Sequence record: NC_041973.1
Direction: 5' to 3' (one strand)
DNA length: 64,000 nucleotides
How positions within the stretch are numbered: position 1 is the stretch's first letter; each line of letters begins with the position of its first letter. The position numbers and the translations under genes were made by a program. The notes beneath the pieces are model-generated. The model saw only the letters and a list, made by a program, of their open reading frames with translations. It did not search any database and was not told the DNA's origin. Positions 1 through 64,000 of the stretch are shown here, piece by piece.

Positions 1-1
1 G

Positions 2-382
2 ACATCCCGGCTGTTACTGAGTACCTTCTCGGAGATTGTGGAACGCGCTAAAGAGGAGGACATCTACCAGCGTGATCCTAACTCCCCGATTGCGGCAGAC
101 CGGGCCAGTGCGATGGCCTGCTCCTCCATCTTCAGTGGGTTGTATAACCTGGTTGTGGTGCCCGTCACCACCCTTGATCCGGTGTTCAACGATTTATTGA
201 TTACCGGTACTGAGCGGGAAGATGTTGAGGAAGGGGTCTTTGTGTCGTTTTATTTGGGTGAACAGCGTAATGATGTGGTTAGGCATTTTATACCCGACCG
301 GTCGTTACAGGCCTTTATCACCCAAACGCGTGCCTTCAGTGCTTACCTGCGACAGGCTGCGAATACAAAACCACCACAATGA
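2..382 (+). CDS. 5'-truncated hypothetical protein, probable paralog of 391..921 and 4468..5073
   Basis: Frame open from base 2 to TGA at 380-382; LLITGTERE..GVFVSF segment resembles neighbours. Confidence 0.65.
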   Translation, partial: TSRLLLSTFSEIVERAKEEDIYQRDPNSPIAADRASAMACSSIFSGLYNLVVVPVTTLDPVFNDLLITGTEREDVEEGVFVSFYLGEQRNDVVRHFIPDRSLQAFITQTRAFSAYLRQAANTKPPQ

Positions 383-390
383 GGTGACAC

Positions 391-921
391 ATGACCAATT
401 ATGGTTTTCTGCTGAACACAGTACTTCTGGCTTTTCTTATTTGGTTTGGTTACCGACTGCACACGTTGGTAAACAACAGCGAGAAAGCCACCCTCGCCGC
501 TGATCATAACGCCAAGCTGCGCTTCCTGACCTATGCAGCCCGGCAGATAATGAGTGACTTGTATACGTCGCTCAATCTTCCGACGCTCACCGGGTGTGCG
601 AAGATGTATCTACGCGATGACGGCAAGCTTGATAATATTGAAGTCATTATGCGACTCTTCATGAAAACCCATAATGAGATTATTACCAAGCTCTCCGAGG
701 GATTGGTGTCGGATCATTTGAAGATCACCGATGTTAAAGTTACCCATGATCTGGTGACCAACGAAGTGCTCATCACACTCTTGTATCCGAATAAAGTCAC
801 TGACATCCTGGTCTTCCATCATAACCACCTGGCGCAGGCGATCTACCAACTGGATCGATTGCAGCATCGGCTCTCAACGTTCCACAAAGCGGTGCCGAAC
901 CGCGACCTGTACCAACTCTAA
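391..921 (+). CDS. Hypothetical protein with N-terminal membrane anchor
   Basis: GAGGTG RBS; hydrophobic N-terminus; followed by terminator. Confidence 0.8.
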   Translation: MTNYGFLLNTVLLAFLIWFGYRLHTLVNNSEKATLAADHNAKLRFLTYAARQIMSDLYTSLNLPTLTGCAKMYLRDDGKLDNIEVIMRLFMKTHNEIITKLSEGLVSDHLKITDVKVTHDLVTNEVLITLLYPNKVTDILVFHHNHLAQAIYQLDRLQHRLSTFHKAVPNRDLYQL

Positions 922-924
922 ACC

Positions 925-953
925 AAGGGAGGGCTTCGGCTCTCCCTTATGCC
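925..953 (+). terminator. Intrinsic terminator with TTATGCC tail
   Basis: AAGGGAGGGC-TTCG-GCTCTCCCTT-ATGCC. Confidence 0.85.
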
Positions 954-1041
954 ATCCGTTCTTCTTTTTTGGTTATTACTATGAATTGCAAGATTCACCA
1001 CGTAGTTCGTTTCACTTATTAACCCCTAAAGAGGAATAGTC

Positions 1042-2964
1042 ATGACAGATAGCACTACAGCGCAGAGCCAGACCGTGACGTTAGACCAAGTCATCGCGTC
1101 AGGCGGCCAGATTGTCTTCCTGGACAATGGGCAACTGAAAAGCTTTCCTGTCTCTCAGATCACTGACTTACTGAAAAGCGGCATGTCTACTGACGTGTTG
1201 GGTCAGGCTGATTCTCTGAGTATGTTTGGTCAAGTGGAGTCGTTCGAGGCTCTACGTAAGCTTAAGCCACAGAAAGAAGGTGCACGCATCTCTCTTCGTG
1301 GCTGGAACAAAGGCAGTTGTCTGGGTGGCGGTGAGTTCATTGGTCATCTCGTCACCAAAGATCTTAAAGCCCGTCCAGATGATGGCGGTATGATTGCAGC
1401 CGGTAGCGGGTTCTTCTGGGAACGTGTGTGCTCAGATTGCGGGCAAATGAATGTCACTCACTTCGGTGCGCTTCCTGGCGCCACTGCAGCGACTGATTGC
1501 GTGCCAGCAATGACCGCCATGCTGAACTGGAGTAATGCCAACGCTGTTGGTTTAGGAATTCAATTCCCAGCCGGTACTTTCTTCGCTTCCAGTTTAAAGT
1601 TCACCAAAGAGATCGGGTATTTCCGTATCGCCGGTAACCACATCAACTTTGGTTATTTTGCTAACACGGTATTGGTGAGTGACGCTACTGAAAACTTTAT
1701 GTTGGATGTTGCGGCCCGTCGGGTTGAGTTGGCAAACATCATCTTCCGCGGTGTGAGTACTACTGAGAAGCCGAATAAGAAAGGGATCTTTAATAACATC
1801 GTCATTGGTGGTCAGTACTTCAACATGACCTGTGTGCGGTTTGAGAAAATCGGCGGGACCTGTGTTAATCTGATCGATACTCTCGATACCAAGATGACAC
1901 AATGGTACGCGTCACAATGTACTGGTGATGTGATCGTTAACAAATGGTCCGATCGTCAGGCAGGTGGCTGGAACCATACCACTGCTGTTGAAATGACCAA
2001 CTTTAACATCCAGAAGTGTGTTGGTGGTAAAGTGTTTGACATGCAGCGCTGCGCTCAGTCGTTTATCACTAATGGCTGGATCGAGCACTGTGATGATCCA
2101 GGCGACCTGTCTAATGGTCAATGGACGGTAAATGGCCTGAGTATCGAAGATTGTAAGAAACCATTAAAGGCCTCTTACGCTCGCTTTATTGAGATCCAGC
2201 GTAACCTGCAGTCCGGGTCACGAATCGACTACTCCATTGACCCAGAGCTCGAAGAGTGGCTGAGTGAATGGGAACGCGGTCGTCTGGATATCGCCAACCA
2301 CGGCATCTTCATCGACGGTACCTTAGAGCCGGGTACGATCATGTCTCGCAACAAGCTGAGCAACAGCAGCGACAAAGCGAAATGGTTCCGGGTCGGTACC
2401 TGGTACAGCCCATCTGAAGGCGACTCCATTGACATCAACCTGGTTGGTACTGGTAACTTCCTGTCGGTCGCACCAAAGCTTGATGATATCGATGGTGTGC
2501 GTCAAGGTGGCGGTAACACCCTGATCCGTGTGCAGTTGAAGAAAGACTCCGTAGGTGCGACCTTAGAACCACATGGTTCAAGTCCCCTGCAAGCGGCGAA
2601 GATTGCCAAAGTCGGTGCCGGTAAGTTTGTGATCTACGCCCAGCTGAAACCGTATACCCGTAATGTGATCCCGGTGATTGTTGCAACCGGTGCCACGCAC
2701 TACGAAGCCGGTGTCTCTTATTACTTCCGTCCGGCGATTGCCTCGATGAGTGATGAAGAGATCGCAGCAGTGCCGGATGCGGTGGTGATTGCTGAACAGT
2801 GGTCGCTCGGTCAACTGGCCGGTGTGGGCGCCACTAACGAAGGTAACCTGATGCTGAAGAGTAAGATCGTTAACGATCACTTGCAGGTACAGGTCATGGT
2901 TAGCCAAGCACAATGGGCGAAACCAGAACTTCGTTATATCGAGCTGAAGAAAGAAGCCAAGTAA
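1042..2964 (+). CDS. Tailspike/EPS depolymerase-like beta-helix protein (AmsF/WceF-like)
   Basis: GAGG RBS; VESFEALRKLKP..GGGEF..DDGG..WERV segment typical of tailspike/AmsF-like proteins; beta-rich Asn/Gly/Cys body; by recall only. Confidence 0.55.
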   Translation: MTDSTTAQSQTVTLDQVIASGGQIVFLDNGQLKSFPVSQITDLLKSGMSTDVLGQADSLSMFGQVESFEALRKLKPQKEGARISLRGWNKGSCLGGGEFIGHLVTKDLKARPDDGGMIAAGSGFFWERVCSDCGQMNVTHFGALPGATAATDCVPAMTAMLNWSNANAVGLGIQFPAGTFFASSLKFTKEIGYFRIAGNHINFGYFANTVLVSDATENFMLDVAARRVELANIIFRGVSTTEKPNKKGIFNNIVIGGQYFNMTCVRFEKIGGTCVNLIDTLDTKMTQWYASQCTGDVIVNKWSDRQAGGWNHTTAVEMTNFNIQKCVGGKVFDMQRCAQSFITNGWIEHCDDPGDLSNGQWTVNGLSIEDCKKPLKASYARFIEIQRNLQSGSRIDYSIDPELEEWLSEWERGRLDIANHGIFIDGTLEPGTIMSRNKLSNSSDKAKWFRVGTWYSPSEGDSIDINLVGTGNFLSVAPKLDDIDGVRQGGGNTLIRVQLKKDSVGATLEPHGSSPLQAAKIAKVGAGKFVIYAQLKPYTRNVIPVIVATGATHYEAGVSYYFRPAIASMSDEEIAAVPDAVVIAEQWSLGQLAGVGATNEGNLMLKSKIVNDHLQVQVMVSQAQWAKPELRYIELKKEAK

Positions 2965-2989
2965 GGCAAGCGCGTTATACCGCTAACTG

Positions 2990-3018
2990 GAGGAGGGGAT
3001 TCCCCTCCTCTTTATGCC
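2990..3018 (+). terminator. Intrinsic terminator with TTTATGCC tail
   Basis: GAGGAGGGG-ATT-CCCCTCCTC-TTTATGCC. Confidence 0.85.
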
Positions 3019-3036
3019 GCCCTAGATTTTACCAGA

Positions 3037-3054
3037 CCTATATTACCCTTGTGA
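3037..3054 (+). promoter_or_regulatory. Phage early promoter motif
   Basis: CCTATATTAC-cctt-GTGA; contains the phiKZ early consensus TATATTAC exactly; one of 9 copies. Confidence 0.75.
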
Positions 3055-3138
3055 TCTCTGTAGAAATAAACGGAATCACCCAGTCTTATAACCCGCTGAC
3101 CAAACCGAGTGTCGGCTAAACAAAGAAGAGGAAATACC

Positions 3139-3840
3139 ATGACTACCCGTAAGATTGCCCGCTTAGACAAACTCGCTAAATTTGTAAACGACAATTTTGA
3201 TCGCGATTACAACCTACCCTTTGCGATCGAGATCGAACAGCATGAAGATAAGTGGCACGGTGTTCGATACAGCCTCAACCTGACTCAGCCAGAGTGTGAC
3301 GGCAGTCCTGTAAAAACGTTATTCCGTTCGAAGATGTTACCGGCTGAATTCGTTGGTGATCGGTTTACACGGCTAGAAGGCAGTGTGGCCGGAATGGCAT
3401 CTGGGATTGAACTCCTGGGACAAGTTGCCTGGTACTGGATGTTATCAGGGGTAAACGGCAGTGATCGCGAATTGGGCGTGCAGGTAGCGTCGATGGCCTG
3501 GGATGCCTGGACACTGGCAACCGCCATATTTGATGGCTCTAAAGCCCGTGATCTCTTCGAGCGTGACGATTTCCTTTGCCCTGGCGTAACACTGAATCAG
3601 CACGTCCTGTGCGAAAAGTTTGTCAGCATTGACCGCGAAGTATGGCTAAAGCGTCGCACTAAACTGCTCGATAATGCGGTGGTTATTGAAAGTCGTTGGA
3701 CCTTCGTAAAACAATATATCGGGGCAGGCGGTCTGGGTCATGAAGAGAAACACACTGTCGCCGAGGTTACCAAACGCAGGCAAGCACCGGCGCCTTTTGA
3801 AATTATCTTTAAGGCCAAATCGTCTCCTTTTAATCCATGA
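3139..3840 (+). CDS. Hypothetical early protein
   Basis: GAGG RBS before ATG 3139; lies between promoter and terminator. Confidence 0.8.
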   Translation: MTTRKIARLDKLAKFVNDNFDRDYNLPFAIEIEQHEDKWHGVRYSLNLTQPECDGSPVKTLFRSKMLPAEFVGDRFTRLEGSVAGMASGIELLGQVAWYWMLSGVNGSDRELGVQVASMAWDAWTLATAIFDGSKARDLFERDDFLCPGVTLNQHVLCEKFVSIDREVWLKRRTKLLDNAVVIESRWTFVKQYIGAGGLGHEEKHTVAEVTKRRQAPAPFEIIFKAKSSPFNP

Positions 3841-3844
3841 GAAT

Positions 3845-3868
3845 GAGGAGGGGGTTTCGACCTCCTCC
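3845..3868 (+). terminator. Probable terminator hairpin
   Basis: GAGGAGG...CCTCCTC inverted repeat just after stop, then AT-rich tail. Confidence 0.6.
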
Positions 3869-3886
3869 ATTATTGCTATTTTAAGT

Positions 3887-3920
3887 TGCAGAAAATCTAA
3901 CGCCTACATTACTAATGGGA
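3887..3920 (+). promoter_or_regulatory. Phage early promoter motif with upstream element
   Basis: TGCAGAAAATCT-N4-CCTACATTAC-taat-GGGA; same upstream 12-mer and spacing at 41654. Confidence 0.75.
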
Positions 3921-3957
3921 TAGGCCTGATCAACAATTCTAATTAAGGGAATTTGTA

Positions 3958-4428
3958 ATGAGTGAAATCACGTTTAAAGACGCGCGGTATTATGACCTGA
4001 TTACCAAAGAACAATTGCAACCTGGACACACCATCCTGCTGAGCCTCAAAGGTCAACCAGCGGGTGTCATGACCCCAGCAGTACAGTGGGCTAAAGACAA
4101 CCTGGAAAACACGGTCGTGGTGTACGGCACGGTTGACGATCTGCAATCAATCCGTAAAGAGATCAGTACTTGCGATCAACCGGTAGCTGTGGTCCTTACC
4201 GGCGGCTACCACGCAACGTATGAACTTACTCACTGGGCACGGGAAAACAACGTAGTGGTGTTCCTGGCTTCAGATACCAATGCACCGCGTCCACGTTATG
4301 CGATACTGCTCGGTACCTGTCTGATCCAGCTGACTTATGATCATACTGGTCGAGTGAGTTCTGCTACCGCCATCCGTAATCAAGCAACCGCATCAGGCTG
4401 GGTGATCGACTTCACCGCTGACGCATAA
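3958..4428 (+). CDS. Hypothetical protein
   Basis: AAGGGA RBS, 156-aa ORF after promoter. Confidence 0.75.
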   Translation: MSEITFKDARYYDLITKEQLQPGHTILLSLKGQPAGVMTPAVQWAKDNLENTVVVYGTVDDLQSIRKEISTCDQPVAVVLTGGYHATYELTHWARENNVVVFLASDTNAPRPRYAILLGTCLIQLTYDHTGRVSSATAIRNQATASGWVIDFTADA

Positions 4429-4467
4429 TCCTTTATTCATCCAATTAATTTAACCTGAGGTAATATC

Positions 4468-5073
4468 ATGCAACTTCATCAATACGTCGCCCTCTTACTC
4501 GGTGTGGGTTTAATCACGATCATTCTCGTTATGCTGGTCGGCTGGCTCGTGCTTGAGAACCAACGCAAATACGCTGCATTCCAACGGGTGCGTTACGAAA
4601 ATATGCTGCGCTATCGCCTGACCGATTTCAGCAACCAGGTGACAGCAGATCTCTCGGCCATGTTCCTGCGCTATTTACTCTCCCCGCGGGTTGGTGGTAC
4701 TGAGCGGGTGAGTGTAGAGGCAATAGCCGGTACCGTCCAGGGTATGCTGCAAGCGATCGCTGCTCACCACAACCATGAGTTTAAAAGCTCAGAGGTCGGT
4801 GATACGTTACTGGGTCTGTTGATTAAAGAGGTCTCTTATGAAACACAGAGCGACCGCATCATCTTTACCTTGACACGTCCAGGTGCCACGAACCTCACTT
4901 ATACCCTGACACACCCCGAAGCGTACGGTTCGATGCTCTGCTGTGAGCTGGAAGACTATCGCATGCGTCTGCGTGACCGCGCAACCCTGCAGATCAAGCG
5001 TGAGCTCGATCAGGCACCGCAAACGTATAAAGCCGCCTTCCCTAACTCGGAGCGGATTAATACCACTGCGTAA
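4468..5073 (+). CDS. Hypothetical membrane-anchored protein
   Basis: GAGGT RBS; N-terminal TM helix; weak similarity to 391..921. Confidence 0.8.
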   Translation: MQLHQYVALLLGVGLITIILVMLVGWLVLENQRKYAAFQRVRYENMLRYRLTDFSNQVTADLSAMFLRYLLSPRVGGTERVSVEAIAGTVQGMLQAIAAHHNHEFKSSEVGDTLLGLLIKEVSYETQSDRIIFTLTRPGATNLTYTLTHPEAYGSMLCCELEDYRMRLRDRATLQIKRELDQAPQTYKAAFPNSERINTTA

Positions 5074-5078
5074 TAAAT

Positions 5079-5105
5079 GGGAGGCTTTGCCTCCCTTTAT
5101 TTTTT
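5079..5105 (+). terminator. Intrinsic terminator
   Basis: GGGAGG-CTTTG-CCTCCC-TTTATTTTTT. Confidence 0.8.
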
Positions 5106-5172
5106 GTCATTGTAGTAAATGTGTACAACTTAACTAAATCATTTAGTAAACGTAAAAAGGAAAGTCAACATC

Positions 5173-5469
5173 ATGTCAAACGAAGCCATTCTGAAAGCCC
5201 TGGAAACCATTGCCACTACATACCCAAAAGTTGAGGTGGTGTCGATTGGTGGGATTATCGCCTGCTTCGGCACGATGAAAGATGGAAAGGTAGAAACCAC
5301 GGTGTTTGGCAATCTGCCCGAGTTCACTGTCGCCAATGTGAAGAAGCTTTACAACGCGAAGTGGTCACAACGTCAATTGGGTTATATGTACGGTACATCA
5401 CAGGCCCAGATCGCTAACTTCATGAAGAACCGTGAGGTTAACGTTCCCAATACGGTAAAAGGTTATTAG
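5173..5469 (+). CDS. Small protein with C-terminal helix-turn-helix
   Basis: WSQRQLGYMYGTSQAQIANFM fits an Xre/Cro-like HTH pattern. Confidence 0.65.
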   Translation: MSNEAILKALETIATTYPKVEVVSIGGIIACFGTMKDGKVETTVFGNLPEFTVANVKKLYNAKWSQRQLGYMYGTSQAQIANFMKNREVNVPNTVKGY

Positions 5470-5470
5470 C

Positions 5471-5761
5471 ATGAAATGGTACGAACGACTGGTCGAGAGC
5501 ACGGTGCTGCGGTTTATGGCAACCTTCCTCTTAGCCTGCTTGTGGTCCCTGCTCCTTTTAAGCCAATGCTCGTTAGCGCTCGATCTCACCTTAAGCGTGA
5601 TCTCTCTGGTGATCGTGTATAACCTGCGGGATTTCTTAAAGGACTTGCACCACGGTGTTTCAACCCGTCATGACTTTGCAGGGTGGTTTGTGCTGAACGC
5701 TGCTGGCATGGCACTGCTCTCGGCAATCATTAACGCCCTGTTCATCTTACATAGACTCTAG
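5471..5761 (+). CDS. Small multi-pass membrane protein
   Basis: Three hydrophobic segments; abuts previous stop. Confidence 0.7.
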   Translation: MKWYERLVESTVLRFMATFLLACLWSLLLLSQCSLALDLTLSVISLVIVYNLRDFLKDLHHGVSTRHDFAGWFVLNAAGMALLSAIINALFILHRL

Positions 5762-5769
5762 GAGCTCTC

Positions 5770-6351
5770 ATGTCAAAGAAACTCGATACCCGTAAAAGTA
5801 TGTTCCTGGCCTTGGTGTTACGCCACCGTCCCGAAGAGATCGGAATTACCCTGGATGAGAACGGCTGGGCCAAAGTCAGCGAAGTGATCACCGGGTTTAC
5901 CTTTACCGGGCGTGGGCTCTCATTACCTGAGCTTGAGATCATCGTTGAGACGGATGAGAAGAAGCGTTACCAGCTCTCTGACGATAAGTGCTATATCCGG
6001 GCCGTGCAGGGGCATTCTCACGAGAGCGTGATGAACATGCAGCTGGAAGTGGCGACACCGCCAAAGTACTTGTATCACGGCACCCAACAGATCTCCTGTG
6101 AATCGATCGAGCGACAAGGGATCTTGCGCCTTAAACGTTTATATGTCCACCTAACGGATGACATCGAAGCGGCTTGGCGCGCAGCAACTCGTAAACGAAC
6201 AGCCGGTGCAGTCTACCGAATCGACACCGAGAAGATGACGCGGATGGGCCATGTGTTCTATCGCGCTGAGAACGGGGTCTGGCTGGCGAAGCGCATTCCT
6301 TTCTCAGTCATTGAGATGGTTGATGCACATGACGAAGAAACAAGTACCTGA
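5770..6351 (+). CDS. kptA: RNA 2'-phosphotransferase (KptA/Tpt1 family)
   Basis: LRHRPEEIGITLDENGW, RAVQGHS, LYHGT, VHLT and ENGVWL motifs. Confidence 0.92.
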   Translation: MSKKLDTRKSMFLALVLRHRPEEIGITLDENGWAKVSEVITGFTFTGRGLSLPELEIIVETDEKKRYQLSDDKCYIRAVQGHSHESVMNMQLEVATPPKYLYHGTQQISCESIERQGILRLKRLYVHLTDDIEAAWRAATRKRTAGAVYRIDTEKMTRMGHVFYRAENGVWLAKRIPFSVIEMVDAHDEETST

Positions 6352-6613
6352 GTGGTGGCACGTCCCCATGTTACCCATTGGGTTCATGATGATTTGGGTA
6401 GGATATGTAATAGGTGGGCAGTTCCTCAGTTTCTGGGGGTGTATCTGTGTCACGTTGATTTGTGGTGGGGTTTCGTACCAGCACTGCATGCGCTCAACCA
6501 AGTATCGCAAAAATTCCGTAAGCTGGTTTATCTGTTGGAATGCTTACGGTATCATCGCGTGTTTGGGTATTGGGTTTATGGTAGCGGCAATTTATCTAGG
6601 CGGAGTCAAATAA
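6329..6613 (+). CDS. Small membrane protein
   Basis: Three hydrophobic segments; start (6323 or 6329) overlaps kptA end. Confidence 0.65.
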   Translation: MTKKQVPEWWHVPMLPIGFMMIWVGYVIGGQFLSFWGCICVTLICGGVSYQHCMRSTKYRKNSVSWFICWNAYGIIACLGIGFMVAAIYLGGVK

Positions 6614-6886
6614 GTGAAAAGTAAAACAGGCAGTAAGTTAACACGCACGTTGTTGTTTTGTTTTGGTGCTTACATCACGGGGATGTTTGCCTTGATGATG
6701 ATCCTGTCATCACAAAGCACTGCAGGCATCACTGCAGGGAACTATGACAAAATGAGCGTGGATGACTCGCCTGAGTTTATTTTAACAGATCGCAGTAATG
6801 GATGTAGATACGTCTATGACTCGGTTACCAAAACAGCCCACACTGCAACAGGCTTCGATTACTGCCTGTCGCTAAGGAAAGAATAA
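6614..6886 (+). CDS. Small exported/membrane protein
   Basis: N-terminal hydrophobic helix; abuts previous stop. Confidence 0.6.
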   Translation: MKSKTGSKLTRTLLFCFGAYITGMFALMMILSSQSTAGITAGNYDKMSVDDSPEFILTDRSNGCRYVYDSVTKTAHTATGFDYCLSLRKE

Positions 6887-6958
6887 TGGTTCGTGCTTAT
6901 CGACACTCTGAGCTGCTACGATGGCCGCATCCCGCGGCCTGCACCCGGAGTTCGTTCT

Positions 6959-7186
6959 ATGTCTATTGCAGTCAACCGTCATCACGCTAAACGTTTAAAG
7001 GCCAAACGTAAACATTACTGGAACGTCGGCGGGAAACGCCAGAACAACAAGGCGGTGGGAATTATCTTCCATACCCCGTGCAAATGCAGCTGCACTATGT
7101 GCGGTAACCAACGCAAGCATTGGGGTCGCCCGATCCAGGAAGTGAAACAAGCGGCCCGTTTTAGTGATACGGTCACTGACATTTAA
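6959..7186 (+). CDS. Small basic Cys-motif protein
   Basis: GGAG RBS before ATG 6959; HTPCKCSCTMCGNQRK motif. Confidence 0.7.
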   Translation: MSIAVNRHHAKRLKAKRKHYWNVGGKRQNNKAVGIIFHTPCKCSCTMCGNQRKHWGRPIQEVKQAARFSDTVTDI

Positions 7187-7192
7187 CCATGC

Positions 7193-7220
7193 AAGGGGGG
7201 TTGTTGGCTCCCCTTCTTTA
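7193..7220 (+). terminator. Intrinsic terminator
   Basis: AAGGGGGG-N7-CTCCCCTT-CTTTA. Confidence 0.7.
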
Positions 7221-7234
7221 TTTGAGGAATCCGC

Positions 7235-7600
7235 ATGAAACGCGGCTACCCATCAGGCCAACCGATTGAAGTCGAAGTCGGTGGAGTCATGTACCAATTT
7301 AACCCCCTTGAAAACATGCTGGCTGATCTGCGTGCCAATAAGTTGATCATCGTGTGTTGTAGTAATAAGAAGCGCGCCATTACCGATATCTGGATGTGCG
7401 ATGCCGAGATCGACTACTCGACGCAGTCACGCATGGAACACATCCTGGTCAGTGATCGTTGCAAGCAGTTCACCAAAGACTACGCCTTAACGCGAGTAGT
7501 GGATGTTGATAGCCGGTCATTGACGATAGCCGGTCCAGATAAAAAGATGCTGTCGATGGTGATTATGGGGGATACCCTCTACGCCGTTAAGCCAAGTTAA
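7235..7600 (+). CDS. Hypothetical protein
   Basis: GAGGA RBS, 121 aa. Confidence 0.75.
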   Translation: MKRGYPSGQPIEVEVGGVMYQFNPLENMLADLRANKLIIVCCSNKKRAITDIWMCDAEIDYSTQSRMEHILVSDRCKQFTKDYALTRVVDVDSRSLTIAGPDKKMLSMVIMGDTLYAVKPS

Positions 7601-7623
7601 CAGAACAGCGGTTGGGTGCCTCT

Positions 7624-7725
7624 ATGAACAATGTTTGGCTTTTAGTAATGGCCCTTATTTATACAGCAGGGCTTATTGCCGCATGTGTGGTTGCACGCAT
7701 GGCAGTCTTTCATCATGTGATCTAA
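7624..7725 (+). CDS. 33-aa hydrophobic peptide (not in ORF track)
   Basis: MNNVWLLVMALIYTAGLIAACVVARMAVFHHVI fills the gap between two genes; weak RBS. Confidence 0.5.
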   Translation: MNNVWLLVMALIYTAGLIAACVVARMAVFHHVI

Positions 7726-7734
7726 AGGGCAATT

Positions 7735-8013
7735 ATGAGTAAAGGTACTTTGAAAGGCCTTGGTGTGGTGTTGGCGTGTCTTGTGATTGGCGTATTGCTG
7801 TTTGTTTTTGCAACCGCTGTTCAAGCTGCCGATACACCCGTTAACCCCCACTGTGTTGCCATTACTAACGACAGTACAATTACCACCCAGTGTGACGACG
7901 GTACCGTGGTCATTACCAACACCGCAACCTCGACGGTGATGGTGTGTCATGTAAGTAAAGAAACAAAAGGTCTTCCGCAATGCGTGAAAGACCGGGTTGT
8001 CATTTCTAATTAA
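7735..8013 (+). CDS. Small secreted Cys-containing protein
   Basis: Signal peptide ending AVQA-A; four Cys in mature part. Confidence 0.7.
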
Positions 8014-8036
8014 CGTTATTCTTCGGAGCTACACAC

Positions 8037-9170
8037 ATGCAGTACAGTACCTTTAATACCACTAAAAACGATCAGATGGCTGAACCGATGTTCCTGGGTC
8101 AGTCGGTTAACGTCTCACGTTATGATCAGCAGAAGTACCCCGCGTTCGAAAAGCTGATTGAGAAACAACTTTCATTCTTCTGGCGCCCTGAAGAGGTGGA
8201 TGTTTCGCAAGACCGTATCGACTTCCAGGGGTTACCGGATCATGAGAAACACATCTTCGTGTCTAACCTGAAATACCAAACCCTGCTGGACTCGATTCAG
8301 GGTCGTAGTCCGAACGTGGCCCTGCTGCCGATCTGTTCTATCCCGGAACTCGAAACCTGGATTGAAACCTGGGCGTTCTCTGAAACGATCCACTCGCGCT
8401 CATACACCCACATCATCCGTAATATCTTTACTGACCCCTCCATCGTGTTTGATGACATCGTGACCAACGAACACATCAAAGCGCGTGCTGAGTCCGTCAC
8501 GGAGTATTACGACCAGCTGATTGAAATGACCATGTACCTCAACTTACTGGGTGAAGGTACTCATGTAATCAATGGTAAGAAAGTCGTGGTGTCGATGCGT
8601 GCTATCAAGCGTCTGGTCTACCTGTGCATCGTGTCAGTCAACGTGCTGGAAGCCATCCGCTTCTATGTCTCCTTTGCCTGCTCGTTTGCCTTTGCTGAAC
8701 GCGAGCTGATGGAAGGCAACGCCAAGATCATTAAACTGATCGCCCGTGATGAAGCCCTGCATCTGACCGGCACCCAGCACATGATCATGTTAATGAAGTC
8801 CGGTGCTGACGATGCTGAGATGGCGGAAATCGTTAAAGAGTGTGAAGCAGAAACATACGCACTCTTTAAGGACGCTGCAGAGCAGGAGAAAGACTGGGCG
8901 AACTATCTGTTCCAGGATGGGTCGATGATCGGTCTGAACAAAGAGATCGTGTGTCAGTACATCGAATACATCACCAACATCCGTATTCGCGCCATCGGTT
9001 ACGATGACATCTACGCCGGTGTCAAAGCTAACCCTATCCCGTGGATCAACTCCTGGCTGGTTTCTGACAACGTGCAACAAGCCCCTCAAGAGTCAGAGAT
9101 TACCTCGTATTTAGTAGGTCAGATCGACTCAACTGTCGATGCAGATGCGTTTGATAACTTCGAACTTTAA
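8037..9170 (+). CDS. nrdB: Ribonucleotide reductase class Ia beta subunit
   Basis: [48 protein letters not shown]-terminal SYLVGQIDS; closely resembles enterobacterial NrdB. Confidence 0.98.
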
Positions 9171-9219
9171 TACGTGATCAGCTTCACTCACGTAGAGGGC
9201 TGATCGCTAGCCCTTTATG
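9171..9219 (+). terminator. Two hairpins between nrdB and HNH; second is terminator-like
   Basis: TACGTGA/TCACGTA (9171-9194) and AGGGCT/AGCCCT (9196-9214) followed by TTATG. Confidence 0.6.
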
Positions 9220-9227
9220 GAGAGTGT

Positions 9228-10061
9228 ATGTCTGAGATAAAAGATAACCCGGATAACTGGAAAGTGATTCCGGGTTACTCACGTTATGAGATCAACGAAG
9301 TCGGCGTTGTAAGAAAGATACATAACAAGAAGGTGATGAAACAATGGCTGCGTGGTAATTATACCGCCACTGCTATCACTTCTGATAATAAGTCAACTAG
9401 TAGAATAGAATCTATTCATATTTTACTGTGCCTTACATTTATTGGTCCAAAGCCCTTACCTGAACCTGGGCACAAACTTGTTACCGCTAACCACAAGGAC
9501 GGTAACAAACTTAACAATGTGAGGTCTAATGTAGAATGGTTATCCAATTCTGGTAATATTCTGCATGCTTACAAGAACCGGCTAAATAAATCATCACAGC
9601 ACCTGCGTCTAACCAATGTGGTCTCTGGTGAAGTTGTCGACCTGCATTCTTACCGCGAATTATCCAAATGGATGGGTAATCCTAACCTGCGCGGAAGAAT
9701 GGAGTATCTGAAGTATCGTAACAAGCTTTATCAAGGCCAGTGGCGAATAGAACTTCTTGGCGAATCAGAGAAGTCTTCAGGGTCTCGTACCAGTAAACAA
9801 GTATGCGTAATGGATGTGGCTAAACGACTTGGATTGAGGGGTGGTGAGTTTGATACTTTCATCTTTAATTCCATGCATGATGCTGCAGCGGCATTAGGCG
9901 TAAGTCGCAAAGGTATTGGTCGGTCGATTAGTACCAAAGGACGCCATGTTGTAAATGGGTACGCTATATCGCTATCATTTGACGATATGACTAATATCAC
10001 TTATGACAAAGCGTATGTGGAGATTAGTCTTAAATGGGCGAAACTCAGGGGTAAGAAGTAA
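9228..10061 (+). CDS. Free-standing HNH homing endonuclease (NUMOD4-HNH type)
   Basis: WKVIPGYSRYEINEVG (NUMOD4-like); ANHKDGNKLNNVRSNVEWLSNSGNILHA (HNH); FNSMHDAAAALG (NUMOD1-like); AT-richer codons than neighbours. Confidence 0.9.
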   Translation: MSEIKDNPDNWKVIPGYSRYEINEVGVVRKIHNKKVMKQWLRGNYTATAITSDNKSTSRIESIHILLCLTFIGPKPLPEPGHKLVTANHKDGNKLNNVRSNVEWLSNSGNILHAYKNRLNKSSQHLRLTNVVSGEVVDLHSYRELSKWMGNPNLRGRMEYLKYRNKLYQGQWRIELLGESEKSSGSRTSKQVCVMDVAKRLGLRGGEFDTFIFNSMHDAAAALGVSRKGIGRSISTKGRHVVNGYAISLSFDDMTNITYDKAYVEISLKWAKLRGKK

Positions 10062-10129
10062 GTTCTTATCTGGTCGGTCAGATCGACTCGAAAGTGGACG
10101 CCAACGATTTCGACGATTTCCAACTGTAA
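10055..10129 (+). pseudogene. nrdB: Stranded second copy of the nrdB 3' end
   Basis: Translates [24 protein letters not shown], 17/24 identical to the last 24 aa of nrdB; no start codon. Confidence 0.9.
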
Positions 10130-10177
10130 CTGCTAGGCACCCATGCTTCGGTGTGGGTGCTGTATAAAGGAGGATGT

Positions 10178-10774
10178 ATGGATGTAGGGCAACGCAATGT
10201 CCAGATCTCAGATCAGTATGAGATTATCGGCATGGCGGGCGTAAACTACCTGCCTTTAAAGAAGTCTTCCTCCGATACATACCGCGTGGTGTTGTGTCGG
10301 TTGGATGGGTTAGGGCGTGACAACACTAACTTGCATTATGACATCGATGATGCCTTCACTGACCACTACCGCTTTATCACCCAGCAACTCCCCTTTGCCG
10401 AATTTGATGGCAGGGATCGTGTCACCACACTCATGCAGAACTGGCAAGGCAAAGCAACCACCGAGATCATTGACAACATCTTTAGTTCAATTGATCCCGA
10501 CGCAGGCGCCTTTACGCTAGAAAGCATCAGTGTGGAAAACGGTTACCTTTATGGCGAGGTCAGATTAGCCAATAGCATTGTGGGAACGAATCTCTCCATG
10601 ATGCTGAACCATCCACGTCCCGATCAGGCGGCCATGATCTTTGGTGTTCGCTACCTGTCGGTCAATACCCGGCTTGACGGACTGCAATATGCTGATGTCA
10701 AGAAGATCTGTGCGTATGACGTGAATATCGTCAGCGAAACTGAATTAACCCAACGTCGTAACGGCGTGAAATAA
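10178..10774 (+). CDS. Hypothetical protein (possible degenerate prohead-protease fold)
   Basis: AGGAGG RBS before ATG 10178. Confidence 0.7.
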   Translation: MDVGQRNVQISDQYEIIGMAGVNYLPLKKSSSDTYRVVLCRLDGLGRDNTNLHYDIDDAFTDHYRFITQQLPFAEFDGRDRVTTLMQNWQGKATTEIIDNIFSSIDPDAGAFTLESISVENGYLYGEVRLANSIVGTNLSMMLNHPRPDQAAMIFGVRYLSVNTRLDGLQYADVKKICAYDVNIVSETELTQRRNGVK

Positions 10775-10808
10775 TGAACCGTTTAAAAGGTGCTGTGAGA
10801 ACCTATAA

Positions 10809-11426
10809 ATGAAAAGAACAAAAAATATAAAGCTTGATCGTTTTCGTAAGGCATGGAAATTTAAGAAGGTTACGCTGGCATTGATGGTGGTAACCGGATC
10901 GTTTTACCTGGTGGCGTGCGATGAGCCGCGTGATCAGCAAGTGCAGATGTATCAGAATGCGGATGACTGTAGTCGAGCTCGCCCGCAAGACAAGCAGCGC
11001 TGTTCTGATGCGTACAATAACGCTCTGCGTGAATCTGAACGTACCGCCCCGCGTTACGGATCGAAAGGAGATTGTGATGCCGAGTTTGGCTCTGACAATT
11101 GCTACCAATCCACGGCTCATAGCCCGACCTGGATGTCGTATATGGGCGGATACATGTACGGGCGCAACGGGAGTTACGCACAGCCGTTGTATTCCTCACG
11201 GGTAACGTCAAGTCCTGCCTATCACCGCTACGTCGATGCTGGCGGACGTAACTACGGCAGTGCTATCTCTGGACGCTCGATTAATACCACACGCAGCGCG
11301 TTAGCGCCCAAGCCTGTAGTCACTTCAACCATTACCCGTGGCGGGTTCGGTGCAAGCGTGGCACACATGAGTAGTTCTCATTCTTCGTCCAGTCACAGCA
11401 GTGGCGGACATTCATCTGGCGGTTAA
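10809..11426 (+). CDS. ygiB: YgiB-like (DUF1190/UPF0441) lipoprotein
   Basis: MKRTKNI..FRK, lipobox-like LVAC, YQNADDC, AYNNAL.ESERTAPRY, TITRGGFG match enterobacterial YgiB as recalled. Confidence 0.85.
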   Translation: MKRTKNIKLDRFRKAWKFKKVTLALMVVTGSFYLVACDEPRDQQVQMYQNADDCSRARPQDKQRCSDAYNNALRESERTAPRYGSKGDCDAEFGSDNCYQSTAHSPTWMSYMGGYMYGRNGSYAQPLYSSRVTSSPAYHRYVDAGGRNYGSAISGRSINTTRSALAPKPVVTSTITRGGFGASVAHMSSSHSSSSHSSGGHSSGG

Positions 11427-11435
11427 GGAACAGTA

Positions 11436-11957
11436 ATGCAAATCCCCGGTATGCCAACTTCATTTGAAGAGCTGTGCAGTATCATTGTTAAACTCGGGTT
11501 AGTTGATGCCTCGGTTGAAAAGACCACTGAGCTTTTGTGGCAGTCTGTCGAAGACCACGGCTACACCCATCGGTGGGACGACCCAGATCAAGAGATGACG
11601 TCAACAGAACGTTGGTTCAACCGCGCAGAAGAGTTGAAAATGACGTTCCATGGTGATGTTGTCGCCATGCTGGTTGATTGGTCTATTATGACGGGTCGTA
11701 TGGCTCAGTACCATAATGACATTGATTATCAGCAATATTATCGCAACTGGTTGGCTTCGCAGATCAGTGTTAAGCTACAACTCGATGAGGAAGGCGTCAC
11801 CGAAACGACCTTACATCCACCAACCTATCGCTATCTTCAAGGTGGCAAGATCTTTGTCATCAATGCAGCCACTTCTGGTAACGGTGGTGGCATCAACTAT
11901 TACACCATGTCATTAGAGGAGTATGTGAAGTACATTAAAACGCAACCGGCTATTTAA
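11436..11957 (+). CDS. Hypothetical protein
   Basis: AAGGA RBS, operon spacing. Confidence 0.75.
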   Translation: MQIPGMPTSFEELCSIIVKLGLVDASVEKTTELLWQSVEDHGYTHRWDDPDQEMTSTERWFNRAEELKMTFHGDVVAMLVDWSIMTGRMAQYHNDIDYQQYYRNWLASQISVKLQLDEEGVTETTLHPPTYRYLQGGKIFVINAATSGNGGGINYYTMSLEEYVKYIKTQPAI

Positions 11958-11990
11958 TGTAAGAGCCCGCTATCAGTAGGAGAGTTACGT

Positions 11991-12293
11991 ATGGCGAACA
12001 AAAGTGTTATCGGCGTGATCAAATACAGTCGGGTGGACAACAAAGACACCTGGACCGTCTACCAGCACGGTAAACACGTTGAGCTTTTCCAGAAAGCTTT
12101 CCAGCATCCCATCGAGGCGTTTAAGCTTCGGGATATTTCCAAAGTAGGTCGGCCTGAAGTCAGTCATGCCTCGGGCCATTATCCGATCGTTGATAACCCC
12201 AGTATCCGCGTCTTCTACGAAGATGGCAGTATCGGTGTGGGTGCGGGTGCGTTAATCAACATCATGTTGCAACAGTATCAATTAACGGAGTGA
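11991..12293 (+). CDS. Hypothetical protein
   Basis: AGGAG RBS. Confidence 0.75.
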   Translation: MANKSVIGVIKYSRVDNKDTWTVYQHGKHVELFQKAFQHPIEAFKLRDISKVGRPEVSHASGHYPIVDNPSIRVFYEDGSIGVGAGALINIMLQQYQLTE

Positions 12294-12297
12294 CATC

Positions 12298-12588
12298 ATG
12301 GGTAAAGTCAAAGAGATTTTGTATGGTCGCCGCGGTAGCACGGCCGGTGAGATTCTTAAGTTAGAATACATGGAGCCGTTAAACCTCACCGTCGATGAAA
12401 CAGCAAAGAAACTGAAAGTTGCAAAGTCTACCATCAGCCGGATTATTAATGGCCGTTGCCGCTTGAGCAAGCCCCTTGCCACCAAACTTGCCAAAGCGTT
12501 CGCCACTACGCCGGAATACTGGATGAACTTTGCTGACAACTGCACCAACCCCTATCCAAACTTGCGGGCCAAGGGCTGGTACAGATGA
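12298..12588 (+). CDS. higA: HigA-like antitoxin / Xre HTH protein
   Basis: GEILKLEYMEPLNLTVDETAKKLKVAKSTISRIINGR..LAKAFATTPEYWMN is the HigA antidote pattern. Confidence 0.85.
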   Translation: MGKVKEILYGRRGSTAGEILKLEYMEPLNLTVDETAKKLKVAKSTISRIINGRCRLSKPLATKLAKAFATTPEYWMNFADNCTNPYPNLRAKGWYR

Positions 12589-12806
12589 ACATCGCCGAAC
12601 CCATCTATGAGGTGGAAGTCGGCAAAACGTATCTGTCACCTTCGGGCTTGCCATTCGAAGTGTTGTTCTTAGCCGCGCATGGTCAGGACTGCACGGTGCC
12701 GATGGTGGTATACCGCAACCTCACCCCGACGTACGACAAACCTGCAGGGCAGATCTGGACCACATCGGAGTCACTCTTTCTAACGCAATTCCGCGTGCCT
12801 GCGTGA
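12585..12806 (+). CDS. DUF1653-like small protein
   Basis: GKTY..FEVLFLAAH..MVVYRNL..IWT..F pattern; ATGA overlap with higA. Confidence 0.7.
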   Translation: MNIAEPIYEVEVGKTYLSPSGLPFEVLFLAAHGQDCTVPMVVYRNLTPTYDKPAGQIWTTSESLFLTQFRVPA

Positions 12807-12850
12807 TGCTATGGCGGTAACTGACCGTCCATCACTACAGAGGCAAGCGC

Positions 12851-13156
12851 ATGTCTACGAACGAGAACTTTCATGTATCCGATCAGGCGATTATCGATGC
12901 CATCCTGGAATACACCCGTAACGGGAAAGAACCAGCTGTAGTCAAGTACGACCCCGATGGCCCTGAAGCAGAACGCATGAGTCAGGAACATCGGATTGTC
13001 ACCTGGTTTCAAGACATCCGTACCATTGTTGACGCGGTATGTCAACGTCCAGGTTTCTCCGGGCTTAACGTGCTGAAGATCGCAACCCGTGCTATGGAAC
13101 AGGATATCATAGCACAGTCAGCGGGACCGGCATCGCCTATTAACCCTGAACTGTAG
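12851..13156 (+). CDS. Hypothetical protein
   Basis: GAGG RBS. Confidence 0.7.
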   Translation: MSTNENFHVSDQAIIDAILEYTRNGKEPAVVKYDPDGPEAERMSQEHRIVTWFQDIRTIVDAVCQRPGFSGLNVLKIATRAMEQDIIAQSAGPASPINPEL

Positions 13157-13177
13157 AAAATAAGAAGACTTTCACAC

Positions 13178-13435
13178 ATGCAATTAAAAGAACTGCTTAC
13201 CTGCATTCGCCCTGGTGACGTTATCACCAATACCGCCTGGCCACAGGGACGGACCTTTACCGTCTCAACGGAGTTCATGAAGTTTCATACCGGTCGTGGT
13301 ACGGATGTTCATGAACGCAATTCATGTCCAGATGGTGCGTGGCACGGTTGGTCGGTGGCAAACAAATATGCCACTGTCCTTAACCGTCGTGCAGTAGCGC
13401 AATCCCACAACCCGATCAAAGAGGACGTTTCATGA
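13178..13435 (+). CDS. Hypothetical protein
   Basis: Operon spacing; ATGA overlap with next gene. Confidence 0.65.
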   Translation: MQLKELLTCIRPGDVITNTAWPQGRTFTVSTEFMKFHTGRGTDVHERNSCPDGAWHGWSVANKYATVLNRRAVAQSHNPIKEDVS

Positions 13436-13833
13436 TTACCATTACGGACATGCACGATGAAGAAGGGTTCACTGACGAAAAGAAAGATGCGTTAGTGAAG
13501 CTTCTGCCAGAAGACAACAACGGTCTTGCACACACCTATCGTTTTACTGATGGTGCTGAAGAGAACCCGTTTGAAGGCTTCCTGATCATCGGCGCACCAA
13601 CGCTGGTTTATCACTTTATCCGCACCGGTAAGAATGACGCGGGTGAAGAGGAAGAGACCTATCTGGGCCAATACGTCCCAACGGTCGATGGTGGTGTAAT
13701 GCCAGAGAACGGTCTGGGGCAGAACCTGAGCGACAACGTGGGTACTCGCGTGGCAGAGTTCGAATCTGTTATCCGTAGCTTCCACCGTAAAGTGCTCGAG
13801 CGTCTGGGTCAGCCAGTCCCTGGCGCACGGTAA
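13432..13833 (+). CDS. Hypothetical protein, paralog of 14850..15248
   Basis: GAGGA RBS; shared Y.F.DG..F.GFL.I..P.L.Y..GG..PEN pattern. Confidence 0.75.
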   Translation: MITITDMHDEEGFTDEKKDALVKLLPEDNNGLAHTYRFTDGAEENPFEGFLIIGAPTLVYHFIRTGKNDAGEEEETYLGQYVPTVDGGVMPENGLGQNLSDNVGTRVAEFESVIRSFHRKVLERLGQPVPGAR

Positions 13834-13839
13834 GATGAC

Positions 13840-13868
13840 ACCCGGGGGTTCTCCCCGGGTTTTATGCC
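13840..13868 (+). terminator. Intrinsic terminator with TTTATGCC tail
   Basis: ACCCGGGG-GTTCT-CCCCGGGT-TTTATGCC. Confidence 0.85.
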
Positions 13869-13939
13869 GTCTTTTTATTTTTTGTTACAGATTACATAGA
13901 TGGTACTTATTATACACCACTACTGAAAAGGAATACATC

Positions 13940-14845
13940 ATGTCTGAGCAAGCCGCTGTAAAACCGAAGAATTATACCAACCTGACTGTCACCATCGCCG
14001 GCAATGATCCGGTTGCTGCCACTGCTGTTGCCAGTGTGTTATCCACGTACCTGAACGAAAAGGGTCTGGCCGGTCGCCGTCTGGGTGAGAATGCTATCGC
14101 TCCTGACTTCGCCGTGCAATCTGTTGAAGGCCTGGCTGCTGACCAGAACAACAGTGTAAACGTTTCTGTTGACACCCTGACTATGGAATCCCTGCAGGGC
14201 AGAACGCAGGTTTGGGATTGGCCAACCTGGGGTGACAGCGAACAACCCTGGACCGCGCTGGTCGGTGACGAACTGCGTAACCTCTGGTCAACGTTATCCG
14301 GTGTGCAGAAACGCGCTATCTATAAAAGCCTGGCTGCACTGAACATCGTGGTGGAAGACGATGAGATGACTGAAGAGAAAGCACAGGAGATCATCAACAA
14401 CTCCGAAGTTTATGTTGATCTGCGTGATGTGCGTAACGACGGCAGTTATAACCGTGTGCTGATTGACGGCGCTGCGACCATTGAAGAACTCGACGCCATC
14501 AAGTTCATCTTCCAGACCGCGCGTGAAGGCAACCCGGTCACCCACGAAGACATCACACTGCAACAGCAGCAGGATGCCAGCAACGGCGCGCATGCAGCAC
14601 CTGAATTACCGGATGGTCGTGAGACACCAGAGCTGCCGGACACTCTCGAACCGCTGGCCAGTCCGGAATACAACCCGGAAGATTTAGAGCCGGGTACAGG
14701 CATTCCCGCGGTAAACCCAACCGACCCTTCGCTGGCACCACAAACCAAACAGCAGGCTGTGTCGTTTGACAACAGCGATAAAGCTACCCTGGCTGCTGCA
14801 CCTACTTCAGGAACCGTCCGTCCATCCGACGACATGGGAGACTAA
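13940..14845 (+). CDS. Hypothetical acidic protein with Pro/Ala/Glu-rich tail
   Basis: AAGGA RBS before ATG 13940; strong phage codon bias. Confidence 0.8.
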   Translation: MSEQAAVKPKNYTNLTVTIAGNDPVAATAVASVLSTYLNEKGLAGRRLGENAIAPDFAVQSVEGLAADQNNSVNVSVDTLTMESLQGRTQVWDWPTWGDSEQPWTALVGDELRNLWSTLSGVQKRAIYKSLAALNIVVEDDEMTEEKAQEIINNSEVYVDLRDVRNDGSYNRVLIDGAATIEELDAIKFIFQTAREGNPVTHEDITLQQQQDASNGAHAAPELPDGRETPELPDTLEPLASPEYNPEDLEPGTGIPAVNPTDPSLAPQTKQQAVSFDNSDKATLAAAPTSGTVRPSDDMGD

Positions 14846-14849
14846 GTCA

Positions 14850-15248
14850 ATGCTACCGAAGTCTGAACCAATCTCCATCTTCAGCGTCTCGAGTGTTCAA
14901 CTGACCGAAACGTCAGAAGCGCACTTTCGTAAAGAGCTGAACGAGGCAGATGCCATTCACTCTGTCTACGCCTTTAAAGATGGCTCGCAATTCGGTGCCC
15001 GCTTTAATGGCTTTCTGGTGATCACCGGCCCTATCCTGGCGTACCAGTTATTCCGGGGCAGTGAACTGGAGTCGTCTGAGTTCGTCGGCACCTTTATGTA
15101 CGGTGAAGGCGGGGAAGCGATCATCCCAGAGAACGTTAAAACGGTGTTCAGTCAATATGACCGTAACCGAGTGACCCAGTTTAAGGCATTAGCCCAAGCA
15201 CTGCACTCAGCGGTCACTGACCACATCAAAGGGGTACGGCGTGACTGA
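14850..15248 (+). CDS. Hypothetical protein, paralog of 13432..13833
   Basis: GGAG RBS before ATG 14850; motif similarity. Confidence 0.75.
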   Translation: MLPKSEPISIFSVSSVQLTETSEAHFRKELNEADAIHSVYAFKDGSQFGARFNGFLVITGPILAYQLFRGSELESSEFVGTFMYGEGGEAIIPENVKTVFSQYDRNRVTQFKALAQALHSAVTDHIKGVRRD

Positions 15249-15945
15249 CATCACTTCAACACCAGAAGTAGCGACGGCCCTGCCGGCGTTTAAAGGGGTG
15301 TTGGGTGAACAGGTAAAAGGCTTCGGAGCAAGCCAGCTCACCGGCTGGCATATTGTGGTCGCTGATCCGACTGACCTGCCAAAGGGGGTGCAAGAAGGCC
15401 TCAGTGCTTTGGTGGGTCGCTCCAGCATCTTTACCTATCTCGGTGCCCGCTGGGTATTTGACGGCATCGGCACCGGTTACCTGCAACGCACCCGTATGGT
15501 CATTGACCCTGACACGGTTAACATCGAACAGATTGAAGACCGGTCTGCTCAACACGGTATCGTCCGGGGAAGTGAAGATCGTCGAGAGTGGAACCTGGGT
15601 AACTGGGTCGCACACCTCGGGGGTCGCATCAACCGGGATAGCTACCTGGAGTTCGGTAGTCTGTATGCATTAGATCAGATGATCAATCAGATGCATAAAT
15701 TGATGTTTCGCACCAAAGATGATGAGCTGAAGATTCACATCGTGGGCGGGTCACCTGATGATCAAAAAGTTATTGCCCTGCTGATTGGCGGTGTCTTGGA
15801 CGACTACGATGTCACCCCGAGCACCAGTCTTGGTAAACTCATTGAAGAGGCATCAGTTAATCCCCCTTCAATGGATAGCCTGAATGACACAGCGGATCAT
15901 TCGTTGCGTCTTAAAATTGAAATTAATATCGTGCCTCGTAACTGA
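15241..15945 (+). CDS. Hypothetical protein
   Basis: AGGGG RBS, GTG start overlapping previous stop. Confidence 0.7.
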   Translation: MTDITSTPEVATALPAFKGVLGEQVKGFGASQLTGWHIVVADPTDLPKGVQEGLSALVGRSSIFTYLGARWVFDGIGTGYLQRTRMVIDPDTVNIEQIEDRSAQHGIVRGSEDRREWNLGNWVAHLGGRINRDSYLEFGSLYALDQMINQMHKLMFRTKDDELKIHIVGGSPDDQKVIALLIGGVLDDYDVTPSTSLGKLIEEASVNPPSMDSLNDTADHSLRLKIEINIVPRN

Positions 15946-15974
15946 GGCCTTATTTCTCGTCGAAGGAAAAAGAG

Positions 15975-16622
15975 ATGGCTGACATTAACTATTACGAACT
16001 GATTCGCAACTGGGGTAAAGCCCGTAACATCATCGGTGGTGGCTCTACCCCGATCGATCAGTTCATCAAAGGCACTACGGAAGCGGCAGAGCTTTGGGCC
16101 AATGTGTTGGGTAAAGAACCCGCTAAGCTGAAAGATGACATCGGCGATACGCTGGTCTGTCTGACACAGTCTTACGGCATTGCTGGTAGTGTGGTAATTG
16201 AAGACGCAGCATCGCATGCTGACCAGTACCTGGCATCACTACGTAAAGATTACGAAGCCTACGGCGAATGGGCGCTGAAACGCTTTGCCCTGAAAGTGCT
16301 GCGCAGCATGTCTGACATCTCAACGCAGATTGAACACGCCCAGTTCGAAGCTGACCGCCATTGCCCGGACCGTCTGTCTGATGAAACTGCAGAGCTGGTA
16401 GCCGTCCTGACGGTGATTGCAGAGAACCAGGGCTGGACGCTGGAAGAGTGTCTGGAAGAAGCGTACAACGACATCAAAGACCGTAAAGGTGTAATGTTCA
16501 ACGGTGGCTTCGTAAAAGAAGCGAGCCTGTCAGTTGAGCGCGCACAAGAGATGCTGGCCTCGGGCACCGTCGGTGGCGTGGGTGCGGAATACCTGAACGG
16601 TTATATCAGCGCAAACAGCTAA
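15975..16622 (+). CDS. MazG-like nucleotide pyrophosphohydrolase
   Basis: IRNWGKARN, EAAEL, KDDIGDTLVCL, LEECLEEAYNDIKDRKG.MFNG.FVKE motifs. Confidence 0.85.
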   Translation: MADINYYELIRNWGKARNIIGGGSTPIDQFIKGTTEAAELWANVLGKEPAKLKDDIGDTLVCLTQSYGIAGSVVIEDAASHADQYLASLRKDYEAYGEWALKRFALKVLRSMSDISTQIEHAQFEADRHCPDRLSDETAELVAVLTVIAENQGWTLEECLEEAYNDIKDRKGVMFNGGFVKEASLSVERAQEMLASGTVGGVGAEYLNGYISANS

Positions 16623-16639
16623 CTGTAAATAAAGCTAAA

Positions 16640-16682
16640 CCTACATTACCTAAGGGATAGTGAAAGCTATCCCTTTTATGCC
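16640..16682 (+). promoter_or_regulatory. Early promoter motif overlapping a terminator hairpin
   Basis: CCTACATTAC (16640-49) then AAGGGATAG-TGAAAG-CTATCCCTT-TTATGCC. Confidence 0.7.
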
Positions 16683-16703
16683 AATTATAATTGAGGATTC
16701 AAA

Positions 16704-17084
16704 ATGAAACAGGTTGCTGCTAACGTAAATGTTCTTTCTGTTGATTATCGTTTCGGTGCTAAACAGATGGAGACCTATGCCAAGTTTATTACTGATGCGT
16801 TAACGGCGGGTCAGAAAGTCTTTATCTATGCGGATAAAGAAGCGCGGGCGAAAGTAAATGAACTCTTCCCTAAAGTCCTCGGCCAGGAGGTGATGGAGAA
16901 GGTACTTGTTCGTGCGTACCCTATTAGTGAACTGACTGCGGTTAACGTCGGGCGGGGGATGTCCAACATGTCGGCTATCTTCATCAGCGAAACCGGGCGT
17001 TATACCGATCTGATCACGAAAACGTTTTCAGTCGTCACCGGTCATGACGCACTGATTGTTGAATGCAGCGAAGTGGTGGCGTGA
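16704..17084 (+). CDS. Hypothetical protein
   Basis: GAGGA RBS. Confidence 0.75.
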   Translation: MKQVAANVNVLSVDYRFGAKQMETYAKFITDALTAGQKVFIYADKEARAKVNELFPKVLGQEVMEKVLVRAYPISELTAVNVGRGMSNMSAIFISETGRYTDLITKTFSVVTGHDALIVECSEVVA

Positions 17085-17434
17085 TGTCAAAGGCTAAAGC
17101 AGTCTGGGATGACCTCTCATACACCCTGCTCATTCTGGGCGCGTGGCTTCTGTATATTGTCTTTGTTGGCTGGTGCGCTTATTTCTTCCCAGAGAAAACT
17201 ATCATCAAGAACGATGAGGATTTGCTGGCGTACCAGGAAGGCGATGGGCGTTTCAATCGGTTTGTTAACGAAGCATTAGAAACGGTGATTGCTGACACGG
17301 AATGTTTATACCCCATCACAATCACTAAACGCGGGCATTGGTTCTTTGCCGCAGATATGTTTACTGTTCAGAATGCCAAATGCATAAGTCAGGTTGGTCT
17401 CAATAATAACGTGACGACTACCCCGATCATTTAA
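17084..17434 (+). CDS. Membrane-anchored hypothetical protein
   Basis: TGATG overlap; N-terminal TM helix. Confidence 0.7.
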   Translation: MSKAKAVWDDLSYTLLILGAWLLYIVFVGWCAYFFPEKTIIKNDEDLLAYQEGDGRFNRFVNEALETVIADTECLYPITITKRGHWFFAADMFTVQNAKCISQVGLNNNVTTTPII

Positions 17435-17491
17435 CCCTCAAGGGAGGTAATTCCTCCCTATCACTCATTAACCTACTTGTGGAGATTTGCC

Positions 17492-17908
17492 ATGACAACG
17501 TCGCGTACTGACTTGATTACTAGCCGGATCAAAGAAGCATTAAATGGGGTCCGGGTACAAACCAGTGAGCTGTATCATGAATCGACTGATGTCGCATCGT
17601 TCGGTGCGGTAAAAACGGTGATGTTCTTTTGGAATGTAGCTGACAATGATTTAACTGCTGAGATGGTTGAGCGTGAAATCCTGGTCCGACTACAGACCGA
17701 GAACATTTACGTGGCCTTTCACAAAACCCGCCGGCGTGAAGGGGAGCGCTTAATCGCGGCCAGCATTGCCTGTAATCCGAATAACCCGAATTACACCTAC
17801 GGCAACCTGCGGGGCTTCACCCAGATGTGGCTACAGAAAAGCTTTGGGGCAACGAAAGAACGTCTGCAGCAAAAGCAACGTGACAGCAATTTGTTTATTC
17901 GTCGTTAA
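17492..17908 (+). CDS. Hypothetical protein
   Basis: GGAG RBS before ATG 17492. Confidence 0.7.
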   Translation: MTTSRTDLITSRIKEALNGVRVQTSELYHESTDVASFGAVKTVMFFWNVADNDLTAEMVEREILVRLQTENIYVAFHKTRRREGERLIAASIACNPNNPNYTYGNLRGFTQMWLQKSFGATKERLQQKQRDSNLFIRR

Positions 17909-17919
17909 TTAAGGAACGC

Positions 17920-18648
17920 GTGATGGATATTGATAATAAAAAGATCTTGGGGTTGGTGTTGAATGACTTCGTGGACATGTACATGCTACAGCTCAACAAC
18001 AAGAACCGTGATGTCTGCATCAACGAGTTAAACTCGGGGCTGTGTGGTGTAGCGGCCATGTGCGTTGGGAATGTCATGCGTGAGCGCTACGGAGCAACTG
18101 ACATCGACTGGGAGTCACACTGTTTGCACATGTGGTTGGTATTGGATGGCAAACGCTACGACACCCTTTATCCGGAAGGTTATGACGTACCGGTGGTAGA
18201 TGCCTGGTTACTGAAAGAGCAGAAATACAACAGCCATGTCATGGCCGGAGAAAGTGTCATCGATATTGAAGATAACAGTGGTTATGTAGCGGGCGGTTGG
18301 TGGGATTGTCTCTATCTCATCAAAGGCTGGTATGAACGTTACGGTATGACGCCTCCTGCTTACGTTAAACGCATGATGACTAACTTACGCGGTAATCATC
18401 TCCATCGCCGAGAGCGTCGTGCAGCGCGCCGTTACCAGCTCGTGTTGAAAGCCCCACTTCCCTCCTTTACCGATGAAGTGCGCACCAACACCGTATTGCC
18501 GATGACCCACTATTGGCACGGTGAGTTCGAAGGTAGCCAAGAGCGTGTTCTGGCACGTAAGCCGGGCATGCCGTCCGTGAAGACCTATAAAAGCTTATTG
18601 AAGTATTACCGTGAGAAAGGCGTGCCTGTCACGCAGTACTTCTGTTAA
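17920..18648 (+). CDS. Putative Cys-His-Asp (papain/transglutaminase-like) enzyme, paralog of 26077..26616
   Basis: NSGLCG...HMW...YDTLYPEGY; gene call solid, function inferred. Confidence 0.6.
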   Translation: MMDIDNKKILGLVLNDFVDMYMLQLNNKNRDVCINELNSGLCGVAAMCVGNVMRERYGATDIDWESHCLHMWLVLDGKRYDTLYPEGYDVPVVDAWLLKEQKYNSHVMAGESVIDIEDNSGYVAGGWWDCLYLIKGWYERYGMTPPAYVKRMMTNLRGNHLHRRERRAARRYQLVLKAPLPSFTDEVRTNTVLPMTHYWHGEFEGSQERVLARKPGMPSVKTYKSLLKYYREKGVPVTQYFC

Positions 18649-18677
18649 TCAACCATCTATTAAGAAGGACGCGATTT

Positions 18678-19229
18678 ATGACACTGAAGAGTAATAAACA
18701 ACTGAATGCCGAGACCCCTGAACTGCGTGACTTGGTTATCGTCATTGACGGTTTGAACATCCTGGACTTGAATCTGGCACCAGGGGCCCGTGCGCCGCGT
18801 TATAGCGTTCAACTGTCAGGCGATATGGGATTGACCGCAACCAATAAACGTGCAGTGTATGGTCATGCCGCACAATTGTTAAACGCACTCCTGGAGAGAG
18901 GGTTCTCTGCCCATGCGAACGTGTCACGTGATGATCTGGACAACGACACCGCACGTGCAACTGAAATCATGCAACAGGCGATCACTTTATTGGTTGAAAC
19001 TGGTGAAGATGTTATCGTGCGTTGCCACTCTCTGTCTATTTCAGTCACCACGGTTGATTTCGACTTGACTGAACTGCGTGTCATCAGCGATGAAGCAATG
19101 GCGAAGGTCGAGTTCCTACTGGCACAGCCGGGCGAACCGTCCGAGGCGTTAACTGAGTTGATGACCGGTAAGCGTAAGTATCTCATCCGTGAAGACCTGG
19201 ATGAGGCTGCACCGCAGTCACCAATCTAG
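18678..19229 (+). CDS. Hypothetical protein
   Basis: AAGGA RBS. Confidence 0.75.
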   Translation: MTLKSNKQLNAETPELRDLVIVIDGLNILDLNLAPGARAPRYSVQLSGDMGLTATNKRAVYGHAAQLLNALLERGFSAHANVSRDDLDNDTARATEIMQQAITLLVETGEDVIVRCHSLSISVTTVDFDLTELRVISDEAMAKVEFLLAQPGEPSEALTELMTGKRKYLIREDLDEAAPQSPI

Positions 19230-19262
19230 TAATTAAATACTAGGCAGCGTAATCATATACGT

Positions 19263-19310
19263 AAAGGGGTCTGGTGAAAGCCATATCCCTTTTGGTTATG
19301 CTGTCTTTTT
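19263..19310 (+). terminator. Terminator with TTATGCTG tail and T-run
   Basis: AAAGGGG..TGG-TGAAAG-CCA..TCCCTTT then TTATGCTG and T tract. Confidence 0.65.
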
Positions 19311-19399
19311 TTTTTGGTTAAGAAATACTAGCCTTCTCCATTATATGCAATTTACACGATACACTTTTCTATTTACTACATCGGCAAGAGAGATAAGAC

Positions 19400-19543
19400 A
19401 TGAGCGCACCTGAAGAATTTGATATGGACGGCCTGGAATCACTGGATCTGGAAGGCGCTGAGAAAGCGGCAGAAGAGAAAGCAGCCGGCGGTGGCGAAGC
19501 CCTGTCTGATGGCGAAGCAGATTGCGAAGGTTGCAAGATCTAA
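19400..19543 (+). CDS. 47-aa acidic peptide ending in a CxxC-K-I NrdA-tail-like motif (not in ORF track)
   Basis: MSAPEEFDMDGLESLDLEGAEKAAEEKAAGGGEALSDGEADCEGCKI*; GAGAG upstream; strong CTG/GAA/GGC phage codon bias; fills an otherwise empty gap. Confidence 0.8.
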   Translation: MSAPEEFDMDGLESLDLEGAEKAAEEKAAGGGEALSDGEADCEGCKI

Positions 19544-19569
19544 ATGCTGTGATGTGAATCGGGTCTGAT

Positions 19570-19896
19570 ATGGGATCAGTTAACCGAGGAAACATCACGA
19601 ACATCTATCTTGTCCAACGCAAATCAGAGCCCCGTTACACACCGGATTCATTTATCGCTGTTGCAGCATCGACCGAAGAGGTGCTGATGATTCACCCTAG
19701 CTACTTTCAGGGAAAGAACACACCTGTGAAGTTCGACGAGGCAATGGCCGCCCTCTGGGCGAATGAGTTATCCGATAGTCCAATGGATCATCAATGGGTT
19801 ACCAATAAGAACGAGCTCGAGGTCACCTATCTGGGTGAGGCTGCGATGGAGTTCACCGGCCCCACGATCATTGAGATGTGGTACGGGTACGCCTGA
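19570..19896 (+). CDS. Hypothetical protein
   Basis: 108-aa ORF ending before terminator; exact start uncertain. Confidence 0.65.
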   Translation: MGSVNRGNITNIYLVQRKSEPRYTPDSFIAVAASTEEVLMIHPSYFQGKNTPVKFDEAMAALWANELSDSPMDHQWVTNKNELEVTYLGEAAMEFTGPTIIEMWYGYA

Positions 19897-19903
19897 TCAT
19901 ACG

Positions 19904-19929
19904 GGGAGGCTTCGGCCTCCCTTTATGCC
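19904..19929 (+). terminator. Intrinsic terminator with TTTATGCC tail
   Basis: GGGAGGC-TTCG-GCCTCCC-TTTATGCC. Confidence 0.9.
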
Positions 19930-19973
19930 GGTCGTTATCCTATGACTTGTATTTGGCAGGTCTGAGGTGACGT

Positions 19974-20585
19974 ATGTTTAAACGTTTCATGTTCTATCTG
20001 TTCAGTAAGTTATTTGACCATAAAGGGGAGTACACCATGTCCGAAGCAGTGAAAGATCAGCAAAGCAATGATGTTAATGCAACCAACGATGTTGAGGTGC
20101 AGCCAACACCTGCTGAGACCTCTGCACCGGAACTGGCATCTAACGATGTGGTTGCCGCACCGGAAGCCGCAGGCGACGCCCGTCCTGAAGTCCAGGATAC
20201 GGTAGAGTCGACGCCAGTGGTGATTGAACCGGCTGCAGTTGCTGAACCATCCGCACCTGTCGTGGCACCTGCTCCTGTTGTTGTACCTGCGGCTGAGCCA
20301 GCTCCCGCACCTGTAGCACCGACCACCCCGACCGACAGCGATAAGACTGAAGGCGAACCCGATACCAATCGCTTCGACCATCTGGCCAGCACCTTGAAGA
20401 GTTTACTTCAGGTAGCCGGTCATGAGCTCGACGAAGCATTTGACGATGCAGTACCTTTGGCAAAACAGATCGCTTCCAGTGACGAAGAGTTCGGTGACAA
20501 GCTGAAAGGCATCCTTGTGGTTGTCGGCCGTGAATACGGCGAAGCTTTCCATCATTTCTTCAGCTATGCGAAGAAGCACATCTAA
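19974..20585 (+). CDS. Pro/Ala-rich protein with tandem helical C-terminal repeat; second start at 20037
   Basis: RBS-like sequence before both ATG 19974 (GAGGTG) and ATG 20037 (GGGGAG). Confidence 0.8.
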   Translation: MFKRFMFYLFSKLFDHKGEYTMSEAVKDQQSNDVNATNDVEVQPTPAETSAPELASNDVVAAPEAAGDARPEVQDTVESTPVVIEPAAVAEPSAPVVAPAPVVVPAAEPAPAPVAPTTPTDSDKTEGEPDTNRFDHLASTLKSLLQVAGHELDEAFDDAVPLAKQIASSDEEFGDKLKGILVVVGREYGEAFHHFFSYAKKHI

Positions 20586-20591
20586 GAAAAC

Positions 20592-20622
20592 AGGGGGCGG
20601 GATTTCCTGCCCCTTTTATGCC
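20592..20622 (+). terminator. Intrinsic terminator with TTATGCC tail
   Basis: AGGGGGCGGG-ATTT-CCTGCCCCT-TTTATGCC. Confidence 0.85.
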
Positions 20623-20663
20623 GATTATCTTATAACTGACTTACATCATTAAAGGGTTTTACC

Positions 20664-21629
20664 ATGACAGTTATTCAGCACGAGGCTATTGGTTATTGCG
20701 GGCATGCCATGATGGTGCACCAAATGGAAAAAGATCAAGCAACCATTAAGCAATACGCAAAGCAGTTGGAAGGTGCCGGGCTGGAGGCGTTTGATACCCC
20801 TTCGCACAAACTGGTACTGCAGGGCATGTCTGCTCGTTACGGCGATTACATGAAGCTTGGTTCTGGTCAGGAAGGACTGGGAACAATGGTTCTGTTGGGG
20901 GTGGCTATCGGTGGCGGGGTGGCGGCATACAAGAAATTGATGCTGGCGAAAAACTCGCCGATTACAAAAGATATCAGTGATGTATTGAGTAAGGTCACTG
21001 AAACCTATACCCCGAAATGGCTCGAAGGTAAAACCTCGGTTAATAAAGATGTGACTTGCGGAAAACTGAATAAGTTATTCGGCGGGTCTGAGTTGTCAGT
21101 ACTTGATACTGCAGCCATCAAATACGCCACCCAAGCTGAACGTGAAGCAAAAACAGCCGGCGTATATTTGACAGGCGCGTGGGATAAAATAAAACCTCTG
21201 TTAGAGCGGTGGAAGAAAGCTGGTGAAGGGGAGGAGGATGAAGTCATCGAGCTAATGACTGATCTATACCCAGAGCCACCTTACTCTACTATGCCTGCTA
21301 TTCACGCCAATACCCCTGGGGGTAAAGGTGAAAAAGTTAAAGCTCTCTCAGAGGCTGAATATCCTAAAGCAGTTGCATTATTGAAAGCACTCCTGAAAGC
21401 CGCCGAAGAAGTCGACGGGATGTCTTACGATATTGCCAATAACGTTGGCTTTAAAGATCACTGGTACGATGGTATCCCGGCCGATAAACGTGGTGAGGAA
21501 CACGCATTCCAATACGGACACTACCGCTACTACCTTGACCATTGTGGCGTAAAGACATGGAACCAACACGAAACATTGATCAATGCAGCGCGCGGTGTCG
21601 AGGAATGGATCACCAAGTCATTTAAGTAA
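20664..21629 (+). CDS. Probable internal head (virion) protein with protease-cleaved propeptide
   Basis: AGLE-A and SGQE-G motifs fit the S/A/G-X-E cleavage rule of phiKZ-like prohead proteases, then a hydrophobic helix. Confidence 0.6.
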   Translation: MTVIQHEAIGYCGHAMMVHQMEKDQATIKQYAKQLEGAGLEAFDTPSHKLVLQGMSARYGDYMKLGSGQEGLGTMVLLGVAIGGGVAAYKKLMLAKNSPITKDISDVLSKVTETYTPKWLEGKTSVNKDVTCGKLNKLFGGSELSVLDTAAIKYATQAEREAKTAGVYLTGAWDKIKPLLERWKKAGEGEEDEVIELMTDLYPEPPYSTMPAIHANTPGGKGEKVKALSEAEYPKAVALLKALLKAAEEVDGMSYDIANNVGFKDHWYDGIPADKRGEEHAFQYGHYRYYLDHCGVKTWNQHETLINAARGVEEWITKSFK

Positions 21630-21637
21630 TCGCTACG

Positions 21638-21668
21638 AGGGGAGGGATAACACCTCCCCTTTTATGCC
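21638..21668 (+). terminator. Intrinsic terminator with TTTATGCC tail
   Basis: AGGGGAGG...CCTCCCCT-TTTATGCC. Confidence 0.85.
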
Positions 21669-21713
21669 GGGCGCGGAATCGTATAGGTGCTTTTGCCAAC
21701 GAGGAATCTTATC

Positions 21714-22496
21714 GTGTTTGAAATGCTTTTAGGCGGTAGTCCGAACGGGAACTTGCCATTTGGGCAGTTGTTAGCCAAAACAACAACAGACTTTACAGTT
21801 CCTGCCGGAGTGACCGATATTTCCGGTGTTGCTATCGGTGGTGGTGGTGGTAACTCACGCGGCAATACCATTGGTGGGTCAGGGGGTGATTTACGCTGGC
21901 GTAATCACATTGCCGTTATTCCAGGTGAAGTGCTGTCACTTATTACCGGTGTGGTAACAGCTGCTGGGAAACCGGGCACCTCCAGTAAGATCATCCGTAA
22001 GTCAACCGGCGAAGTATTACTGGTCGCTAAAGGCGGTGACTCCACTGATGTATCAACACCGATCAATGGAGCTGATATAGGTGGCGGGAACGGTGGTGCT
22101 GGCACCAATCCATCAGGTGGTGGTGCTGGCGGGTATACCGGCAATGGTGGTAAAGGTGGTTCAGCTGCCGATGTTGATTCTGGTGGTGGCGGTGGTGGTG
22201 GTTCTTATACCTTCAGCGGAAACAGTTTTGGTTGTGGCGGTGGTGGTGTCTACCCTAACGGTAAAGGCGCTGATGGTGGCGCACCCCCTGTCAATACCGG
22301 CAGTCAGGCGTTTGGTGGTAAAGGGGGTTCTGGTGGTAATCCTGGTCAAAACACGAATGGGGGCTTATACGGCGGCGGCGCTGGCGCACCCATTAGGATA
22401 ACCTTTGCAACAACAGGGACTGCCGGCTGCATCAGACTCATCTGGGGTTCGGGTCGTGCTTTCCCAGCTACGAAGACCGCAGATATTACAGCATAA
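21714..22496 (+). CDS. Glycine-rich virion/fibre-associated protein, paralog of 33992..34831
   Basis: GAGGA RBS before GTG 21714; FTVPAGV..GGGG N-domain, Gly-rich core, G.IR(L/I)IWG.GR(A/S)FP end. Confidence 0.75.
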   Translation: MFEMLLGGSPNGNLPFGQLLAKTTTDFTVPAGVTDISGVAIGGGGGNSRGNTIGGSGGDLRWRNHIAVIPGEVLSLITGVVTAAGKPGTSSKIIRKSTGEVLLVAKGGDSTDVSTPINGADIGGGNGGAGTNPSGGGAGGYTGNGGKGGSAADVDSGGGGGGGSYTFSGNSFGCGGGGVYPNGKGADGGAPPVNTGSQAFGGKGGSGGNPGQNTNGGLYGGGAGAPIRITFATTGTAGCIRLIWGSGRAFPATKTADITA

Positions 22497-22555
22497 ATGT
22501 TAAGGGATAAATAGGTTATAAATATATGAAACCCTCCCCTCATTGAGATTGAATT

Positions 22556-23134
22556 ATGGCCAAGATGACTTTCTATTACGCTTCGATGAACGCCGGCAAA
22601 TCCACTGCGTGCATTCAAGCGGGTTACAACTATTTAGAACGCGGACTGCGGGCCTTGATGATCAAGCCTGAGGTTGATAACCGCGATGACACAGAGAAGG
22701 TCAGCTCGCGCGTCGGTCTCAGTGCGAAGGCGGTTGTTTTTGACAGTGAGGTTAATCTAACCGAACTGGTATTACACCAGATGAAAACTTCCAAGGTCTC
22801 GGTGGTGCTGGTTGATGAGGCGCAGTTCCTGACACCGGATCAAGTCAAAGAGCTCAGTGACATCGCCGACTTCGAAGACATCCCCGTGGTCTGTTATGGT
22901 TTGCGTACCGATTTCCAAGGTGAACTCTTTCCTGGGTCTGCAGCCTTGATGGCTCGCTCAGATCGCCTTAAAGAACTGATCGGTGTTTGCCACTGTGGCA
23001 AGACAGCTCACTTCGTACTGCGTCGTGATGACAAAGGTCAGGTGGTGAAAGAAGGCGAGCAAATCCTGATTGGCGGGAATGACCGCTATGAAGCAGTGTG
23101 TCGCAAGCACCACCGCGTTGCTATGCTGAGTTAA
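22556..23134 (+). CDS. tdk: Thymidine kinase
   Basis: YASMNAGKST P-loop, VLVDEAQFL, CYGLRTDFQGELFPGS, CHCG and YEAVCRKH Zn motifs. Confidence 0.97.
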   Translation: MAKMTFYYASMNAGKSTACIQAGYNYLERGLRALMIKPEVDNRDDTEKVSSRVGLSAKAVVFDSEVNLTELVLHQMKTSKVSVVLVDEAQFLTPDQVKELSDIADFEDIPVVCYGLRTDFQGELFPGSAALMARSDRLKELIGVCHCGKTAHFVLRRDDKGQVVKEGEQILIGGNDRYEAVCRKHHRVAMLS

Positions 23135-23149
23135 GCCTAAGAGGTAGGT

Positions 23150-23866
23150 ATGTTAGAAATGATAATGGCGATGCCAAAGGCGCTGATACCTAAAGCCGGT
23201 CAGCCGCTGATGGGGTTTAACTTTGATCAGGGTAAAAGCATTAGTGCACCGAGTGCAACCGCGTACTCCGGCGGGACGATTGAAACACTTAGCGCCAGTA
23301 ACGCCCTTGCGGGATATGGTCGTAGCTTGCGTTGTAATGGCACTGTCACCAACGTTACCCCGCTGAGCGCATTATCAACCCTCGGGCTGGGTGATTTCAC
23401 TTTAGAGTGTTACGCCTGGATGACCACGATTCCCAGTGCCTATTTCCAGCTCTTCCTGCTCCAGTTCGCTAACGGCAAATACCTCACCATCCGTGTGGGT
23501 GATGGCGGGTACGGCCAGCGCATGCAGGTAGGGATCGATTTAGGCAATGGCGGTAACTACTGCAGTAGCAAGACTGGTCCTTCATTGCGTAACGGCTGGC
23601 ACCATTATGCTTTTGTGCGTAAAGCCGGGAAGTGTCGCTTCTTCATTGATGGGCAGCTTCAGTTACTGGCGCTGGGCACTAGCACCACCTTTAACCTCAC
23701 TGAGTTTAACGGGAACTTTGATCTGTCGGGTAATTTGAGTTCGTTCGCTATTGGTAAAGCCAACTCCGGTGTAGGTGATATGTACATGCCTGAATTCCTC
23801 TTGTCCAATACCGCACGCTATCAAGAAACCTTTACACCACCTCCCGGTCCTATCTACCGCCCGTGA
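23150..23866 (+). CDS. LamG/concanavalin A-like domain virion protein
   Basis: GDFTLECYAW, NGWHHYAFVRKAGKCRFFIDG, EFLLSNTARY.ETFTPP. Confidence 0.8.
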   Translation: MLEMIMAMPKALIPKAGQPLMGFNFDQGKSISAPSATAYSGGTIETLSASNALAGYGRSLRCNGTVTNVTPLSALSTLGLGDFTLECYAWMTTIPSAYFQLFLLQFANGKYLTIRVGDGGYGQRMQVGIDLGNGGNYCSSKTGPSLRNGWHHYAFVRKAGKCRFFIDGQLQLLALGTSTTFNLTEFNGNFDLSGNLSSFAIGKANSGVGDMYMPEFLLSNTARYQETFTPPPGPIYRP

Positions 23867-23872
23867 CATTCT

Positions 23873-23899
23873 GCCAGGGTTTGTCCCTGGCTTTATGCC
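23873..23899 (+). terminator. Intrinsic terminator with TTTATGCC tail
   Basis: GCCAGGG-TTTGT-CCCTGGC-TTTATGCC. Confidence 0.85.
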
Positions 23900-23916
23900 G
23901 CCCAAAGTATCTCAGT

Positions 23917-23934
23917 CCTACATTACCCTTGTGT
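23917..23934 (+). promoter_or_regulatory. Phage early promoter motif
   Basis: CCTACATTAC-cctt-GTGT. Confidence 0.7.
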
Positions 23935-23989
23935 AGAAAACAACATTGTTAACTTAACCTATAGTGTTTTAGCTGGGAGGTTTCTTAAG

Positions 23990-24352
23990 ATGAATCACTT
24001 ATTATTGGATGTGACCGAGAATGTCACCCCGATCACGCGCCAATTTACCAATACCGATTGGGATGGCATCCTGCGCGATGTTAGCTTGTACATCATGCGC
24101 CTTTACTGTGCCTCCCGAGTACTTGGCGAACATATTCCCCATAACCCTGCGGCGCACTTAAAGGACATTCAGTGGCGCTATGGCTTTGACCCGAATGACG
24201 GGCCGGTCTCGGTAGAGTTTGTGAAACTGTATAAATGCCTGAGTGAGGCCATCGGGCTTTATGTGACACAGACCAACCCCACTAAACTGTTAACCGTAGT
24301 ACGTGTTTCAACGGCTAACAACATTTTTCAACTGCACTTAGGATATGCCTGA
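23990..24352 (+). CDS. Hypothetical protein
   Basis: GGGAGG RBS; TGATG overlap with next gene. Confidence 0.75.
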   Translation: MNHLLLDVTENVTPITRQFTNTDWDGILRDVSLYIMRLYCASRVLGEHIPHNPAAHLKDIQWRYGFDPNDGPVSVEFVKLYKCLSEAIGLYVTQTNPTKLLTVVRVSTANNIFQLHLGYA

Positions 24353-26061
24353 TGTCATCATTAACCACCAATGAAGTTGTTGAGCATTTAGACCAGTACG
24401 TAATTGGGCAGGTAAATGCCAAACGGGCGATCGCATTGGCGTATCGTGAACGAAGCTTGAAAGCGGAGAACAGCGGAGAAGGCTGGCGTTATATCACCCC
24501 GTCTAACATCATGATGGTCGGGCCGTCAGGCAGCGGTAAGACGGAACTGGCTAAGCAGTTAGCGGACATGACCAACTCACCTTTTGTGAAGTGCGAGATC
24601 ACCGAGTTCACACAAGTCGGTTACTACGGGCGCGACGTTAAAACCATTCTGACTGATCTGTTGAAAGAAGCCATTCGGATTGCCCCGGAGATCTGGCGGA
24701 AAGAAAACAAACCAAAACTCAGTAAAGCGAACCGTGACCTGTTGGCACTGATGCTCAAAGACCCAGAGACGTTGGATGCCTTTGCTAAAGCACTGAACAT
24801 CACCACTGATAAATGCACTGTGCCGTTTGTGGAAGAGAAGCTCCTCAACGGCACCACCCTGCGTAAGCTCAATGTGCGTTACGGTTGGCGAGCGAATCCT
24901 TTACTGGCGGCCATCGATAAGCGGGCGGATAAACCGGAGAAGGGAGAAGAAGAGCCCCCAATGGAAGATGCGGCGGCGTGGACGCAGTGGTATGTCCGCA
25001 CCAAGATGAACTTTAGCAAGCTCGGGTATTCAGGCACTGAAGACAGTCTGGTGAAAGAAGCTGCCCGCGTGTTAGAAGCGATTCCTATTAAGGATAAGAT
25101 GGAACCGGTGCTGATTGAGGTAATTGGCGAAACCCTTAATGAGAAACGCAAAAAGATCATCGCTGCCCGCGGCGCCAGTCAACCGAAACTGATTCGTCTG
25201 CTGCTGGATGAGAAAGACTACAAAGCCCTGTGCCGTAAGCTACTGGAAACAATGGGTTCCCGACTGTGGATGAAGCTTGACACCATCATCGATATCGGTG
25301 ATGCGCTGAATCAAAGCAAGAACCCACCGCCGGACTTCATTGTTAAACTGGTTGAAGAACGCGGCATTGTCTTCATTGATGAGTTCGACAAGATCTTCCT
25401 CGACAGCCGGGGCGAGAACGTCGGTAACATGGGTGTAGTGCGTGACCTGATGCCTTACCTTGATGGGGTCGTGACTGAAGTCTCTACGGTCAATGAACGT
25501 GAACGGGGTGGTGGGTTATTTGGTGAACGGAACGAGAAGTACATCATCAATACCGCTAATATCCTCTGGATCGCATCAGGTGCGTTTCATCTCGCTAAGG
25601 TGAGTGATGTACCCGCTGAGATCTTAGGACGTCTCCCTGTGCATGTGAAGCTCAATCGCTTGACTGCAGATGATCTGGAAAAGGTACTCATCAAACCCCA
25701 CGGGTCGGTCATTGCTGGCGTGACACTGTTGATGTCAGCTGAAGGGGCTGAGTTCGTTATTGATGCCGCTGCGATTCGTGCTATTGCTGACTTGGCCTAT
25801 GAGTGTAATACCGTTGGTGAGGACACCGGAGCACGTCGTCTGAAAGGCGTCTGTTTCGAGCTGTTCCGCGACATGCTCTATGGCGCATCTAATCTATTAC
25901 CTGACCAAAAGAAAGTGCACTTCACCGCAGAGCAAGTGATGGCTGAGCGTGAACGCATTCTGGCGACTGTTGAGCGCCGTAAAGAAAAACCCAAAGAAAC
26001 CGACCCTGCTCAGCGCTTTGCAAAAGCCATGAAAGAGCTCGGGACTTTGGTTAACAATTAA
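24352..26061 (+). CDS. hslU: HslU-like AAA+ ATPase/unfoldase
   Basis: LDQYVIGQ..AKRAIA, GPSGSGKT (Walker A), FTQVGYYG pore loop, IVFIDEFDK (Walker B), EILGRLPV, GARRL. Confidence 0.88.
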   Translation: MSSLTTNEVVEHLDQYVIGQVNAKRAIALAYRERSLKAENSGEGWRYITPSNIMMVGPSGSGKTELAKQLADMTNSPFVKCEITEFTQVGYYGRDVKTILTDLLKEAIRIAPEIWRKENKPKLSKANRDLLALMLKDPETLDAFAKALNITTDKCTVPFVEEKLLNGTTLRKLNVRYGWRANPLLAAIDKRADKPEKGEEEPPMEDAAAWTQWYVRTKMNFSKLGYSGTEDSLVKEAARVLEAIPIKDKMEPVLIEVIGETLNEKRKKIIAARGASQPKLIRLLLDEKDYKALCRKLLETMGSRLWMKLDTIIDIGDALNQSKNPPPDFIVKLVEERGIVFIDEFDKIFLDSRGENVGNMGVVRDLMPYLDGVVTEVSTVNERERGGGLFGERNEKYIINTANILWIASGAFHLAKVSDVPAEILGRLPVHVKLNRLTADDLEKVLIKPHGSVIAGVTLLMSAEGAEFVIDAAAIRAIADLAYECNTVGEDTGARRLKGVCFELFRDMLYGASNLLPDQKKVHFTAEQVMAERERILATVERRKEKPKETDPAQRFAKAMKELGTLVNN

Positions 26062-26076
26062 CCCTCTGGAGTTGTC

Positions 26077-26616
26077 ATGGACCACAATACCGCTCTTTGT
26101 ACGTTAAACCCGAAAGTCTTGATTCAGAATGAGTTGTATCGCTTCATTCGTCTGTATGCTTTGTTTAATGACTTGGATGTCCACGATGTGAACGCAATAA
26201 CCAAGAAGATCAATTCTGGGGATTGTGGTCTGGCGGCAATTACTGTGCACCACCTGCTAAAGGAAAAGTACAAACTGGATACGGATATCCTGATGTGCCG
26301 TAATCACTGTTGGCTGGCTTATCAGGAAGGTGAATACGATACGGCCTTTCCCGGCGGGTACACGAAACGGGTGGTGGAAGTCTGGGACGGAAGCCCGGAT
26401 GAATCCGTCCACTATTTAACCTTTCAGGAAGCGTGTGATGAATGGATGCCAATGGATGTCAAAGGGGCTTACATTGTAAAAGCCTTCTGCGCCATCACGT
26501 GGACACAGTTTCCCAAAGAGCTTCAGCATTGCTTAGACAATGCGGACGAATATGAGATGCCGGGTATTGCAGCGCAGTACGAGGCGAAATGTAAATTTGT
26601 CACTGACAAGATGTAG
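26077..26616 (+). CDS. Putative Cys-His-Asp enzyme, paralog of 17920..18648
   Basis: NSGDCG...HCW...YDTAFPGGY; gene call solid, function inferred. Confidence 0.6.
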   Translation: MDHNTALCTLNPKVLIQNELYRFIRLYALFNDLDVHDVNAITKKINSGDCGLAAITVHHLLKEKYKLDTDILMCRNHCWLAYQEGEYDTAFPGGYTKRVVEVWDGSPDESVHYLTFQEACDEWMPMDVKGAYIVKAFCAITWTQFPKELQHCLDNADEYEMPGIAAQYEAKCKFVTDKM

Positions 26617-26623
26617 GTGAATT

Positions 26624-27163
26624 ATGTCTGACGTTATCGTTATTCCTCGTTTAAGTGTAGTAAAAGGCGGATCGTATCAGCAGGTCAGTGGTGGTGTGTT
26701 AGCACAACTGCGACTTATCCTTGGTCCGGATATCCGCAACGTTGTGTTGCATGGCGCCCAGCGCAGTCATGCTAAGTTGTTAGTGGATGCCCTGCGGGCT
26801 GAGTACGAGCCCTTTGGTGTGACGCTGCAGTTCAATGCCAAGCCGTTGTACGACACGCTGGATATCAGTTGGCCAGACAGTGATGCGGTGACGATCCTAA
26901 CCCTTCGCCCTGAAGAGTTTGATGTCGAAGCGCCGTTACGTCTGAGCCACGACACCCACATCGTGGTTATCAGCACCAAACCGATCCTGACCACCCAACT
27001 GCTCAATCTCTACGACCATGCCGTTATGAGCGGTGTGCACGTTACACTGTTCACCACTGGGTATGTTCCAGCCGGGATCGTGTTGCTTGAGCCGTTGGAA
27101 GGGTTTGTTTATCAGCCGATGATTGACAACGTTATCAAGACACGGGCGATGGCACACGTGTAA
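26624..27163 (+). CDS. Hypothetical protein
   Basis: AGGTG RBS, operon spacing. Confidence 0.7.
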   Translation: MSDVIVIPRLSVVKGGSYQQVSGGVLAQLRLILGPDIRNVVLHGAQRSHAKLLVDALRAEYEPFGVTLQFNAKPLYDTLDISWPDSDAVTILTLRPEEFDVEAPLRLSHDTHIVVISTKPILTTQLLNLYDHAVMSGVHVTLFTTGYVPAGIVLLEPLEGFVYQPMIDNVIKTRAMAHV

Positions 27164-27187
27164 TTGGCGACATAATCTGCTGTTTAT

Positions 27188-27607
27188 ATGTTAACCGGCC
27201 TCCTGGTTATTCCGGGAGGCTTTTATAGCAGCATTCATTTTTTATCGAGGTTGGGTATGGTTGGTATTGGCTTATCTATCTGCTTTCGTTTACGTGCAGA
27301 AGAAGTCGACCCTTTCTTGGTGGGGGTGTGTAATTACGATGTCCTGATCACCGAGGAGCGGGTGCCCAGTTTATTGAAAGAGTTGGAGGGGATGTTTAAG
27401 CGGGTGATGTATCGTTACGATCATCAGTGTGATTTCAAACTGGAAGGTAACCTGCTGGAGATCGTGTTGCCGTTTCACCCTAACCCGTTTGAAGGAAAGC
27501 TTGCACCGGCAATCACCGTGCGCATCCCTAAAGATGTGAACTATGCGGTGAATGGATGTATGAAAGAAACCCATGAAGTGTTGTATCCGCTGACCAAAGC
27601 AGCTTAA
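27188..27607 (+). CDS. Hypothetical protein
   Basis: 139-aa ORF; true start may lie downstream. Confidence 0.55.
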   Translation: MLTGLLVIPGGFYSSIHFLSRLGMVGIGLSICFRLRAEEVDPFLVGVCNYDVLITEERVPSLLKELEGMFKRVMYRYDHQCDFKLEGNLLEIVLPFHPNPFEGKLAPAITVRIPKDVNYAVNGCMKETHEVLYPLTKAA

Positions 27608-27619
27608 AGAATTTATAAA

Positions 27620-27637
27620 CCTACATTACTCTCGTGA
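27620..27637 (+). promoter_or_regulatory. Phage early promoter motif
   Basis: CCTACATTAC-tctc-GTGA. Confidence 0.75.
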
Positions 27638-27666
27638 TGTAAGATAATTAACTAAGTGGGTGCATT

Positions 27667-28284
27667 ATGGCCTGGAATGGGTATGTCCTGGAATTCTTGG
27701 GCAATGACCTCGGGAAGTATTACCTGGGAATCAGTAACATCGATGCTAAGCAGCAAGATGAGTTGATGCTTGCAGCATTGCGTGCCGGTGGTCCTGCGCT
27801 ACCAGTAGAGATCCAAACAGCCTATAAACAGATGGCTGAGAAAGAAGTCTTGCTGTTTACCCATGTTCCGTTTAATGCGGAGTATGCGGTTGTGGAAGCC
27901 TGGCAGAATGATCACATTCATGCACAGTCTCTGAAAGCACGTCGGTTTCGATTCTCGAGTCATCGACGAGAGACACTGTTCCAATGTATCAATGCCGAAC
28001 AGATTGTCAGTAAGATAAAGCAATTGCGCAGTCGAGTGACCGTGCAAGCCGGTATCCGTTTTGATGGCTTTTATCATCCACAACTGATGATGACTGACCA
28101 ACAATGGGTGCAGGAGCTGGAGATGCTCAATCAACTGCAATCGCTTTATTATTATCTGGGCGATTTCATTGAGTTCTTTGATGAAGAGTTCAAGGAGTTC
28201 AAAGGCACCGAAAGTGTCAAGGCGTTACCTTACCGCAATCCGTATTTCATCAACTTAGGATTGCAGTTAAGTCAGATGTGTTAA
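27667..28284 (+). CDS. Hypothetical protein
   Basis: 205-aa ORF directly after promoter. Confidence 0.75.
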   Translation: MAWNGYVLEFLGNDLGKYYLGISNIDAKQQDELMLAALRAGGPALPVEIQTAYKQMAEKEVLLFTHVPFNAEYAVVEAWQNDHIHAQSLKARRFRFSSHRRETLFQCINAEQIVSKIKQLRSRVTVQAGIRFDGFYHPQLMMTDQQWVQELEMLNQLQSLYYYLGDFIEFFDEEFKEFKGTESVKALPYRNPYFINLGLQLSQMC

Positions 28285-28336
28285 CCCTCCTACCTTGGCC
28301 TATCATGGCCGCTTACTAAAGCAAAGAGAGATTACC

Positions 28337-28966
28337 ATGAATATCATCAACACTGTATGTGAACTGACCAACATCTCCATCGCCATCAGCATCACCCATG
28401 ATGAGGAGGTGAACTCCACCCTGGTGGCATTGGATATCAACAATGTCCCGTTCTTCAGCTACCAGTGGGGTCAGGTAACCAAAGGTCAGCGTAAAGTCCA
28501 GCTGGGTGCTACAAGCCACGGGCTGAGTGCATTGTATCTGCACCTGCATCACAATGTCATCGACAGCCGTAACACCGACATCGCCCAGTGCTATCTCACC
28601 AACCGGGATGAGATCTTAGCCGTCGTGCGAGACCTGGGTGTGATCTTCAATGGCACTGAGTGGATTGAGAAACTCGATATCTCGCATTACCGTCTGGCAA
28701 TCGAAGAGCAGTTCCCAGGGGAAACCAAAGCAGTGATGGTGCTGACCAGCAAGGGCGATGAACACCGTGCGGCGTACACTTTCACTGCTAACAATTTAGG
28801 TGACCTTATGGGGACCGGGATCAAGCGGGGTGAAACGGTGGTGTTAAGCGGACATAACAGCCGGTTTGTTCACGACTACGCATCCACTGTAGTGCCGCCT
28901 CAGATCAGCGATGTCATCAGCAGTCATGCCGATACATTGAAAGCCCGTTTTCCGGCGTTAGTTTAA
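28337..28966 (+). CDS. Hypothetical protein
   Basis: GAGAG RBS before ATG 28337. Confidence 0.75.
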   Translation: MNIINTVCELTNISIAISITHDEEVNSTLVALDINNVPFFSYQWGQVTKGQRKVQLGATSHGLSALYLHLHHNVIDSRNTDIAQCYLTNRDEILAVVRDLGVIFNGTEWIEKLDISHYRLAIEEQFPGETKAVMVLTSKGDEHRAAYTFTANNLGDLMGTGIKRGETVVLSGHNSRFVHDYASTVVPPQISDVISSHADTLKARFPALV

Positions 28967-28999
28967 TCTCCCCTTTTCCTTCTATTTAGAGAAACCGTT

Positions 29000-30640
29000 A
29001 TGCACATTCAAGATATGACCTTCCGCATTCTCGTGGCTACCGATACCGCTGTTTCATCTACCGGGAACGTTTTGTATCTCGTTAATCAAAATGATGAGGT
29101 GGTCATCGAACACTCCATCACCGATGAAACATTAAACGACATCAGTAATGGCGGGGATTACGATAGCGACGAGTTTAAGAAAGCGGCGGCGGCTTATCTG
29201 TATACTTGTTACTTGTATACGCGCGACTACCCTGAAGGTAAAGGTGCGGCAAGCTATGACTTCCATCGCACTGCAGGTATTATTCTGATGCAGTTTGTTG
29301 AAGAAGAAAGTCTTGGTGAATTCGAACCCGATGACTGGAACCTGGCAGAGGTCATGGTCCCTGGGTTACCAGAAAGCACCCGGGCCTTCGTATTCAGTAA
29401 TGACGGCTCTGACATTAACATCCGTATCTATCGTCAAGACCGTGGGTTGGTGAACGATCGTCTGTTCACCTATGGTGATGAAGAGACGGTTCCTTCTATT
29501 GAAGAGATGCTTGCGCAATGGGATGCTGATGTCGCTCCTACCGCCGATCCGGTACAGGAAAACGCAGCCAGCATCTCGTTTGGCGACGTCTCCTTTATTT
29601 ACACCCTGGACATGAGCAAGGAAGGACGCGAGCAACGTAAAGCTATCATGCAGGTGGTAATTGGTGAGCGCCTGGTGGCACAGCAGAAAGTCCATGAGAA
29701 CACCCAACCGCTCATGTATTACATGATGGAAGTGTTCAACATGCTGGCGCTGCGCATGACAGTGGGTCCGGTAGAAGGCATTAATGCTCAAGACCGGGTA
29801 ACCTTACTGACGGCTATCAGCGGGTTTGTGGGCGGGCATTTAGCGATGCCTGATCAGGTGCAAATCGCAGAAGGTATGCAGTACATGCACGAAGGTGCGA
29901 TCAGTGATGAGGTAACCTACATGGTTTCACATCAGTTGATTGCCGACAACCATCTGCGGGCAACCTACCAGTTCAATACCGTGGTCGATGAAACGATGCG
30001 TCGTTCAATCACCATGTGTGATGAAGTGAGCTACCTGGAAAACCCGATGAGTCCACAGGCGTTCTTCACTGCGTATCAGGCAGACCTCAGTCGTGAGCTG
30101 AAACTATCTCGGTTGTTTGACATCGCAATGATTGCGGCCATCGATCGGGGTCAGGGTCTCGGTAAAGATAACGAACTGCTGTACCGTATCAAAGAAGACA
30201 TGAAGTACTTCAAAGAGATGACACTGCATTCACCGGTGATCATGGGACGGAAAACGTATGAGTCGTTACCGAACCCGTTGGTAGATCGCCTGAACATCGT
30301 TATCACTACTGCTCCGACCAACACCTATACCACCCGCTCAGGTGTGGTGTTCGTCAACAGCAAAGAAGAAGCCCTGCTGCACGCGAAGGGTTATCTGGCT
30401 GAACACGGCGGTGATAAGATCTGGATTATCGGGGGTGCGAGTATCTATGCTGCATTCCTGCCAGATGCCAAAGAGATCCACCTGACCACCATCGGTACTG
30501 AACGTGAAGATGCTGATACGTTCTTCCCGGAAGTTGATCTGCGTCAGTTTAACGCTGCACGTCAGTTTGAGGAAGACCAGGTGTTCGAGCGTGAAGGTGA
30601 AACCTTTGGCTACAACCGCGTCATCCTGACCCGTAAGTAA
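29000..30640 (+). CDS. folA: Unknown N-terminal region fused to C-terminal dihydrofolate reductase
   Basis: MIAAID..GLGKDNELLY.IKEDMKYFKEMT..PVIMGRKTYESLP.PL.DRLNIVIT, IWIIGGASIY, DTFFP in last ~175 aa. Confidence 0.9.
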   Translation: MHIQDMTFRILVATDTAVSSTGNVLYLVNQNDEVVIEHSITDETLNDISNGGDYDSDEFKKAAAAYLYTCYLYTRDYPEGKGAASYDFHRTAGIILMQFVEEESLGEFEPDDWNLAEVMVPGLPESTRAFVFSNDGSDINIRIYRQDRGLVNDRLFTYGDEETVPSIEEMLAQWDADVAPTADPVQENAASISFGDVSFIYTLDMSKEGREQRKAIMQVVIGERLVAQQKVHENTQPLMYYMMEVFNMLALRMTVGPVEGINAQDRVTLLTAISGFVGGHLAMPDQVQIAEGMQYMHEGAISDEVTYMVSHQLIADNHLRATYQFNTVVDETMRRSITMCDEVSYLENPMSPQAFFTAYQADLSRELKLSRLFDIAMIAAIDRGQGLGKDNELLYRIKEDMKYFKEMTLHSPVIMGRKTYESLPNPLVDRLNIVITTAPTNTYTTRSGVVFVNSKEEALLHAKGYLAEHGGDKIWIIGGASIYAAFLPDAKEIHLTTIGTEREDADTFFPEVDLRQFNAARQFEEDQVFEREGETFGYNRVILTRK

Positions 30641-30695
30641 TTTAACCCCCTGGGGAGGCAACTCCCCATTCTTGTCTATAAAGGAAACATTTCTC

Positions 30696-31328
30696 ATGGC
30701 GATTGAAAAAGCAGCAGTACCGGCAAACGTAGTCGAGATCACTGGCAAGACCCTGGACCAGGCCCGCGGTGATATCCCGAACGCTATCATGTTACTGGAC
30801 AGCAATACGGTCGATGTGCGCTACACCCCAGCATTCAATAAACTGCCTGCTGATCTGCAACACGTCATCCTGGTTGCACAGATCGGCAACCCAGTAATCT
30901 CATTAGAGCGCCCACTGGATGCGACCGGAAAGGTTGATGCAACCAACCCGAACATGGTGATTGCCGCGGCAGTGCAGCAAGATGGCCAGCCACTGGGGAT
31001 CTATCATCCAGCCTTGATGGGTCGTCTGCGTCAGATTCCAAATGGCTATCTGCTTTATACCCACTATCACACTAACAGCAAAGCAGACTTCTCTTATCCG
31101 GCGTTTGAGAAAGCCTTGGCGGAATATTGCATGCTGGCGTTTGCGTTAGGTACGAAAGAGCAACCGGTGGTAATTAACATGCCCGGTCTGCAATGTGCCA
31201 ATAGCTTCGTCTGGGAAGAGGTCAACGGTGAACGTGTCCCAACACTGAGCCCGCGTCATCTTGAGCGTGTGAAAGAAGTGATTGCTAACACCATGTTCGC
31301 CGGGTCAACTGTTTATCTGGTGTTGTGA
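30696..31328 (+). CDS. Hypothetical protein, possibly degenerate macrodomain
   Basis: AAGGA RBS before ATG 30696; LYTHY..DFSYPAF..INMPGLQC echoes phage macrodomain C-terminus. Confidence 0.55.
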   Translation: MAIEKAAVPANVVEITGKTLDQARGDIPNAIMLLDSNTVDVRYTPAFNKLPADLQHVILVAQIGNPVISLERPLDATGKVDATNPNMVIAAAVQQDGQPLGIYHPALMGRLRQIPNGYLLYTHYHTNSKADFSYPAFEKALAEYCMLAFALGTKEQPVVINMPGLQCANSFVWEEVNGERVPTLSPRHLERVKEVIANTMFAGSTVYLVL

Positions 31329-31519
31329 TGAAAGCGTGTCCGCTCTGTGCTTCATCGGCTAAGACCTACAAATACGCGTTAGTGTTCTGGGGTGTGCGTT
31401 GTACCAGTTGCATGCTGTTCCTCAAAGATATGAACACCTCTGAGGCAGCGGCTATTCGTCAGTGGGATACACGCATTACCCCCGAAGAGAAAGCAGCAAA
31501 GAAACGCAAGAAAGCTTAA
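31328..31519 (+). CDS. Lar-like (restriction alleviation family) zinc-ribbon protein
   Basis: MKACPLC...VRCTSC...EAAAIRQWDTR; TGATG overlap. Confidence 0.7.
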   Translation: MKACPLCASSAKTYKYALVFWGVRCTSCMLFLKDMNTSEAAAIRQWDTRITPEEKAAKKRKKA

Positions 31520-31540
31520 CCCCTGGATAAAGGAGTCGTC

Positions 31541-31855
31541 GTGCTGAAAAGAACAGTACTGAGTTTGGTCACCTGCTTTATGCTATCGGGCTGCGGAATG
31601 GCAGAATCCGAAGATGTGCCGGTCAAATCGGTTGAGGGTGTTGTGATCAGCGATGAGGTCTGTCAAGTCGGTCAAAAGTGCGAGGCAGTGATTGCCCGCG
31701 ATCAAACCGCCTGGACATACCAGATTGCAGAAGGGCCTTTTAAGAAAGGCACGGTGCTTTATAAAGCGTGTGCATATCACCGTACACACGAGCGCTGCAG
31801 TTCGGTCTGGTCACCCACTCCCGATCGGTTTATTCCGCCGGAGTCAAAGAACTAA
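31541..31855 (+). CDS. Lipoprotein
   Basis: AAGGAG RBS; lipobox LSGC after hydrophobic leader. Confidence 0.75.
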   Translation: MLKRTVLSLVTCFMLSGCGMAESEDVPVKSVEGVVISDEVCQVGQKCEAVIARDQTAWTYQIAEGPFKKGTVLYKACAYHRTHERCSSVWSPTPDRFIPPESKN

Positions 31856-31915
31856 GTTGTAACCACGGCGTGTCATGCGCCGTTTTAATTTAACCCTGCT
31901 GTAAGGTAATTCACC

Positions 31916-33004
31916 ATGAAAGACTCAGAACACCAAGATACTACAATTGATAATGTCTCTCAGTATGCGGGAGAACTGGCGGACCTGATTGAAGAGTTTG
32001 TGGCAGACCGATTTACCTTAATGGATGATGCGGTTCTTGAATCCCTTTATGCCGACTTACCGGATGTCACCTATTTGAAAGGTGTGGTGAAAGGCTTACG
32101 TCGAAACCTGATGCGACAGGCAGCATCGATCAATGTCGAAGACGCATACCCGAAAGTTATGCTGTTTAAAGAACAACCGTTAACCGCTGAGGATATCAAA
32201 GAGATTATCCAGGCCGATTGCCCGGACATGCCGGCGGATGAAGTTACACAAACCGTAACAGAAGTCATGACGGCAACTGATGAAGACGACGATGACGATA
32301 ATAGCGAAGCGCTGCGTCTACGGGAAAGCAACAAACTCGAACATATCCCAAGCCTTGATGAACTCATGCAAGCGGATGGGAAAGGCTGGGGTTCGGTGAG
32401 TGCGGTGATCACACCCCCGCCAGTCATTGAACCTGCTCGTCCTGCAAGACCCTCACGCGCTGAACGCTTTGGTACCTCAAACGTTGAGTTAGCTGAATTA
32501 CTGAGTCAGGCCAAGCCGGGCAGTGTGTTCTCTATTGACACCATTAAATCTGCAAAAGATAAAAACCTGGTGTTGGTGAAATCGCCCGAGACAAAACACT
32601 TTGAACCCCTGCGTCTGTTAGAGCGTTCTGATCCGCAATATTACCAATACATGTGGCCAGCATTATTCGAAGCCCTGGAGGCTGTGTTGAATGACACAAG
32701 CTTAACGGTGAATCGGATGCGTCGTCTGGATGAAGAGATGCTTGCACGCTTTGGTGATACCTTAGCTGCCGCGGTCACGACTATCCTGAGTATTGGTAAT
32801 CACGATCTGTTGATTAAAGAGAACGTCAACTATTTCATGCAGCAGTGTAATGACCGTGGACTGGATATCAAACTCTATATGGGTGCTAAGGTTTATAAGC
32901 AAGGTCGCTGGATTAACACCTGGATCGACGCAACATTACAAACCCCTAAAGGCAAGTTTATCTTTGGTACCCCGGAGGTGGATGTGGTATGGCAAGCGAA
33001 ATGA
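31916..33004 (+). CDS. Hypothetical acidic protein
   Basis: AAGGT RBS, 362 aa. Confidence 0.8.
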   Translation: MKDSEHQDTTIDNVSQYAGELADLIEEFVADRFTLMDDAVLESLYADLPDVTYLKGVVKGLRRNLMRQAASINVEDAYPKVMLFKEQPLTAEDIKEIIQADCPDMPADEVTQTVTEVMTATDEDDDDDNSEALRLRESNKLEHIPSLDELMQADGKGWGSVSAVITPPPVIEPARPARPSRAERFGTSNVELAELLSQAKPGSVFSIDTIKSAKDKNLVLVKSPETKHFEPLRLLERSDPQYYQYMWPALFEALEAVLNDTSLTVNRMRRLDEEMLARFGDTLAAAVTTILSIGNHDLLIKENVNYFMQQCNDRGLDIKLYMGAKVYKQGRWINTWIDATLQTPKGKFIFGTPEVDVVWQAK

Positions 33005-33306
33005 TTGAATGGGAAAAGCTCTTTAACTCGCTAAAGGCGATTGAACAAAGCGACCAGGTCTGTGATTTACCGACGCGCAATCTGTCGGTCATGATGGCAC
33101 AGCGGCGCCTCAAGGCTGGATTGCAACGCTCAGTGAAACGGGTGGACGCGATCATGAGCGCACAGGTACAAACCGACGAAGCGTACGATGAACTGATGCA
33201 TCGACTGCAAGTGCTGGCATTGCCTGTCACTGTGACGCGCTTTACCGGTGGGAAGTGGAATCATGGAGTGATCAGAACCAAGAAAGGTACGATCATGTAT
33301 GGTTAG
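33001..33306 (+). CDS. Hypothetical protein
   Basis: ATGA overlap with previous stop. Confidence 0.65.
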   Translation: MIEWEKLFNSLKAIEQSDQVCDLPTRNLSVMMAQRRLKAGLQRSVKRVDAIMSAQVQTDEAYDELMHRLQVLALPVTVTRFTGGKWNHGVIRTKKGTIMYG

Positions 33307-33619
33307 AAATAACGTTGTCTCTATTTATAAACCGACGTTTCGTAAACGTCTCGCTGTCGACCCGATGGTAGTCATCACCGAGTTGCAGCATGTCTTTACA
33401 GTGATTGAACTGTGTAAAGCATCTAACAAATATGACCATCGTGTGTATGGTAAATTGCTGAAAGATGAGGTACAATTAGTTCGTGACTGTGCAGCGGTGC
33501 TTGTACGACATGTGCAGACACCATCCATCGTGCAGATGTTGCAAACCGCAATTACCCACGAGAAGCCGGTTGAGTTGATTGCAGCCCGACACGGTGAGTT
33601 TTTACAATTGATAAATTAA
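33299..33619 (+). CDS. Hypothetical protein
   Basis: AAAGGT RBS; overlaps previous stop. Confidence 0.65.
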   Translation: MVRNNVVSIYKPTFRKRLAVDPMVVITELQHVFTVIELCKASNKYDHRVYGKLLKDEVQLVRDCAAVLVRHVQTPSIVQMLQTAITHEKPVELIAARHGEFLQLIN

Positions 33620-33645
33620 CCCCTGAGTATAAGGAAAATAAAAAT

Positions 33646-33936
33646 ATGGCTAAGAAGATTACCGCAGCAGCTTTAGAGAAAGACATCTTTGATCACGAAG
33701 GCATCCGTGTCATCTTCCGTGTACCAACTGGTAAGCGCATTGCTGAACAGAAATACACTGAAGTCTTCACGAATCGTTCGCCAAAGAACTACACGTTAAA
33801 AACCTTACGCGAACGCATTGTCCGTGTGGTGGGTGAGAACATTGAGTTCTCCATCATCACAGGCGGCGGTGAGATCGCAAACGGCAATTACAAGATCGGT
33901 AACTTACGCACCACCTACGAAGTAATCGAAGAGTAA
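33646..33936 (+). CDS. Small protein, possible beta-grasp fold
   Basis: AAGGA RBS; ends at terminator. Confidence 0.75.
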   Translation: MAKKITAAALEKDIFDHEGIRVIFRVPTGKRIAEQKYTEVFTNRSPKNYTLKTLRERIVRVVGENIEFSIITGGGEIANGNYKIGNLRTTYEVIEE

Positions 33937-33941
33937 TAGAC

Positions 33942-33993
33942 GGCATAAGAGGAGGAGCAAACGCTCCTCCTCTGTTTATGCTGCTTTTTTTTT
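33942..33993. terminator. Bidirectional terminator
   Basis: GGCATAA-GAGGAGGAGC-AAAC-GCTCCTCCTC-TG-TTTATGCTGC-T-run between convergent genes. Confidence 0.9.
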
Positions 33994-34831
33994 ATCCTGC
34001 GACCACAGTCTGGTCGGCAGTTAATGCAGAAGGGAAGCTTCGACCTTTACCCCAGATGATACGAATCCCGCCTGTACCTGGCGTGTAACCAGAACCCATC
34101 CCGGCACCACCACCGTATCGTCCACCGGTGCCGCCATTTGCGGCAGTGCCTGCAGACCCGGCTTTACCAAACTGCGTAATTGTACCGCCTGCTCCGGACG
34201 TGCTACCGATTGAGATATCCCCACTGGCACCTTCACCGTAGAGGCCAACACCCCCACCACCGGCGCCATAACGGTTACCGTTATAAGACCAACCAGCACC
34301 CCCACCACCGCCACCTCCTTTACCGGCCTGACCGTCCACTGTAGGACAGCCACCCATTCCGCCATCACCGGAGTAACCACCTGCGCCACCGCCACCGTTA
34401 TTGGTGCCGGCAGTCTGTCCACCCAACCCACCGTTTCCACCACCGAGAAGAGGTAGACTAATGGGGGTACTGGTGCTGGTCGAATCACCACCCCTGGCTA
34501 GCAACAAGACCGTATTGCCCCTTAAGAGTTTACTGTCGTTGCCGGTCATGTCACCAACGACCAGGGTCAGAACTTCACCCGGGGTCACTTTCAAACGGTT
34601 AACATAACGTAGATCACCACCACGCGCACCGATATGAGGTGTACCGGTAAGTCCTTTGCCACCCGAGCCAACAGCCACAGCACAGATATCAAACACACCG
34701 GCAGGTACCGTCCAAGAGGTGGTTCCGCTGGTTGCAAATATCTGCTGACCTACCGCAGTGGTGTCACTATCCGGTAACGGACCTCCCCCGGATACTGGTC
34801 GGTAACTTGAGTTCAGTAACAGTTCAAACAC
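33992..34831 (-). CDS. Glycine-rich virion/fibre-associated protein, paralog of 21714..22496
   Basis: GGAG RBS, GTG start; WTVPAGV, Gly-rich core, GGIRIIWGKGRSFP. Confidence 0.8.
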   Translation of the reverse strand: MFELLLNSSYRPVSGGGPLPDSDTTAVGQQIFATSGTTSWTVPAGVFDICAVAVGSGGKGLTGTPHIGARGGDLRYVNRLKVTPGEVLTLVVGDMTGNDSKLLRGNTVLLLARGGDSTSTSTPISLPLLGGGNGGLGGQTAGTNNGGGGAGGYSGDGGMGGCPTVDGQAGKGGGGGGGAGWSYNGNRYGAGGGGVGLYGEGASGDISIGSTSGAGGTITQFGKAGSAGTAANGGTGGRYGGGAGMGSGYTPGTGGIRIIWGKGRSFPSALTADQTVVAG

Positions 34832-34840
34832 GGTAACTCC

Positions 34841-36964
34841 TTACCAGCTAAATGCTTTATTGGCACGCGGCATAGTCACTTCCATTGGGATGTCTTCCGT
34901 GACGAGCTCTTGGCTTTCCAGATCGTCTAACCACGCTTCCATTCCTGCCGAGAGGAACTGGTGCTCATGTGCACTTTCTTCAAACGATTCCAACCCTACT
35001 GCTTCAGCGATCTCTTCAACTTCAACGTTCGAACCGTAACGGTCCAAGCCCATCAGTGCATCGACCTGAGACTTCGACCAGGCCATGATGTCTTCTGAGC
35101 GAGTTGAGATGTTCGGCATGGCGCCAGTATCCAATACGAAGTTAAAGATATACACTTCGTCTTCCTGACCAATACGGTGCATACGTGAGACAGCCTGCTC
35201 GTAGTGGTGGAAGCGGAAAGGTTTGTTCAACATCAATCCACAGTTTGCTTCAGTCAGGGGTACGGCTTCTGCCAGTGAGCGGAAGGTGGCGATCCCGGGG
35301 TTAACGTCTTCAGAAGCACGGAACGACTTCACCATCTCAACCAGGTCTTTGTTGGTATCACCGTAAACCACGACGGGTTTATACCCCAGACCCCGACAGA
35401 TCAACGCCATGGTTTCCAACGCGGGCACAAAGTCAGTGAAGATCAGGGTCTTCTTCTTGGCATTGTCAATGTAGGTGCCGAACGGAATCGCCTCAGCAAG
35501 CTCTACGTGACACATGGTGCGTTCTTTACCCAACACCCTACCCAGACACTCCCCTTTGATCTTCAAGTCCACATACTTGATTACAGAGCGGGCATCTTTG
35601 AACGTCTTACGCATGTGGTCCGGGATCACCGGGATGATGCGCTTGAGTTCGTACTCGTTACAATACTGACTCATGTAGGCCATCGAGTAGGGATCAAACC
35701 CCTGGGTGACAAACGTGTTCACATATTGGTTGTAGAGTTTGAAGTCCTCTTTCTCTTTGGGGGAGTGCAAGGTCTTCTCATACCACCCCAGTGCATCGTC
35801 GTAGATTTTCTGGTAGGCCGGCTTGTTGTCGGTATAGAACTTAAACCGCTCTTGAATGAACGCCATCATGATCCGTTGGATGTTATCCAGGGTGTAATGC
35901 GCGCCATTCTTGATCTTGATCTTCACCGTCATCTCGATCGGCTTGGTGGTCATGAACTTTGACTTCGGTACTGAGAAGCTCACAATCCCCAATCGGTTCG
36001 CCAGGATGTCATTAGCTTTGGTGGCGGTCTTGCCCCAGATCTTACGCATCGCTAATTCAACATCATTAGTGAAACCGGGGATCAGGGTACGGAACAACGG
36101 TACAGCTTCAGTGCCCATTGCGGTCAGCGCAGTACCGGAAGCCCAGACGATATCCTGCGACCCTGAGGCCTGGCAGAGTTCCACAAACAGGTTGGTGCGA
36201 ATCGACTCTTTGGTTTTCTGGTTTAAGTTGTGCGACTCATCGAGGATAATCCCGACATTAGGTAGACGCAGCTCTTTCACCATCTTCACCACTTCATCCA
36301 GGCGCTCGTAGTGCGCAACGATCCATTTGGTGCCTTTACGGTATGGTTGGTCATACTCTGCAACCCAGACCGACTCCTCTGTCGTAAGTTCTGTGGTGAT
36401 CGTGCGCTCCCAAACATCGCGTGTGGCTTTCTTGGGGGCAATGACAATCACGTAATCTTTCTTACGACAGAGCATGGTCATGATACTGCAGAGCGTCTTA
36501 CCGGCACCGGGTGCGGCAGAGAGTAAAGCACCGCGCAGACCGTAACGTGGGATCACGGTGTTGTAGTAGTTCAGCCAGTTACGCTGTTCAGGCAGTGGGG
36601 TCTTCTTAACATACTTCAGTTGGCCCAGGTCGATGATATCTTCATACTGCTCCTCGAGGTTGCGCATCCAGGTGTTCTTGCGCAGCAGCTCCAGGATCTT
36701 ACCCAGACCCCGACGATCTGACCAGGTCTTATCGTGCTCGTAGAGTTGCTTTAAGATGTACTCGACTTCGATGGCAAAGAAGCTGTTAAAGCTGATCTTG
36801 TTCTGGGTTACCTCTCGAAAGAGATAGCCAGCAATTTTACTGGTCTTCCAGACCTTGAGGATATCGCGCGTTGCCAGTGGGGCATTAAAGCCAGTGATGG
36901 TAATGATATCGTTTTTCTCTTCGACGTTAATGAACCCTAACGCCCGACGCAGGTAGTCAAACAT
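34841..36964 (-). CDS. SNF2-like (SF2) helicase
   Basis: AAPGAGKT, ILDESHNL, WASGT, LIFTDF, EAVPLTEAN, QAVSRMHRIGQ. Confidence 0.9.
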   Translation of the reverse strand: MFDYLRRALGFINVEEKNDIITITGFNAPLATRDILKVWKTSKIAGYLFREVTQNKISFNSFFAIEVEYILKQLYEHDKTWSDRRGLGKILELLRKNTWMRNLEEQYEDIIDLGQLKYVKKTPLPEQRNWLNYYNTVIPRYGLRGALLSAAPGAGKTLCSIMTMLCRKKDYVIVIAPKKATRDVWERTITTELTTEESVWVAEYDQPYRKGTKWIVAHYERLDEVVKMVKELRLPNVGIILDESHNLNQKTKESIRTNLFVELCQASGSQDIVWASGTALTAMGTEAVPLFRTLIPGFTNDVELAMRKIWGKTATKANDILANRLGIVSFSVPKSKFMTTKPIEMTVKIKIKNGAHYTLDNIQRIMMAFIQERFKFYTDNKPAYQKIYDDALGWYEKTLHSPKEKEDFKLYNQYVNTFVTQGFDPYSMAYMSQYCNEYELKRIIPVIPDHMRKTFKDARSVIKYVDLKIKGECLGRVLGKERTMCHVELAEAIPFGTYIDNAKKKTLIFTDFVPALETMALICRGLGYKPVVVYGDTNKDLVEMVKSFRASEDVNPGIATFRSLAEAVPLTEANCGLMLNKPFRFHHYEQAVSRMHRIGQEDEVYIFNFVLDTGAMPNISTRSEDIMAWSKSQVDALMGLDRYGSNVEVEEIAEAVGLESFEESAHEHQFLSAGMEAWLDDLESQELVTEDIPMEVTMPRANKAFSW

Positions 36965-37043
36965 AAATGCCCCTTAGGAAAGTTAAATCATACTAATGTG
37001 ATCTATAAAATAACGTGCGATATAGAATCTATATTTTTACATA

Positions 37044-37077
37044 CCTACATTACGGTAGTGATATGTTGTACAACATA
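37044..37077 (+). promoter_or_regulatory. Early promoter motif followed by a perfect 16-bp palindrome
   Basis: CCTACATTAC-ggta-GTGA then TATGTTGTACAACATA (37062-37077). Confidence 0.75.
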
Positions 37078-37169
37078 AAACATATTAGTTGGGTATACTA
37101 AAGTTTTATTAGATCCACTACACTTTCGAATAGTGTTTTAGTATACAACCAACAACTTGGAGGTCCACT

Positions 37170-37241
37170 ATGGATCGTTTAATCATTTTCACCGGGGTAA
37201 TCGTTACATTCGTCATTAGCATTGCAATGACTGTGACGTAA
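37170..37241 (+). CDS. 23-aa hydrophobic peptide (not in ORF track)
   Basis: GGAGG RBS; MDRLIIFTGVIVTFVISIAMTVT*; first ORF after promoter. Confidence 0.7.
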   Translation: MDRLIIFTGVIVTFVISIAMTVT

Positions 37242-37257
37242 CACAAAGGAGAGGGTT

Positions 37258-37671
37258 ATGAATCGCCCTACATTGACCGTTCGCGGCATGATCGATGAGC
37301 TATTAGCCGCTGCAAAAGCGCAACACCCAGATATAACTCGACTGGCAATAAAGGTCGCATATATTCAGAATGAAAAAATTAAGTACATTGTGAATATCAC
37401 CACCGCTACAGGAGTGATACCATTCACGGATGAAAGTCAGATGGATGTTATGGGAGTTGTTGAGCATGAGGTGGCAAAGATCACCGAACGCGAACGCAAT
37501 AGACCCAACGTAGGCGAATTAGACATAGCCAGTAACACCACAATAAACCTGTATACGAAGTTTAGGCGCATCTTTGGGCCTCGACCCATTATCACAGTGA
37601 AATTGGGTTATCTTGATCCCGTCACCCCTAACGTCAACAGGGTTACCGTGGAATTAGACTACACTTACTAA
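37258..37671 (+). CDS. Hypothetical early protein
   Basis: AAGGAG RBS. Confidence 0.75.
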   Translation: MNRPTLTVRGMIDELLAAAKAQHPDITRLAIKVAYIQNEKIKYIVNITTATGVIPFTDESQMDVMGVVEHEVAKITERERNRPNVGELDIASNTTINLYTKFRRIFGPRPIITVKLGYLDPVTPNVNRVTVELDYTY

Positions 37672-37676
37672 AGGGT

Positions 37677-38261
37677 TTGACAATAATGTTAAACAAAATC
37701 ATTACTGAGAATGTTGGACGCATCTCACTGAAGGTCTGGGATAACTGCGAAGATTATTTGCTTCGCGTTACCCAGGGGATTAAACGTGACATCATGCGGG
37801 AAATCAAAACGCATGGTGGTCGCACGCAATTCCGCGTCACTGTCCGTAACTCTCTCGGCTATAACAAGGCCGAGGGGATCTTTCACGATCTGCAAGTGGT
37901 GGTTACCTGTCTGGCCACTTCCAAAGAACTGAAAGAGACCGTGCGTCTGCCTGTCAGCAAAGACAACCCCCTGGCCATTATCCAGGGCACGTTAATGCAT
38001 GCGGCGATCAAAGCCAACGCAGTGCGCAGCTATACCTCGATGAACTCACGGGCCGATGAAGTCCGTAAGACACTGAAGAGCAACCTGGATGACATGCTGA
38101 AAACGCACTCCACGGTCATCTCAGTGCATCAACACAAATCTGGCCATCCTGAAATTGCTGCGGAATTCATTCAAACTGACGGTCCTTCCATGGCCGCCTT
38201 ATTTGAGAAACTTGCGCAGCACTCCCCATTGGGTGGTCTCTCAACACAACCTTCCATGTAA
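37677..38261 (+). CDS. Hypothetical early protein
   Basis: AAGGG RBS, TTG start (or ATG 37686). Confidence 0.7.
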   Translation: MTIMLNKIITENVGRISLKVWDNCEDYLLRVTQGIKRDIMREIKTHGGRTQFRVTVRNSLGYNKAEGIFHDLQVVVTCLATSKELKETVRLPVSKDNPLAIIQGTLMHAAIKANAVRSYTSMNSRADEVRKTLKSNLDDMLKTHSTVISVHQHKSGHPEIAAEFIQTDGPSMAALFEKLAQHSPLGGLSTQPSM

Positions 38262-38318
38262 GTTCTCGTAATTGGCTGGGCGGGTGAGTATCACCGCCTG
38301 GCTTTCCAGGAGTCTATT

Positions 38319-38819
38319 ATGAGCGCCTTGCTTACAGAACTCCTCTCTGGACCCGCAATTCCTTTCGGGTTGGTAATTGGTATACTCGTTTGGTTATTGC
38401 ATGTGAAGCTGTCAAACAAATCACATCAGCATGTTTACGATGTGGTCGGTCATCAATTGGTTAATGATATCGAACACCTGTGCCGGGAGCTAGCCAGCCC
38501 ATCGGATCATCGGCGTTACATCAAAACCGATCTTCCACCACAAGGTGATCAGATTAACTACCTGCGTAAGCACATCGAATCGCACCTTAAAGCGCGTGTA
38601 ACTAAATACATCGATGCTGCTTGTTATAACGACAGGACAGCCCGCAGACCACGGGCGAAGTTACACGTCAAGGTGGTTAACCTGGCGCATATGGGGCAGG
38701 GGCTTGAGATAAGTTTTAAACTAGGCCGAGGGATCTTCACCGATCACCGTACCTATTTTAAACCATCCACCTATGCCCATGTCAGTCTCTTCTTTAAAGA
38801 TGAAGTTCTTTCCAAATAA
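38319..38819 (+). CDS. Membrane-anchored hypothetical protein
   Basis: AGGAG RBS; N-terminal TM helix. Confidence 0.75.
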   Translation: MSALLTELLSGPAIPFGLVIGILVWLLHVKLSNKSHQHVYDVVGHQLVNDIEHLCRELASPSDHRRYIKTDLPPQGDQINYLRKHIESHLKARVTKYIDAACYNDRTARRPRAKLHVKVVNLAHMGQGLEISFKLGRGIFTDHRTYFKPSTYAHVSLFFKDEVLSK

Positions 38820-38831
38820 AGGAATCAGTAG

Positions 38832-40148
38832 ATGTCAAGCAAAAAAGCAGCCAAAGTCAATCCAAAGAAACAACACAAACAAGCTGTTGCGCAGCAGACG
38901 CAGCAGGTTAACGGTGACCTGGAATGGGCCCGTGGTATCTTTAGCCATATCGACAGCTATTTTGTTCAGCAGGTGAATAACCTGGTGCACCGTCGTTATA
39001 AAGGCAGCGACAACTATCCGAAACATTTCGGTGCCCGTGTTGAGATCAATGAAAAGCACGGTCGCTACGACATCCTGAAATTCCTGAGCTGGGATGAAGC
39101 CGGTGTGCTGGATGACTTCGGTAACCAGACCGGTGAGTTCGAACTCGGCTATGTGCATTTCCATCGCCTGAAAGAGATCTCGCAGGATGCACACAAAAAC
39201 AACCGTCCGGTGGATATCGGCTGGGCGTATGCACCGCATGTTGATTTCGAACACTCCGTTGATGCAGCCATGAAAGCGGCAGCAAAACATGATCACTTCG
39301 AAGCGGCGGTGCGCGCACATCTGCAAGGCGCACTGGATGTCTATGCGACACTGGTCGATGAACTCAAAGCTGAATACCAGCCTGAGAACGCAGACGGCCA
39401 ATACGTTGGCGTGTGTTTCTACTTCAACCCAGAAACCAACGTATTGGAATACGTGATGCAGAAACACGGCGTAACCGATCTGATCGACGGCAAAGCCTCT
39501 GAGCGTGACTTCCGTGATCTACCGGCTGGCGCAGAAGTTACTGGTCCAATCGTGGTGGATGGCGATACGGACTTCCGTAACTACAACTCCTGCATGCTGC
39601 GTCTGGTCAGTGAAGTGGCACGTTGGGAACGTATCAGTAAACCAAACAAAGAGTGCATGGAAACCGCAGCAACGGATCTGGTTGGTCGCATGATCACCAA
39701 TGCCGAAGCGGCGTTTGAGAAAGCCAAAGAGAAAGCCGCTGCTGAAGGTATCACAGCAGATCTCTCTCTGCGTTACAATGGTCTGCGTGGTCTGCTGGAA
39801 GTGGTCTACAAAGATGAGCTGGGTAATACCGCGCTGGTTGATATCGGTATGGACGCAGCCGCTGTGCTGTTGATCATGACCCGTATCGAACCGGATCTGC
39901 AGATGTACGTCACCCCACGTTTCAATAAAGCCTTTGTTGAGCGTTTCGGTGTAGGTGACCAGCACGTCAAAAATGACAACGGTGATGTGATTGCCACCGA
40001 AGTCCCGGCGCGTGGCCTGACTGCTGACTTCCTCGCTTTTGATGAACTCGCTGTCACTGGTCAGGCGTCACCGGTACAGGAGCTGGATGATGCGTTTGAT
40101 AAAGACGACGAACCGGCTGCTGATGAAAACTACGCCCTGAAGGCGTAA
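38832..40148 (+). CDS. Hypothetical protein (438 aa, strongly biased codons)
   Basis: AAGGA RBS; ends at terminator. Confidence 0.85.
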   Translation: MSSKKAAKVNPKKQHKQAVAQQTQQVNGDLEWARGIFSHIDSYFVQQVNNLVHRRYKGSDNYPKHFGARVEINEKHGRYDILKFLSWDEAGVLDDFGNQTGEFELGYVHFHRLKEISQDAHKNNRPVDIGWAYAPHVDFEHSVDAAMKAAAKHDHFEAAVRAHLQGALDVYATLVDELKAEYQPENADGQYVGVCFYFNPETNVLEYVMQKHGVTDLIDGKASERDFRDLPAGAEVTGPIVVDGDTDFRNYNSCMLRLVSEVARWERISKPNKECMETAATDLVGRMITNAEAAFEKAKEKAAAEGITADLSLRYNGLRGLLEVVYKDELGNTALVDIGMDAAAVLLIMTRIEPDLQMYVTPRFNKAFVERFGVGDQHVKNDNGDVIATEVPARGLTADFLAFDELAVTGQASPVQELDDAFDKDDEPAADENYALKA

Positions 40149-40160
40149 GTTCGGTTATGG

Positions 40161-40184
40161 GGGAGGGCTTAGGCTCTCCCTTTT
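40161..40184 (+). terminator. Intrinsic terminator
   Basis: GGGAGGGC-TTAG-GCTCTCCC-TTTT. Confidence 0.8.
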
Positions 40185-40236
40185 AACAGTTATCTTTCTT
40201 TTTTATTTGATTTTTTACAATGCAGATTTTTTCAGA

Positions 40237-40254
40237 CCTATATGACGGAAGTGA
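40237..40254 (+). promoter_or_regulatory. Phage early promoter motif (variant)
   Basis: CCTATATGAC-ggaa-GTGA. Confidence 0.65.
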
Positions 40255-40309
40255 ATAGAGCCAGTAGTCACTGACTCGACAATCTTAATTCACTTACGAG
40301 GTATAGATT

Positions 40310-40747
40310 ATGAAACTGAATAAACTGCGTTATGTTCTTTCTAAGGGATTCATTTCTCTTTGTGCCGACAACATCGAAGCCATGGGCATGGAAAGAGTTA
40401 TCCGTATGGCCGAACGTCGTTACATGTTCGCTAACCCAAAAGCTGACGAAGTCGAAATTGACGAGTCTGATGTTAACCGTGCCCTTAGCATCGCTAAGAA
40501 CAAAGATGCACGCTATGACCGTATTGCTAACCTGTACTCTTGGTTGGCACGTAACATCTCTGGTGTTCGTAACACTGCGGCGTTAAACCGTGATGTAATG
40601 AAAAGCCTGTGGATGAGCTACCGCGGTTATATCACTGCAAACGCTCTGGAAGAACTGTGGGTGGTTACTAAGGTGTATGACAATGGTACTGACCTCGAAG
40701 TTGAGTTCAGTGAAGTTTGTGCCCTGATTGCCAACAGCGAAGTATAA
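40310..40747 (+). CDS. Hypothetical early protein
   Basis: GAGGT RBS. Confidence 0.8.
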   Translation: MKLNKLRYVLSKGFISLCADNIEAMGMERVIRMAERRYMFANPKADEVEIDESDVNRALSIAKNKDARYDRIANLYSWLARNISGVRNTAALNRDVMKSLWMSYRGYITANALEELWVVTKVYDNGTDLEVEFSEVCALIANSEV

Positions 40748-40757
40748 GGAGCACATT

Positions 40758-41243
40758 ATGTCAAACGGGGTAATGTGGATGATGCTAGCGGCCTGTATCG
40801 CTATCGGCTTCAAGATTATCGGTACGGCCTTATCTTCCCCGGCCTCGACCGTTGCAGATCTAAAACGCTGGGCTTCTATTAAGACACCAGATTTCATTGA
40901 TGCGGCTTTCACCGGGGAAACGATGTATTGCATTACTGAGCGTACTGCGAAACGCCATTTGGAACTTTATGGACCAGACGGTATCGTGGGAATGTACAGT
41001 GATGTGTTTGATGAACTTAGACAATGTACCACTATGGACGGGTGGTTAATCGACGGTAGGATTGTCGACAATAAAAACGGAGCAGTACAGATCGCCTTGA
41101 CCATGACCCGCAACGAAGTGGTTCTCAATAAAGCATACGTTGTCCCATACTTGCAAATCCTGCGAGTCACCGACACGTTCTCTCCTGAGATTCTCCGTCG
41201 TTCTGTTCGTGATGTTCAGGTTATTAATGCAAATGTTGTTTGA
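40758..41243 (+). CDS. Membrane-anchored hypothetical protein
   Basis: AAGGAG RBS before ATG 40758; N-terminal TM helix. Confidence 0.75.
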   Translation: MSNGVMWMMLAACIAIGFKIIGTALSSPASTVADLKRWASIKTPDFIDAAFTGETMYCITERTAKRHLELYGPDGIVGMYSDVFDELRQCTTMDGWLIDGRIVDNKNGAVQIALTMTRNEVVLNKAYVVPYLQILRVTDTFSPEILRRSVRDVQVINANVV

Positions 41244-41257
41244 TCCCTCCGAATTTT

Positions 41258-41286
41258 AGGCCAGGTGCAAACCTGGCCTTTATGCC
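41258..41286 (+). terminator. Intrinsic terminator with TTTATGCC tail
   Basis: AGGCCAGG-TGCAAA-CCTGGCCT-TTATGCC. Confidence 0.85.
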
Positions 41287-41339
41287 GGCCTGGGAATGGT
41301 ACCCGTTATGCCACTATCAATTAACCAAAATGTAGAAAT

Positions 41340-41410
41340 GGTAGATTGGCCTAACCAAGGGCCAACTACCTAGCCGTCATACTGCGCTGGGGGTTCGATG
41401 TAACCCCCAG
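41340..41410 (+). other. Tandem stem-loops: candidate structured leader or small RNA
   Basis: GGTAG-a-TTGGCC/GGCCAA-CTACC (41340-70) and CTGGGGGTT/AACCCCCAG (41387-410). Confidence 0.5.
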
Positions 41411-41458
41411 GCAACCCTTATCTATTTAACCTAATTTAACACCAGGGAATTTACTAAA

Positions 41459-41623
41459 ATGGCTTTTATCAAATCACTGTTCCACAAAGCGTCTTCTACT
41501 ACCCCTGTTAACATCAGCGTAATCGAAGCCCAGCTGGAAGAGACCCAACGTATCCTGAACCGTTTAAACAAACATCAGGCATCAGCCGTCCGTGGCGAAC
41601 GTACTCGCCACAATCACCACTGA
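41459..41623 (+). CDS. 54-aa peptide (not in ORF track)
   Basis: AGGGA RBS; MAFIKSLFHKASSTTPVNISVIEAQLEETQRILNRLNKHQASAVRGERTRHNHH*. Confidence 0.6.
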   Translation: MAFIKSLFHKASSTTPVNISVIEAQLEETQRILNRLNKHQASAVRGERTRHNHH

Positions 41624-41653
41624 GTGGTGTGTACGAAAGCAAGAAAAGTGTAG

Positions 41654-41687
41654 TGCAGAAAATCTCACACCTATATAACCTGGGTGA
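41654..41687 (+). promoter_or_regulatory. Phage early promoter motif with upstream element
   Basis: TGCAGAAAATCT-N4-CCTATATAAC-ctgg-GTGA. Confidence 0.75.
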
Positions 41688-41748
41688 TATACAGTAGTAA
41701 ATCAATTGCAGTAACCAACTTAACCTAATTGTCTTGTGAGGTATTATC

Positions 41749-42378
41749 ATGTCAAACGTACTCGAACTGAACACAACTCCTTCTAACCCGGCAATGGCTG
41801 AAGCTTTCCGTAAAGCAGCAACCAAGGATCTCTCGCCGGAACTGGGCGGTGATACCTTACAAGCCGAATTAGCGAACATGGAACGTGCAAAAACTGAGCC
41901 TGAATCAAACACTGCACGTCTGGCCAAAACCTTAGCGGGCATGACTTCTTCTGTGAAGGACATGAACGAGACGCTGCACGAAGCAGCAGGAGTGAACACC
42001 ATGCATCACACTGATGGCGCTGATAACATGTTCAGCGAAGTAGAAGAAATGATCGAGCCTGAATTCACTGGCAGTCATGGTCGTGTCAAAGCCATGGCGC
42101 TGCTGTCAGCGGGTTCATTGATTGCGACTACTGCTACTGCTGCGTTATTCACACGTAACAGCAAGACTGTCAAATCAGTCGCAGTAACGGGTCTGTTAAC
42201 CAGCAGCATGCTGATCGGCATGGAAGCGATTCAGGCTAAACGTAATCCGTCTGTGGCGGATCGTCTGGTCATGGGCAAGAAACGTGCCGCCAAGTTACTG
42301 GGCGGTGGTCTGGCAATCGGTGCGGCAACCATGTCAATCGGTTTAACTGTAGGTCGTATCTTTAACTCCGGAGAGTAA
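41749..42378 (+). CDS. Early membrane protein with Ala/Gly-rich hydrophobic helices
   Basis: GAGGT RBS; three hydrophobic segments in C-terminal half. Confidence 0.8.
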   Translation: MSNVLELNTTPSNPAMAEAFRKAATKDLSPELGGDTLQAELANMERAKTEPESNTARLAKTLAGMTSSVKDMNETLHEAAGVNTMHHTDGADNMFSEVEEMIEPEFTGSHGRVKAMALLSAGSLIATTATAALFTRNSKTVKSVAVTGLLTSSMLIGMEAIQAKRNPSVADRLVMGKKRAAKLLGGGLAIGAATMSIGLTVGRIFNSGE

Positions 42379-42379
42379 C

Positions 42380-42760
42380 ATGAGCCAGTTATTCGAGAAC
42401 ATCGATGACGTCATCGAACCAGTAGTCGATCTGAATGTGGCGAAACGTACCCTGATGTTAGCATCCGGGGTACGAGCTGTAGCACTGGCAGTGGGTGTCG
42501 GTGTCGGCGCAGCTGCCATGAAGATCAAACCTTCAACTGCGGTGAAAGCCGCAGTGATCCCAGCGGTGATCGAACTCGGTGCAACTTACCTCGGGGTGAG
42601 TCGTGCCAGCGAAGTCGAGATCCTGGATAAAGAAGCAACTGTCAGCAACAAATCACACCTCAACGATGCAGCCGTCAATTTCATTGCCGGTGCCGTTGCC
42701 ATTGTAGGCGGTGCAGTCATTGCCCGTGTACTCAAAGGGCCGGAAACACCGGCTGAATAA
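42380..42760 (+). CDS. Early membrane protein
   Basis: GGAG RBS; AKRTLM motif shared with 43037..43336. Confidence 0.8.
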   Translation: MSQLFENIDDVIEPVVDLNVAKRTLMLASGVRAVALAVGVGVGAAAMKIKPSTAVKAAVIPAVIELGATYLGVSRASEVEILDKEATVSNKSHLNDAAVNFIAGAVAIVGGAVIARVLKGPETPAE

Positions 42761-42775
42761 TCCCAGTAAAGGAAC

Positions 42776-42970
42776 ATGACCATGTTTAACAAAACCTGCG
42801 AACAGAAAGAGCCAGCTTGTGAAGTCACCATCAATCTTAACGTACAGATCGTAGGCATGGCCGTGGGTTGTGTTCTTGCGCAGAGTGAGAACACCATGGT
42901 CAAAGCCGGCGGCGTGGGCTTGGTAGCCGCGTCCTTCCTGGGCATGATTAAGAAACTGTCTAAACTGTAA
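42776..42970 (+). CDS. Small early membrane protein
   Basis: AAGGA RBS (ATG 42776 or 42782); hydrophobic hairpin. Confidence 0.7.
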   Translation: MTMFNKTCEQKEPACEVTINLNVQIVGMAVGCVLAQSENTMVKAGGVGLVAASFLGMIKKLSKL

Positions 42971-43036
42971 TTCCTTGTAGTAACCAAACCCAATCAAACT
43001 CACTGTAATTAACCTAACTGTAAAAGAGAGAATATC

Positions 43037-43336
43037 ATGGAAAACATCAACGCATCTGCAATCAACGAAACTGCTAAAACTGCTGGCGCTACTGTTGAAG
43101 GTATCGTAAAAGAAACCATGTTCGCGAAAGTGGCAGAAGCTGTCGAACCAACTGTTGCGAAGAAGATCGCCAAACGCACCCTGATGGCAGGCGGCGTGTT
43201 AGCGCTCTGTGGTCTGGGTTACTTCGGCTACCGTGCACTGAAGAAAACCAAAGCAGTCGTAATCATCACCGAAGGCGATGCAGCTAACGAAACCACCACT
43301 GACACCACCGTGGTAGCAGACGACACTGCTGCGTAA
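43037..43336 (+). CDS. Small early membrane protein
   Basis: GAGAG RBS; IAKRTLMAGGVLALCGLGYFGYRALKK. Confidence 0.8.
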   Translation: MENINASAINETAKTAGATVEGIVKETMFAKVAEAVEPTVAKKIAKRTLMAGGVLALCGLGYFGYRALKKTKAVVIITEGDAANETTTDTTVVADDTAA

Positions 43337-43343
43337 TTTTGTG

Positions 43344-43375
43344 AGGGCTAGGATATCCTAGCCCTTTCCTTTCTC
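43344..43375 (+). terminator. Intrinsic terminator
   Basis: AGGGCTAGG-ATAT-CCTAGCCCT then pyrimidine tract. Confidence 0.85.
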
Positions 43376-43406
43376 ACTCTTTTTTTTTGTTAAAGTAGGG
43401 ACGCCC

Positions 43407-43877
43407 ATGCATGCAATCACAACCGGTACCGTCGCTATTCTGATCTTCATCACCTTCTTGTTTATTTCAGAATGGCGATTAAAGGTAAGTAAGAACCTTA
43501 TCTTCAAAGAAGTCACCCGAATCGCGTACTCGATTATTCGCTATACCGACGTCAAGCAGATCACCCCGGAGATCTACCTTATTGCGGCTGAACTACAAAA
43601 CCGCATGGTAAAGGTAGGGAACTTCAGCGTGACCGAGAAGGACCGGGAAGTCGCCATGACGATTGCCAAGTACATTTCAATCTTTGGCAACCAGCGGGTG
43701 CGTGATCCGGTTATCCTGTTGCACGTGATCGCCAGACGGCTAAATGAGTTCGATGGGATATCCGCTAAATCGCTGGTCTCCACCAATGGCCGCCTGGAGC
43801 TCGTTATAGGGCGTGATGACGCCACAGACTATGATCGGGTCATCTATCGCTTCAACTCCCCGCAGACGCTCTTCTAG
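43407..43877 (+). CDS. Membrane-anchored hypothetical protein
   Basis: AGGGA RBS; N-terminal TM helix. Confidence 0.7.
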   Translation: MHAITTGTVAILIFITFLFISEWRLKVSKNLIFKEVTRIAYSIIRYTDVKQITPEIYLIAAELQNRMVKVGNFSVTEKDREVAMTIAKYISIFGNQRVRDPVILLHVIARRLNEFDGISAKSLVSTNGRLELVIGRDDATDYDRVIYRFNSPQTLF

Positions 43878-43880
43878 GCC

Positions 43881-43912
43881 GGCATAAGGGGCAGGGTTTC
43901 CCCCGCCCACTT
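43881..43912 (-). terminator. Terminator for the minus-strand virion genes
   Basis: Minus strand reads GGGCGGGG-GAAA-CCCTGCCCC-TTATGCC. Confidence 0.8.
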
Positions 43913-43913
43913 A

Positions 43914-44552
43914 TTAACTGGTTAACCGTGCTTCGTAATCCGCAATGATCGTGCGTAACTGGGCAATGGTGTTGTTGGCTTCCAGCAATTGTGCATGTTC
44001 CGTTGTCCGGCGCTTAATGGCGTTCAAACGGTTCTGCTCGGCCAATCGATATTGCTCAGCCGTCACGGCATTAGTAGAAGGAGCCACCGCAATCGCAATG
44101 GTAGGTTCTATCCCGATCAAATCACTGATCGCTGCTTTAATCACATCTTGTGTTTGTTGCAATTGATCAATGATCGCCGACGGCACTGCACCCAGCGACA
44201 TCGACATGACAATGTACTGATATTGAATTGCCGAGTCATCAGGGAACTGGGTGATGTACGTACTGGGGATGTAGATCGGGGTACGGCCTACCGCGCTTAA
44301 GGTGATGATGTTCGCCGCCACCAATACATCCGCATCCATGTCCGCTTGCTTTAACCCCACCGGGGTATAGACACGCGCCAGAATGTCCACGCCTAAAGCC
44401 TGGAGCTCCTGGAAGGTACGAATGGCTTGCACGGTATAGATCACACCTGGATCAACCCGAGCAAAATCCGTGACGTTGGCCGCACCCATATACGGGGTGG
44501 CGACTTTGAACAACCCCTTCGTTAGAATGGGTGGGGTTAATGACGTTGCCAT
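43914..44552 (-). CDS. Probable virion structural protein
   Basis: GGAG RBS; co-transcribed with 44563..45876; C-terminal coiled coil. Confidence 0.7.
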   Translation of the reverse strand: MATSLTPPILTKGLFKVATPYMGAANVTDFARVDPGVIYTVQAIRTFQELQALGVDILARVYTPVGLKQADMDADVLVAANIITLSAVGRTPIYIPSTYITQFPDDSAIQYQYIVMSMSLGAVPSAIIDQLQQTQDVIKAAISDLIGIEPTIAIAVAPSTNAVTAEQYRLAEQNRLNAIKRRTTEHAQLLEANNTIAQLRTIIADYEARLTS

Positions 44553-44562
44553 GGACTACTCC

Positions 44563-45876
44563 TTATGTATACAGTGACTCAACATAAGGTTTCGCCACGA
44601 CTAAAAACTTAATGCCATTAACAGACTTCGCTGCACAGATTACACCGTCACGCACCACGCGGGAGATCTCTGATGGCAACTCACTGAACTCCGACATGGT
44701 CTCAGCGGCAATCAGCATCTGTTGCATGGCAAAGATAAACGCCTGGGTGTCTGGCGAGATACGGTCAAACTCCACATCGTCAGACGGTAGTAAGGCATAA
44801 TCCGGGTAGAGCTCTTTCAGCTTGATCTGACCGCCGCGGTTAGTCGGTTTCGCCACGCTGTAGAGTGCCAGGGATTTGTGCAATGCCGGGAAGACCTGCA
44901 GTGACGCTTTGATGTGATCGGCCGGATACCACTTCATTACCTTGGTCGGCATCTCCAGCATTGTTTCATAATCCACAACCGGCGAGTTGGTACCCGTTTC
45001 GGTGGTTTTGTTAGGAATGCTATAGGAGCGCCAGTCAGGTGCAATGACATACTCGATCGGGTTAAAAAGATCAGGGATGACCAACGCCCACTCATCTTCA
45101 CCGAACTTTGAGTTCGCCAGGATATCGGCTTTCAGCAACTCATAGATCGCATCATCGTTGTTACCGTTCTTACCGTAACCGACGATGGTGAAATATCCCG
45201 TCTGCCATTTACTGGTATTCTCTTTGTCGTAGATCTTGAATTCAATATCACGGACAAAGGTCGGCGGATTAATGCCCATGATGGCATTAATGTTCTTGGC
45301 GATATCGCCTTTCGTTACCGAATCGATTGCAGTTTTTGCTGTTGCGTAATCTTCGTGCAACACATCAATTTGGCTCAATGGGACAGGATAGTCAGCAAAG
45401 AGTTCATAGCGCGGGTAGCTCAGCTCGAACGACTCATCAGATAACCAAATCTTGATGGTGTTGTCATCGCTGCCGCTCAGTTTACCTGAGACCCATTCAG
45501 GCGCCCAGTACTTACCGTCAGTGATCATGTCACCGATTGCTAAGTTTTCCCATGACGTATCGAAGTCTGCTTTGATCTGCTGCAGCGCAATCGTCTTGTC
45601 ATTGGTGAAACGACCATCAGCAATACGTACGAGCATCCACGCCTGCAAACTAAGGATTGCCAGACTGTAAGTATTTGCTAATTGGAACGCTACGTTATTC
45701 TCATCAACTGCTGTGAAAACAAGTAGAGCAGTACCTGGTTTATCCGTGTTAGTGTACGTCCCAATATCCCGTGAAAAAGACATTGAGAGTTGCGATATTT
45801 CGCCAATGGGGTTAGTAACACCTTTCTGGTTGTTATTCAGTGACGGATACACCGAAAACCCTAAGATCGTTTTCAT
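44563..45876 (-). CDS. Conserved phiKZ-family virion structural protein
   Basis: ATG at 45876; NNQKGVTNPIGEISQLS.SF and IPDLFNPIEY segments recalled from phiKZ-like structural proteins; position next to RNase H. Confidence 0.65.
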   Translation of the reverse strand: MKTILGFSVYPSLNNNQKGVTNPIGEISQLSMSFSRDIGTYTNTDKPGTALLVFTAVDENNVAFQLANTYSLAILSLQAWMLVRIADGRFTNDKTIALQQIKADFDTSWENLAIGDMITDGKYWAPEWVSGKLSGSDDNTIKIWLSDESFELSYPRYELFADYPVPLSQIDVLHEDYATAKTAIDSVTKGDIAKNINAIMGINPPTFVRDIEFKIYDKENTSKWQTGYFTIVGYGKNGNNDDAIYELLKADILANSKFGEDEWALVIPDLFNPIEYVIAPDWRSYSIPNKTTETGTNSPVVDYETMLEMPTKVMKWYPADHIKASLQVFPALHKSLALYSVAKPTNRGGQIKLKELYPDYALLPSDDVEFDRISPDTQAFIFAMQQMLIAAETMSEFSELPSEISRVVRDGVICAAKSVNGIKFLVVAKPYVESLYT

Positions 45877-45954
45877 AGCTCGCCCTTTACATGGGATGGG
45901 ATTAAGATACATAACATTTAACACAGTGTACGAGGGCCTGTAGGGAGACGAGAC

Positions 45955-46362
45955 GTGTTGTGGTTAAAGCTATTCTTTTGGAGTCTTCCTTTCATAAAAA
46001 AGCGGTCAAAGACTTTCATGGCCGATGGAGCGACTCGTTATAATGCATCGAAAAAAGCACGGGGTTGGTTCTACGCTATTTCGATGTCATTCTTTCTATT
46101 CCTTGGCATCCTTACCTGGGGCTACCGCCAGTATGACTACCTGTCCAAACAGAACCGTCATATGACTGAAGAGATCTCCCAGCTTAAAGGTCGCATCAAC
46201 ATCTACCCTACTCTTTCTGATACAATTGAACAGAACCGTTTGTTATTGACACAAAACCATGATCTTGCAGAGGAACTCATTAAAACTCGTCAAAACAATA
46301 ACGAGTTATATAAAGAGAACCAAAAACTGCAAAGTCAGCTTGAAAAAGCATTAGGTAAATGA
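45955..46362 (+). CDS. Membrane protein with C-terminal coiled coil
   Basis: GGGAG RBS; TM helix then heptad-rich tail. Confidence 0.65.
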   Translation: MLWLKLFFWSLPFIKKRSKTFMADGATRYNASKKARGWFYAISMSFFLFLGILTWGYRQYDYLSKQNRHMTEEISQLKGRINIYPTLSDTIEQNRLLLTQNHDLAEELIKTRQNNNELYKENQKLQSQLEKALGK

Positions 46363-46436
46363 TGAACACCCGTTTTGGTAATTTATTACGTAGTTGATCA
46401 ATTATAAGAGAGATATTGTTTATTCGAGGGTGTTTC

Positions 46437-47957
46437 ATGGACAAGTTACCAAGTACCGCACTGCCAAAGGTGTCAATGGTTTTATACACCGATGGCGGTT
46501 GTCGTCAAAACATCGGAGGCTGGGGAATACATGGTTATTCCTGGCTGGTTGAAGACGATGACAAAAAGAAAAAGAAAAAGCCGGCGCGTGACGTCCCGTC
46601 AACGACTGGCTACATTGTAAAAGACGATCCGAAACTCGACAGTCGTGAAGTGGTCAGGCCCCACGAAGTGATTGAAGGGTTCGGTGGGATTTTACCTAAC
46701 ACCACAAATAACGTTGCGGAACTTACGGCAACTATTAATGGTATTGACTTAGCACTGCAGCAGAACACAGAAAAGCTCCTCGTCATCTCCGATTCCAAAT
46801 ATGTCGGCGACAATGCAAAGAACCAATTGCATCGTTGGATGAAAGCCGGCTGGAAGAAAGCGGATGGCGGGGATGTTGCCAACAAAGAGCTGTGGGAAAC
46901 CCTCAGCAGCAAACTTGATGAGCTGAAGTACCGCGGCATCTCGTTTGACATCGAATGGCTGAAAGGGCACGCGGGTCACCGTGGAAATCAGTTCGCTGAC
47001 TACATGGCAACCCGTGGTGTCTTTAAAGGCCGTGTTGGTGACGCTACCCCGTATTATCAGATCCAGGATGCCGGCGAGTACGATAAGTACAAAACTGAAC
47101 GTCCGCGCTTTGTCACGCACTCGCGCTGGTACTTCACGTTACAGACTGAAAAGTTGATGAACAAGAACGAACAGGGCTTGTACGAGTATTGCTTTGGCCA
47201 CCCAAGTAAAGGGGATGCTGATCAGCAGTACTTAGGCAAAGCGTTAGCCGACACCGCCTTTAGCGTGGTGTGGTTGAAAGCACCTGAAGAGTGTTTGGAT
47301 CTGGTTTATTCACGCACCAAAGAGATCGCTACCGACGTTTACGGTAACGCCTTCATTGGTCGCCTGGATAACATTTACAACTCATTCATTCACAAAGAGA
47401 TCATGGACTACGGCGGGTCGTTATTGCAACGTGCGAATAAGTACAACAATGACATCACCAACTGTACCGATGCTCAAGTGGTGCGTGAGTGTAACCCGCC
47501 AGGTATCTCTTACCGGGCACTGTCGAATTTAGGACAGCTTAGTAAGATCCTGAATGAATTTGTCAGCGACAGTTTACCTGCGACAACCAGGGTGGTAGAG
47601 ATTACTGACAAAATCTACCAGACCGTGAAAGGTAAGAAAGAAGATAAGCTGGCATTGCTCGGTTCGATTCGTCAAACCGACAAAGCGCTCAAGTTCGATG
47701 TACCGTGTGATGTACTCGACAAAGCGATCTCCGTCGAAGTTACAGCCACGCTTGGATTGACCTTACCCAACCGTAATACGTTAAACGGTCTTACGGAACT
47801 CAATCCAAAGGTATACCTGTTCTTGACAAAAGAGTCCGACATTGCATTTCGCTACGGATCGATTGTGGTATGCGATGAAGGGTATTGCATCATGGCCAAC
47901 GTATACGCTGACCTGCGTACGCTGTCAAAAAAGGATCTGGAGCGTTGCGGGCAGTAA
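46437..47957 (+). CDS. rnhA: Ribonuclease HI with long C-terminal extension
   Basis: LYTDGGC, TTNNVAELTA, ISDSKYV, ANKELWE, WLKGHAGHRGNQFADYMA. Confidence 0.92.
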   Translation: MDKLPSTALPKVSMVLYTDGGCRQNIGGWGIHGYSWLVEDDDKKKKKKPARDVPSTTGYIVKDDPKLDSREVVRPHEVIEGFGGILPNTTNNVAELTATINGIDLALQQNTEKLLVISDSKYVGDNAKNQLHRWMKAGWKKADGGDVANKELWETLSSKLDELKYRGISFDIEWLKGHAGHRGNQFADYMATRGVFKGRVGDATPYYQIQDAGEYDKYKTERPRFVTHSRWYFTLQTEKLMNKNEQGLYEYCFGHPSKGDADQQYLGKALADTAFSVVWLKAPEECLDLVYSRTKEIATDVYGNAFIGRLDNIYNSFIHKEIMDYGGSLLQRANKYNNDITNCTDAQVVRECNPPGISYRALSNLGQLSKILNEFVSDSLPATTRVVEITDKIYQTVKGKKEDKLALLGSIRQTDKALKFDVPCDVLDKAISVEVTATLGLTLPNRNTLNGLTELNPKVYLFLTKESDIAFRYGSIVVCDEGYCIMANVYADLRTLSKKDLERCGQ

Positions 47958-47967
47958 AGGGTGACTT

Positions 47968-48324
47968 GTGACCACGTTATTCGCCGGTGCACCAACCAAG
48001 CTTCCGATGATGGACCTGTCTGCGATCATTGATCCAGATAAGGATATCGAGTCTCGGCTTAAACGGAAACTGTTATTAACTTTCGTTTGTCATTGTCGAC
48101 GTCCTCGTGCGAGTGCAGATGAGCTTAACCGCACACATGCGCTATGCGAGGATTCGGCAGACGTTGAGCAGTGTCTTGATTACATCTCGCGCATGGGTCC
48201 TGAGTTCAGTGAAGCTTACGATGGTGTTGATCTTGAATGTGTGATGGATATCATCGGGCGTACGCCTGAATGGCTCCGTTACGGATCTGCTATTGAAATG
48301 TGGACAGACCTCAAGCAGTTGTAG
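47968..48324 (+). CDS. Hypothetical protein
   Basis: AAGGGTG RBS, GTG start; ends at terminator. Confidence 0.65.
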   Translation: MTTLFAGAPTKLPMMDLSAIIDPDKDIESRLKRKLLLTFVCHCRRPRASADELNRTHALCEDSADVEQCLDYISRMGPEFSEAYDGVDLECVMDIIGRTPEWLRYGSAIEMWTDLKQL

Positions 48325-48375
48325 GGCATAAGAGGAGGGCGTGAGCCCTCCTCTACTTTATGCTGCTTTTTTTTT
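48325..48375. terminator. Bidirectional terminator
   Basis: GGCATA-AGAGGAGGGC-GTGA-GCCCTCCTCT-AC-TTTATGCTGC-T-run. Confidence 0.9.
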
Positions 48376-49171
48376 ATTTGACTTCTTTTGCCAACTTCAC
48401 TGCAGTGTTGTTCAGTGCCGTTCCTGTTGAAATGAACAGGGTATGACAAACACTATAGAGATCAGCCGCACGGGCCGTAGACAGCAGCGTCTTCGCCAGG
48501 TTGTCGATATCAGCCTTACTGAGTACCAGTTCGCCAGACTCAATCTGACTGAAGACCAGATCAGACAGTTCCGCCACGCGTTTCACCGCCAGGTTGAAGT
48601 GGTAGATCTGCCCACGCTTTAACATCGCCACGAGCTTATTAAAGTCAGTGTAGACGTTGGTGAATTCCGTCAGGTTCGGGAAACGGGCGGCGAAGCTGAT
48701 ATCAGTGACATCTTTTCCACCCAGCGATTTACCCAACATCGCTTCCACTTTACCCAGGATAGCCTTGTCCACGTTCGGGGCGTACGCCACACTGGCATTA
48801 CCCGCAGAGACACCCGCGAGCCAGGAGTGCAGCTTACTGATGTGGGTCGACTCCAGCATGGTGCAGAAAGCCCGGGCAGTGGCCAGGTTCTCAACCCATT
48901 CCTGATAGCTGACATTCAGACGCGCCGGTTGATAGATCATGCGATCCATGAAGTCGGTGTAGTTGTGAGATGCCAGCGCTTTGGATAACGGGCTGAGGTC
49001 AGCGGTGATCAGATCCTGTGCAGCACCATACGCACGATCACTGAAGAACTTCTTAATACCATCAAAGAAGTTGCGGATGGGGGCAATAATGTTTAATGCT
49101 TCGAGGCCGGCACCGGTTGACTCACGCAGTTCCTGGTAGTCGGCTTCGAGGTTTTCAATGTTGTACGACAT
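48374..49171 (-). CDS. Probable head/virion protein with short cleaved propeptide
   Basis: GGAG RBS; acidic N-terminus ending GAGLE-A; adjacent to uvsX as in phiKZ-like genomes. Confidence 0.7.
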   Translation of the reverse strand: MSYNIENLEADYQELRESTGAGLEALNIIAPIRNFFDGIKKFFSDRAYGAAQDLITADLSPLSKALASHNYTDFMDRMIYQPARLNVSYQEWVENLATARAFCTMLESTHISKLHSWLAGVSAGNASVAYAPNVDKAILGKVEAMLGKSLGGKDVTDISFAARFPNLTEFTNVYTDFNKLVAMLKRGQIYHFNLAVKRVAELSDLVFSQIESGELVLSKADIDNLAKTLLSTARAADLYSVCHTLFISTGTALNNTAVKLAKEVK

Positions 49172-49252
49172 ATGTACTCCGTGAGATAAAAGTAATCTGT
49201 TACATAAGATGACTTATTATGAAGGTATTATTAATTAAAAGGACCGCACACA

Positions 49253-50638
49253 ATGTTGTCATTCGGTGAATTTGTTGAGAAGTCACGCCCTATTCGACCT
49301 TTCTTGAATATCGGCGCGGGCTTTGATATCCCAACCGGTAGCTATCGTTTCGGTAAGCACGGTGAATCTATTCTTAATGGTGGTCTGGCGCCATTCATTG
49401 CGATCGTTGGTAAAGGCAACACCTTTAAAACAGCGATCGGTTGTTTCATGATGACCCGCGTGCTGGAGCGCTACAATAACTCTAACGGTCTCCACTACGA
49501 TACCGAGTGTACGTTCAGTGCCGATCGTCTTACCAGTCTTACCAGTCGTCTGGGTCCGAATGCTGCTGCAGAGTGGCTGGCCAACGAACGTATCTACCTG
49601 ACTGATGACTCCATCATTAAAGGTAACCAGTGGTTTAAGAAATCGGTGCAGGAATACTCCGAAGCGAAGAAGAAAGCCAAAATGGGCACGCTGCCGTTTG
49701 TGGATAAAGATGGGAACTTAATCCCGTATCCATACCCGACAGTCAACTTTGGCGATTCCATGTCTGAGATGAAATTCGACGATCTGGAAAAGAACTACGC
49801 CAAGATGGAAATCGGCCAGGGTGAAATGCAAACGGAAGCCATGCGTGTGTCGAATGCCAAACGCATGTTAATCGAAAAGACCCAGGGTTACGCCAACGCC
49901 GGCGGCATGTATGTCATCATGACAGCGCACTTAGGTAAAGAGCTGAACATGGACGGCAAACCACAAGAGAAGAAAACCACCTTTATGAAACAAGGTGACA
50001 AAATCTCTAAGGTGCCTTCACAGATCCTCTCTCTGCCAAACAACGCCTGGGAGATCTCTACCGGTACGGTGTTGATTGATAAGAACACCAAAGAGTGGAT
50101 GTACCCGAAACAGGGTCGTAATGACGTGGATACCAACGGTAACCCGGACATGATCACTCTGGTGGCGAAGAACCTGCGCGGGAAGAATGGTCCGTCTGGT
50201 GTGCCGTGGGAATTCGTGATGTCACAGTCTGAAGGTCTGCTGCCGTCTCTGACTGAGTTCCATTACATTAAGAACAACGGCCGTTACGGCCTGGGTGGCA
50301 ATGACCGTAATTATTATGTTGAATTGTGCCCAGATATCAAGCTGCAGCGCACCACCGTGCGTGATCGCATCGACGACAACCCTGAGTTACGTCGGGCATT
50401 AGAGATCACCATGGAGATGTGTCAGATGCGTTTCCTGTGGCACACCCGCGATCCAAAGTACAACATGACTCCTCAGGAACTGCGTGAAGGCCTGGAGAAG
50501 AAAGGGTACAAATGGGATCAGTTGCTCAACACCCGTGGGTTCTGGACGTTTGAAGAAGACAACCATCCATTACCATTCTTAAGCACAATGGATCTACTCC
50601 GCATGTATCATGATGAGTATCGCCCATACTGGCTGTAA
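49253..50638 (+). CDS. uvsX: UvsX/RecA-like recombinase
   Basis: GKGNTFKT P-loop, YDTE, DSMSE, MTAHLGK; phiKZ-type synteny with RNase H and RNAP subunit. Confidence 0.85.
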   Translation: MLSFGEFVEKSRPIRPFLNIGAGFDIPTGSYRFGKHGESILNGGLAPFIAIVGKGNTFKTAIGCFMMTRVLERYNNSNGLHYDTECTFSADRLTSLTSRLGPNAAAEWLANERIYLTDDSIIKGNQWFKKSVQEYSEAKKKAKMGTLPFVDKDGNLIPYPYPTVNFGDSMSEMKFDDLEKNYAKMEIGQGEMQTEAMRVSNAKRMLIEKTQGYANAGGMYVIMTAHLGKELNMDGKPQEKKTTFMKQGDKISKVPSQILSLPNNAWEISTGTVLIDKNTKEWMYPKQGRNDVDTNGNPDMITLVAKNLRGKNGPSGVPWEFVMSQSEGLLPSLTEFHYIKNNGRYGLGGNDRNYYVELCPDIKLQRTTVRDRIDDNPELRRALEITMEMCQMRFLWHTRDPKYNMTPQELREGLEKKGYKWDQLLNTRGFWTFEEDNHPLPFLSTMDLLRMYHDEYRPYWL

Positions 50639-50652
50639 GTGTACCCACTGTG

Positions 50653-50682
50653 GGAGAGGGTTATCCCTCTCCTTCTTATACC
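50653..50682 (+). terminator. Intrinsic terminator, TTATACC variant tail
   Basis: GGAGAGGG-TTAT-CCCTCTCC-TTCTTATACC. Confidence 0.8.
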
Positions 50683-50718
50683 GTCAGTAGAGGGAAATAA
50701 GCTAATAGGAAGCAGTAT

Positions 50719-51138
50719 ATGCTTAACAAAGAAATACGCATTGTCGTTGCGTCGACTAAAGGTTTCAACGACGCAGAGCGTTTAAAACTGACTATTGACG
50801 GCCTCCTGGAAGATATCTATTACCTCAACGAAGGGGTAGGTGATGAGGACGAGGAGTTGATCACTGATGCCAAGATCGTTTTCATCACTAATGGCGAACA
50901 CAAAACAGCGGCTGAGTTGCTGCCTGGCGTGTTGGGTGATCGGAACATCGACATCGAAGTGATCAAGGTTGATTGGTCAAAAGGTAAGAAAGCGTTTTTT
51001 GATAACTGCGCTGTATTGGGTGCGAAGTCGACCCACGGCGTCATTTTTACGGACAGCAAAGATGACGGGATGCAGACACTGCTGAAAGCATGTCTCGATG
51101 CCGGCTCACGCGTTCGTACTTATAGCTCTGCTATTTGA
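50719..51138 (+). CDS. Degenerate SLOG (YspA/DUF2493-like) protein
   Basis: RIVVASTKGFND, FITNG, IKVDWSKGKKA..N..L..THGVIF.D.KD.G pattern parallels the SLOG domain of 51629..52510. Confidence 0.6.
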   Translation: MLNKEIRIVVASTKGFNDAERLKLTIDGLLEDIYYLNEGVGDEDEELITDAKIVFITNGEHKTAAELLPGVLGDRNIDIEVIKVDWSKGKKAFFDNCAVLGAKSTHGVIFTDSKDDGMQTLLKACLDAGSRVRTYSSAI

Positions 51139-51152
51139 GAAAGGTAACCCCC

Positions 51153-51599
51153 ATGATAGCCTCAGAAGCTCACGTTAGTATACTTGACGTTAATGTCACC
51201 CACGTTATATGCACAGTTAATTGCGAAGGGCATATGGGTCGTGGCATAGCCTTGTATCTGCGTAAGTGTATTCCGGGGCTATATGAGCGGTATAAACACC
51301 TGTGCAGTTTAGGGATCATCACGGTAGACAAACTCTGGATCTACCCATCACACCCCCGTCAGATTCTCTGCTTTCCAACCAAAGATAAAACCTGGGAAGA
51401 CAGCAAGCTTGAATGGATCGAAGCCAATCTCATAAAGCTTCGTGACAACTACAAAACAAAAGGCATTGTCTCTGTGGCGATGCCTCCTCTTGGATGTGGA
51501 AACGGTAACCTAAAGTGGGATGAGGTGCGGAGCCTCATTTATGCCATCTTGGGTGATTGTGACCTTGAAGTCCACATCTGTTTAGGTAAACCGAAGTGA
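51153..51599 (+). CDS. Macrodomain protein (DarG/Appr-1''-p processing-like)
   Basis: TVNCEGHMGRGIA, FPTK..W, AMPPLGCGNGNLKW.EV. Confidence 0.9.
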   Translation: MIASEAHVSILDVNVTHVICTVNCEGHMGRGIALYLRKCIPGLYERYKHLCSLGIITVDKLWIYPSHPRQILCFPTKDKTWEDSKLEWIEANLIKLRDNYKTKGIVSVAMPPLGCGNGNLKWDEVRSLIYAILGDCDLEVHICLGKPK

Positions 51600-51628
51600 G
51601 GGAAACACCCTGAATAGGAGCCAGTATT

Positions 51629-52510
51629 ATGTCTGATAACGCACGCGTTTTACCCGATCCACGCGAAGATGGCAAGACGCACATCAACGTCTATAGCCGT
51701 GGCGCTTCCTGGTTAGGACAGCAACTTTCTAATATGTCCTACTACGACTTCGCACATCCACGCTACGGCGTGTTCGCCTCGTTGGAGGGCTTCTGGTATT
51801 GGTTGTCTACGGGCAAGCAACACGAGGAGTTACGGAAGCTTGCCGGGGTCAAAGCGAAAATGACCGGCCGGGAGTTCGAGACGATCCCAAATGAAAACTT
51901 TGAAGAAGAGTTCAAAGAAGCCATGCGTTTGCGTCTGGAGCAACACCCGATCATCGCCAATGCCCTGGCTGAATCGTTACTGCCGTTAAAGCACTACTAT
52001 TGTTACGGTGGGAAAGTGATCGACTTGTATGACCGCCACAAATGGCAAATGGACTTCTACGAGGAGTGGCGTAAAGCCAATGCCCCCGAAGACACCACCT
52101 TGGTATTGTTGATCTCTGGCTCACGTAAAGAGAAAGACTACGACGCCTTTAAGCACATCGTGATGACCTACCTGCAACCGTATATCGACAAGATAAAGGA
52201 CACGTACAAAATCACCCTGCTTTCGGGGCTCGCCTGGGAAGGTCCCGATGACATGGCAATTCGTCTGTGTCGGGAAGAAGGCTTCATGTTGATTGGTCTG
52301 CCGGCTAAGTGGAAAGAGCAAGGCAAAGCCGCGGGCATGATCCGCAATGGTGCCATGGGGCGGTTGTGTAACAAGGCTTTGGTGTTCTGGGATGGCGAGT
52401 CACCGGGGACAAAAGGGATGATTGATTACCTGAAGAAAAATACTATAGACCATCTTGTGTATTTACACGGTAAACATGAACCTGACTGGAAAGCCCCGGA
52501 GACATCATGA
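51629..52510 (+). CDS. NADAR-like domain fused to SLOG (YspA-like) domain
   Basis: N: HINVYSRG..LSN..F.SLEGFWY..AK..G..LRLEQHP; C: ISGSR, SGLAWEGPD.MA, W..GKAAG.IRN..M, ALVFWDGESPGTK.MI. Confidence 0.75.
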   Translation: MSDNARVLPDPREDGKTHINVYSRGASWLGQQLSNMSYYDFAHPRYGVFASLEGFWYWLSTGKQHEELRKLAGVKAKMTGREFETIPNENFEEEFKEAMRLRLEQHPIIANALAESLLPLKHYYCYGGKVIDLYDRHKWQMDFYEEWRKANAPEDTTLVLLISGSRKEKDYDAFKHIVMTYLQPYIDKIKDTYKITLLSGLAWEGPDDMAIRLCREEGFMLIGLPAKWKEQGKAAGMIRNGAMGRLCNKALVFWDGESPGTKGMIDYLKKNTIDHLVYLHGKHEPDWKAPETS

Positions 52511-53181
52511 CCCCAGCACGCGAACAGACCCAGCAATTTGTGATCGAGGCTATTGCTGAGATTCTCCCCGGTTCTAAGAACCGGGATATCTATATCGACT
52601 TCTTCTCGCGGTTGAGCGATGAGGCGTTTGATGCCCTGATGCAGCGGATGGATGAAGACCAGGAGATCTTCCCCTTCTACCATCCGAACTTTACCGGCAC
52701 GGTAATTGATGTTGAACGTGTGATCAAGTTAATTGAAAAGCACGGCGACACCATCATGGAGCAGCTCTGGGATATCGACCCGGAAACCGGACTGCAGTAC
52801 CTGACTCCATTGAAGTATCCGGTGCTGTTACTTCCGCTGCGTATTCAGCAGCAGAAGCTGCAGAAGAAGATGTCGATTCCAAAAGACAACAACCACATCG
52901 ACGATCTGACTAACCAGCCCACCACCGAATCCAAAGGGGCTTCTTTGTCTTACCCGGAAGTGCAGATCATCTATGCCATGGGTGGTGACAAGATTCTGGA
53001 AGAGACCATGAAGGTCCGTGGTGGTGATGAGAAGGCGTTTCGTGATTACAATAACGAAATCATTGCAAGCGGCGGTGTCACCATTGGTGCAATCAGCAGC
53101 AGCAAGACCAAGGTGAAGTCCACCAAAACCGTGCAAGTGATTCTTGAGGCCATGCACCTGAGCAACAACCTGGCCAGTTAA
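52507..53181 (+). CDS. Virion RNA polymerase beta subunit, C-terminal fragment (phiKZ gp149-like)
   Basis: LTNQPT.ESKG..S.PE..A.G..LEE.MKVRGGD aligns with RpoB C-terminal TQQP..GEME..L.E..KSDD; synteny with uvsX. Confidence 0.8.
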   Translation: MTPAREQTQQFVIEAIAEILPGSKNRDIYIDFFSRLSDEAFDALMQRMDEDQEIFPFYHPNFTGTVIDVERVIKLIEKHGDTIMEQLWDIDPETGLQYLTPLKYPVLLLPLRIQQQKLQKKMSIPKDNNHIDDLTNQPTTESKGASLSYPEVQIIYAMGGDKILEETMKVRGGDEKAFRDYNNEIIASGGVTIGAISSSKTKVKSTKTVQVILEAMHLSNNLAS

Positions 53182-53190
53182 GGATGCAAC

Positions 53191-53751
53191 ATGAGTAGCT
53201 TGATAAACAACCTGACCGGTAAAAACAAAGTTGAGTTCAGCCCGATTGATCTTGACAGTGAAGTCGAGCGGGTTGTCTCTGAGTATGTCGGTACATACTT
53301 ACGCAACCGTATCTTTCTGGCAGCACAATCGAAGATACCGGTGAATGAAGACCCAGGGTATCTGCAGATTGTAAACTTCTTGGCGTTGGTGAACATGGAG
53401 TTCAACCATATGCGCATGTGGTCTACGTCCGACATGACCAATACCGTCTGGCCGCAGATCGTTGAAGATGAGTATGTGTTGCGCTTTGTGTTTAAAGGCA
53501 CTACCCATGTCAGTGTGCGGTGCTTTGATGGCGATGTACCCTTTCAGAAACTGGTCGACCATGTGGCCGGTTCTCTAAGCTGCATGTCGCACGGCGGAAA
53601 TGAAATCATCGCAGCAGCGTTAACCCAGGTCCTGCCACGCAATGACGAACTGGTTGAGCTCTTTACCGGTAACCAGTGGTCGTTGTTCATTTATTACCTG
53701 ACGCGCATTAACATCATTGAGATTGTGACCAATTCGGGAGGTAGCGTATAA
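53191..53751 (+). CDS. Hypothetical protein
   Basis: AAGGA RBS; core-region operon. Confidence 0.75.
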   Translation: MSSLINNLTGKNKVEFSPIDLDSEVERVVSEYVGTYLRNRIFLAAQSKIPVNEDPGYLQIVNFLALVNMEFNHMRMWSTSDMTNTVWPQIVEDEYVLRFVFKGTTHVSVRCFDGDVPFQKLVDHVAGSLSCMSHGGNEIIAAALTQVLPRNDELVELFTGNQWSLFIYYLTRINIIEIVTNSGGSV

Positions 53752-54479
53752 TGGTGGGCGGAGATCGTATTGGGTGTTACGTCCCCCTGGATGCTTTGTT
53801 GGATACCCGTATCGGGGTCATTGATCAAGTGGCCGGGGAAGTGGGACTGGGGTTGGTTGAGTCGTGGTACCATACTCGTACGGCTGATCGCTTTGACCGA
53901 AAGGGTACTGCGTTAACGCAGGCGGCATATCAGGCAGCCTGGGCCGCCCGCAGTGAAGAGACCTTAAAGCGTACACGCATGACCTTTGTGCCGATGTACC
54001 TGATGAACCTGATCAGTCGCTTTAACACCTCACACGGCATGCCGATCATGGCCGCAACCTACAACATCACGGTGAACACGTATCCGTATCGGTTATCCGA
54101 TGAGCGTAAAGAGCAGCTGCAAAAGATCATCGAAACGTACACGTCGGGCATTGCTGAAATCACCATTGATTACATCAGTCCAGCAGACCTGACTGTCGAG
54201 TACGTGAAGGCGAACTACTCCGTGTGCATCATGTATGAGTTTGATGAGTGGTTGATGTTGCATAAAGACGAGTTCAGCCAGACCCAGATGCCCGGGACCG
54301 TAATCCTGGCACCTAAGTTGTATCTGGCGGATGTGGGGGAAGATGTGATTAAGCGGGCAGAGCAGACCGATGGCTTTGCAGGCCTGAGCCTGGCACTCTG
54401 TGCATTGGTGACAGTGGTGTTCCTGGATGTAAGGTTGTTCTCTTATGTCACAGACACACCACCGAATCTGGATGAGTGA
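53751..54479 (+). CDS. Hypothetical protein
   Basis: GGGAGG RBS, TAATG overlap; PLDALLDTR N-terminal motif. Confidence 0.75.
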   Translation: MVGGDRIGCYVPLDALLDTRIGVIDQVAGEVGLGLVESWYHTRTADRFDRKGTALTQAAYQAAWAARSEETLKRTRMTFVPMYLMNLISRFNTSHGMPIMAATYNITVNTYPYRLSDERKEQLQKIIETYTSGIAEITIDYISPADLTVEYVKANYSVCIMYEFDEWLMLHKDEFSQTQMPGTVILAPKLYLADVGEDVIKRAEQTDGFAGLSLALCALVTVVFLDVRLFSYVTDTPPNLDE

Positions 54480-54938
54480 TTACTTCTTTTCGCCGCCTGG
54501 GTTCATGATATCATCGTACTCGATGTGTTCACTGCCTTGACGGGTCTCACCTGCTTTAAACTCCGGGACCGGTAACTGACTGGCATCCGGGGTTGGAGCA
54601 GGGACGGCGGCAATCGAGGTGTCTGCACCTTCACCACGCAGGGCAAAACCACCGGCAGCCAACACTTGCTTAACTGCACCGATGATAACAGCACCTTGCG
54701 CTTCGTCGTTCTCTTGGGCTTTCTGCTCAAGGTCAAGACGTTGACGGTTAATGATTGATTTGTCGATATCGCCCATCGCGGTCAAGGCGATCTTCAACAT
54801 CTTCGGGTCTTGTCGGGAGGCCTTGATGGGAGCACCGGACTCAGAGTCCTTCTCATCAAGGATATCTTCGACAATCCCTAACCGTCGCATTTGCATACGA
54901 CGCATCAAGGCCGCATCGTCTAATTCATAATCAGCCAT
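54480..54938 (-). CDS. Hypothetical protein
   Basis: GGAGG RBS before ATG 54938. Confidence 0.75.
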   Translation of the reverse strand: MADYELDDAALMRRMQMRRLGIVEDILDEKDSESGAPIKASRQDPKMLKIALTAMGDIDKSIINRQRLDLEQKAQENDEAQGAVIIGAVKQVLAAGGFALRGEGADTSIAAVPAPTPDASQLPVPEFKAGETRQGSEHIEYDDIMNPGGEKK

Positions 54939-54960
54939 GAGGCCTCCAGAATAATTCACA

Positions 54961-54978
54961 CCTACATTATCTAGGTGA
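54961..54978 (+). promoter_or_regulatory. Phage early promoter motif (variant)
   Basis: CCTACATTAT-ctag-GTGA. Confidence 0.7.
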
Positions 54979-55003
54979 TCGTAGTGTATTAAAAGGAATC
55001 GTT

Positions 55004-55534
55004 ATGCGCTTTTTTAAAAAGCTTGCACTCAAACGATGCATGGCGATGTTGCGTGATGCGAAGCACGATACCTTCACCGCGCAAGAAAGCATGAACGTTC
55101 TACATGTGCTTGATACCGTGATTTCCACGGACGGCATCATAAAATATTTCGATGTTCGGGTTTCGCTCTCCATATTGATGGAAACACAACTCCCCAATGC
55201 CATGGCGATGCTGGACTTGATCACCGAAATAAACAAACACATTCAAAAGGATTTGGATGCCACGTTACCGGATCACGGGACACTATTTGCTGAGTTTCGT
55301 GATCTGCGAGTCTTAAGCTTATATGACTGGTTATCTGATAGCGCGGGTCGAGTAGTAGATGCACCACACTTTTACCAACTGTTCATTGATCAGTTGAACC
55401 AATTAATTACCGTTATAGTGAACTGTGAAGACCAGGCAACCCAACAGTATTATCTGCGTAGATTGCAACCGCTCTACAACGAATTACTGGGAACAGTGTA
55501 TGCGGCGTTACACTGCGGAATGCTGAGTCTCTAA
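55004..55534 (+). CDS. Hypothetical protein
   Basis: AAGGA RBS after promoter. Confidence 0.75.
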   Translation: MRFFKKLALKRCMAMLRDAKHDTFTAQESMNVLHVLDTVISTDGIIKYFDVRVSLSILMETQLPNAMAMLDLITEINKHIQKDLDATLPDHGTLFAEFRDLRVLSLYDWLSDSAGRVVDAPHFYQLFIDQLNQLITVIVNCEDQATQQYYLRRLQPLYNELLGTVYAALHCGMLSL

Positions 55535-55545
55535 GGAGTTATCAG

Positions 55546-56010
55546 GTGTCTGACAAGAAAAAACCAAGGGATCAATTGACGGAGATGTTAACCGATCCGA
55601 CAAAGCGGTCACGGCAGACCGCGCATCCGTTGGTGAGGCTCTGGCGACAATTCATGGCACGGGAGCTCATCACTCCTTCCAAATGGGGTGCCTTGATTGC
55701 CGAGCACATCACTCGATTGCGACAATACAAAGAAATGGATGTCCAGGCTGTTGGTACCGAACGGGGTAATTTAAAGAAAGCGTTTATTGAAAAGAACACC
55801 ATGTCTTTTTCGGCGTTTCAACGTGGTTTACGTTTCCTGGGTTTTGCCAAGGTCACGATCATCGTCATTGCAGAACGACCTAATGGTGAGAAGGTTGAAG
55901 AGCGTGTCGAGATTGAATTAATTAAGCGTATGTTTACAGCAGGAACACCGCCAGCCACACCGCCGACAGAGAAAGATAAACCCGATTCTGATAAACCGCC
56001 TGAGAAGTAA
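55546..56010 (+). CDS. Hypothetical basic protein
   Basis: AAGGAG RBS, GTG start. Confidence 0.75.
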   Translation: MSDKKKPRDQLTEMLTDPTKRSRQTAHPLVRLWRQFMARELITPSKWGALIAEHITRLRQYKEMDVQAVGTERGNLKKAFIEKNTMSFSAFQRGLRFLGFAKVTIIVIAERPNGEKVEERVEIELIKRMFTAGTPPATPPTEKDKPDSDKPPEK

Positions 56011-56026
56011 AGACGATACTATAGAA

Positions 56027-56068
56027 GATGGGACTTCGGTCCCATCGCTATTCCCTTCTTTTTTTTTT
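56027..56068 (+). terminator. Intrinsic terminator
   Basis: GATGGGAC-TTCG-GTCCCATC then pyrimidine/T tract. Confidence 0.8.
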
Positions 56069-56082
56069 GTTGAGGTTTGATC

Positions 56083-57153
56083 ATGGCTGGAGTGGATATT
56101 GGGCAATCGATTCAAAACTCGATTAAGGCAGCAGGTTCAGTAACAACCAACGCCGTGAACAAAGTTCAATCAACTTTTGTCGGAGGCGTGAAAGAAGACC
56201 TGGCATTAATCGATGCCAAAGCGAAGTCAGCGGTACAAACCCTGAACTCGTTTAAAGATACCCAGATTGGTGCGATCGATGGCTTTATCAAGAAAGTCTC
56301 TGGGGGTGCGCTCAGCATCTCTGAACTCTCGAGCATCATCGACGTACGCAACGGGATCAGCATTGACTACCAGCGCCTCTATCGTCGACTAGGGGACGCG
56401 GCGGGTTTCCCGATGGATTCAATCATTGGGATGACAGCTGATCTTAAAATGGAAGTGGCGAATCTCCTTGATGCCTATTCCAGCAAGAACTACACCTACC
56501 TGCTTAATAAAGCCGGGGTGAAGATCGGGGTCAATGACTCGAGTTATCAAGCGGCACAGTTGATTGCTGGTGTGATCAGTAAGATGTCCAAGTCGGACTC
56601 TGACTTTAATACCATGGTGGATGAAGCAGCGCAACTGGCGCTGTTAAATGTCATGGTGCGTAATGCGGTGCAGGTCGGACTCTGGTCAGGGATTGATACC
56701 TTACTGGGTCAGTACACTGATAAAGCAGCTGGTATCACCAATCTGGCGACCTGTGCCCAGATCTCGATTCGGGGCGGGGATGTCTTTACCACCAAGTACA
56801 TCATTGACACCGTCGGGATTGCGCGGGTCACTGCACTGAACACGGATTTCCTGACCGACATGTTACGTTACTTTAAGTTCAAGAGTGATGTGACTGCGGA
56901 TCAGTACGCGAACTATCTGGCAACGTTGACTTACTGTTTACAGCAGGCCGAAGCCGATTGGGCGTATATGCAGTTCGGTACAGTGCGGGCATTACGGTTA
57001 AAGCCGTTCACCAATGCGTCAACGGATGCGATCACTCTGTTCCAGCATACTGACGAATACCGTCAGCACGTCATGATTGCCCGGACCTATCCACCTCGTG
57101 ATCTGATGGATTTACTGAAACAGAATTACCCGTACATGGCCGTCGTGCAATAA
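56083..57153 (+). CDS. Probable virion structural protein
   Basis: GAGGT RBS before ATG 56083; converges on tail module. Confidence 0.65.
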   Translation: MAGVDIGQSIQNSIKAAGSVTTNAVNKVQSTFVGGVKEDLALIDAKAKSAVQTLNSFKDTQIGAIDGFIKKVSGGALSISELSSIIDVRNGISIDYQRLYRRLGDAAGFPMDSIIGMTADLKMEVANLLDAYSSKNYTYLLNKAGVKIGVNDSSYQAAQLIAGVISKMSKSDSDFNTMVDEAAQLALLNVMVRNAVQVGLWSGIDTLLGQYTDKAAGITNLATCAQISIRGGDVFTTKYIIDTVGIARVTALNTDFLTDMLRYFKFKSDVTADQYANYLATLTYCLQQAEADWAYMQFGTVRALRLKPFTNASTDAITLFQHTDEYRQHVMIARTYPPRDLMDLLKQNYPYMAVVQ

Positions 57154-57156
57154 CCA

Positions 57157-57205
57157 ACATAAGGAGAGGGCAAACGCCCTCTCCTCTATGTCGTCTTTTT
57201 TTTTG
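57157..57205. terminator. Bidirectional terminator
   Basis: ACATAA-GGAGAGGGC-AAAC-GCCCTCTCC-TCTATGTCGTC-T-run. Confidence 0.85.
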
Positions 57206-57234
57206 GTTCTAAATTAACTTAAGTGTTACCTTCT

Positions 57235-59223
57235 TCAATTTCTGTAGGTGCCCTCGACAAATGCGCTGATTGCCTGCCCGACCAGCGAGGACGAGAAGGT
57301 TGCAGCCATTTGGGTTGGAGACACCCACTGTTTCACATCGAGCTGGGTCTTGGCTAACACGCGTGCCAGTTTGTCTGAACGGTAGATCTGTTCATTCAAC
57401 CCCATGCCAGACAGCACTGCCAGATAGTCGGAGTAGTTGTTGTCATCGGTCATGAGCTTAGCTGCCGCACGTGCCGGGTTGGTTAAATCACCCGGGTTCA
57501 GTGCAGGGTCGATCGGTGCATGCAACATTGGCGACATATCGGCCACCGAGAACGTCACGTCAATTCCCAGAGGATGTTTGTCTTTGTTCCAGCCCACGTT
57601 ACCCACACCACGTTGAATACTCATTGAGTCGATCATCCCTAAACGGGTTTGTGAGCGACCTTTTGAATACGCTTCGACTAAGAACGGTGAGGTATAGGCC
57701 TGAGCGCCCACAGAACGCGGTAGGACCATGTTTAACAAACAAACCAAGGGAATGATCAGGTTCTGGATGCGTGCCACTGGGTGGCCGTACGGAGAGCGTA
57801 GATTGATGGTGTACGTTTCCCGGGGTAGTGACGCAGTCGAGCCTGTCCAGTGTTGTGGGATCTCAATGTACCCTTGACCCAACATTAGGTTAACAATCCC
57901 ACCAAGACTGGTGCCCGATGCATAACCTTGGACTACCTGCATACTGGAGTCAATCAAGGCATCGATCGGTGCAAAGCCAGTCTTGCCACCGCCAGCCATG
58001 AAGCGAGCATCCTGTGCTGCAGTAGACGCGCCGTTCAGTATCCCGGTTAACTGGTTCTCACCAAACGAACTCTGGAAGGATTCTCCGATCGCGCCGTTAT
58101 GGTTGACCTTGAAACCAATAAAGGAGCCGCCATCACGCAACTCCGATTCCATGTGGTCAAGCACACTGTTAAAGAACCCGGTGGATTTCTCCACATCAGT
58201 GACCGACGCAGCATCACCTGTGGCAGTTGGTGCAGTTACTCCGGTATCACCATCAGCATCCGTGGTGTAGTTCCCCGCCCCTTCCATCCCGGTACCAGAC
58301 GGATCTTTTACCTGACCCAATCCCGAATTGAAGTAGGACTGCAGATACGTGGTCAGATTAGACTCTGGGCTGTCGCCAGCCGGATCGGTCCATTCGTTAC
58401 CGTGTTTGTTAATCGCCCGGATCGCACTGTTACGTTCAGTTACCGAAGAGGACTCGATACGCTGGGCCAATGCTTTCTGCCAACGAATGTGTTTACGGTT
58501 TGCACGGTTAGCAAGATAGAAAAGGTCAACAGAACCATCAGCACGCCACAAACCAGGCAACATGTTCGCAAGCAGTTTACGCTCGTTCGGTGTGTAAGCA
58601 GAGAAGTCAAACGTTTGTTCCTTAGCCTGAGCATGGCGCGTACGGAATGCCGGTGGGATAATCCCCATGTTGATCATGATGGCGTTCAACATATTGGTAC
58701 AGGATTTCCAATAGAGCGGCATTGCGTTCTTGGAGTAATAGAACTTGGATTTCGGAATCCCCATCAACCAGGTAACCGTGGTATAGGTGACCGAGATGGC
58801 CTGCAGTGGCCAGTGCACAATCGCTGACGCCGCTTCGGCAAAGTGGAACAGCCAACCCGGAGCACGTCCGGTACGCGCCAGGTAGGCGGCATTGGCATCA
58901 AACATGTTGGCCAGGAAACTGAAGATCCCGTTGAACTCCGGCACCCCCATACGGAAATAGACCACATCGGCATTGTCATCAATGTTAGCACTATAGTCCG
59001 ACCCCATTCCACCAAACTGATCATTCCACCAACGACTGGCACGAATGTCACAGCTCGGTGACCACTGAGGCGGTGGGTTAATCCAGAAGTTACCACCCGG
59101 GGTTGTGTCTGTGAATTTGTTTCGGGCCTTCTGATATTGCCTACGGTCTTTTAACCCGTCATCAATATTTACACCAGAAAGCATAAATGCCTGTTGTAAA
59201 TAATCATGGTCTTTAATGTTCAT
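57235..59223 (-). CDS. Tail/baseplate structural protein (phiKZ gp182-like)
   Basis: KFTDTTPGGNFWINPPPQW..DIR, FRMGVPEFN and RG.GNVGW motifs by recall; directly downstream of gp181-like gene. Confidence 0.7.
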   Translation of the reverse strand: MNIKDHDYLQQAFMLSGVNIDDGLKDRRQYQKARNKFTDTTPGGNFWINPPPQWSPSCDIRASRWWNDQFGGMGSDYSANIDDNADVVYFRMGVPEFNGIFSFLANMFDANAAYLARTGRAPGWLFHFAEAASAIVHWPLQAISVTYTTVTWLMGIPKSKFYYSKNAMPLYWKSCTNMLNAIMINMGIIPPAFRTRHAQAKEQTFDFSAYTPNERKLLANMLPGLWRADGSVDLFYLANRANRKHIRWQKALAQRIESSSVTERNSAIRAINKHGNEWTDPAGDSPESNLTTYLQSYFNSGLGQVKDPSGTGMEGAGNYTTDADGDTGVTAPTATGDAASVTDVEKSTGFFNSVLDHMESELRDGGSFIGFKVNHNGAIGESFQSSFGENQLTGILNGASTAAQDARFMAGGGKTGFAPIDALIDSSMQVVQGYASGTSLGGIVNLMLGQGYIEIPQHWTGSTASLPRETYTINLRSPYGHPVARIQNLIIPLVCLLNMVLPRSVGAQAYTSPFLVEAYSKGRSQTRLGMIDSMSIQRGVGNVGWNKDKHPLGIDVTFSVADMSPMLHAPIDPALNPGDLTNPARAAAKLMTDDNNYSDYLAVLSGMGLNEQIYRSDKLARVLAKTQLDVKQWVSPTQMAATFSSSLVGQAISAFVEGTYRN

Positions 59224-59252
59224 TCACCAACTCCGAATGATTAAGAATAAGA

Positions 59253-59274
59253 AGGCGGGGCATGACCCCCGCCT
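59253..59274 (-). terminator. Probable terminator hairpin
   Basis: AGGCGGGG/CCCCGCCT followed on minus strand by TCTTATTCTT. Confidence 0.6.
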
Positions 59275-59285
59275 GATGTTACTGA

Positions 59286-62200
59286 TTAGCCATTACCGTA
59301 CTTGCGAGCAAAGCTCACCGGTGGTGTACCGGCACCACTGGCAGGTGCTTGCGGTGCCGCCGGTGCAGGTTTGTTCAACATCTGGGTTTGCACCGCAATG
59401 AACTGCTTCATGATCTCAACCAACGAGTTCATGTTATTGTCGATGTTCGCCAGGTGGTCTTTACTGCCAGAGATCGCCGCAGCAGACTCTTTCGGTAAGA
59501 CCGGTACGGGTGCCGGTGCAGGGGTAACTGTCGTGACCTGCGGGGCATTAGGAACCTGCCCTTGGGTCGGTTGCATGCGAGGAGGTGTGTTAAGGGTTGG
59601 GGTGGTTGGTGTTGGCGTAGACGCATCAGCGGCTGCTTGCTTATCGATAGCCGATGCCGTGGAGTCTTTGGCATTCGGTGTCGATGAACCTGCAGAAACG
59701 GCTGCGGCTACACTTGGTCCACTTGTTGACTTCAATGCTGGCGCATCACCCTGGCCCGGAGGTGGTGCTACGGCATTAGCCGCAGATGCACCCGGTGCAG
59801 TCAGCTCAGCTGCCGTCTTCGCGCCCGACAATGCCGGAGTAGAAGGCCCGCTCTGTGCTTGACCGGATGCCAAGGTTTGTGCCTGGTTATCCTCAGCTGC
59901 ATCACCTTGTGGGCCAGCAGACTGATCTTTACCCGAGAGAATGTCATCAAACTTCCCAGTCCCCATTAGATCCGTATACTGTTTGAACAACTGACCACGT
60001 TCAGCTAAACCGTGTGTCCCGCCGTTAACCAATTTGGTAACAGTATTCAGATCCCCTTTCTTCGCAGCTTCCTCAATCCCATTACGCGACTTCCAATACC
60101 ACAGTGCTGACTTCGCAGCCATGGTTGGGTCAGTCGAGAGTTTATCGGGATCGGACACCAGGTCAACGCCAAGGCCTTTACTGGCGGCTGCGTAGTTGGC
60201 TTTACCGGTCAGCTGCATGAAGCCACGTCCACGGTACTTCCAACCATCTCCCGGTTTGTCGTTCCCCATACGACCGCCATAGATCGAGTTGGCAATCGCC
60301 ACTGGACCCGCTGTCGCTAACTGCTGCGCAGCTGCCAGGGTGGGGAAGCGGTTAGGCCAGAGCCTCATCAGAGTCTCTGCTTTATAACGCAGGTTCTCTT
60401 CGAGTTTGCTAAAGCCTCCGGACTCCAGGTGAGTCTGGGCCAAGAGCATGGCGAGTTCTTGTTTATCCGTAATGCCGGACTTCATGGCTTCACGAATCAA
60501 GATACGCGCACCCTCTTCAGCACCTGGACCTAACTTAATCGGCCCAACCTTCCCGGTGTTGTCAATCCCCCCGCCTGCACCTGCCGCACCACCTGCCGCA
60601 CCGCCACCATAGGCTGTCTCGATACGTCCCGTTTCCGGGTTGTATGTTGTTACCTGACGCTGAGAGGTATAGACTTGACCGGTACTCGTCTTCACCTGGT
60701 TGTTCACCATGTTACCGGACGAGTCCTTACGCCAATCTTTCTCAGTAGTGCCATCGGCCCGTTGTTGCACACCGCCTTTTACCGCTTCAGCAGAATACTG
60801 CGCTTGTTTGACTTGTGCCTTCAGGTTATTCAGGTGGTTTTGAACAACAGAGGCATCATCATTAAGTTCACCGGTTGACCACGGCGAGGTCTTAATGGTC
60901 CAAACAGAGATCGCATTCACGCCATCGCTGTATTTGGCATTGGTTATCGCTGTCGCTGCAGCGAACTTCAACTCAGGTGGCATCTTCGGTACAGCAAGCG
61001 TCGGTCGACTGTCTCCGGTCTGGGTATATACCGTGCTGGCAAACGCTAAGTACGCTGGTAAGAAGCGACGAGTAAACCACGGCTCCCATGATTTGTAAGA
61101 CCACTGGTTGGATGGACTCAAACCAAAGCTTGCAGCAACAACCCGGTAGATGTCTGAGGCTTTACCGTCAAACGTCGCACCGTTATCGGCAAACTTGATC
61201 TTGTTCGCCATCACCAGTTCCAACTGCAGGAGTGTCGATACACGATCAACATCCAACGTTGGCAGGCCGTACACTTTCATACGCAGCGCAGTGAGGTCAT
61301 CCATCGCCTGACCGGCTTTAGGCAGCAAACCACCTAAGAGATCCCCGGCACTGACCACAGTACGATCACCGGTAAACCACGACGACTCTTTATGCCCAAC
61401 CGTTTTCAGCTCAGGGATATCGCCATTTGGGTTAATGGCTTTGACCATGTCACTGCTGAGTTCACGACTGGAGGCAACCTTATCCATCCCGGTTGCAAAG
61501 ACCGACGCTGATTTCCCCGTGGTCATCTTCTGAGCTTTGTTGCGCAGACGATCCAGCACATCTTTTACCAGCGCTTCGGTCTGTTTGCGATCGGTTGCAT
61601 TCAGATCCGGGAAGATACGACCAGTAAACATGTACGGGTGATCAGATGACTCATCGAACTGTTGTGCGCGTTTGGCGATCTCGTACTTTGCCGCTTCATC
61701 CGTCGACTTATCCAGATCCATGAAGGCCTGGCTTGGGAGGACTTGTTTCGCCACGGCTTTGTGGGTCAGGTAAACCGGTTTGAAGCGATGCAGGAACCAA
61801 CCCGCGAATTGCTCCACTTGCTCACGGTCATTCGGGTCATCAACAAACAATGAACCGAGTTGGGCGATTGGGGCTTTCGGGTCGAGTGAGGCATAGCCAT
61901 CATCGGTGGTTTTGACATACGGCTCTAACGCGGCTTCCAACTTCAGGATGGCCGAGACATGACTGGAGTCATTATCCGGAACACCATACTGACGTAGACG
62001 CATCTGCTGCAGTAAGCCCGGGTCATTAAACCAGGTGTATAAAGAACGACCGATAGCGCCGCCCCCTAATGCACCAATGGCCCCGCCAGCAATAGCACCG
62101 ATGGCTGTACCAACAACCGGCACAACTGAACCGATAGCGGCACCCATCGCCGCACCACCCAGAATACCACCAACACCGGAGCCAGCTGCTTCTGCCACAC

Positions 62201-63998
62201 CTGCGTTATCACCTGCCTTGTACGAATCCCACGCTTCCAGTGCTGAGACCCCGGCTGTGACAATCCCGCCACCTTTGACCAGTAGCTTCAGGTTACCGGC
62301 AACACCACGACCCAACATACCGCCTGTACGACCAACAATACCTCGGCCGAGACCACGGACACCACGGGCAGCTTTGCCGGCTAAACGACGGATCAATCCA
62401 CCACGTGGACGAGGGCCGCCACCACCGCCACCACCACCGCGGTTACGACGACCACCCCGACGCCTGCGACGCCTGCGACCGCCTTCCTCTTCACCACCCT
62501 CATCATCATCACCGAGCGCATCGCTGAGTTCATCCATGACACCTTTGCCGCCGGAGATAACACTACCGATCCCTTTGACAATATCACCGATCCAACCCAG
62601 CCCTAAGAACTTGGCCAGCCCACCGAGGATACCGAACTCCTTGATACCGGAGACCAGACCAGTAACGGAGGAGAACAACCCTGCCACCAATCCAAACAGT
62701 GTGGTGGGTTTCTCCTTGTCTTTGGCATGGTCATCAGAGTCATGTGCGTGTTGGGCTTCTTCACGTTCTTTCTTCTGTTGAGCACGACGACGAATCAGAT
62801 CAGCAACCGAGTTATTGCGCACCCCATCGTGATCCGGGTCACTGGCGTCTTCCCGTTTCTTATCACGCAACATCCGCCATAAGCCACGAGTCGCTTTGAA
62901 GCCTAATACTGCCGGCATGACAGTAGTCCACTTCGCAACGGTCAAGACGGGACTGTTGATGTTCGGTAAGCTTTTGAAGACTTTACGAATCAACCCAGAT
63001 GACTTGCCTTGGTTACTCATCCGACCCGACAGTTTACGCAACCACCCCTGACGCTCATTCACCGAATCCTTCATAATGTCAGGATCACCGGTCACTTGCG
63101 CAATGGTGGCATCTTTGGTCGCTGTTACGCTATCACGCACAGAGGCCAGGACACCGATGGTTTCACGCAGCAAGGCATTGTTATCAAGCTGGGCCTGTAC
63201 AATCGCTGCCGTCTCTGAGGCACTGCCCGCATCCGGTGCAGTAATCCCTTCAGAAGGTAAGCGAGTGCGTGAAGCCCGATCCGCCGTACCGTCATTGAAC
63301 ACCCCAGAGGAGCGTACGACTTCTGCTTCCTGAGCAATCTCTGAAGCCGCCTCTTCTACAGCCTGACGACCAAAGCGACGTTGCAGTTCGGTGGTGGCAT
63401 TACGCAACGCTTCCTTACCACTGGATGCGGCATTCAACAGCGCTTGTTTCACCGCACTGGTGTCCGGACGAACTGAGTTGATCTTGCCAAACAAGTTACT
63501 GGCACTTTCACCCATGTTACGCAATGAATCACCCAGACCACCACTACCGCCTGCAGCGCCTACCGCACCCGCCCCACCAAAGCCGTTTACTCGATCGCGC
63601 AGACTTTGGCCAAGGCTATTATCCAAACGACGAGCAATACGATTAACAGCAGCCTCCCCATATCGCGCACGAAGCTGCTGAAGCACCACTTGATAATATT
63701 CCGGACTGTTAGCTCGGGCTTGGGAAAGTTGTGCACGGATCTCCTCCTCTTGTTCACGGGTGAGTCGACCCCGCAGGTTGCCCAGACTGTCTGTTACGCC
63801 ACGACGCAGGTTATCCAGCGTCTCACGCCCCATCTCACCGAGTTCTGCTCCAGGGTTAACATTACTGCCCCGTTCATTGGAATCTTCCCCTTCACGATCA
63901 GGACGATAGTTCGGGTTAGCAATGAACTTCTGCATCATCTCCCAGTACATCTCGTGGTTAAAGACATCCTGGCCATTAACCCGTTTGATGACGCCCAT
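59286..63998 (-). CDS. Large tail protein (gp181/tape-measure-like) with GH19 lysozyme domain; may extend past window end
   Basis: AMLLAQTHLESGGF..LEENLRY, GDGWKYRGRGFMQLTGKANY (GH19); Gly-zipper TM region; Met at window edge may be internal. Confidence 0.85.
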   Translation of the reverse strand: MGVIKRVNGQDVFNHEMYWEMMQKFIANPNYRPDREGEDSNERGSNVNPGAELGEMGRETLDNLRRGVTDSLGNLRGRLTREQEEEIRAQLSQARANSPEYYQVVLQQLRARYGEAAVNRIARRLDNSLGQSLRDRVNGFGGAGAVGAAGGSGGLGDSLRNMGESASNLFGKINSVRPDTSAVKQALLNAASSGKEALRNATTELQRRFGRQAVEEAASEIAQEAEVVRSSGVFNDGTADRASRTRLPSEGITAPDAGSASETAAIVQAQLDNNALLRETIGVLASVRDSVTATKDATIAQVTGDPDIMKDSVNERQGWLRKLSGRMSNQGKSSGLIRKVFKSLPNINSPVLTVAKWTTVMPAVLGFKATRGLWRMLRDKKREDASDPDHDGVRNNSVADLIRRRAQQKKEREEAQHAHDSDDHAKDKEKPTTLFGLVAGLFSSVTGLVSGIKEFGILGGLAKFLGLGWIGDIVKGIGSVISGGKGVMDELSDALGDDDEGGEEEGGRRRRRRRGGRRNRGGGGGGGGPRPRGGLIRRLAGKAARGVRGLGRGIVGRTGGMLGRGVAGNLKLLVKGGGIVTAGVSALEAWDSYKAGDNAGVAEAAGSGVGGILGGAAMGAAIGSVVPVVGTAIGAIAGGAIGALGGGAIGRSLYTWFNDPGLLQQMRLRQYGVPDNDSSHVSAILKLEAALEPYVKTTDDGYASLDPKAPIAQLGSLFVDDPNDREQVEQFAGWFLHRFKPVYLTHKAVAKQVLPSQAFMDLDKSTDEAAKYEIAKRAQQFDESSDHPYMFTGRIFPDLNATDRKQTEALVKDVLDRLRNKAQKMTTGKSASVFATGMDKVASSRELSSDMVKAINPNGDIPELKTVGHKESSWFTGDRTVVSAGDLLGGLLPKAGQAMDDLTALRMKVYGLPTLDVDRVSTLLQLELVMANKIKFADNGATFDGKASDIYRVVAASFGLSPSNQWSYKSWEPWFTRRFLPAYLAFASTVYTQTGDSRPTLAVPKMPPELKFAAATAITNAKYSDGVNAISVWTIKTSPWSTGELNDDASVVQNHLNNLKAQVKQAQYSAEAVKGGVQQRADGTTEKDWRKDSSGNMVNNQVKTSTGQVYTSQRQVTTYNPETGRIETAYGGGAAGGAAGAGGGIDNTGKVGPIKLGPGAEEGARILIREAMKSGITDKQELAMLLAQTHLESGGFSKLEENLRYKAETLMRLWPNRFPTLAAAQQLATAGPVAIANSIYGGRMGNDKPGDGWKYRGRGFMQLTGKANYAAASKGLGVDLVSDPDKLSTDPTMAAKSALWYWKSRNGIEEAAKKGDLNTVTKLVNGGTHGLAERGQLFKQYTDLMGTGKFDDILSGKDQSAGPQGDAAEDNQAQTLASGQAQSGPSTPALSGAKTAAELTAPGASAANAVAPPPGQGDAPALKSTSGPSVAAAVSAGSSTPNAKDSTASAIDKQAAADASTPTPTTPTLNTPPRMQPTQGQVPNAPQVTTVTPAPAPVPVLPKESAAAISGSKDHLANIDNNMNSLVEIMKQFIAVQTQMLNKPAPAAPQAPASGAGTPPVSFARKYGNG

Positions 63999-64000
63999 GT

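Follow-up and report, generated by a model that had tools for sequence, protein, structure and literature searches.

Comparison of the nrdB locus of the Erwinia jumbo phage vB_EamM_RAY (RAY) with the corresponding loci of its relatives indicates that this gene is a complete mosaic of a native body and an imported 3' end. It is probable that an HNH homing-endonuclease gene, together with the nrdB end of a donor, entered the nrdB of an Ea35-70-like Agricanvirus and stranded the end of the recipient behind it. An empty site, both junctions of the block, the foreign source of the present nrdB end, variable left boundaries among the carriers and a recurrence in phage N1M2 are directly seen in natural sequences. 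All RAY features described below lie on the plus strand of the window, i.e. the whole 64-kb stretch of DNA that was analyzed (record NC_041973.1).

The two ends of nrdB and the empty site

The nrdB gene of RAY (8037-9170, 377 aa) encodes the small subunit of a class Ia ribonucleotide reductase (Pfam Ribonuc_red_sm, 1e-52). Its product aligns end to end (residues 1-377) with E. coli R2 (E 3e-201), and has the features expected of a member of the class Ia NrdB/R2 family, namely full length and a C-terminal tail with the pathway Tyr and the NrdA-binding end. The sequence-only reading had noted a second, start-less copy of the last 24 codons and stop of this gene (9096-9170) at 10055-10129. This copy is real: it agrees with the end in use at 17/24 residues and at the stop, and at 50/75 bases. 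In RAY it is indeed start-less, being directly preceded by an in-frame stop with no start codon after it. A six-frame scan of all 64 kb recovered no other 24-residue stretch with 9 or more of 24 identities to the nrdB end, which excludes a chance match for this relic. In the alignment with the E. coli R2 chain (376 residues), the Tyr of the RAY SYLVGQ motif pairs with Tyr357, confirming the earlier proposal that the radical-transfer Tyr falls within the swapped segment. The accompanying suggestion of a foreign subunit interface survives in part: 7 of the 24 residues differ, 5 of them among the last 13, but the Phe/Phe/Leu positions are kept and the Tyr is present in both ends. The gene for the NrdA of RAY is absent from the 64-kb window.

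It had also been predicted that the 3' end of an HNH-less relative should match the downstream copy. The closest relative without an HNH gene at this locus is Ea35-70, which has 98% identical flanks and a single nrdB end, and this end is identical to the RAY relic at 74/75 bases, as predicted. The native-type part of the RAY gene (8037-9077) differs from Ea35-70 by 19 mismatches in 1041 bases, all in register; the similarity then stops at 9078 and resumes at 10055. Ea35-70 lacks the intervening block of 977 bases (9078-10054), which holds the imported nrdB end, then a spacer, then all of the HNH gene that precedes the junction. The relic is followed by a native stem-loop (10136-10161), which in element-free phages comes after nrdB itself, and by the native downstream neighbor gp90 (10178-10774; annotation, PHROG 11672), collinear with Ea35-70. 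The end in use has a different affinity, being identical at 65/75 bases to that of the metagenomic contig L007, at 58/75 to that of AH06 and at only 49/75 to that of Ea35-70.

The element is carried by five phages (RAY, Mortimer, Bosolaphorus, Special G and Simmy50), with the metagenomic contig L005 as a sixth carrier; set against the empty Ea35-70, these constitute a presence/absence polymorphism at a fixed site. Its distribution is patchy even at close range: of Special G and MadMel, two phages assigned to one species, only the former has it. The right junction of RAY is common to the four other phages and L005/L006, whereas about four different left boundaries, placed between 9078 and about 9100, were found among the six carriers, a pattern of co-conversion with variable end points. 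The stretch 9078-9095 follows the donor in RAY, Mortimer and Bosolaphorus and has a partly or wholly native sequence in Special G, Simmy50 and L005; from the Tyr-Leu-Val codons onward, all carriers are donor-type. L005 further possesses a diverged left half of the element within a backbone that is 96-100% identical. The relics of the carriers show three substitutions in total, all of them synonymous. Four other relatives of RAY have a different HNH gene on the other side of nrdB.

Base composition had earlier been used to argue that the end in use, like the HNH gene, departs from the preferred codons of the phage. The direction of this claim holds for GC3, which is 0.42 in the end in use, 0.40 in the HNH gene, 0.58 in the relic and 0.65 in the nrdB body. 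However, the codon adaptation of the end in use is ordinary (45th percentile of RAY 24-codon stretches, versus the 92nd for the relic), and the argument is weak. We dropped codon usage as proof of foreign origin, since 24 codons are too few. The 9078-10054 block as a whole has a GC content of 0.38-0.45 versus about 0.50 in its flanks.

The HNH gene, its relatives and the right junction

The HNH gene (9228-10061) is intact, encodes 277 aa and matches PHROG 59, 'HNH endonuclease' (4.5e-32). It forms an ORF of its own between the two nrdB ends, preceded by a ribosome-binding site, and its final codon and stop overlap the first bases of the relic. The HNH_3 domain was detected in 8/8 members of its family (best value 2e-7), and NUMOD4 and NUMOD1 in 5/8 each; both of the latter are weak in the RAY protein, which on its own gave HNH_3 at 0.0035, with HNH_3 and NUMOD4 below the curated Pfam cut-offs. 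Eight homologues with identities down to 34% all keep the five residues N88, H89, N101, N110 and H113, and the family accordingly displays the conserved His and Asn residues of an HNH (beta-beta-alpha-metal) core of the I-HmuI/NUMOD type. The family profile matched a sole solved structure, that of I-HmuI (1u3e; E 7e-7, residues 9-130). An AlphaFold2 model built from a 7-sequence alignment had a mean pLDDT of 60.6, with a confidently modeled C-terminal third of helices and strands and a catalytic region below 50; the best Foldseek match of this model was again I-HmuI, at a non-significant E of 0.065. Given the poorly modeled catalytic region and the non-significant match, we draw no structural conclusion.

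The spacer that separates the nrdB stop from the start of the HNH gene contains a stem-loop (9185-9226; -28 kcal/mol and z -3.5 for the fold 9165-9235), the 3' arm of which spans the ribosome-binding site of the HNH gene, GGAGAG (9219-9224). Comparable stem-loops are seen in L007 and N1M2, and this structure travels as part of the element. Scans for promoter and terminator consensus sequences returned no more matches than in shuffled sequence.

Searches of a protein database gave only six clusters for the HNH family at E<=1e-10, and a wider scan of viral and metagenome contigs with the family alignment drew in only distant HNH genes, which matched part of the protein at <=46% identity, and revealed no additional family member linked to nrdB. 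In 5/5 lineages that were looked up (L005/6, L007, L008, L009-11 and N1M2) the HNH gene comes directly after nrdB, and in 3/5 lineages this arrangement is free of a relic; local alignments for hidden relics downstream of the HNH gene in L007, L008 and L009 scored within the range of shuffled sequences. We therefore regard the relic as the scar of a one-sided acquisition and not as a constant feature of the nuclease family.

One of the relic-free loci is L007, in which an nrdB is followed by an 82% identical HNH gene and an orthologue of gp90. Its nrdB end is the nearest to the RAY end in use, its element is 72-91% identical to that of RAY, and the gene downstream shares about 50% identity with its RAY counterpart. 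As the element reaches only 72-91% identity, L007 is a relative of the donor and not the donor itself. The alignment of RAY, L005, L007 and Ea35-70 revealed a 7-base microhomology at the right junction (10055-10061), where the end of an L007-type HNH gene and the native Glu-Val-Ser codons of nrdB share AA-TAAG. The proposal that the element carries a recoded replacement end thus needs modification: the replacement end is imported, but it is a natural allele of a diverged lineage, as represented by L007 and AH06, and not a purpose-made one. From these alignments, the end in use appears to have travelled with the nuclease gene as the natural nrdB end of such a lineage.

A comparable arrangement occurs in Klebsiella phage N1M2, where the HNH gene after nrdB is 40-46% identical and leads directly into a second copy of the nrdB end, the start of which lies no more than one codon from that of the RAY relic; this scar is an independent repeat of the RAY-type event in another genus. 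All HNH-linked nrdB alleles share synonymous changes; along with the near-coincident relic starts of RAY and N1M2, these provide indirect evidence for site-specific nicking or cutting of the allele without the gene. CTG encodes the Leu of SYLVGQ in 0/6 HNH-linked ends versus 13/14 HNH-less ends and relics (one-sided Fisher about 2e-4, a value that overstates independence because the six HNH-linked alleles stem from only about three nuclease lineages).

A proposed route of acquisition and its competitors

We propose that the starting state was a free-standing HNH gene of the I-HmuI type situated just downstream of nrdB, as seen in several jumbo-phage lineages. Such a gene would have entered an Ea35-70-like Agricanvirus genome along with the last ~25-31 nrdB codons of the donor, after the putative nuclease had broken an nrdB allele lacking the nuclease gene, within or beside the codons for Glu-Val-Ser-Ser-Tyr-Leu. 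The left end of the break could have been mended by homologous recombination with the donor nrdB, which is about 80% identical. As the downstream gene of the donor is only about 50% identical, the right end would instead have been joined, a single time, through the 7 bases of microhomology that the HNH gene shares, at its end, with the broken nrdB end, leaving the recipient's own nrdB end as the relic. From then on, the unit of replacement end and HNH gene would have nrdB sequence on both sides and could spread among close relatives by ordinary intron-less homing. In this scheme we infer from sequence comparison that the protein is an active nuclease, where it cuts, that the imported end resists cleavage and that the element is mobile. 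Since the relic retains the CTG-type core, self-immunity would require a recognition site extending to the left of 10055, which we assume. The scheme predicts that the recognition site corresponds to the codons around the radical-transfer Tyr, where synonymous changes would confer protection.

An unlikely alternative is that the locus is the fossil of a single odd recombination, with the HNH gene now an inert passenger inherited vertically or moved by general recombination. The one right junction shared by all Agricanvirus carriers does point to a single origin, and the almost undecayed state of the relic may simply mean that the event was recent. Yet five phages and two metagenomic variants retain a full-length HNH ORF, its core residues are invariant over the whole range of identities, and neither the variation of the left boundaries, the variable presence within one species nor the diverged left half in L005 fits an inert passenger. 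Drift in place fares far worse: had the nrdB end been tandemly duplicated on the spot, with the copies diverging there and the HNH gene inserted between them later, this would explain why they are collinear and in the same orientation, but divergence of 33% in one copy and 1% in the other is not drift in place, and the copy in use is closer to the end of a diverged lineage than to that of Ea35-70, so that we give this history a negligible probability. It is likewise exceedingly improbable that the HNH gene sits in a self-splicing intron or an intein, with 10055-10129 as the true last exon. HNH genes of this type are often intron-borne, as in I-HmuI and PhiPA3 gp210, but permissive Rfam scans of RAY and four further loci detected no group I ribozyme core that could join exons (no match at E<=1 in 7900-10400 of RAY, nor at E<=0.1 in L004, L005, L007 and L013). 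Moreover, the upstream ORF already spans E. coli R2 and has its own stop, and L007, L008 and L009 offer no second end to splice to. The absence of an Rfam match and a full-length nrdB that requires no joining bear out the earlier description of the element as intron-less.

The relic might, on the other hand, have been kept for use, its product binding NrdA either as a small separate peptide with the NrdB tail or, in N1M2, fused to the end of the nuclease. An ATG-started frame of 31 codons runs open through the relic in 4/5 carrier phages and in L005, the relic of N1M2 shares the reading frame of its HNH gene, and the substitutions among the carrier relics are exclusively synonymous. However, this frame is closed in RAY by one stop, its only Shine-Dalgarno-like element is a GGAG 11 bases upstream of the ATG, and the ATG itself derives from Lys-Trp codons of the HNH frame; synonymous-only variation would also be expected if the relics had been sampled from working recipient alleles, and L007, L008 and L009 manage without a relic. 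We accordingly consider a retained function quite improbable. Free C-terminal peptides of R2 are established competitors for the binding site on R1, and a more elaborate version, which we hold to be very improbable, would make the stranded tail a weapon, the product of which binds NrdA and disturbs reductases with a native tail, or tethers the nuclease. If this were so, the tail product could strike those reductases of competitor phages or of the host that use a native-type tail, an extension of the N1M2 type could tether the nuclease to the nucleotide-synthesis machinery, and the homing element would act as a weapon against genomes that lack it.

Relationship to known homing systems

Our literature searches for Agricanvirus with homing endonucleases found nothing, and no description emerged of a phage homing endonuclease with a stranded gene end next to it. 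The genome paper on RAY-type phages mentions only differing HNH genes and a 'reversed order', and the analysis of the nrdB ends corrects this published interpretation. Free-standing homing endonucleases are thought to avoid harm through their intergenic position. The RAY element suggests an alternative viral route, namely entry into an essential and highly conserved coding sequence while supplying a working and probably cut-resistant replacement. Every stage of it can be read in natural sequences, from the empty site and the relic-free, donor-like state to the scar, the left boundaries and the independent repeat. Annotators should expect stranded gene ends beside nuclease genes of this kind.

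We regard the RAY case as intron-less homing, for which T4 MobE and the gene-end duplications of fungal mitochondria provide parallels. MobE is a free-standing HNH endonuclease encoded beside nrdB that acts on the nrdB of a phage lacking it, with flanking nrdB sequence co-inherited and the recombination point near the break (PMC2790892). The HNH gene of RAY is likewise free-standing beside nrdB, in keeping with intron-less homing accompanied by co-conversion; however, MobE lies upstream, targets the 5' end of nrdB and leaves no stranded piece, and the two are likened by arrangement and not by protein sequence. The MadMel-type relatives of RAY mirror the T4 situation directly, with an HNH gene upstream and strong divergence of the first ~200 bases of nrdB. 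At the protein level, the RAY family shares the HNH core, and probably a NUMOD4-like N-terminus, with I-HmuI of the Bacillus phage SPO1 (1u3e), but I-HmuI is encoded in a group I intron, of which none was found in RAY, and the RAY protein is about 100 residues longer, with a fold comparison that is not significant. A distant homologue of the RAY HNH protein, PhiPA3 gp210 (23% identity over 85% of the query), provides an example of a jumbo-phage HNH endonuclease acting on an essential gene of a co-infecting related phage; it differs in being intron-encoded and in targeting an RNA-polymerase gene (PMC11620839).

The sequence-only reading had also invoked fungal mitochondria, and this parallel does exist, in the form of partial C-terminal duplications beside endonuclease genes, where a host gene (atp6, cob or cox1) is followed by one or more endonuclease ORFs and a stranded C-terminal copy (PMC6279837; PMC7487136). 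The same order of host gene, endonuclease and diverged stranded 3' end occurs in RAY. The fungal elements differ in that they encode LAGLIDADG or GIY-YIG endonucleases, reside in an organelle and are often several and degenerate, as against the single intact phage HNH gene of RAY; for RAY, moreover, an empty site can be compared with a donor-like locus and with recombinants that have several different boundaries. The RAY element thus works like the organellar gene-end-duplicating elements without being a member of that group. A different outcome is represented by mobE within the nrdA of phage Aeh1, where the host gene is reportedly split into two expressed pieces ('genes in pieces'), in contrast to the nrdB of RAY, which stays whole as its replacement end came along. 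The locus of Serratia phage Sureiya (L013) looks similar to this Aeh1 type.

A stranded nrdB end downstream of the nuclease gene

The window matches the genome of Erwinia phage vB_EamM_RAY (KU886224), a jumbo phage of 271 kb belonging to the genus Agricanvirus, at 100% identity, with record base 70037 corresponding to window base 8037. The nrdB ORF (8037-9170) is followed by an HNH-type ORF (9228-10061) and by a second nrdB end (10055-10129), identical to the final 24 codons plus stop at 17/24 residues and 50/75 bases, exactly as the sequence-only reading had described it. This relic lacks a start of its own, an in-frame stop lies directly upstream of it, and in the six frames of the 64 kb no look-alike of the nrdB end elsewhere reaches even 9/24 identities. 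A 31-codon frame (10034-10129), whose ATG lies within the 3' end of the HNH gene, spans the relic; it is open in the phages Mortimer, Special G, Simmy50 and Bosolaphorus and in the metagenomic contig L005, and is closed by one stop in RAY.

Ten Agricanvirus genomes matched the nrdB region, five of which (RAY, Mortimer, Special G, Simmy50 and Bosolaphorus) share the RAY-type arrangement with equal lengths. In Ea35-70, the closest relative without the nuclease gene, the orthologue of the native downstream gene gp90 directly follows nrdB. In an in-register comparison of RAY with Ea35-70, mismatches number 19/1041 over 8037-9077 and 36/93 over 9078-9170; a shift to the other register restores near-identity from 10055 onward, the block absent from Ea35-70 being 9078-10054 (977 bases). 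Given that the strictly duplicated part comprises 75 bases, the insertion point can be placed equivalently at 9095/9096 or 10054/10055. Ea35-70 has a single nrdB end, which shares 74/75 bases with the relic of RAY and only 49/75 with the end in use (9096-9170), as had been predicted for a relative lacking the HNH gene. Furthermore, the relics of the carriers vary at three sites, all of them synonymous, as is expected if each relic had been the recipient's own working end.

Searches with Rfam detected no intron at the RAY locus or at related loci, and the 377-residue RAY NrdB already matches E. coli R2 over its full length (E 3e-201), so that splicing is not needed and the proposed intron-less arrangement holds. 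The tyrosine of the SYLVGQ motif, retained in both copies, aligns with Tyr357 of the 376-residue E. coli R2 chain, which is the pathway tyrosine (number 356 without the initiator Met); the swapped peptide does contain the radical-transfer residue attributed to it. The two tails differ at 7/24 residues, 5 of these within the last 13, and the Phe, Phe and Leu positions are kept in both. The interface that was suggested to be foreign therefore stays within the natural range of the family. No NrdA gene is present in the 64-kb window.

Origin of the end in use and its junctions

A protein search recovered only six clusters akin to the RAY nuclease over its full length, and the encoding contigs were inspected for four of them. 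The metagenomic contig L007, whose nuclease is 82% identical to that of RAY, has the order nrdB, nuclease gene, gp90 orthologue, without a relic and with the ribosome-binding site of the next gene immediately after the nuclease stop. Among known nrdB ends, that of L007 comes closest to the RAY end in use (65/75 bases); AH06, an Agricanvirus that is less closely related and lacks the nuclease, has an end resembling it at the protein level (58/75 bases). Judging from these two ends, the replacement end of RAY is an allele native to a diverged lineage and was brought along with the nuclease gene; the earlier proposal of a carried replacement end is upheld, but not that of a purpose-made recoding. 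The codon contrast noted between the two ends is real in the direction of GC3 (end in use 0.42, nuclease gene 0.40, relic 0.58, nrdB body 0.65), but in its codon adaptation the end in use does not stand out. L007 and RAY share about 80% identity across nrdB and 72-91% across the element, against only about 50% for the gene downstream, so such a donor would offer homology to the left of a break and hardly any to the right.

The L007 nuclease gene terminates in AAATAAG, the native nrdB codons for Glu-Val-Ser read GAAGTAAG, and RAY at the join reads AAGAAGTAAG, which together place the right junction within a microhomology of about 7 bases. The last codon and stop of the RAY nuclease come from the first bases of the relic. 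This junction, common to all Agricanvirus carriers and to the metagenomic contigs L005/L006 (SRR14295813, SRR14295804), probably arose in one illegitimate joining event. The left limit of donor-type sequence varies between carriers, a sign of later movement or recombination. RAY, Mortimer and Bosolaphorus have it at 9078, Special G a few bases to the right of this, Simmy50 at about 9092 and L005 at about 9100, and donor-type sequence is kept from the Tyr-Leu-Val codons on in every carrier. While the backbone of L005/L006 is 96-100% identical to RAY, the nrdB end and the 5' half of the nuclease gene of L005 are only 59-86% identical, indicating that variants of the element recombine. Special G has the element and MadMel, filed in the same species, is without it.

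The nuclease and its candidate target

The RAY nuclease matches PHROG 59 'HNH endonuclease' (4.5e-32). By itself it scores under the curated Pfam cut-offs; in its homologues HNH_3 is detected in 8/8, and NUMOD4 and NUMOD1 in 5/8 each. The family profile matches I-HmuI (1u3e; E 7e-7), and the HNH core residues are invariant across homologues that are otherwise 34-86% identical. In structure prediction of the RAY protein the catalytic part was poor and the fold match to I-HmuI was not significant. That the enzyme is active, where it cuts, that the imported end resists it and that the element still moves today are points that we infer.

At 9185-9226 the element has a predicted stem-loop of its own (-28 kcal/mol, z -3.5) that spans the ribosome-binding site of the nuclease gene and has counterparts in L007 and in Klebsiella phage N1M2. 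Endonuclease genes of T4 are under translational restraint, which the predicted structure resembles. Consensus promoter and terminator scans were uninformative.

We compared 20 nrdB ends, namely 6 with a 3' nuclease gene, 12 HNH-less ones and 2 relics. The Leu of SYLVGQ is encoded by CTG in none of the 6 ends adjoining a nuclease gene, the Leu-Val codons being TTA GTA in the RAY lineage and CTT GTG in N1M2 and the contigs L008 and L009; CTG GT(A/C/T) is seen in 11/12 HNH-less ends and in both relics (one-sided Fisher ~2e-4, with only about 3 nuclease lineages independent). The tail protein of AH06 resembles the RAY end in use, yet the CTG form is present. From this pattern we infer a candidate recognition site covering the Leu-Val codons. 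If the putative site also extends to the left, into sequence that the insertion replaced, the relic would escape cleavage.

Other nrdB-linked nucleases and known systems

N1M2 (genus Nimduovirus) shows an independent recurrence of the arrangement, with a 40-46% identical nuclease that also lies 3' of nrdB. Its HNH ORF (contig L004, 2998-3795) has no stop of its own and runs in frame into a second nrdB end, the reading frame predicting a nuclease with an NrdB-type C-terminal tail. The homologues P0005 and P0006 terminate about where this fusion begins, so in N1M2, too, the join is placed where the nuclease gene naturally stops. The relic of N1M2 is like the ends of the HNH-less relatives Yubaba and Sureiya (motif EGAF), which the end in use is unlike; against Yubaba, the nrdB body shows 73-93% identity per 90-base stretch and the last stretch 32/54. 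The relic starts at the Val-Ser-Ser-Tyr codons, at most one codon from the start of the RAY relic, a coincidence estimated at a few per cent for random joins in the last 100-300 bases of the gene, which hints that the position of the break sets the relic start. The nucleases of L008 and L009-L011 (43-46% identical to that of RAY) lie directly 3' of nrdB without a relic. Hence, at least three deep lineages of the family are associated with nrdB, and the relic is a scar left only occasionally.

In MadMel, Desertfox, Deimos-Minion and Rebecca, a family member with 42% identity is encoded upstream of an nrdB gene of patchwork make-up: in MadMel (L002, 442-2428), and likewise in the other three, the first ~200 bases are ~60% identical to Ea35-70 and the remainder 55-98%. 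The genome paper describes the two genes in reversed order and does not mention the second nrdB end (PMC6690015); this reversal is really two different nuclease genes, one on each side of nrdB. No genome carries both.

The closest mechanistic relative of the RAY element is T4 MobE, a free-standing HNH enzyme whose gene adjoins nrdB; it nicks T2 nrdB at the 5' end, and flanking sequence is carried over with it (PMC2790892). The suggested parallel in fungal mitochondria is borne out: copies of the C-terminal part of a gene lie stranded there next to free-standing endonuclease genes (PMC6279837, PMC7487136). A literature search of incomplete coverage found the RAY-type arrangement described for no phage.

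In Sureiya (L013, 1501-3595) an ORF splits nrdB between ...KLIAR and DEALH..., and nrdB is intact in the sister phage Yubaba (L012). The annotation of this ORF is winged-helix protein, but Pfam assigns it to HNH_3 (1e-14). Rfam detected no intron at the split, which may be either a case of 'genes in pieces' or an unrecognised intron. In the related jumbo phages OBP (L180, 2334-2588) and Survivor (L181, 2334-2585) a small gene for a 2Fe-2S ferredoxin directly adjoins the nrdB stop; the Agricanvirus locus lacks it. Elsewhere, the window encodes an RNA 2'-phosphotransferase (5770-6351) and, at 29000-30640, an ORF with the annotation dihydrofolate reductase, whose 546 residues make it long for such an enzyme.

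Follow-up and report, generated by a model that had tools for sequence, protein, structure and literature searches.

What could a phage peptide of 47 residues do that ends like the α subunit (NrdA) of a class Ia ribonucleotide reductase (RNR), when the phage has no nrdA of its own? The question is raised by positions 19400–19543 (+ strand) of the 64,000-nucleotide stretch of DNA analysed here (the window), which corresponds to record positions 62001–126000 of Erwinia phage vB_EamM_RAY (KU886224.1). RAY is a jumbo phage of the genus Agricanvirus with a 271-kb genome, and the chimallin and PhuZ it encodes mark it as nucleus-forming.

The end of NrdA matters for the catalytic cycle. In class I RNRs the active-site cysteines are oxidised with each turnover, and a cysteine pair on the tail is re-reduced by thioredoxins or glutaredoxins (PMC4078304). 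The tail cysteines of the α subunit reduce the active site and are themselves reduced by thioredoxins, and the partners in re-reduction are reported to differ between organisms (PMC11903788).

A conserved, strongly acidic small gene

The open reading frame (ORF) is already annotated as RAY_108 (gp108, ANH51889.1), a "hypothetical protein" of 47 codons with an ATG start and a TAA stop. It matches PHROG 10239 over its full length (E 9e-30) and is kept in every Agricanvirus genome. Pairwise dN/dS against three diverged relatives lies between 0.18 and 0.39, which argues for purifying selection. These observations confirm that the ORF behaves as a real gene.

Fifteen of the 47 residues are D or E, three are K and none is R, giving a net charge of about −12. 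The C-terminus reads D-C-E-G-C-K-I-stop, and C-x-x-C-K-I-stop has a single match in the whole 64-kb window, with 0.02 matches expected. An AlphaFold2 model built on a 36-sequence alignment predicts a single helix (residues 17–31) and coil elsewhere, with a mean pLDDT of 64.5. The pLDDT is lowest over the tail, where the last 17 residues are modelled as coil at values of 53–57. An earlier note, made from the letters of the window, had described an acidic and flexible ORF with this ending, a description that the translation, the charge and the predicted coil bear out. The strong codon bias it had mentioned is also there. All four leucines are encoded by CTG, eight of ten glutamates by GAA and all seven glycines by GGC or GGT. 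The CAI-like index relative to window usage is 0.876 and tops all 29 reference ORFs (maximum 0.846), a noisy measure at 47 codons. This codon use suggests that gp108 is highly expressed. The peptide is missing from the proteins listed by lysate mass spectrometry of RAY and Deimos-Minion (PMC6690015), and the literature on RAY and its relatives that we searched does not mention it. Trypsin is predicted to cut gp108 into long, acidic fragments, and this may be why the list lacks it.

Three parts can be told apart. Residues 1–29 (19400–19486, + strand) hold an acidic and hydrophobic motif, E-E-F-D-M-D-G-L-E-S-L-D-L-E, followed by a helix-prone stretch of A, E and K; this part is common to peptides encoded in bacterial chromosomes (see below). 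Residues 30–40 (19487–19519, + strand) form an acidic flexible linker, G-G-G-E-A-L-S-D-G-E-A, which, with the tails set side by side, parallels the acidic [RE]-D-G-[AG]-G-E stretch that follows the catalytic domain of phage NrdA. Residues 41–47 (19520–19540, + strand) are the terminal heptapeptide D-C-E-G-C-K-I with its cysteine pair, Cys42 (19523–19525, + strand) and Cys45 (19532–19534, + strand).

Searches of Pfam, NCBIfam and PDB sequences with the peptide returned zero matches. One could suspect a small redoxin of the thioredoxin, glutaredoxin or NrdH kind. This can be dismissed since the CXXC is not embedded in a thioredoxin fold: the model consists of one helix and coil, and neither Pfam nor the PDB sequences hold a match. 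We also considered the N-terminal motif as a mimic of the C-terminal tail with which NrdB binds the α subunit. Scored with a hidden Markov model (HMM) of six NrdB tails, the peptides do no better than shuffled sequences, and the idea was rejected.

An ending shared with NrdA

The earlier note had likened the end of the ORF to the redox tail of NrdA. In most class I RNRs the tail spacing is CXXC, and E. coli represents the CX4C type (PMC9669993). NrdA as encoded at the E. coli nrdAB locus ends in G-C-E-S-G-A-C-K-I. In gp108, the spacing C42-E-G-C45 followed by K-I-stop fits the CXXC type.

An exact scan of IMG/VR for D-C-E-G-C-K-I-stop returned 92 stretches, 80 of which were read as loci. Four of the 80, namely L018, L060 (Escherichia phage Lw1), L068 and L079, encode true class Ia NrdA with nrdB next in line, and these proteins share 47–60% identity with E. 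coli NrdA. One NrdA from a MAG that is just 31% identical to E. coli NrdA ends in the same heptapeptide. Short free-standing acidic ORFs resembling gp108 account for 15 loci, longer acidic proteins for three, proteins with a Pfam PF13876 (N4 gp49/Sf6 gp66) domain and a matching acidic tail for six, and other small tail-bearing proteins for three. About 49 of the 80 are prophage-like contigs with a common, non-acidic and unrelated frame that happens to end in D-C-E-G-C-K-I; we counted it as a single inherited coincidence.

The likeness extends upstream of the heptapeptide. In BLASTP, the 15 C-terminal residues of Lw1 NrdA are matched by residues 30–47 of gp108 (E 2e-4), and the 17 C-terminal ones by residues 32–51 of Y3_038, the homologue in phage Y3 (E 2e-5). 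The latter alignment spans the R-D-G-x-G-E stretch.

A second IMG/VR scan, for C-E-S-G-A-C-K-I-stop, gave 29 loci, mostly true NrdA. Seven of them encode free-standing peptides of 54 aa, in Alexandra/pEa_SNUABM-type E. amylovora jumbo phages and in Dickeya phage AD1. These Alexandra-type peptides occupy the locus position of Y3_038 and are 59% identical to it, but carry a CX4C tail. Their end, D-G-C-E-S-G-A-C-K-I, matches the final ten residues of Erwinia pyrifoliae NrdA exactly, and in BLASTP their residues 32–54 align to residues 735–761 of Erwinia NrdA (E 5e-6). Hence, a single orthologous phage gene comes with one or the other natural spacing of the NrdA tail. We regard this switching between tail types as the strongest evidence that the end is a copy of an NrdA tail and not a chance motif.

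With true NrdA ending in the heptapeptide, the alignments to Lw1 NrdA and the Erwinia-like ends of the Alexandra-type peptides, the reading of gp108 as a tail mimic is strongly supported at the level of sequence comparison. Neither the catalytic barrel of RNR (PF02867) nor an ATP cone nor any other Pfam domain was found in gp108. Hence, gp108 would work like the tail or imitate it, and is not itself an NrdA. A recent copy of the 3' end of a host nrdA at the DNA level was considered too and set aside, as blastn against 5,426 E. coli genomes gave only chance matches to tolA.

Homologues in bacterial chromosomes

A scan for D-C-E-G-C-K-I-stop in bacteria, with one genome per species, gave at least 120 matches. 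Free-standing ORFs of about 43 aa make up 111 of the 120 matches listed (81 distinct sequences), and a single one of the 120 is NrdA. The chromosomal peptide starts with a D-D-[IM]-F-[ED]-F-D-I-D motif, continues with an A/E/K stretch and ends in D-C-E-G-C-K-I. Among the matches listed, the gene is present in one copy per genome in Erwinia, Pantoea, Tatumella, Mixta, Izhakiella, Serratia, Rahnella, Ewingella, Rouxiella, Sodalis, Hafnia, Budvicia, Leminorella and others, and so spans the Erwiniaceae, the Yersiniaceae and related families of the Enterobacterales. Its presence was confirmed in E. pyrifoliae, E. piriflorinigrans, E. tasmaniensis and other species.

Three comparisons link gp108 to this family. 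BLASTP of gp108 against the Erwinia peptide P0012 gives 55% identity (E 5e-9). Profile alignment (hhalign) of the phage set to the bacterial set gives a probability of 98.2% (E 5.5e-14), and 59% (E 9e-5) once the last seven residues are stripped from both sets. The bacterial HMM scores gp108 at 14.8 bits, both without their last seven residues, a score reached by none of 2000 shuffled sequences. These comparisons support homology of gp108 to the chromosomal family, and a homology that is not confined to the tail.

The chromosomal gene lies in conserved synteny. Among the matches listed, DUF808 is a neighbour at no fewer than 62 loci, YlaC at a minimum of 33 and CvrA at 20 or more; GlpM, NhaB and DcuA occur as neighbours as well. 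These are unrelated membrane proteins, and at the loci examined no RNR, redoxin or enzyme gene lies next to the peptide. A −10-like hexamer, a Shine-Dalgarno-like sequence and a strong intrinsic terminator accompany the gene in the sample of loci we inspected. The databases name all homologues "hypothetical" or "uncharacterized", and neither Pfam nor NCBIfam has a model for the peptide. The E. coli gene ypaB, which also has 47 aa and lies beside nrdA, was considered as a counterpart and is unrelated in sequence.

The earlier note knew of no characterised stand-alone protein of this kind, and this holds within the literature that we searched for tail strings and descriptions. However, gp108 is not peculiar to phages; it belongs to a large family that includes single-copy chromosomal genes of bacteria related to the host. 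As judged from sequence, we are dealing with an undescribed family of free-standing proteins with NrdA-like tails that is common to Enterobacterales and their phages.

The family in phages

Homologues of gp108 are found in Erwinia phage AH06, in Y3 (Sasquatchvirus, 51 aa) and on several contigs of uncultivated jumbo phages. In Pantoea phage AAM37 and its relatives, which belong to the 50-kb Dibbivirus, the homologue has 41 aa. In pEa_SNUABM_5 (Rivsvirus) the gp108-type end closes a hyper-acidic protein of 208 aa. The N-terminal parts of the phage homologues vary in length and have the acidic and hydrophobic motif in common, to which the jumbo phages add G-G-G-E-A-[LI]. The last seven residues are fixed across members of the D-C-E-G-C-K-I type, with D-C-D-G-C-K-I in Y3.

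The earlier note had made its reading depend on conservation of the gene and of the cysteines. Both are found: the gene is present in all Agricanvirus genomes, in other phage genera and in bacterial chromosomes, and across more than 100 family members neither cysteine varies, nor does the K-[IV] end, while the remainder drifts. Such a pattern fits a redox-cycling dithiol that is recognised by a site which is itself highly conserved. Among 1.84 billion representative proteins, a profile search recovered 25 clusters, all of small proteins, whose tail variants give the core C-x-[GS]-C-K-[IV]; none of the 25 contains a fusion to an enzyme. gp108 itself shares with the family its length (41–54 aa), the N-terminal motif, the A/E/K helix stretch and the C-x-[GS]-C-K-[IV] end. 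In our view gp108 is very likely a translated, largely disordered and strongly acidic peptide whose last 18 or so residues copy the redox tail of NrdA, and a member of a so far undescribed family of free tails.

In RAY, an NTP pyrophosphohydrolase gene lies to one side of gp108 and thymidine kinase to the other; nrdB and DHFR are each 10 kb away. The immediate neighbours of gp108 have no domains recognisable with Pfam or NCBIfam. The 170-nt gap between gp107 and gp108 contains a hairpin (19263–19292) and a T-run (19306–19315; together 19263–19315, + strand), with an RNA fold of −20 kcal/mol (z −2.75). This terminator-like structure means that gp108 probably starts a new transcription unit. The hairpin came from folding; a simple consensus scan around gp108 found neither a sigma-70 promoter nor a terminator above background. 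In Y3, pEa_SNUABM_5 and four more jumbo-phage lineages, no more than a few kb separate the free-tail gene from dCMP deaminase, thymidylate synthase or thymidine kinase.

Which RNR could be the target?

The earlier note had proposed a shuttle for a tail-less or split phage NrdA. This proposal fails because there is no such enzyme. A tblastn search of the whole RAY genome with E. coli NrdA found no nrdA, and neither does the annotation contain one, so whether a phage NrdA lacks its C-terminal cysteine pair does not arise. The sole RNR gene in the entire annotation of RAY is nrdB (RAY_88, class Ia β subunit, 8037–9170, + strand; Pfam PF00268, E 1e-52). Its product is 76% identical to E. coli NrdB and conserves the C-terminal tail that binds the α subunit, which leads us to infer that it would pair with the NrdA of the host. 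Y3 and AAM37 have no class I RNR at all, with neither nrdA (tblastn with E. coli NrdA) nor nrdB in their full genomes. Hence, all three peptide-bearing phage genomes examined in full are without NrdA, and in the two IMG/VR tail scans no contig carries both a tail-bearing NrdA and a free peptide.

The hosts' enzymes are complete. The NrdA proteins of Erwinia pyrifoliae, E. tracheiphila and Pantoea have 761 aa and their own E. coli-type tail intact. With no cognate α subunit lacking a cysteine tail in RAY or in Erwinia and Pantoea, gp108 is not part of a split RNR. Given that RAY has no NrdA and host tails are intact, any RNR target of gp108 would be the NrdA of the host. Class Ia phages with nrdB only are rare, and phages frequently carry single rate-limiting steps (PMC3653736). 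RAY also carries thymidylate synthase, thymidine kinase and DHFR. When the small CXXC-containing ORFs of RAY were screened crudely for a phage redoxin, only zinc-ribbon-like proteins came up, which is a weak negative.

A proposed diffusible dithiol relay

The role we favour, with a probability of roughly 0.4, is that gp108 acts as a diffusible dithiol relay between host glutaredoxin or thioredoxin and host NrdA. The reduced cysteine pair would enter the active site of host NrdA in the way that NrdA's own tail does, and would reduce the disulfide that remains there after each turnover. Oxidised gp108 would then be reduced again by glutaredoxin or thioredoxin of the host. RAY, without an NrdA of its own, would thus add an extra β subunit (nrdB) and an extra, diffusible tail (gp108) to the host's enzyme. 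In this role gp108 would be an auxiliary metabolic gene that speeds up the re-reduction half-cycle of host RNR and provides more dNTPs for a 271-kb genome, and it would be the phage copy of a host accessory factor. The identity of the tail, the family with its distribution and the RNR genes of the phages are read directly from sequences; the docking to NrdA, the redox cycling and the direction of the effect are those parts of the proposal that we infer.

Several lines of evidence support the relay. The tail is identical to that of true NrdA and is swapped between both natural tail types. The cysteines are invariant, RAY, Y3 and AAM37 have no NrdA, the gene lies near genes of dNTP metabolism, and codon use points in the same direction. 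Divergent NrdA proteins keep the heptapeptide even though re-reduction partners are reported to differ between organisms (PMC11903788), and hence the most economical reading is that the conserved partner of the tail is the active-site region of NrdA. The redox chemistry of α tails is established (PMC11903788), and class II enzymes with a separately encoded C-domain, nrdJb, exist (PMC5704485).

Other observations argue against it. Since the NrdA tails of Erwinia and Pantoea are intact, the need for a second, diffusible tail is not obvious, and a free peptide does not have the high local concentration of a tethered one. A plain shuttle does not need to be attached to small folded domains, as the tail is in PF13876 and other proteins, where it rather resembles a targeting tag. 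In bacteria, neither RNR nor redoxin genes adjoin the free-tail gene, and gp108 is absent from the list of lysate proteins.

For the family as a whole we tentatively suggest that free NrdA tails may be unrecognised diffusible partners of class Ia RNR, either cofactors or regulators, encoded by a core gene of many Enterobacterales that phages have captured repeatedly and that also serves as a portable tag. We hold this wider proposal to be about as probable as the relay itself. Under it, phages without NrdA would use captured free tails, of either variant, to drive or commandeer the NrdA of their host.

Inhibitor, address tag or accident?

The main rival to the relay is a competitive inhibitor or decoy. 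A free tail could plug the active-site channel of NrdA or titrate glutaredoxin or thioredoxin, and so damp or redirect host RNR or redoxin-dependent processes. The identity of the tail with that of NrdA fits this equally well, the host tail is already present, and a tail grafted onto several unrelated folded small phage domains suits a module for targeting or blocking. There is also a precedent of this kind in yeast, where Sml1 acts on the regeneration step at the C-terminal CX2C of R1 (for context, PMC6382339). We nevertheless think that inhibition is somewhat unlikely. Lower dNDP synthesis is of little use to a phage equipped with nrdB, thymidylate synthase, thymidine kinase and DHFR of its own, and a pure plug does not need both cysteines to be invariant. 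Moreover, the chromosomal gene stands alone with its own expression signals and shows no sign of belonging to a regulated module.

One could also argue that the end is an address: it would recruit a redoxin or dock onto NrdA, while the real activity would reside in the acidic N-terminal part or in added domains, for example as a regulator, an adaptor or a peptide that buffers metals or thiols. The N-terminal parts of tail-bearing proteins do range from 41 to 223 aa while the end stays constant, the acidic and hydrophobic motif is conserved beyond the tail, and no bacterial neighbour points to RNR. However, the shortest family members consist of little beyond motif, helix and tail, with no detectable domain, and the test of one specific role for the motif, mimicry of the NrdB tail, proved negative. 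We consider an address tag unlikely as an account of gp108.

A precursor of a ribosomally synthesised and modified peptide (RiPP), with an acidic leader and a conserved cysteine-containing core, would explain the small size, the leader-like N-terminal part, the invariant C-terminus and the G-G-G of the phage versions, but it is very improbable, because RAY, Y3, pEa_SNUABM_5, AAM37 and the bacterial loci have no adjoining maturase, protease or transporter, the genes nearby encode unrelated membrane proteins or hypothetical proteins in which Pfam recognises no domain, and the core is the unmodified end of a known enzyme. Just as hard to credit is that gp108 is what remains, in decay, of the 3' end of a vanished nrdA, or that the ORF exists by chance and is not translated. 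In favour of this, RAY has no nrdA, the homing endonuclease next to its nrdB has left behind a duplicated nrdB 3' end, and the C-terminal 18–20 residues look derived from the end of nrdA. Yet the ORF has a dN/dS of 0.18–0.39, is conserved in several phage genera and, with its own expression signals, in bacterial chromosomes, has its N-terminal motif in common with the bacterial family, and lies 10 kb from nrdB behind a terminator-like hairpin.

Comparison with known systems

To our knowledge, re-reduction of RNR through the α tail has always been treated in textbooks as intramolecular or intradimer. gp108 resembles the tail of class Ia NrdA in its acidic flexible stretch, in its cysteine pair (CXXC or CX4C across the two tail types) and in its matching last residues. 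It differs in that the NrdA tail is joined to the α subunit whereas gp108 is free and has an N-terminal motif of its own, common to the bacterial homologues.

The nearest precedent for a free tail is NrdJb of the split class II RNR (NrdJa and NrdJb), where the re-reduction cysteines likewise reside on a separate gene (PMC5704485; PMC9669993). NrdJb is a folded zinc-finger domain of 150–220 aa that pairs with a tail-less NrdJa from the same genome (PMC5704485; PMC9669993). The free-tail peptides, in contrast, are disordered and have 41–54 aa; RAY encodes no NrdA, and the cognate enzyme retains a tail of its own.

A rewiring of the reductant supply of class I RNR at the level of genes is also described for Facklamia ignava, where a glutaredoxin domain is fused to NrdB (PMC6187632). 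In Facklamia a folded redoxin is fused to the β subunit, and gp108 is a free, substrate-like tail with no thioredoxin fold. Phages commonly carry auxiliary genes of nucleotide metabolism, and RAY fits this pattern with nrdB (without nrdA), thymidylate synthase, thymidine kinase and DHFR. Unlike these, gp108 encodes no enzyme, and the host's version of it is uncharacterised as well.

Small disordered regulators of RNR are known from yeast. Sml1, Spd1 and their relatives are inhibitory and have been proposed to act at the large subunit and its C-terminal regeneration step. A sequence relationship to gp108 was neither expected nor found, and these proteins are not known to carry the cysteine-pair tail itself.

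What free tails would mean for RNR biology

If gp108 and its relatives are diffusible partners of NrdA, then the re-reduction half-cycle of RNR has a soluble player that has been missed, in Enterobacterales (plant-associated ones and others) and in at least half a dozen unrelated types of phages. Should the peptides turn out to be inhibitors, bacteria and phages would have their first counterpart, in logic, to the small RNR regulators of yeast. The family offers a handle on a small core protein, so far uncharacterised, that Erwinia, Pantoea and Serratia encode, and on a short, portable peptide by which proteins may be directed to RNR or redoxins. It also offers a handle on how phages that carry nrdB only, or no RNR at all, exploit the NrdA of their host.

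Results and Discussion

Our scans of bacterial genomes (loci L110-L229) show that free-standing homologues of gp108, the 47-aa acidic peptide of RAY that ends in D-C-E-G-C-K-I, also occur outside phages. Bacterial chromosomes carry one copy of a gene that encodes an acidic product of some 43 aa with the same ending (e.g., L140:4515-4643, minus strand), and among the matches listed its holders are Erwiniaceae, Yersiniaceae, Hafnia, Budvicia, Leminorella and Sodalis. At the loci inspected the gene is accompanied by a −10-like hexamer and an intrinsic terminator, and every copy among the matches listed is annotated as hypothetical. A Pantoea stewartii chromosome (L165) and locus L070 encode the peptide in a phage-type form (M-D-D-F-D-L-D-F-I-G-D-L...), while other Pantoea have the usual chromosomal type. 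The P. stewartii variant presumably lies within a prophage.

The D-C-E-G-C-K-I ending also closes a conserved, non-acidic frame of 134 codons, present at about 49 IMG/VR loci (e.g., L021, L022 and L024) on prophage-like contigs of 20-50 kb. This ending is probably one inherited coincidence, and the frame may not be a gene.

In RAY, the gap between gp107 and gp108 contains a terminator-like hairpin followed by a run of ten Ts (window 19263-19315, plus strand; hairpin z −2.75), which a consensus terminator scan did not call. Among the proteins encoded downstream on the same strand, gp110 (19974-20585) is of low complexity and rich in Pro, Ala and Glu, and gp112 (21687-22496) is glycine-rich and repetitive.

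The product of the class Ia nrdB of RAY (8037-9170, plus strand) shares 76% identity with E. coli NrdB; no nrdA is present anywhere in the RAY record. Erwinia phage AH04 (L230) and Serratia phage PCH45 (L231) also have a solitary nrdB, in that NrdA is not encoded within 4.5 kb of it. The presence of nrdB without nrdA may be common among jumbo phages such as these three.

Beside nrdB lies gp89, an HNH homing endonuclease (9228-10061, plus strand). Exactly at its stop, and overlapping its end, 24 codons from the 3' end of nrdB are repeated (10055-10129, plus strand), with 75% identity to E. coli NrdB residues 353-376. This second copy looks like the footprint of an endonuclease insertion that doubled the end of nrdB. 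Within the single genus Agricanvirus (matches H56-H72), nrdB exists as two alleles: proteins of the RAY type and those of the Deimos-Minion type are only 77.5% identical. This split matches the reversed HNH/nrdB order reported in PMC6690015.

The acidic NrdA-type tail is not confined to free-standing peptides. In phage proteins it follows a Pfam PF13876 (N4 gp49/Sf6 gp66) domain or small folded N-domains of other kinds (L045, L054, L073, L085, L094 and L095; also L049, L083, L053, L232 and L260), and either variant, CXXC or CX4C, occurs there. In these proteins the NrdA-type tail acts as a portable module.

Follow-up and report, generated by a model that had tools for sequence, protein, structure and literature searches.

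Locus and gene layout

What do three small genes, lying between a recombinase gene and the gene of a virion RNA polymerase subunit, contribute to a phage that forms a nucleus? The whole stretch of DNA analysed here (the window, 64,000 nucleotides of sequence record NC_041973.1) shares 100% identity with Erwinia phage vB_EamM_RAY, a nucleus-forming phage whose UvsX protein gp150 is nuclear (PMC10299810). In the RAY annotation the three genes correspond to gp151, gp152 and gp153, flanked by UvsX gp150 and the vRNAP beta subunit gp154. All three open reading frames share one strand (50719-51138, 139 aa; 51135/51153-51599, 154/148 aa; 51629-52510, 293 aa), and the following features are discussed:

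49253-50638, plus strand: gp150, UvsX-like recombinase (phrog_97, E=1.8e-56), conserved upstream neighbour
50653-50672, plus strand: G+C-rich hairpin after the UvsX stop, 5' border of the cassette
50719-51138, plus strand: gp151, 139 aa, stand-alone divergent YAcAr-type SLOG domain by profile comparison
51153-51599, plus strand: gp152, 148 aa, DarG2/TARG1-type macrodomain and AdfM homologue by profile and alignment
51629-52510, plus strand: gp153 gene, 293 aa, NADAR-SLOG fusion
51641-52099, plus strand: gp153 NADAR domain (residues 5-157), divergent, phage gp30.3/AdfN-like 'His' type
52100-52474, plus strand: gp153 SLOG domain (residues 158-282), YAcAr/DprA-like by motifs
52507-53181, plus strand: gp154, virion RNA polymerase beta subunit fragment (phrog_3233, E=1.7e-99), conserved downstream neighbour

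The annotated start of gp152 is the ATG at 51153, with GAAAGG as its ribosome-binding site, while the mechanical open reading frame opens at a TTG at 51135. Taking the ATG as start, the gap between gp151 and gp152 is 14 nt; gp152 and gp153 are separated by 29 nt, and an ATGA overlap joins the gp153 stop to the gp154 start. The tight packing and the overlap with the polymerase subunit gene, as described by an earlier sequence-only reading of this DNA, were thus confirmed. In GenBank, gp152 is labelled 'putative phosphatase' and gp153 'DprA-like protein', and phrog_335 names gp152 a 'phosphatase'.

The macrodomain protein gp152

Profile searches matched gp152 to the Pfam family Macro (E=1.2e-9) and to the DarG models of NCBIfam (E=1.4e-37; 129.7 bits, where the cut-off is 250 bits; the match spans positions 8-145 of the 338 in the profile) and PADLOC (E=1e-40). 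DarG macrodomains were also the best matches in a PDB sequence search (5m3i, 5m31, 7omu), with TARG1 next, and the bacterial DarG macrodomain 5m3i gave 83.6 bits. The identity to PhiPA3 gp108, an AdfM protein, is 35%, and it ranges from 34 to 35% for the PhiKZ-like and PhiPA3 proteins. In an alignment with AdfM proteins both catalytic residues were found to be kept, namely Asn23 (TVN) and Lys77 (FPTK), which align with N22 and K80 of Taq and with N23 and K78 of PhiKZ, and the PPLGCGNG loop is conserved as well. The DarT-binding C-terminal domain of DarG is absent. Profile matches and active-site alignment identify gp152 as a DarG2/TARG1-type macrodomain and homologue of AdfM and correct its database label 'putative phosphatase'. 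Judged by homology and the intact catalytic residues, the protein would hydrolyse ADP-ribose from thymidine.

AdfM (anti-DarT factor macro) is known from the chimalliviruses PhiKZ (gp104), PhiPA3 (gp108), Goslar (gp83) and Asesino (gp217). It strips DarT2-derived ADP-ribose from thymidine in ssDNA, relieves the toxicity of DarT2, protects the phage against DarTG2 and, in other chimalliviruses, resides in the nucleus, activity and localisation having been demonstrated for the PhiKZ, PhiPA3 and Asesino proteins (PMC13309987). Like AdfM, gp152 stands alone as a DarG2-like macrodomain, is of comparable length and comes from a nucleus-forming jumbo phage; catalytic Asn, catalytic Lys and glycine loop are shared. 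However, it is equally close to bacterial DarG macrodomains as to PhiKZ-type AdfM, and its genomic context differs: gp152 is always linked or fused to a NADAR-SLOG protein and an SLOG paralogue, whereas the AdfM genes of PhiPA3, a PhiKZ-like phage and Huxley have no such neighbours.

A divergent NADAR in the N-terminal half of gp153

The N-terminal half of gp153 is difficult to recognise. Neither direct scans against Pfam, NCBIfam and PADLOC nor a sequence search of the PDB returned a match to this domain, and gp153 alone matches neither PF08719 (NADAR) nor PF08010 (Phage_30_3), whereas members of its family match both weakly. With a 20-sequence profile, NADAR matches remained sub-significant and were mixed with collagen noise; the identification needed deeper profiles and a structure model. 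Comparison by hhalign of the deeper profile with the AdfN family (T4 AdfN) gave 97.3% with E=1.7e-11 over 138 columns, and comparison with YbiA gave 92.3%. An AF2 model of the domain reached a pLDDT of 95.5, and its top three Foldseek matches in the PDB are the three solved NADAR entries (2b3w with E=3e-4 and TM 0.61, 8bau and 8bat), followed by noise. Many of its matches in BFVD are proteins named NADAR.

The catalytic Glu of NADAR proteins corresponds to E43 in PnNADAR, E88 in E. coli C7 and E36 in AdfN, and a Lys follows seven residues on (K50, K95 and, in AdfN, K43). A second catalytic position on the last strand is occupied by Glu in YbiA, Asp in BC4488 and His in phage gp30.3. In gp153, E53 aligns with AdfN E36 and YbiA E48 and is kept in 59/60 family members. 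The same proportion keeps H122; its counterpart in the AdfN family is the invariant H123, and in the model H122 lies next to strand 123-126. Conserved positions of the NADAR half are E53, K77, H122 and R148. As the catalytic Glu and His hardly vary, enzymatic activity is under selection. We conclude that the N-terminal half of gp153 is a divergent NADAR of the phage gp30.3/AdfN-like 'His' type.

With AdfN (T4 gp30.3 and other phage NADARs; PMC11825919, PMC11125620) this domain shares the NADAR fold, the catalytic Glu, the G..AK..G motif, the last-strand His and a C-terminal Arg. It differs in being only ~20% identical, in its fusion to SLOG, in family-specific invariant residues (H18, N20, W56, Y123) and in the phosphate-binding Lys at Glu +7: AdfN K43 aligns with S60 of gp153, a position that is Ser in 43%, Ala in 27% and Lys in 12% of the family, and nearby basic residues are only loosely kept, at positions 63 (55%) and 64. 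Consequently, guanine-ADPr activity cannot simply be assumed, and the alignment suggests that the substrate or chemistry of gp153 may differ from guanine-ADPr hydrolysis. The sequence-only reading had proposed that the cassette covers both DarT chemistries, thymidine and guanine. The pairing of the two hydrolase types was verified, while the guanine activity is weakened by the NADAR half lacking the Lys seven residues after the Glu.

The clade of NADARs to which gp153 belongs is very large (>2,000 clusters), invisible to Pfam, and found in many big phages such as Ackermannviridae, GAP32-like giants and Vibrio phages. Elsewhere, family members are fused to DNA-related modules, among them a pyrimidine-dimer glycosylase, BRCT and an I-TevI DNA-binding domain, and DUF4326, predicted to be a ribose-phosphate phosphatase, is a frequent fusion partner of the NADAR-like family.

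Two SLOG domains, one with altered pocket motifs

The C-terminal half of gp153 gives a sub-threshold match to PF10686 (YAcAr), with E=1.3e-4 and 22.1 bits against a cut-off of 28.2 bits. Homologues bear precomputed PF10686 matches, and a family scan found PF10686 at E<=0.001 in 34/96 members and the DprA family PF02481 in 13/96. The domain further matches phrog_289 (E=1e-20), and the best PDB match of its profile is DprA 3uqz (E=0.032). DprA binds ssDNA through the signature motifs G-S/T/A-R and F/L/Y-x-x-R-N/D (or A-M-x-R-N/D) (PMC3950713); gp153 bears both, as SGSR and as GMIRN, the latter matching the A-M-x-R-N/D variant. All conserved pocket motifs are present in this domain, namely GSR after strand 1, SGxAxGxD, xMxRN and DGxSxGT. 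Unlike DprA/Smf proteins, gp153 has no PF02481 match of its own, its SLOG domain is of the YAcAr type and much shorter (~125 aa against ~205 aa for the full DprA domain), and neither a SAM nor a winged-helix domain accompanies it. Matches and motifs together mark the C-terminal half of gp153 as an SLOG domain, probably YAcAr/DprA-like. The database label 'DprA-like protein' is corrected as well.

The relationship of gp151 to SLOG proteins was detected through phrog_289 (E=1.6e-6), through PF10686 matches recorded on two of its homologues and through hhalign against the gp153 SLOG domain (96.7%, E=4e-10). Its orthologue QBP07259.1 has been cited by the authors of the superfamily as an example of a YAcAr SLOG in jumbo phages (PMC7824862). 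For gp151, the direct domain scans (Pfam, NCBIfam, PADLOC) and the sequence search of the PDB came back empty. The structure model is Rossmannoid, yet weak (pLDDT 67), and a fold search gave over 1,000 matches to generic Rossmannoid proteins, none at E<=1e-3; as this search is non-specific, fold evidence alone cannot confirm SLOG. In gp151 the pocket motifs are changed from GSR to STK, from SGxAxGxD to NGExKT and from [AG]MxRN to FFDN, DGxSxGT is replaced as well, and neither DprA ssDNA motif is present. These replacements are invariant within the gp151 family. From its profile relationships and altered motifs, gp151 is an SLOG paralogue without the canonical motifs of the nucleotide/ssDNA pocket.

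Profile searches, hhalign and, for NADAR, model and fold search therefore uphold the Macro, NADAR and two SLOG assignments of the sequence-only reading. Its notion of an intact and a degenerate SLOG pair is likewise borne out, with all motifs present in gp153 and all replaced in gp151.

Conservation of the cassette and the rest of the window

The cassette occupies the same slot between UvsX and vRNAP in 11/11 related loci, down to 75% UvsX identity, and therefore has been passed on vertically within this clade. Conserved synteny in relatives led us to reject a recent insertion or a mobile cassette, and the earlier description of the genes as 'inserted' was not supported. In six relatives Macro is fused to NADAR-SLOG at the same locus, gp156 of pEa_SNUABM_37 being an example of the natural fusion, and the gp151 family was seen only beside Macro/NADAR-SLOG genes (9/9 loci). 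Neighbourhood conservation had been suggested as a check on the grouping of these genes; the linkage is indeed kept in relatives, including its extreme form, the gene fusion. In comparison with AH06, dN/dS is 0.055-0.10 for gp151, gp152 and gp153. Values recorded for gp151 span 0.08-0.21. Purifying selection acts on each of the three cassette genes. The small ORFs that AH06-like phages carry inserted in the cassette matched no Pfam family.

When HMMs for DarG-type Macro, NADAR-like and SLOG domains were run over the whole window, the cassette alone was matched. The window had been described as rich in NAD/ADP-ribose enzymes on account of a KptA and a second macro-like gene. KptA was verified (gp82 at 5770-6351, PF01885, E=5e-39; ~45 kb from the cassette), while a Pfam search of the 67 other annotated proteins of the window found no second Macro domain.

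Proposed function and alternative explanations

We propose, with a probability of roughly 0.6, that the cassette is a vertically inherited counter-defence and repair module that removes DarT-type ADP-ribose from phage ssDNA inside the phage nucleus. The domain identities support the idea of a counter-ADP-ribosylation module, built from a DarG-type macrodomain for thymidine-ADPr and a NADAR for guanine-ADPr, that the sequence-only reading had put forward. Domain identities, catalytic residues, linkage and fusion, and purifying selection come from the present analysis, while the activities of the RAY proteins are what we infer. Host DNA ADP-ribosyltransferases, that is toxins of the DarT type, would mark single-stranded phage DNA with ADP-ribose. 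As an AdfM-type orphan antitoxin, gp152 would clear it from thymidine, and the NADAR N-glycosidase of gp153, related to T4 AdfN, is predicted to take it off guanine or another base. AdfN-type NADARs, such as those of T4, Bas32 and Bas60, remove guanine-ADPr from DNA and defeat DarTG1 (PMC11825919). The SLOG pocket of gp153, formed by GSR and GMIRN, is predicted to accommodate ssDNA or else a nucleotide that is flipped or modified, thereby delivering the enzyme to its substrate. For gp151 one might speculate, and this is guesswork, about a non-DNA-binding partner or regulator that possibly pairs with the SLOG domain of gp153.

In bacterial DarTG systems, DarG1 is a NADAR that reverses ssDNA ADP-ribosylation by DarT1 (guanine), and DarG2 is a macrodomain that does so for DarT2 (thymidine). 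The cassette uses the same two hydrolase superfamilies. In contrast to DarTG, its genes are orphan antitoxin-like phage genes, accompanied neither by a DarT toxin gene nor by a DarT-binding domain. A true DarTG system was rejected, the conserved slot containing no toxin gene (the neighbours are UvsX and vRNAP beta). In favour of our proposal, DarTG is present in some E. amylovora strains, Macro is fused to NADAR-SLOG in relatives, and other family members are joined to DNA-related modules. Several findings count against it: AdfM works alone in the phages where it was studied, without an SLOG or NADAR neighbour; DarTG appears rare in E. amylovora; the NADAR Lys is lost; and the Pfam scores of gp153 for NADAR and YAcAr are below cut-off.

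A further reading combines several of these elements and is tentative, with a small chance of being right as a whole: a nucleus-resident, multi-subunit machine for DNA de-ADP-ribosylation. In it, the SLOG domain of gp153 would recognise ssDNA or the ADP-ribosylated nucleotide, gp151 would pair with it as a regulatory or scaffolding subunit, and the NADAR clade, with its Lys lost and new invariant His and Asn residues, would have a base specificity other than guanine. Its targets might be ADP-ribose linked to cytidine or adenine, or some other bulky adduct on DNA. If true, this would point to a still unknown host defence that modifies DNA.

An alternative, which we regard as unlikely, is that the module degrades soluble NAD-derived immune molecules (the cADPR isomers of Thoeris/TIR systems, ADPr-1''-phosphate or ADPr>p), the labour being shared by Macro, NADAR and SLOG, with the SLOG domains as sensors or adenine-ribose N-glycosidases. 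SLOG domains of Thoeris systems bind cADPR-type ligands, and the frequent DUF4326 fusions in the NADAR-like family fit this scenario as well. Furthermore, Iyer, Burroughs, Aravind and colleagues described phage 'ADPr-processing' neighbourhoods and fusions of Macro, NADAR, SLOG and DUF4326, exactly the domain combination found here, and predicted that the viral proteins act on soluble ADPr derivatives (PMC7824862, PMC9503650). However, GFP-gp153 localises to the phage nucleus together with phage DNA (PMC10299810), while soluble immune signals, like their effectors, belong to the cytoplasm; with gp153 in the nucleus, DNA repair is favoured over the clearing of soluble Thoeris-type signals. Besides, gp152 is specifically DarG-type and AdfM is proven on DNA, all phage NADARs tested so far act on ADP-ribosylated DNA, and the SLOG domain of gp153 carries DprA-type ssDNA motifs instead of the LOG motif PGGxGTxxE. 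Thus, localisation, DprA motifs and the AdfM and AdfN experiments point to ADP-ribosylated DNA rather than to the soluble derivatives of the published prediction. The earlier suggestion that the cassette senses or clears NAD-derived signals of the Thoeris/SIR2 type loses ground for the same reasons, namely nuclear gp153, AdfM that is nuclear elsewhere (PMC13309987) and the ssDNA motifs.

The DprA motifs could also be read as those of a recombination accessory: gp153, and perhaps gp151, would be DprA-like mediators that bind ssDNA and load UvsX, with Macro and NADAR secondary or unrelated. The adjacency to UvsX in 11/11 loci fits this idea, as do the 'DprA-like' annotation, the placement of gp153 among the recombination proteins (PMC10299810) and the suggestion that DprA/Smf proteins of jumbo phages are extra ssDNA-binding proteins (PMC7824862). 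Nevertheless, we consider it quite doubtful. The ~125 aa SLOG domain is of the YAcAr type and always fused to a conserved NADAR, plus Macro in six relatives, the catalytic Glu and His of this NADAR are nearly invariant, and gp153 is an accessory gene outside the chimallivirus core genome (PMC10299810). Moreover, ssDNA mediation is compatible with, and not exclusive of, removal of ADP-ribose from phage DNA.

RNA repair, in which KptA (gp82) takes 2'-phosphates off repaired tRNA and the resulting ADP-ribose 1''-2'' cyclic phosphate is cleared by the macrodomain and its partners, is highly improbable: although KptA lies in the same window, the 'phosphatase' labels of gp152 (GenBank, phrog_335) would agree and the pathway has been described for jumbo phages (PMC7824862), KptA is ~45 kb away and unlinked to the cassette, gp152 matches macrodomains of the DarG/TARG1 type and not the Appr-1''-p phosphatase type, and gp153 is nuclear, whereas the RtcB homologue of RAY, a putative RNA-repair ligase, is among the cytoplasmic proteins (PMC10299810).

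Relation to published work

Much of what concerns AdfM, AdfN and Macro/NADAR/SLOG neighbourhoods is already published. Computational work of 2021–22 had already linked these domains, and experiments in other phages have since covered each enzyme type; the cassette is therefore not a new system. Orphan antitoxin-like hydrolases have, however, been recognised as a class of phage counter-defence only recently (AdfN in 2025, AdfM in 2026), and in the RAY clade the two hydrolase types are naturally kept together, in one operon or, in some relatives, in one polypeptide, joined to a DprA-like SLOG domain. Three questions become testable: whether nucleus-forming phages need several counter-defences of the DNA-repair type, whether viral YAcAr SLOG domains serve ssDNA targeting or small-molecule sensing, and which substrate the large unannotated NADAR clade of big phages hydrolyses.

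Regulatory signals at the cassette border

A sigma-70 promoter scan performed at chance level (6 sites against 6.7 expected), and a conserved 20-nt stretch past the UvsX-side hairpin, TATACCGTCAGTAGAGGGAA, checked as a repeated promoter motif, has a single occurrence. The hairpin itself, GGAGAGGG-TTAT-CCCTCTCC at 50653-50672, follows UvsX, is succeeded by TTCTT and folds with -22.5 kcal/mol (z = -2.1). Equivalent hairpins with different, covarying stem sequences occur in four relatives (L002, L010, L003 and L013), and a U-tract after the hairpin is present only in the closer ones. We regard the hairpin as a putative terminator-like or RNA-stability element.

Gene layout and conservation of the cassette

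Across the region, the sequence matches Erwinia phage vB_EamM_RAY (KU886224.1) at 100% identity; this phage is an Agricanvirus and nucleus-forming chimallivirus, and window positions equal positions in its record minus 62000. ORF calling recovered all three genes of the SLOG / macrodomain / NADAR-SLOG cassette proposed in the sequence-only reading, and the record annotation places them between UvsX and a vRNAP beta fragment, whose start is indeed overlapped (gp153 stop and gp154 start share ATGA):

49253-50638, gp150, UvsX
50719-51138, + strand, gp151, labelled hypothetical
51153-51599, + strand, gp152, labelled 'putative phosphatase'
51629-52510, + strand, gp153, labelled 'putative DprA-like protein'
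52507-53181, gp154, vRNAP beta fragment

The ribosome-binding sites of gp151 and gp153 are AGGAAG and a strong AGGAG, respectively. Called mechanically, the gp152 ORF opens at TTG 51135 and overlaps the gp151 stop. Its start is most plausibly the annotated ATG 51153, since GAAAGG 9 nt upstream is a better ribosome-binding site than that at the TTG.

All 11 related loci that were examined share the order gp149 - UvsX - gp151 - gp152 - gp153 - vRNAP beta - gp155, with identity falling from 97% to 75% for UvsX and from 88% to 45% for gp153. Thus, the expected linkage of the cassette genes was found throughout, and the cassette, described as inserted in the sequence-only reading, is not a recent insertion. 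In six of the 11 loci (pEa_SNUABM_37 and five metagenomic contigs), macrodomain and NADAR-SLOG are fused to one polypeptide of ~425 aa at the same position; such a fusion is a classic argument that the parts function together. The gp151-type SLOG was found beside Macro/NADAR-SLOG genes only (9/9 loci). Against Erwinia phage AH06 (window 49253-53181), dN is 0.07-0.10 for the cassette genes and 0.02-0.04 for UvsX and vRNAP beta, non-synonymous change being about 2-5 times faster in the cassette than in the flanking core genes; dN/dS is <=0.10 for both groups.

Some loci show further peculiarities. AH06-like phages carry two small ORFs (115 and 94 aa) within the cassette, one separating macro from NADAR-SLOG and the other NADAR-SLOG from vRNAP beta (5581-5928 and 6813-7097 in AH06, locus L002; same gaps in L010 and L012). 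Neither AH06 ORF matched a Pfam family, and the second is labelled 'RNA binding protein'. In the metagenomic locus L011 (6001-6868), the gp153 homologue is split into overlapping frames (6001-6735 and 6731-6868), either by a frameshift or by a sequencing error. The Kuravirus podovirus SU10 of Escherichia (L005, 3995-5491) encodes, in this order, a DarG-type macro with 43% identity to gp152, a sigma-70-region-2-like gene and a canonical SLOG labelled 'GTP-binding protein', with no NADAR. Macro-SLOG linkage thus recurs outside jumbo phages.

The macrodomain protein gp152

The call of a DarG-type macrodomain was confirmed for gp152 by Pfam Macro (E=1.2e-9), NCBIfam DarG (E=1.4e-37) and PADLOC DarG (E=1e-40). 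Among solved structures, it is nearest in sequence to the DarG macrodomains of M. tuberculosis and T. aquaticus, with TARG1 next. Since the NCBIfam match spans only profile positions 8-145 of 338, gp152 lacks the DarT-binding domain. The protein retains N23 (TVN), K77 (FPTK) and the PPLGCGNG loop and shares 34-35% identity with PhiPA3 and PhiKZ-type proteins. Judged by its sequence, we file gp152 as a putative AdfM-type protein. AdfM was defined in 2026 as a chimallivirus DarG2-like macrodomain (PhiKZ gp104, PhiPA3 gp108, Goslar gp83, Asesino gp217) with catalytic residues N22/K80 (T. aquaticus numbering; N23/K78 in PhiKZ); it localizes to the phage nucleus, strips ssDNA of the ADP-ribose attached by DarT2, rescues DarT2 toxicity and is required for plating on DarTG2 hosts (PMC13309987). 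However, AdfM lacks a SLOG or NADAR neighbor within 4 kb in the phages where it was studied, whereas gp152 adjoins both.

The NADAR and SLOG domains of gp153 and gp151

The N-terminal half of gp153 (window 51641-52099) gave no match in Pfam, NCBIfam or PADLOC. It defines a very large family that goes undetected by their models; clustered at 50% identity, this family numbers 2,065 clusters for E<=1e-3 and 681 for E<=1e-30. Profile comparison nevertheless bears out the NADAR call: profile against sequence, YbiA was matched at 92.3% (E=5.5e-7) and T4 gp30.3 at 86%, and a 52-member AdfN/Phage_30_3 alignment, profile against profile, at 97.3% (E=1.7e-11, 138 aligned columns). The AlphaFold2 model (mean pLDDT 95.5, pTM 0.89) agrees, as the PDB's three NADAR entries, and no others, make up its top three Foldseek matches (YbiA 2b3w, E=3e-4, TM 0.61; P. 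nicotianae NADAR with ADP-ribose 8bau, E=2.7e-3; G. lovleyi DarG1 8bat), followed by noise, and dozens of its BFVD matches are named NADAR. E53, aligned to AdfN E36 and YbiA E48, is kept in 59/60 members, as is H122, aligned to the His that is invariant across the gp30.3 group; according to the literature, this phage His stands in for YbiA Glu or BC4488 Asp. A G..AK..G motif is shared as well. In contrast, one defining residue, the phosphate-binding Lys at Glu+7 (AdfN K43, E. coli C7 K95), corresponds to a Ser/Ala position in the gp153 family, with basic residues only loosely present three or four positions further on. Consequently, sequence profiles and model make membership in the NADAR superfamily secure in fold and family, yet not in substrate.

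Full-length gp153 matched 921 phage records by tblastn, divided between the two halves and annotated mostly 'hypothetical' with few 'virion structural protein'; matches to the NADAR-like half include Ackermannviridae, GAP32-like giants and Vibrio phages. Outside the RAY clade this domain is mostly a stand-alone gene, often tandemly duplicated: many unrelated viral contigs carry two adjacent or overlapping profile-matching ORFs (L020, L027, L033, L037, L062-L065, L070, L072, L073, L081, L082), sometimes with a SLOG or DarG-type macro gene 4-5 kb off. Fusion partners elsewhere are DUF4326, SLOG, DUF488-N3a and Macro, and in single cases a pyrimidine-dimer DNA glycosylase, BRCT or an I-TevI DNA-binding module. 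One metagenomic protein (P0039, 683 aa) combines Macro, an I-TevI-type DNA-binding module, NADAR-like domain and SLOG; together with the glycosylase fusion, it hints toward DNA substrates.

In its C-terminal part (125 residues), gp153 matches the YAcAr SLOG family (PF10686) with a score slightly under the cut-off. Precomputed PF10686 matches are recorded on gp153 homologues, and a family scan detected PF10686 at E<=0.001 in 34/96 members, 13/96 also touching the DprA model. For the profile of this gp153 domain, DprA is the best PDB match. In the H. pylori DprA-ssDNA structure, the signature motifs G-S/T/A-R and F/L/Y-x-x-R-N/D (variant A-M-x-R-N/D) jointly form a pocket accepting one flipped base (PMC3950713), and gp153 carries both, as SGSR and GMIRN. 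Sequence comparison (hhalign 96.7%, E=4e-10) identifies gp151 as a paralogue of the gp153 SLOG. It further matched phrog_289 (E=1.6e-6), two homologues carry PF10686, and its Rebecca orthologue QBP07259.1 is the example cited for jumbo-phage YAcAr SLOG (Iyer et al., 2021, PMC7824862). The gp151 model is of moderate confidence only and resembles generic Rossmannoids. All pocket motifs are replaced in gp151. Thus, the suggested pair of an intact and a degenerate SLOG stands as a pair, but since the replacements are invariant within the gp151 family and purifying selection acts on the gene (dN/dS 0.08-0.21), gp151 is altered rather than decaying.

Proposed function

In the RAY nucleus, both GFP-gp153 and UvsX co-localize with phage DNA, and gp153 counts among the accessory, not the core, genes (Prichard et al., 2023, PMC10299810). 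Phage NADARs have been demonstrated to act on DNA, and DarT toxins modify ssDNA. Taken together with the nuclear, DNA-directed AdfM and the DprA-type motifs, these findings best support a module that resides in the nucleus and strips ADP-ribose from ssDNA. Within it, gp152 would remove thymidine-type adducts and gp153, targeted by its own SLOG domain, guanine-type or other adducts, with gp151 as a possible partner. DarTG is present in some E. amylovora genomes. The published alternative, degradation of soluble ADPr-derived signals, which the sequence-only reading had included besides de-ADP-ribosylation, is disfavored by the nuclear localization of gp153. A function purely in recombination mediation is less likely. 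So is RNA repair linked to KptA: the window does encode a bona fide KptA/Tpt1 RNA 2'-phosphotransferase (gp82, window 5770-6351, PF01885, E=5e-39), but 45 kb from the cassette. The 'second macro-like gene' also claimed was not recovered, a Pfam scan of 67 other annotated window proteins giving no second Macro domain.

Computational work of 2021-22 had already described this combination of domains (PMC7824862, PMC9503650), and experiments in other phages have validated each of the enzyme classes. New are the operon's conservation and fusion within one chimallivirus clade, the assignment of gp152 to AdfM by sequence, the demonstration that the unannotated half of 'DprA-like' gp153 is a NADAR, representing a huge Pfam-undetected clade with a modified active site, and the finding that the fused SLOG carries DprA ssDNA motifs which gp151 has lost.

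The hairpin after UvsX

A G+C-rich hairpin lies 3' of the UvsX stop (8-9 bp stem, -22.5 kcal/mol, z = -2.1). Four relatives possess equivalent hairpins with differing stem sequences (five phages including RAY), so the structure is conserved through compensatory changes. The U-tract, however, follows in closer relatives only, and the proposed terminator is therefore plausible but unproven. Close relatives share a conserved 20-nt stretch, TATACCGTCAGTAGAGGGAA, 3' of the hairpin; this stretch occurs only once in the window. The region after UvsX (window 50639-50700) may mark a transcript boundary or serve as a processing signal for phage polymerases.
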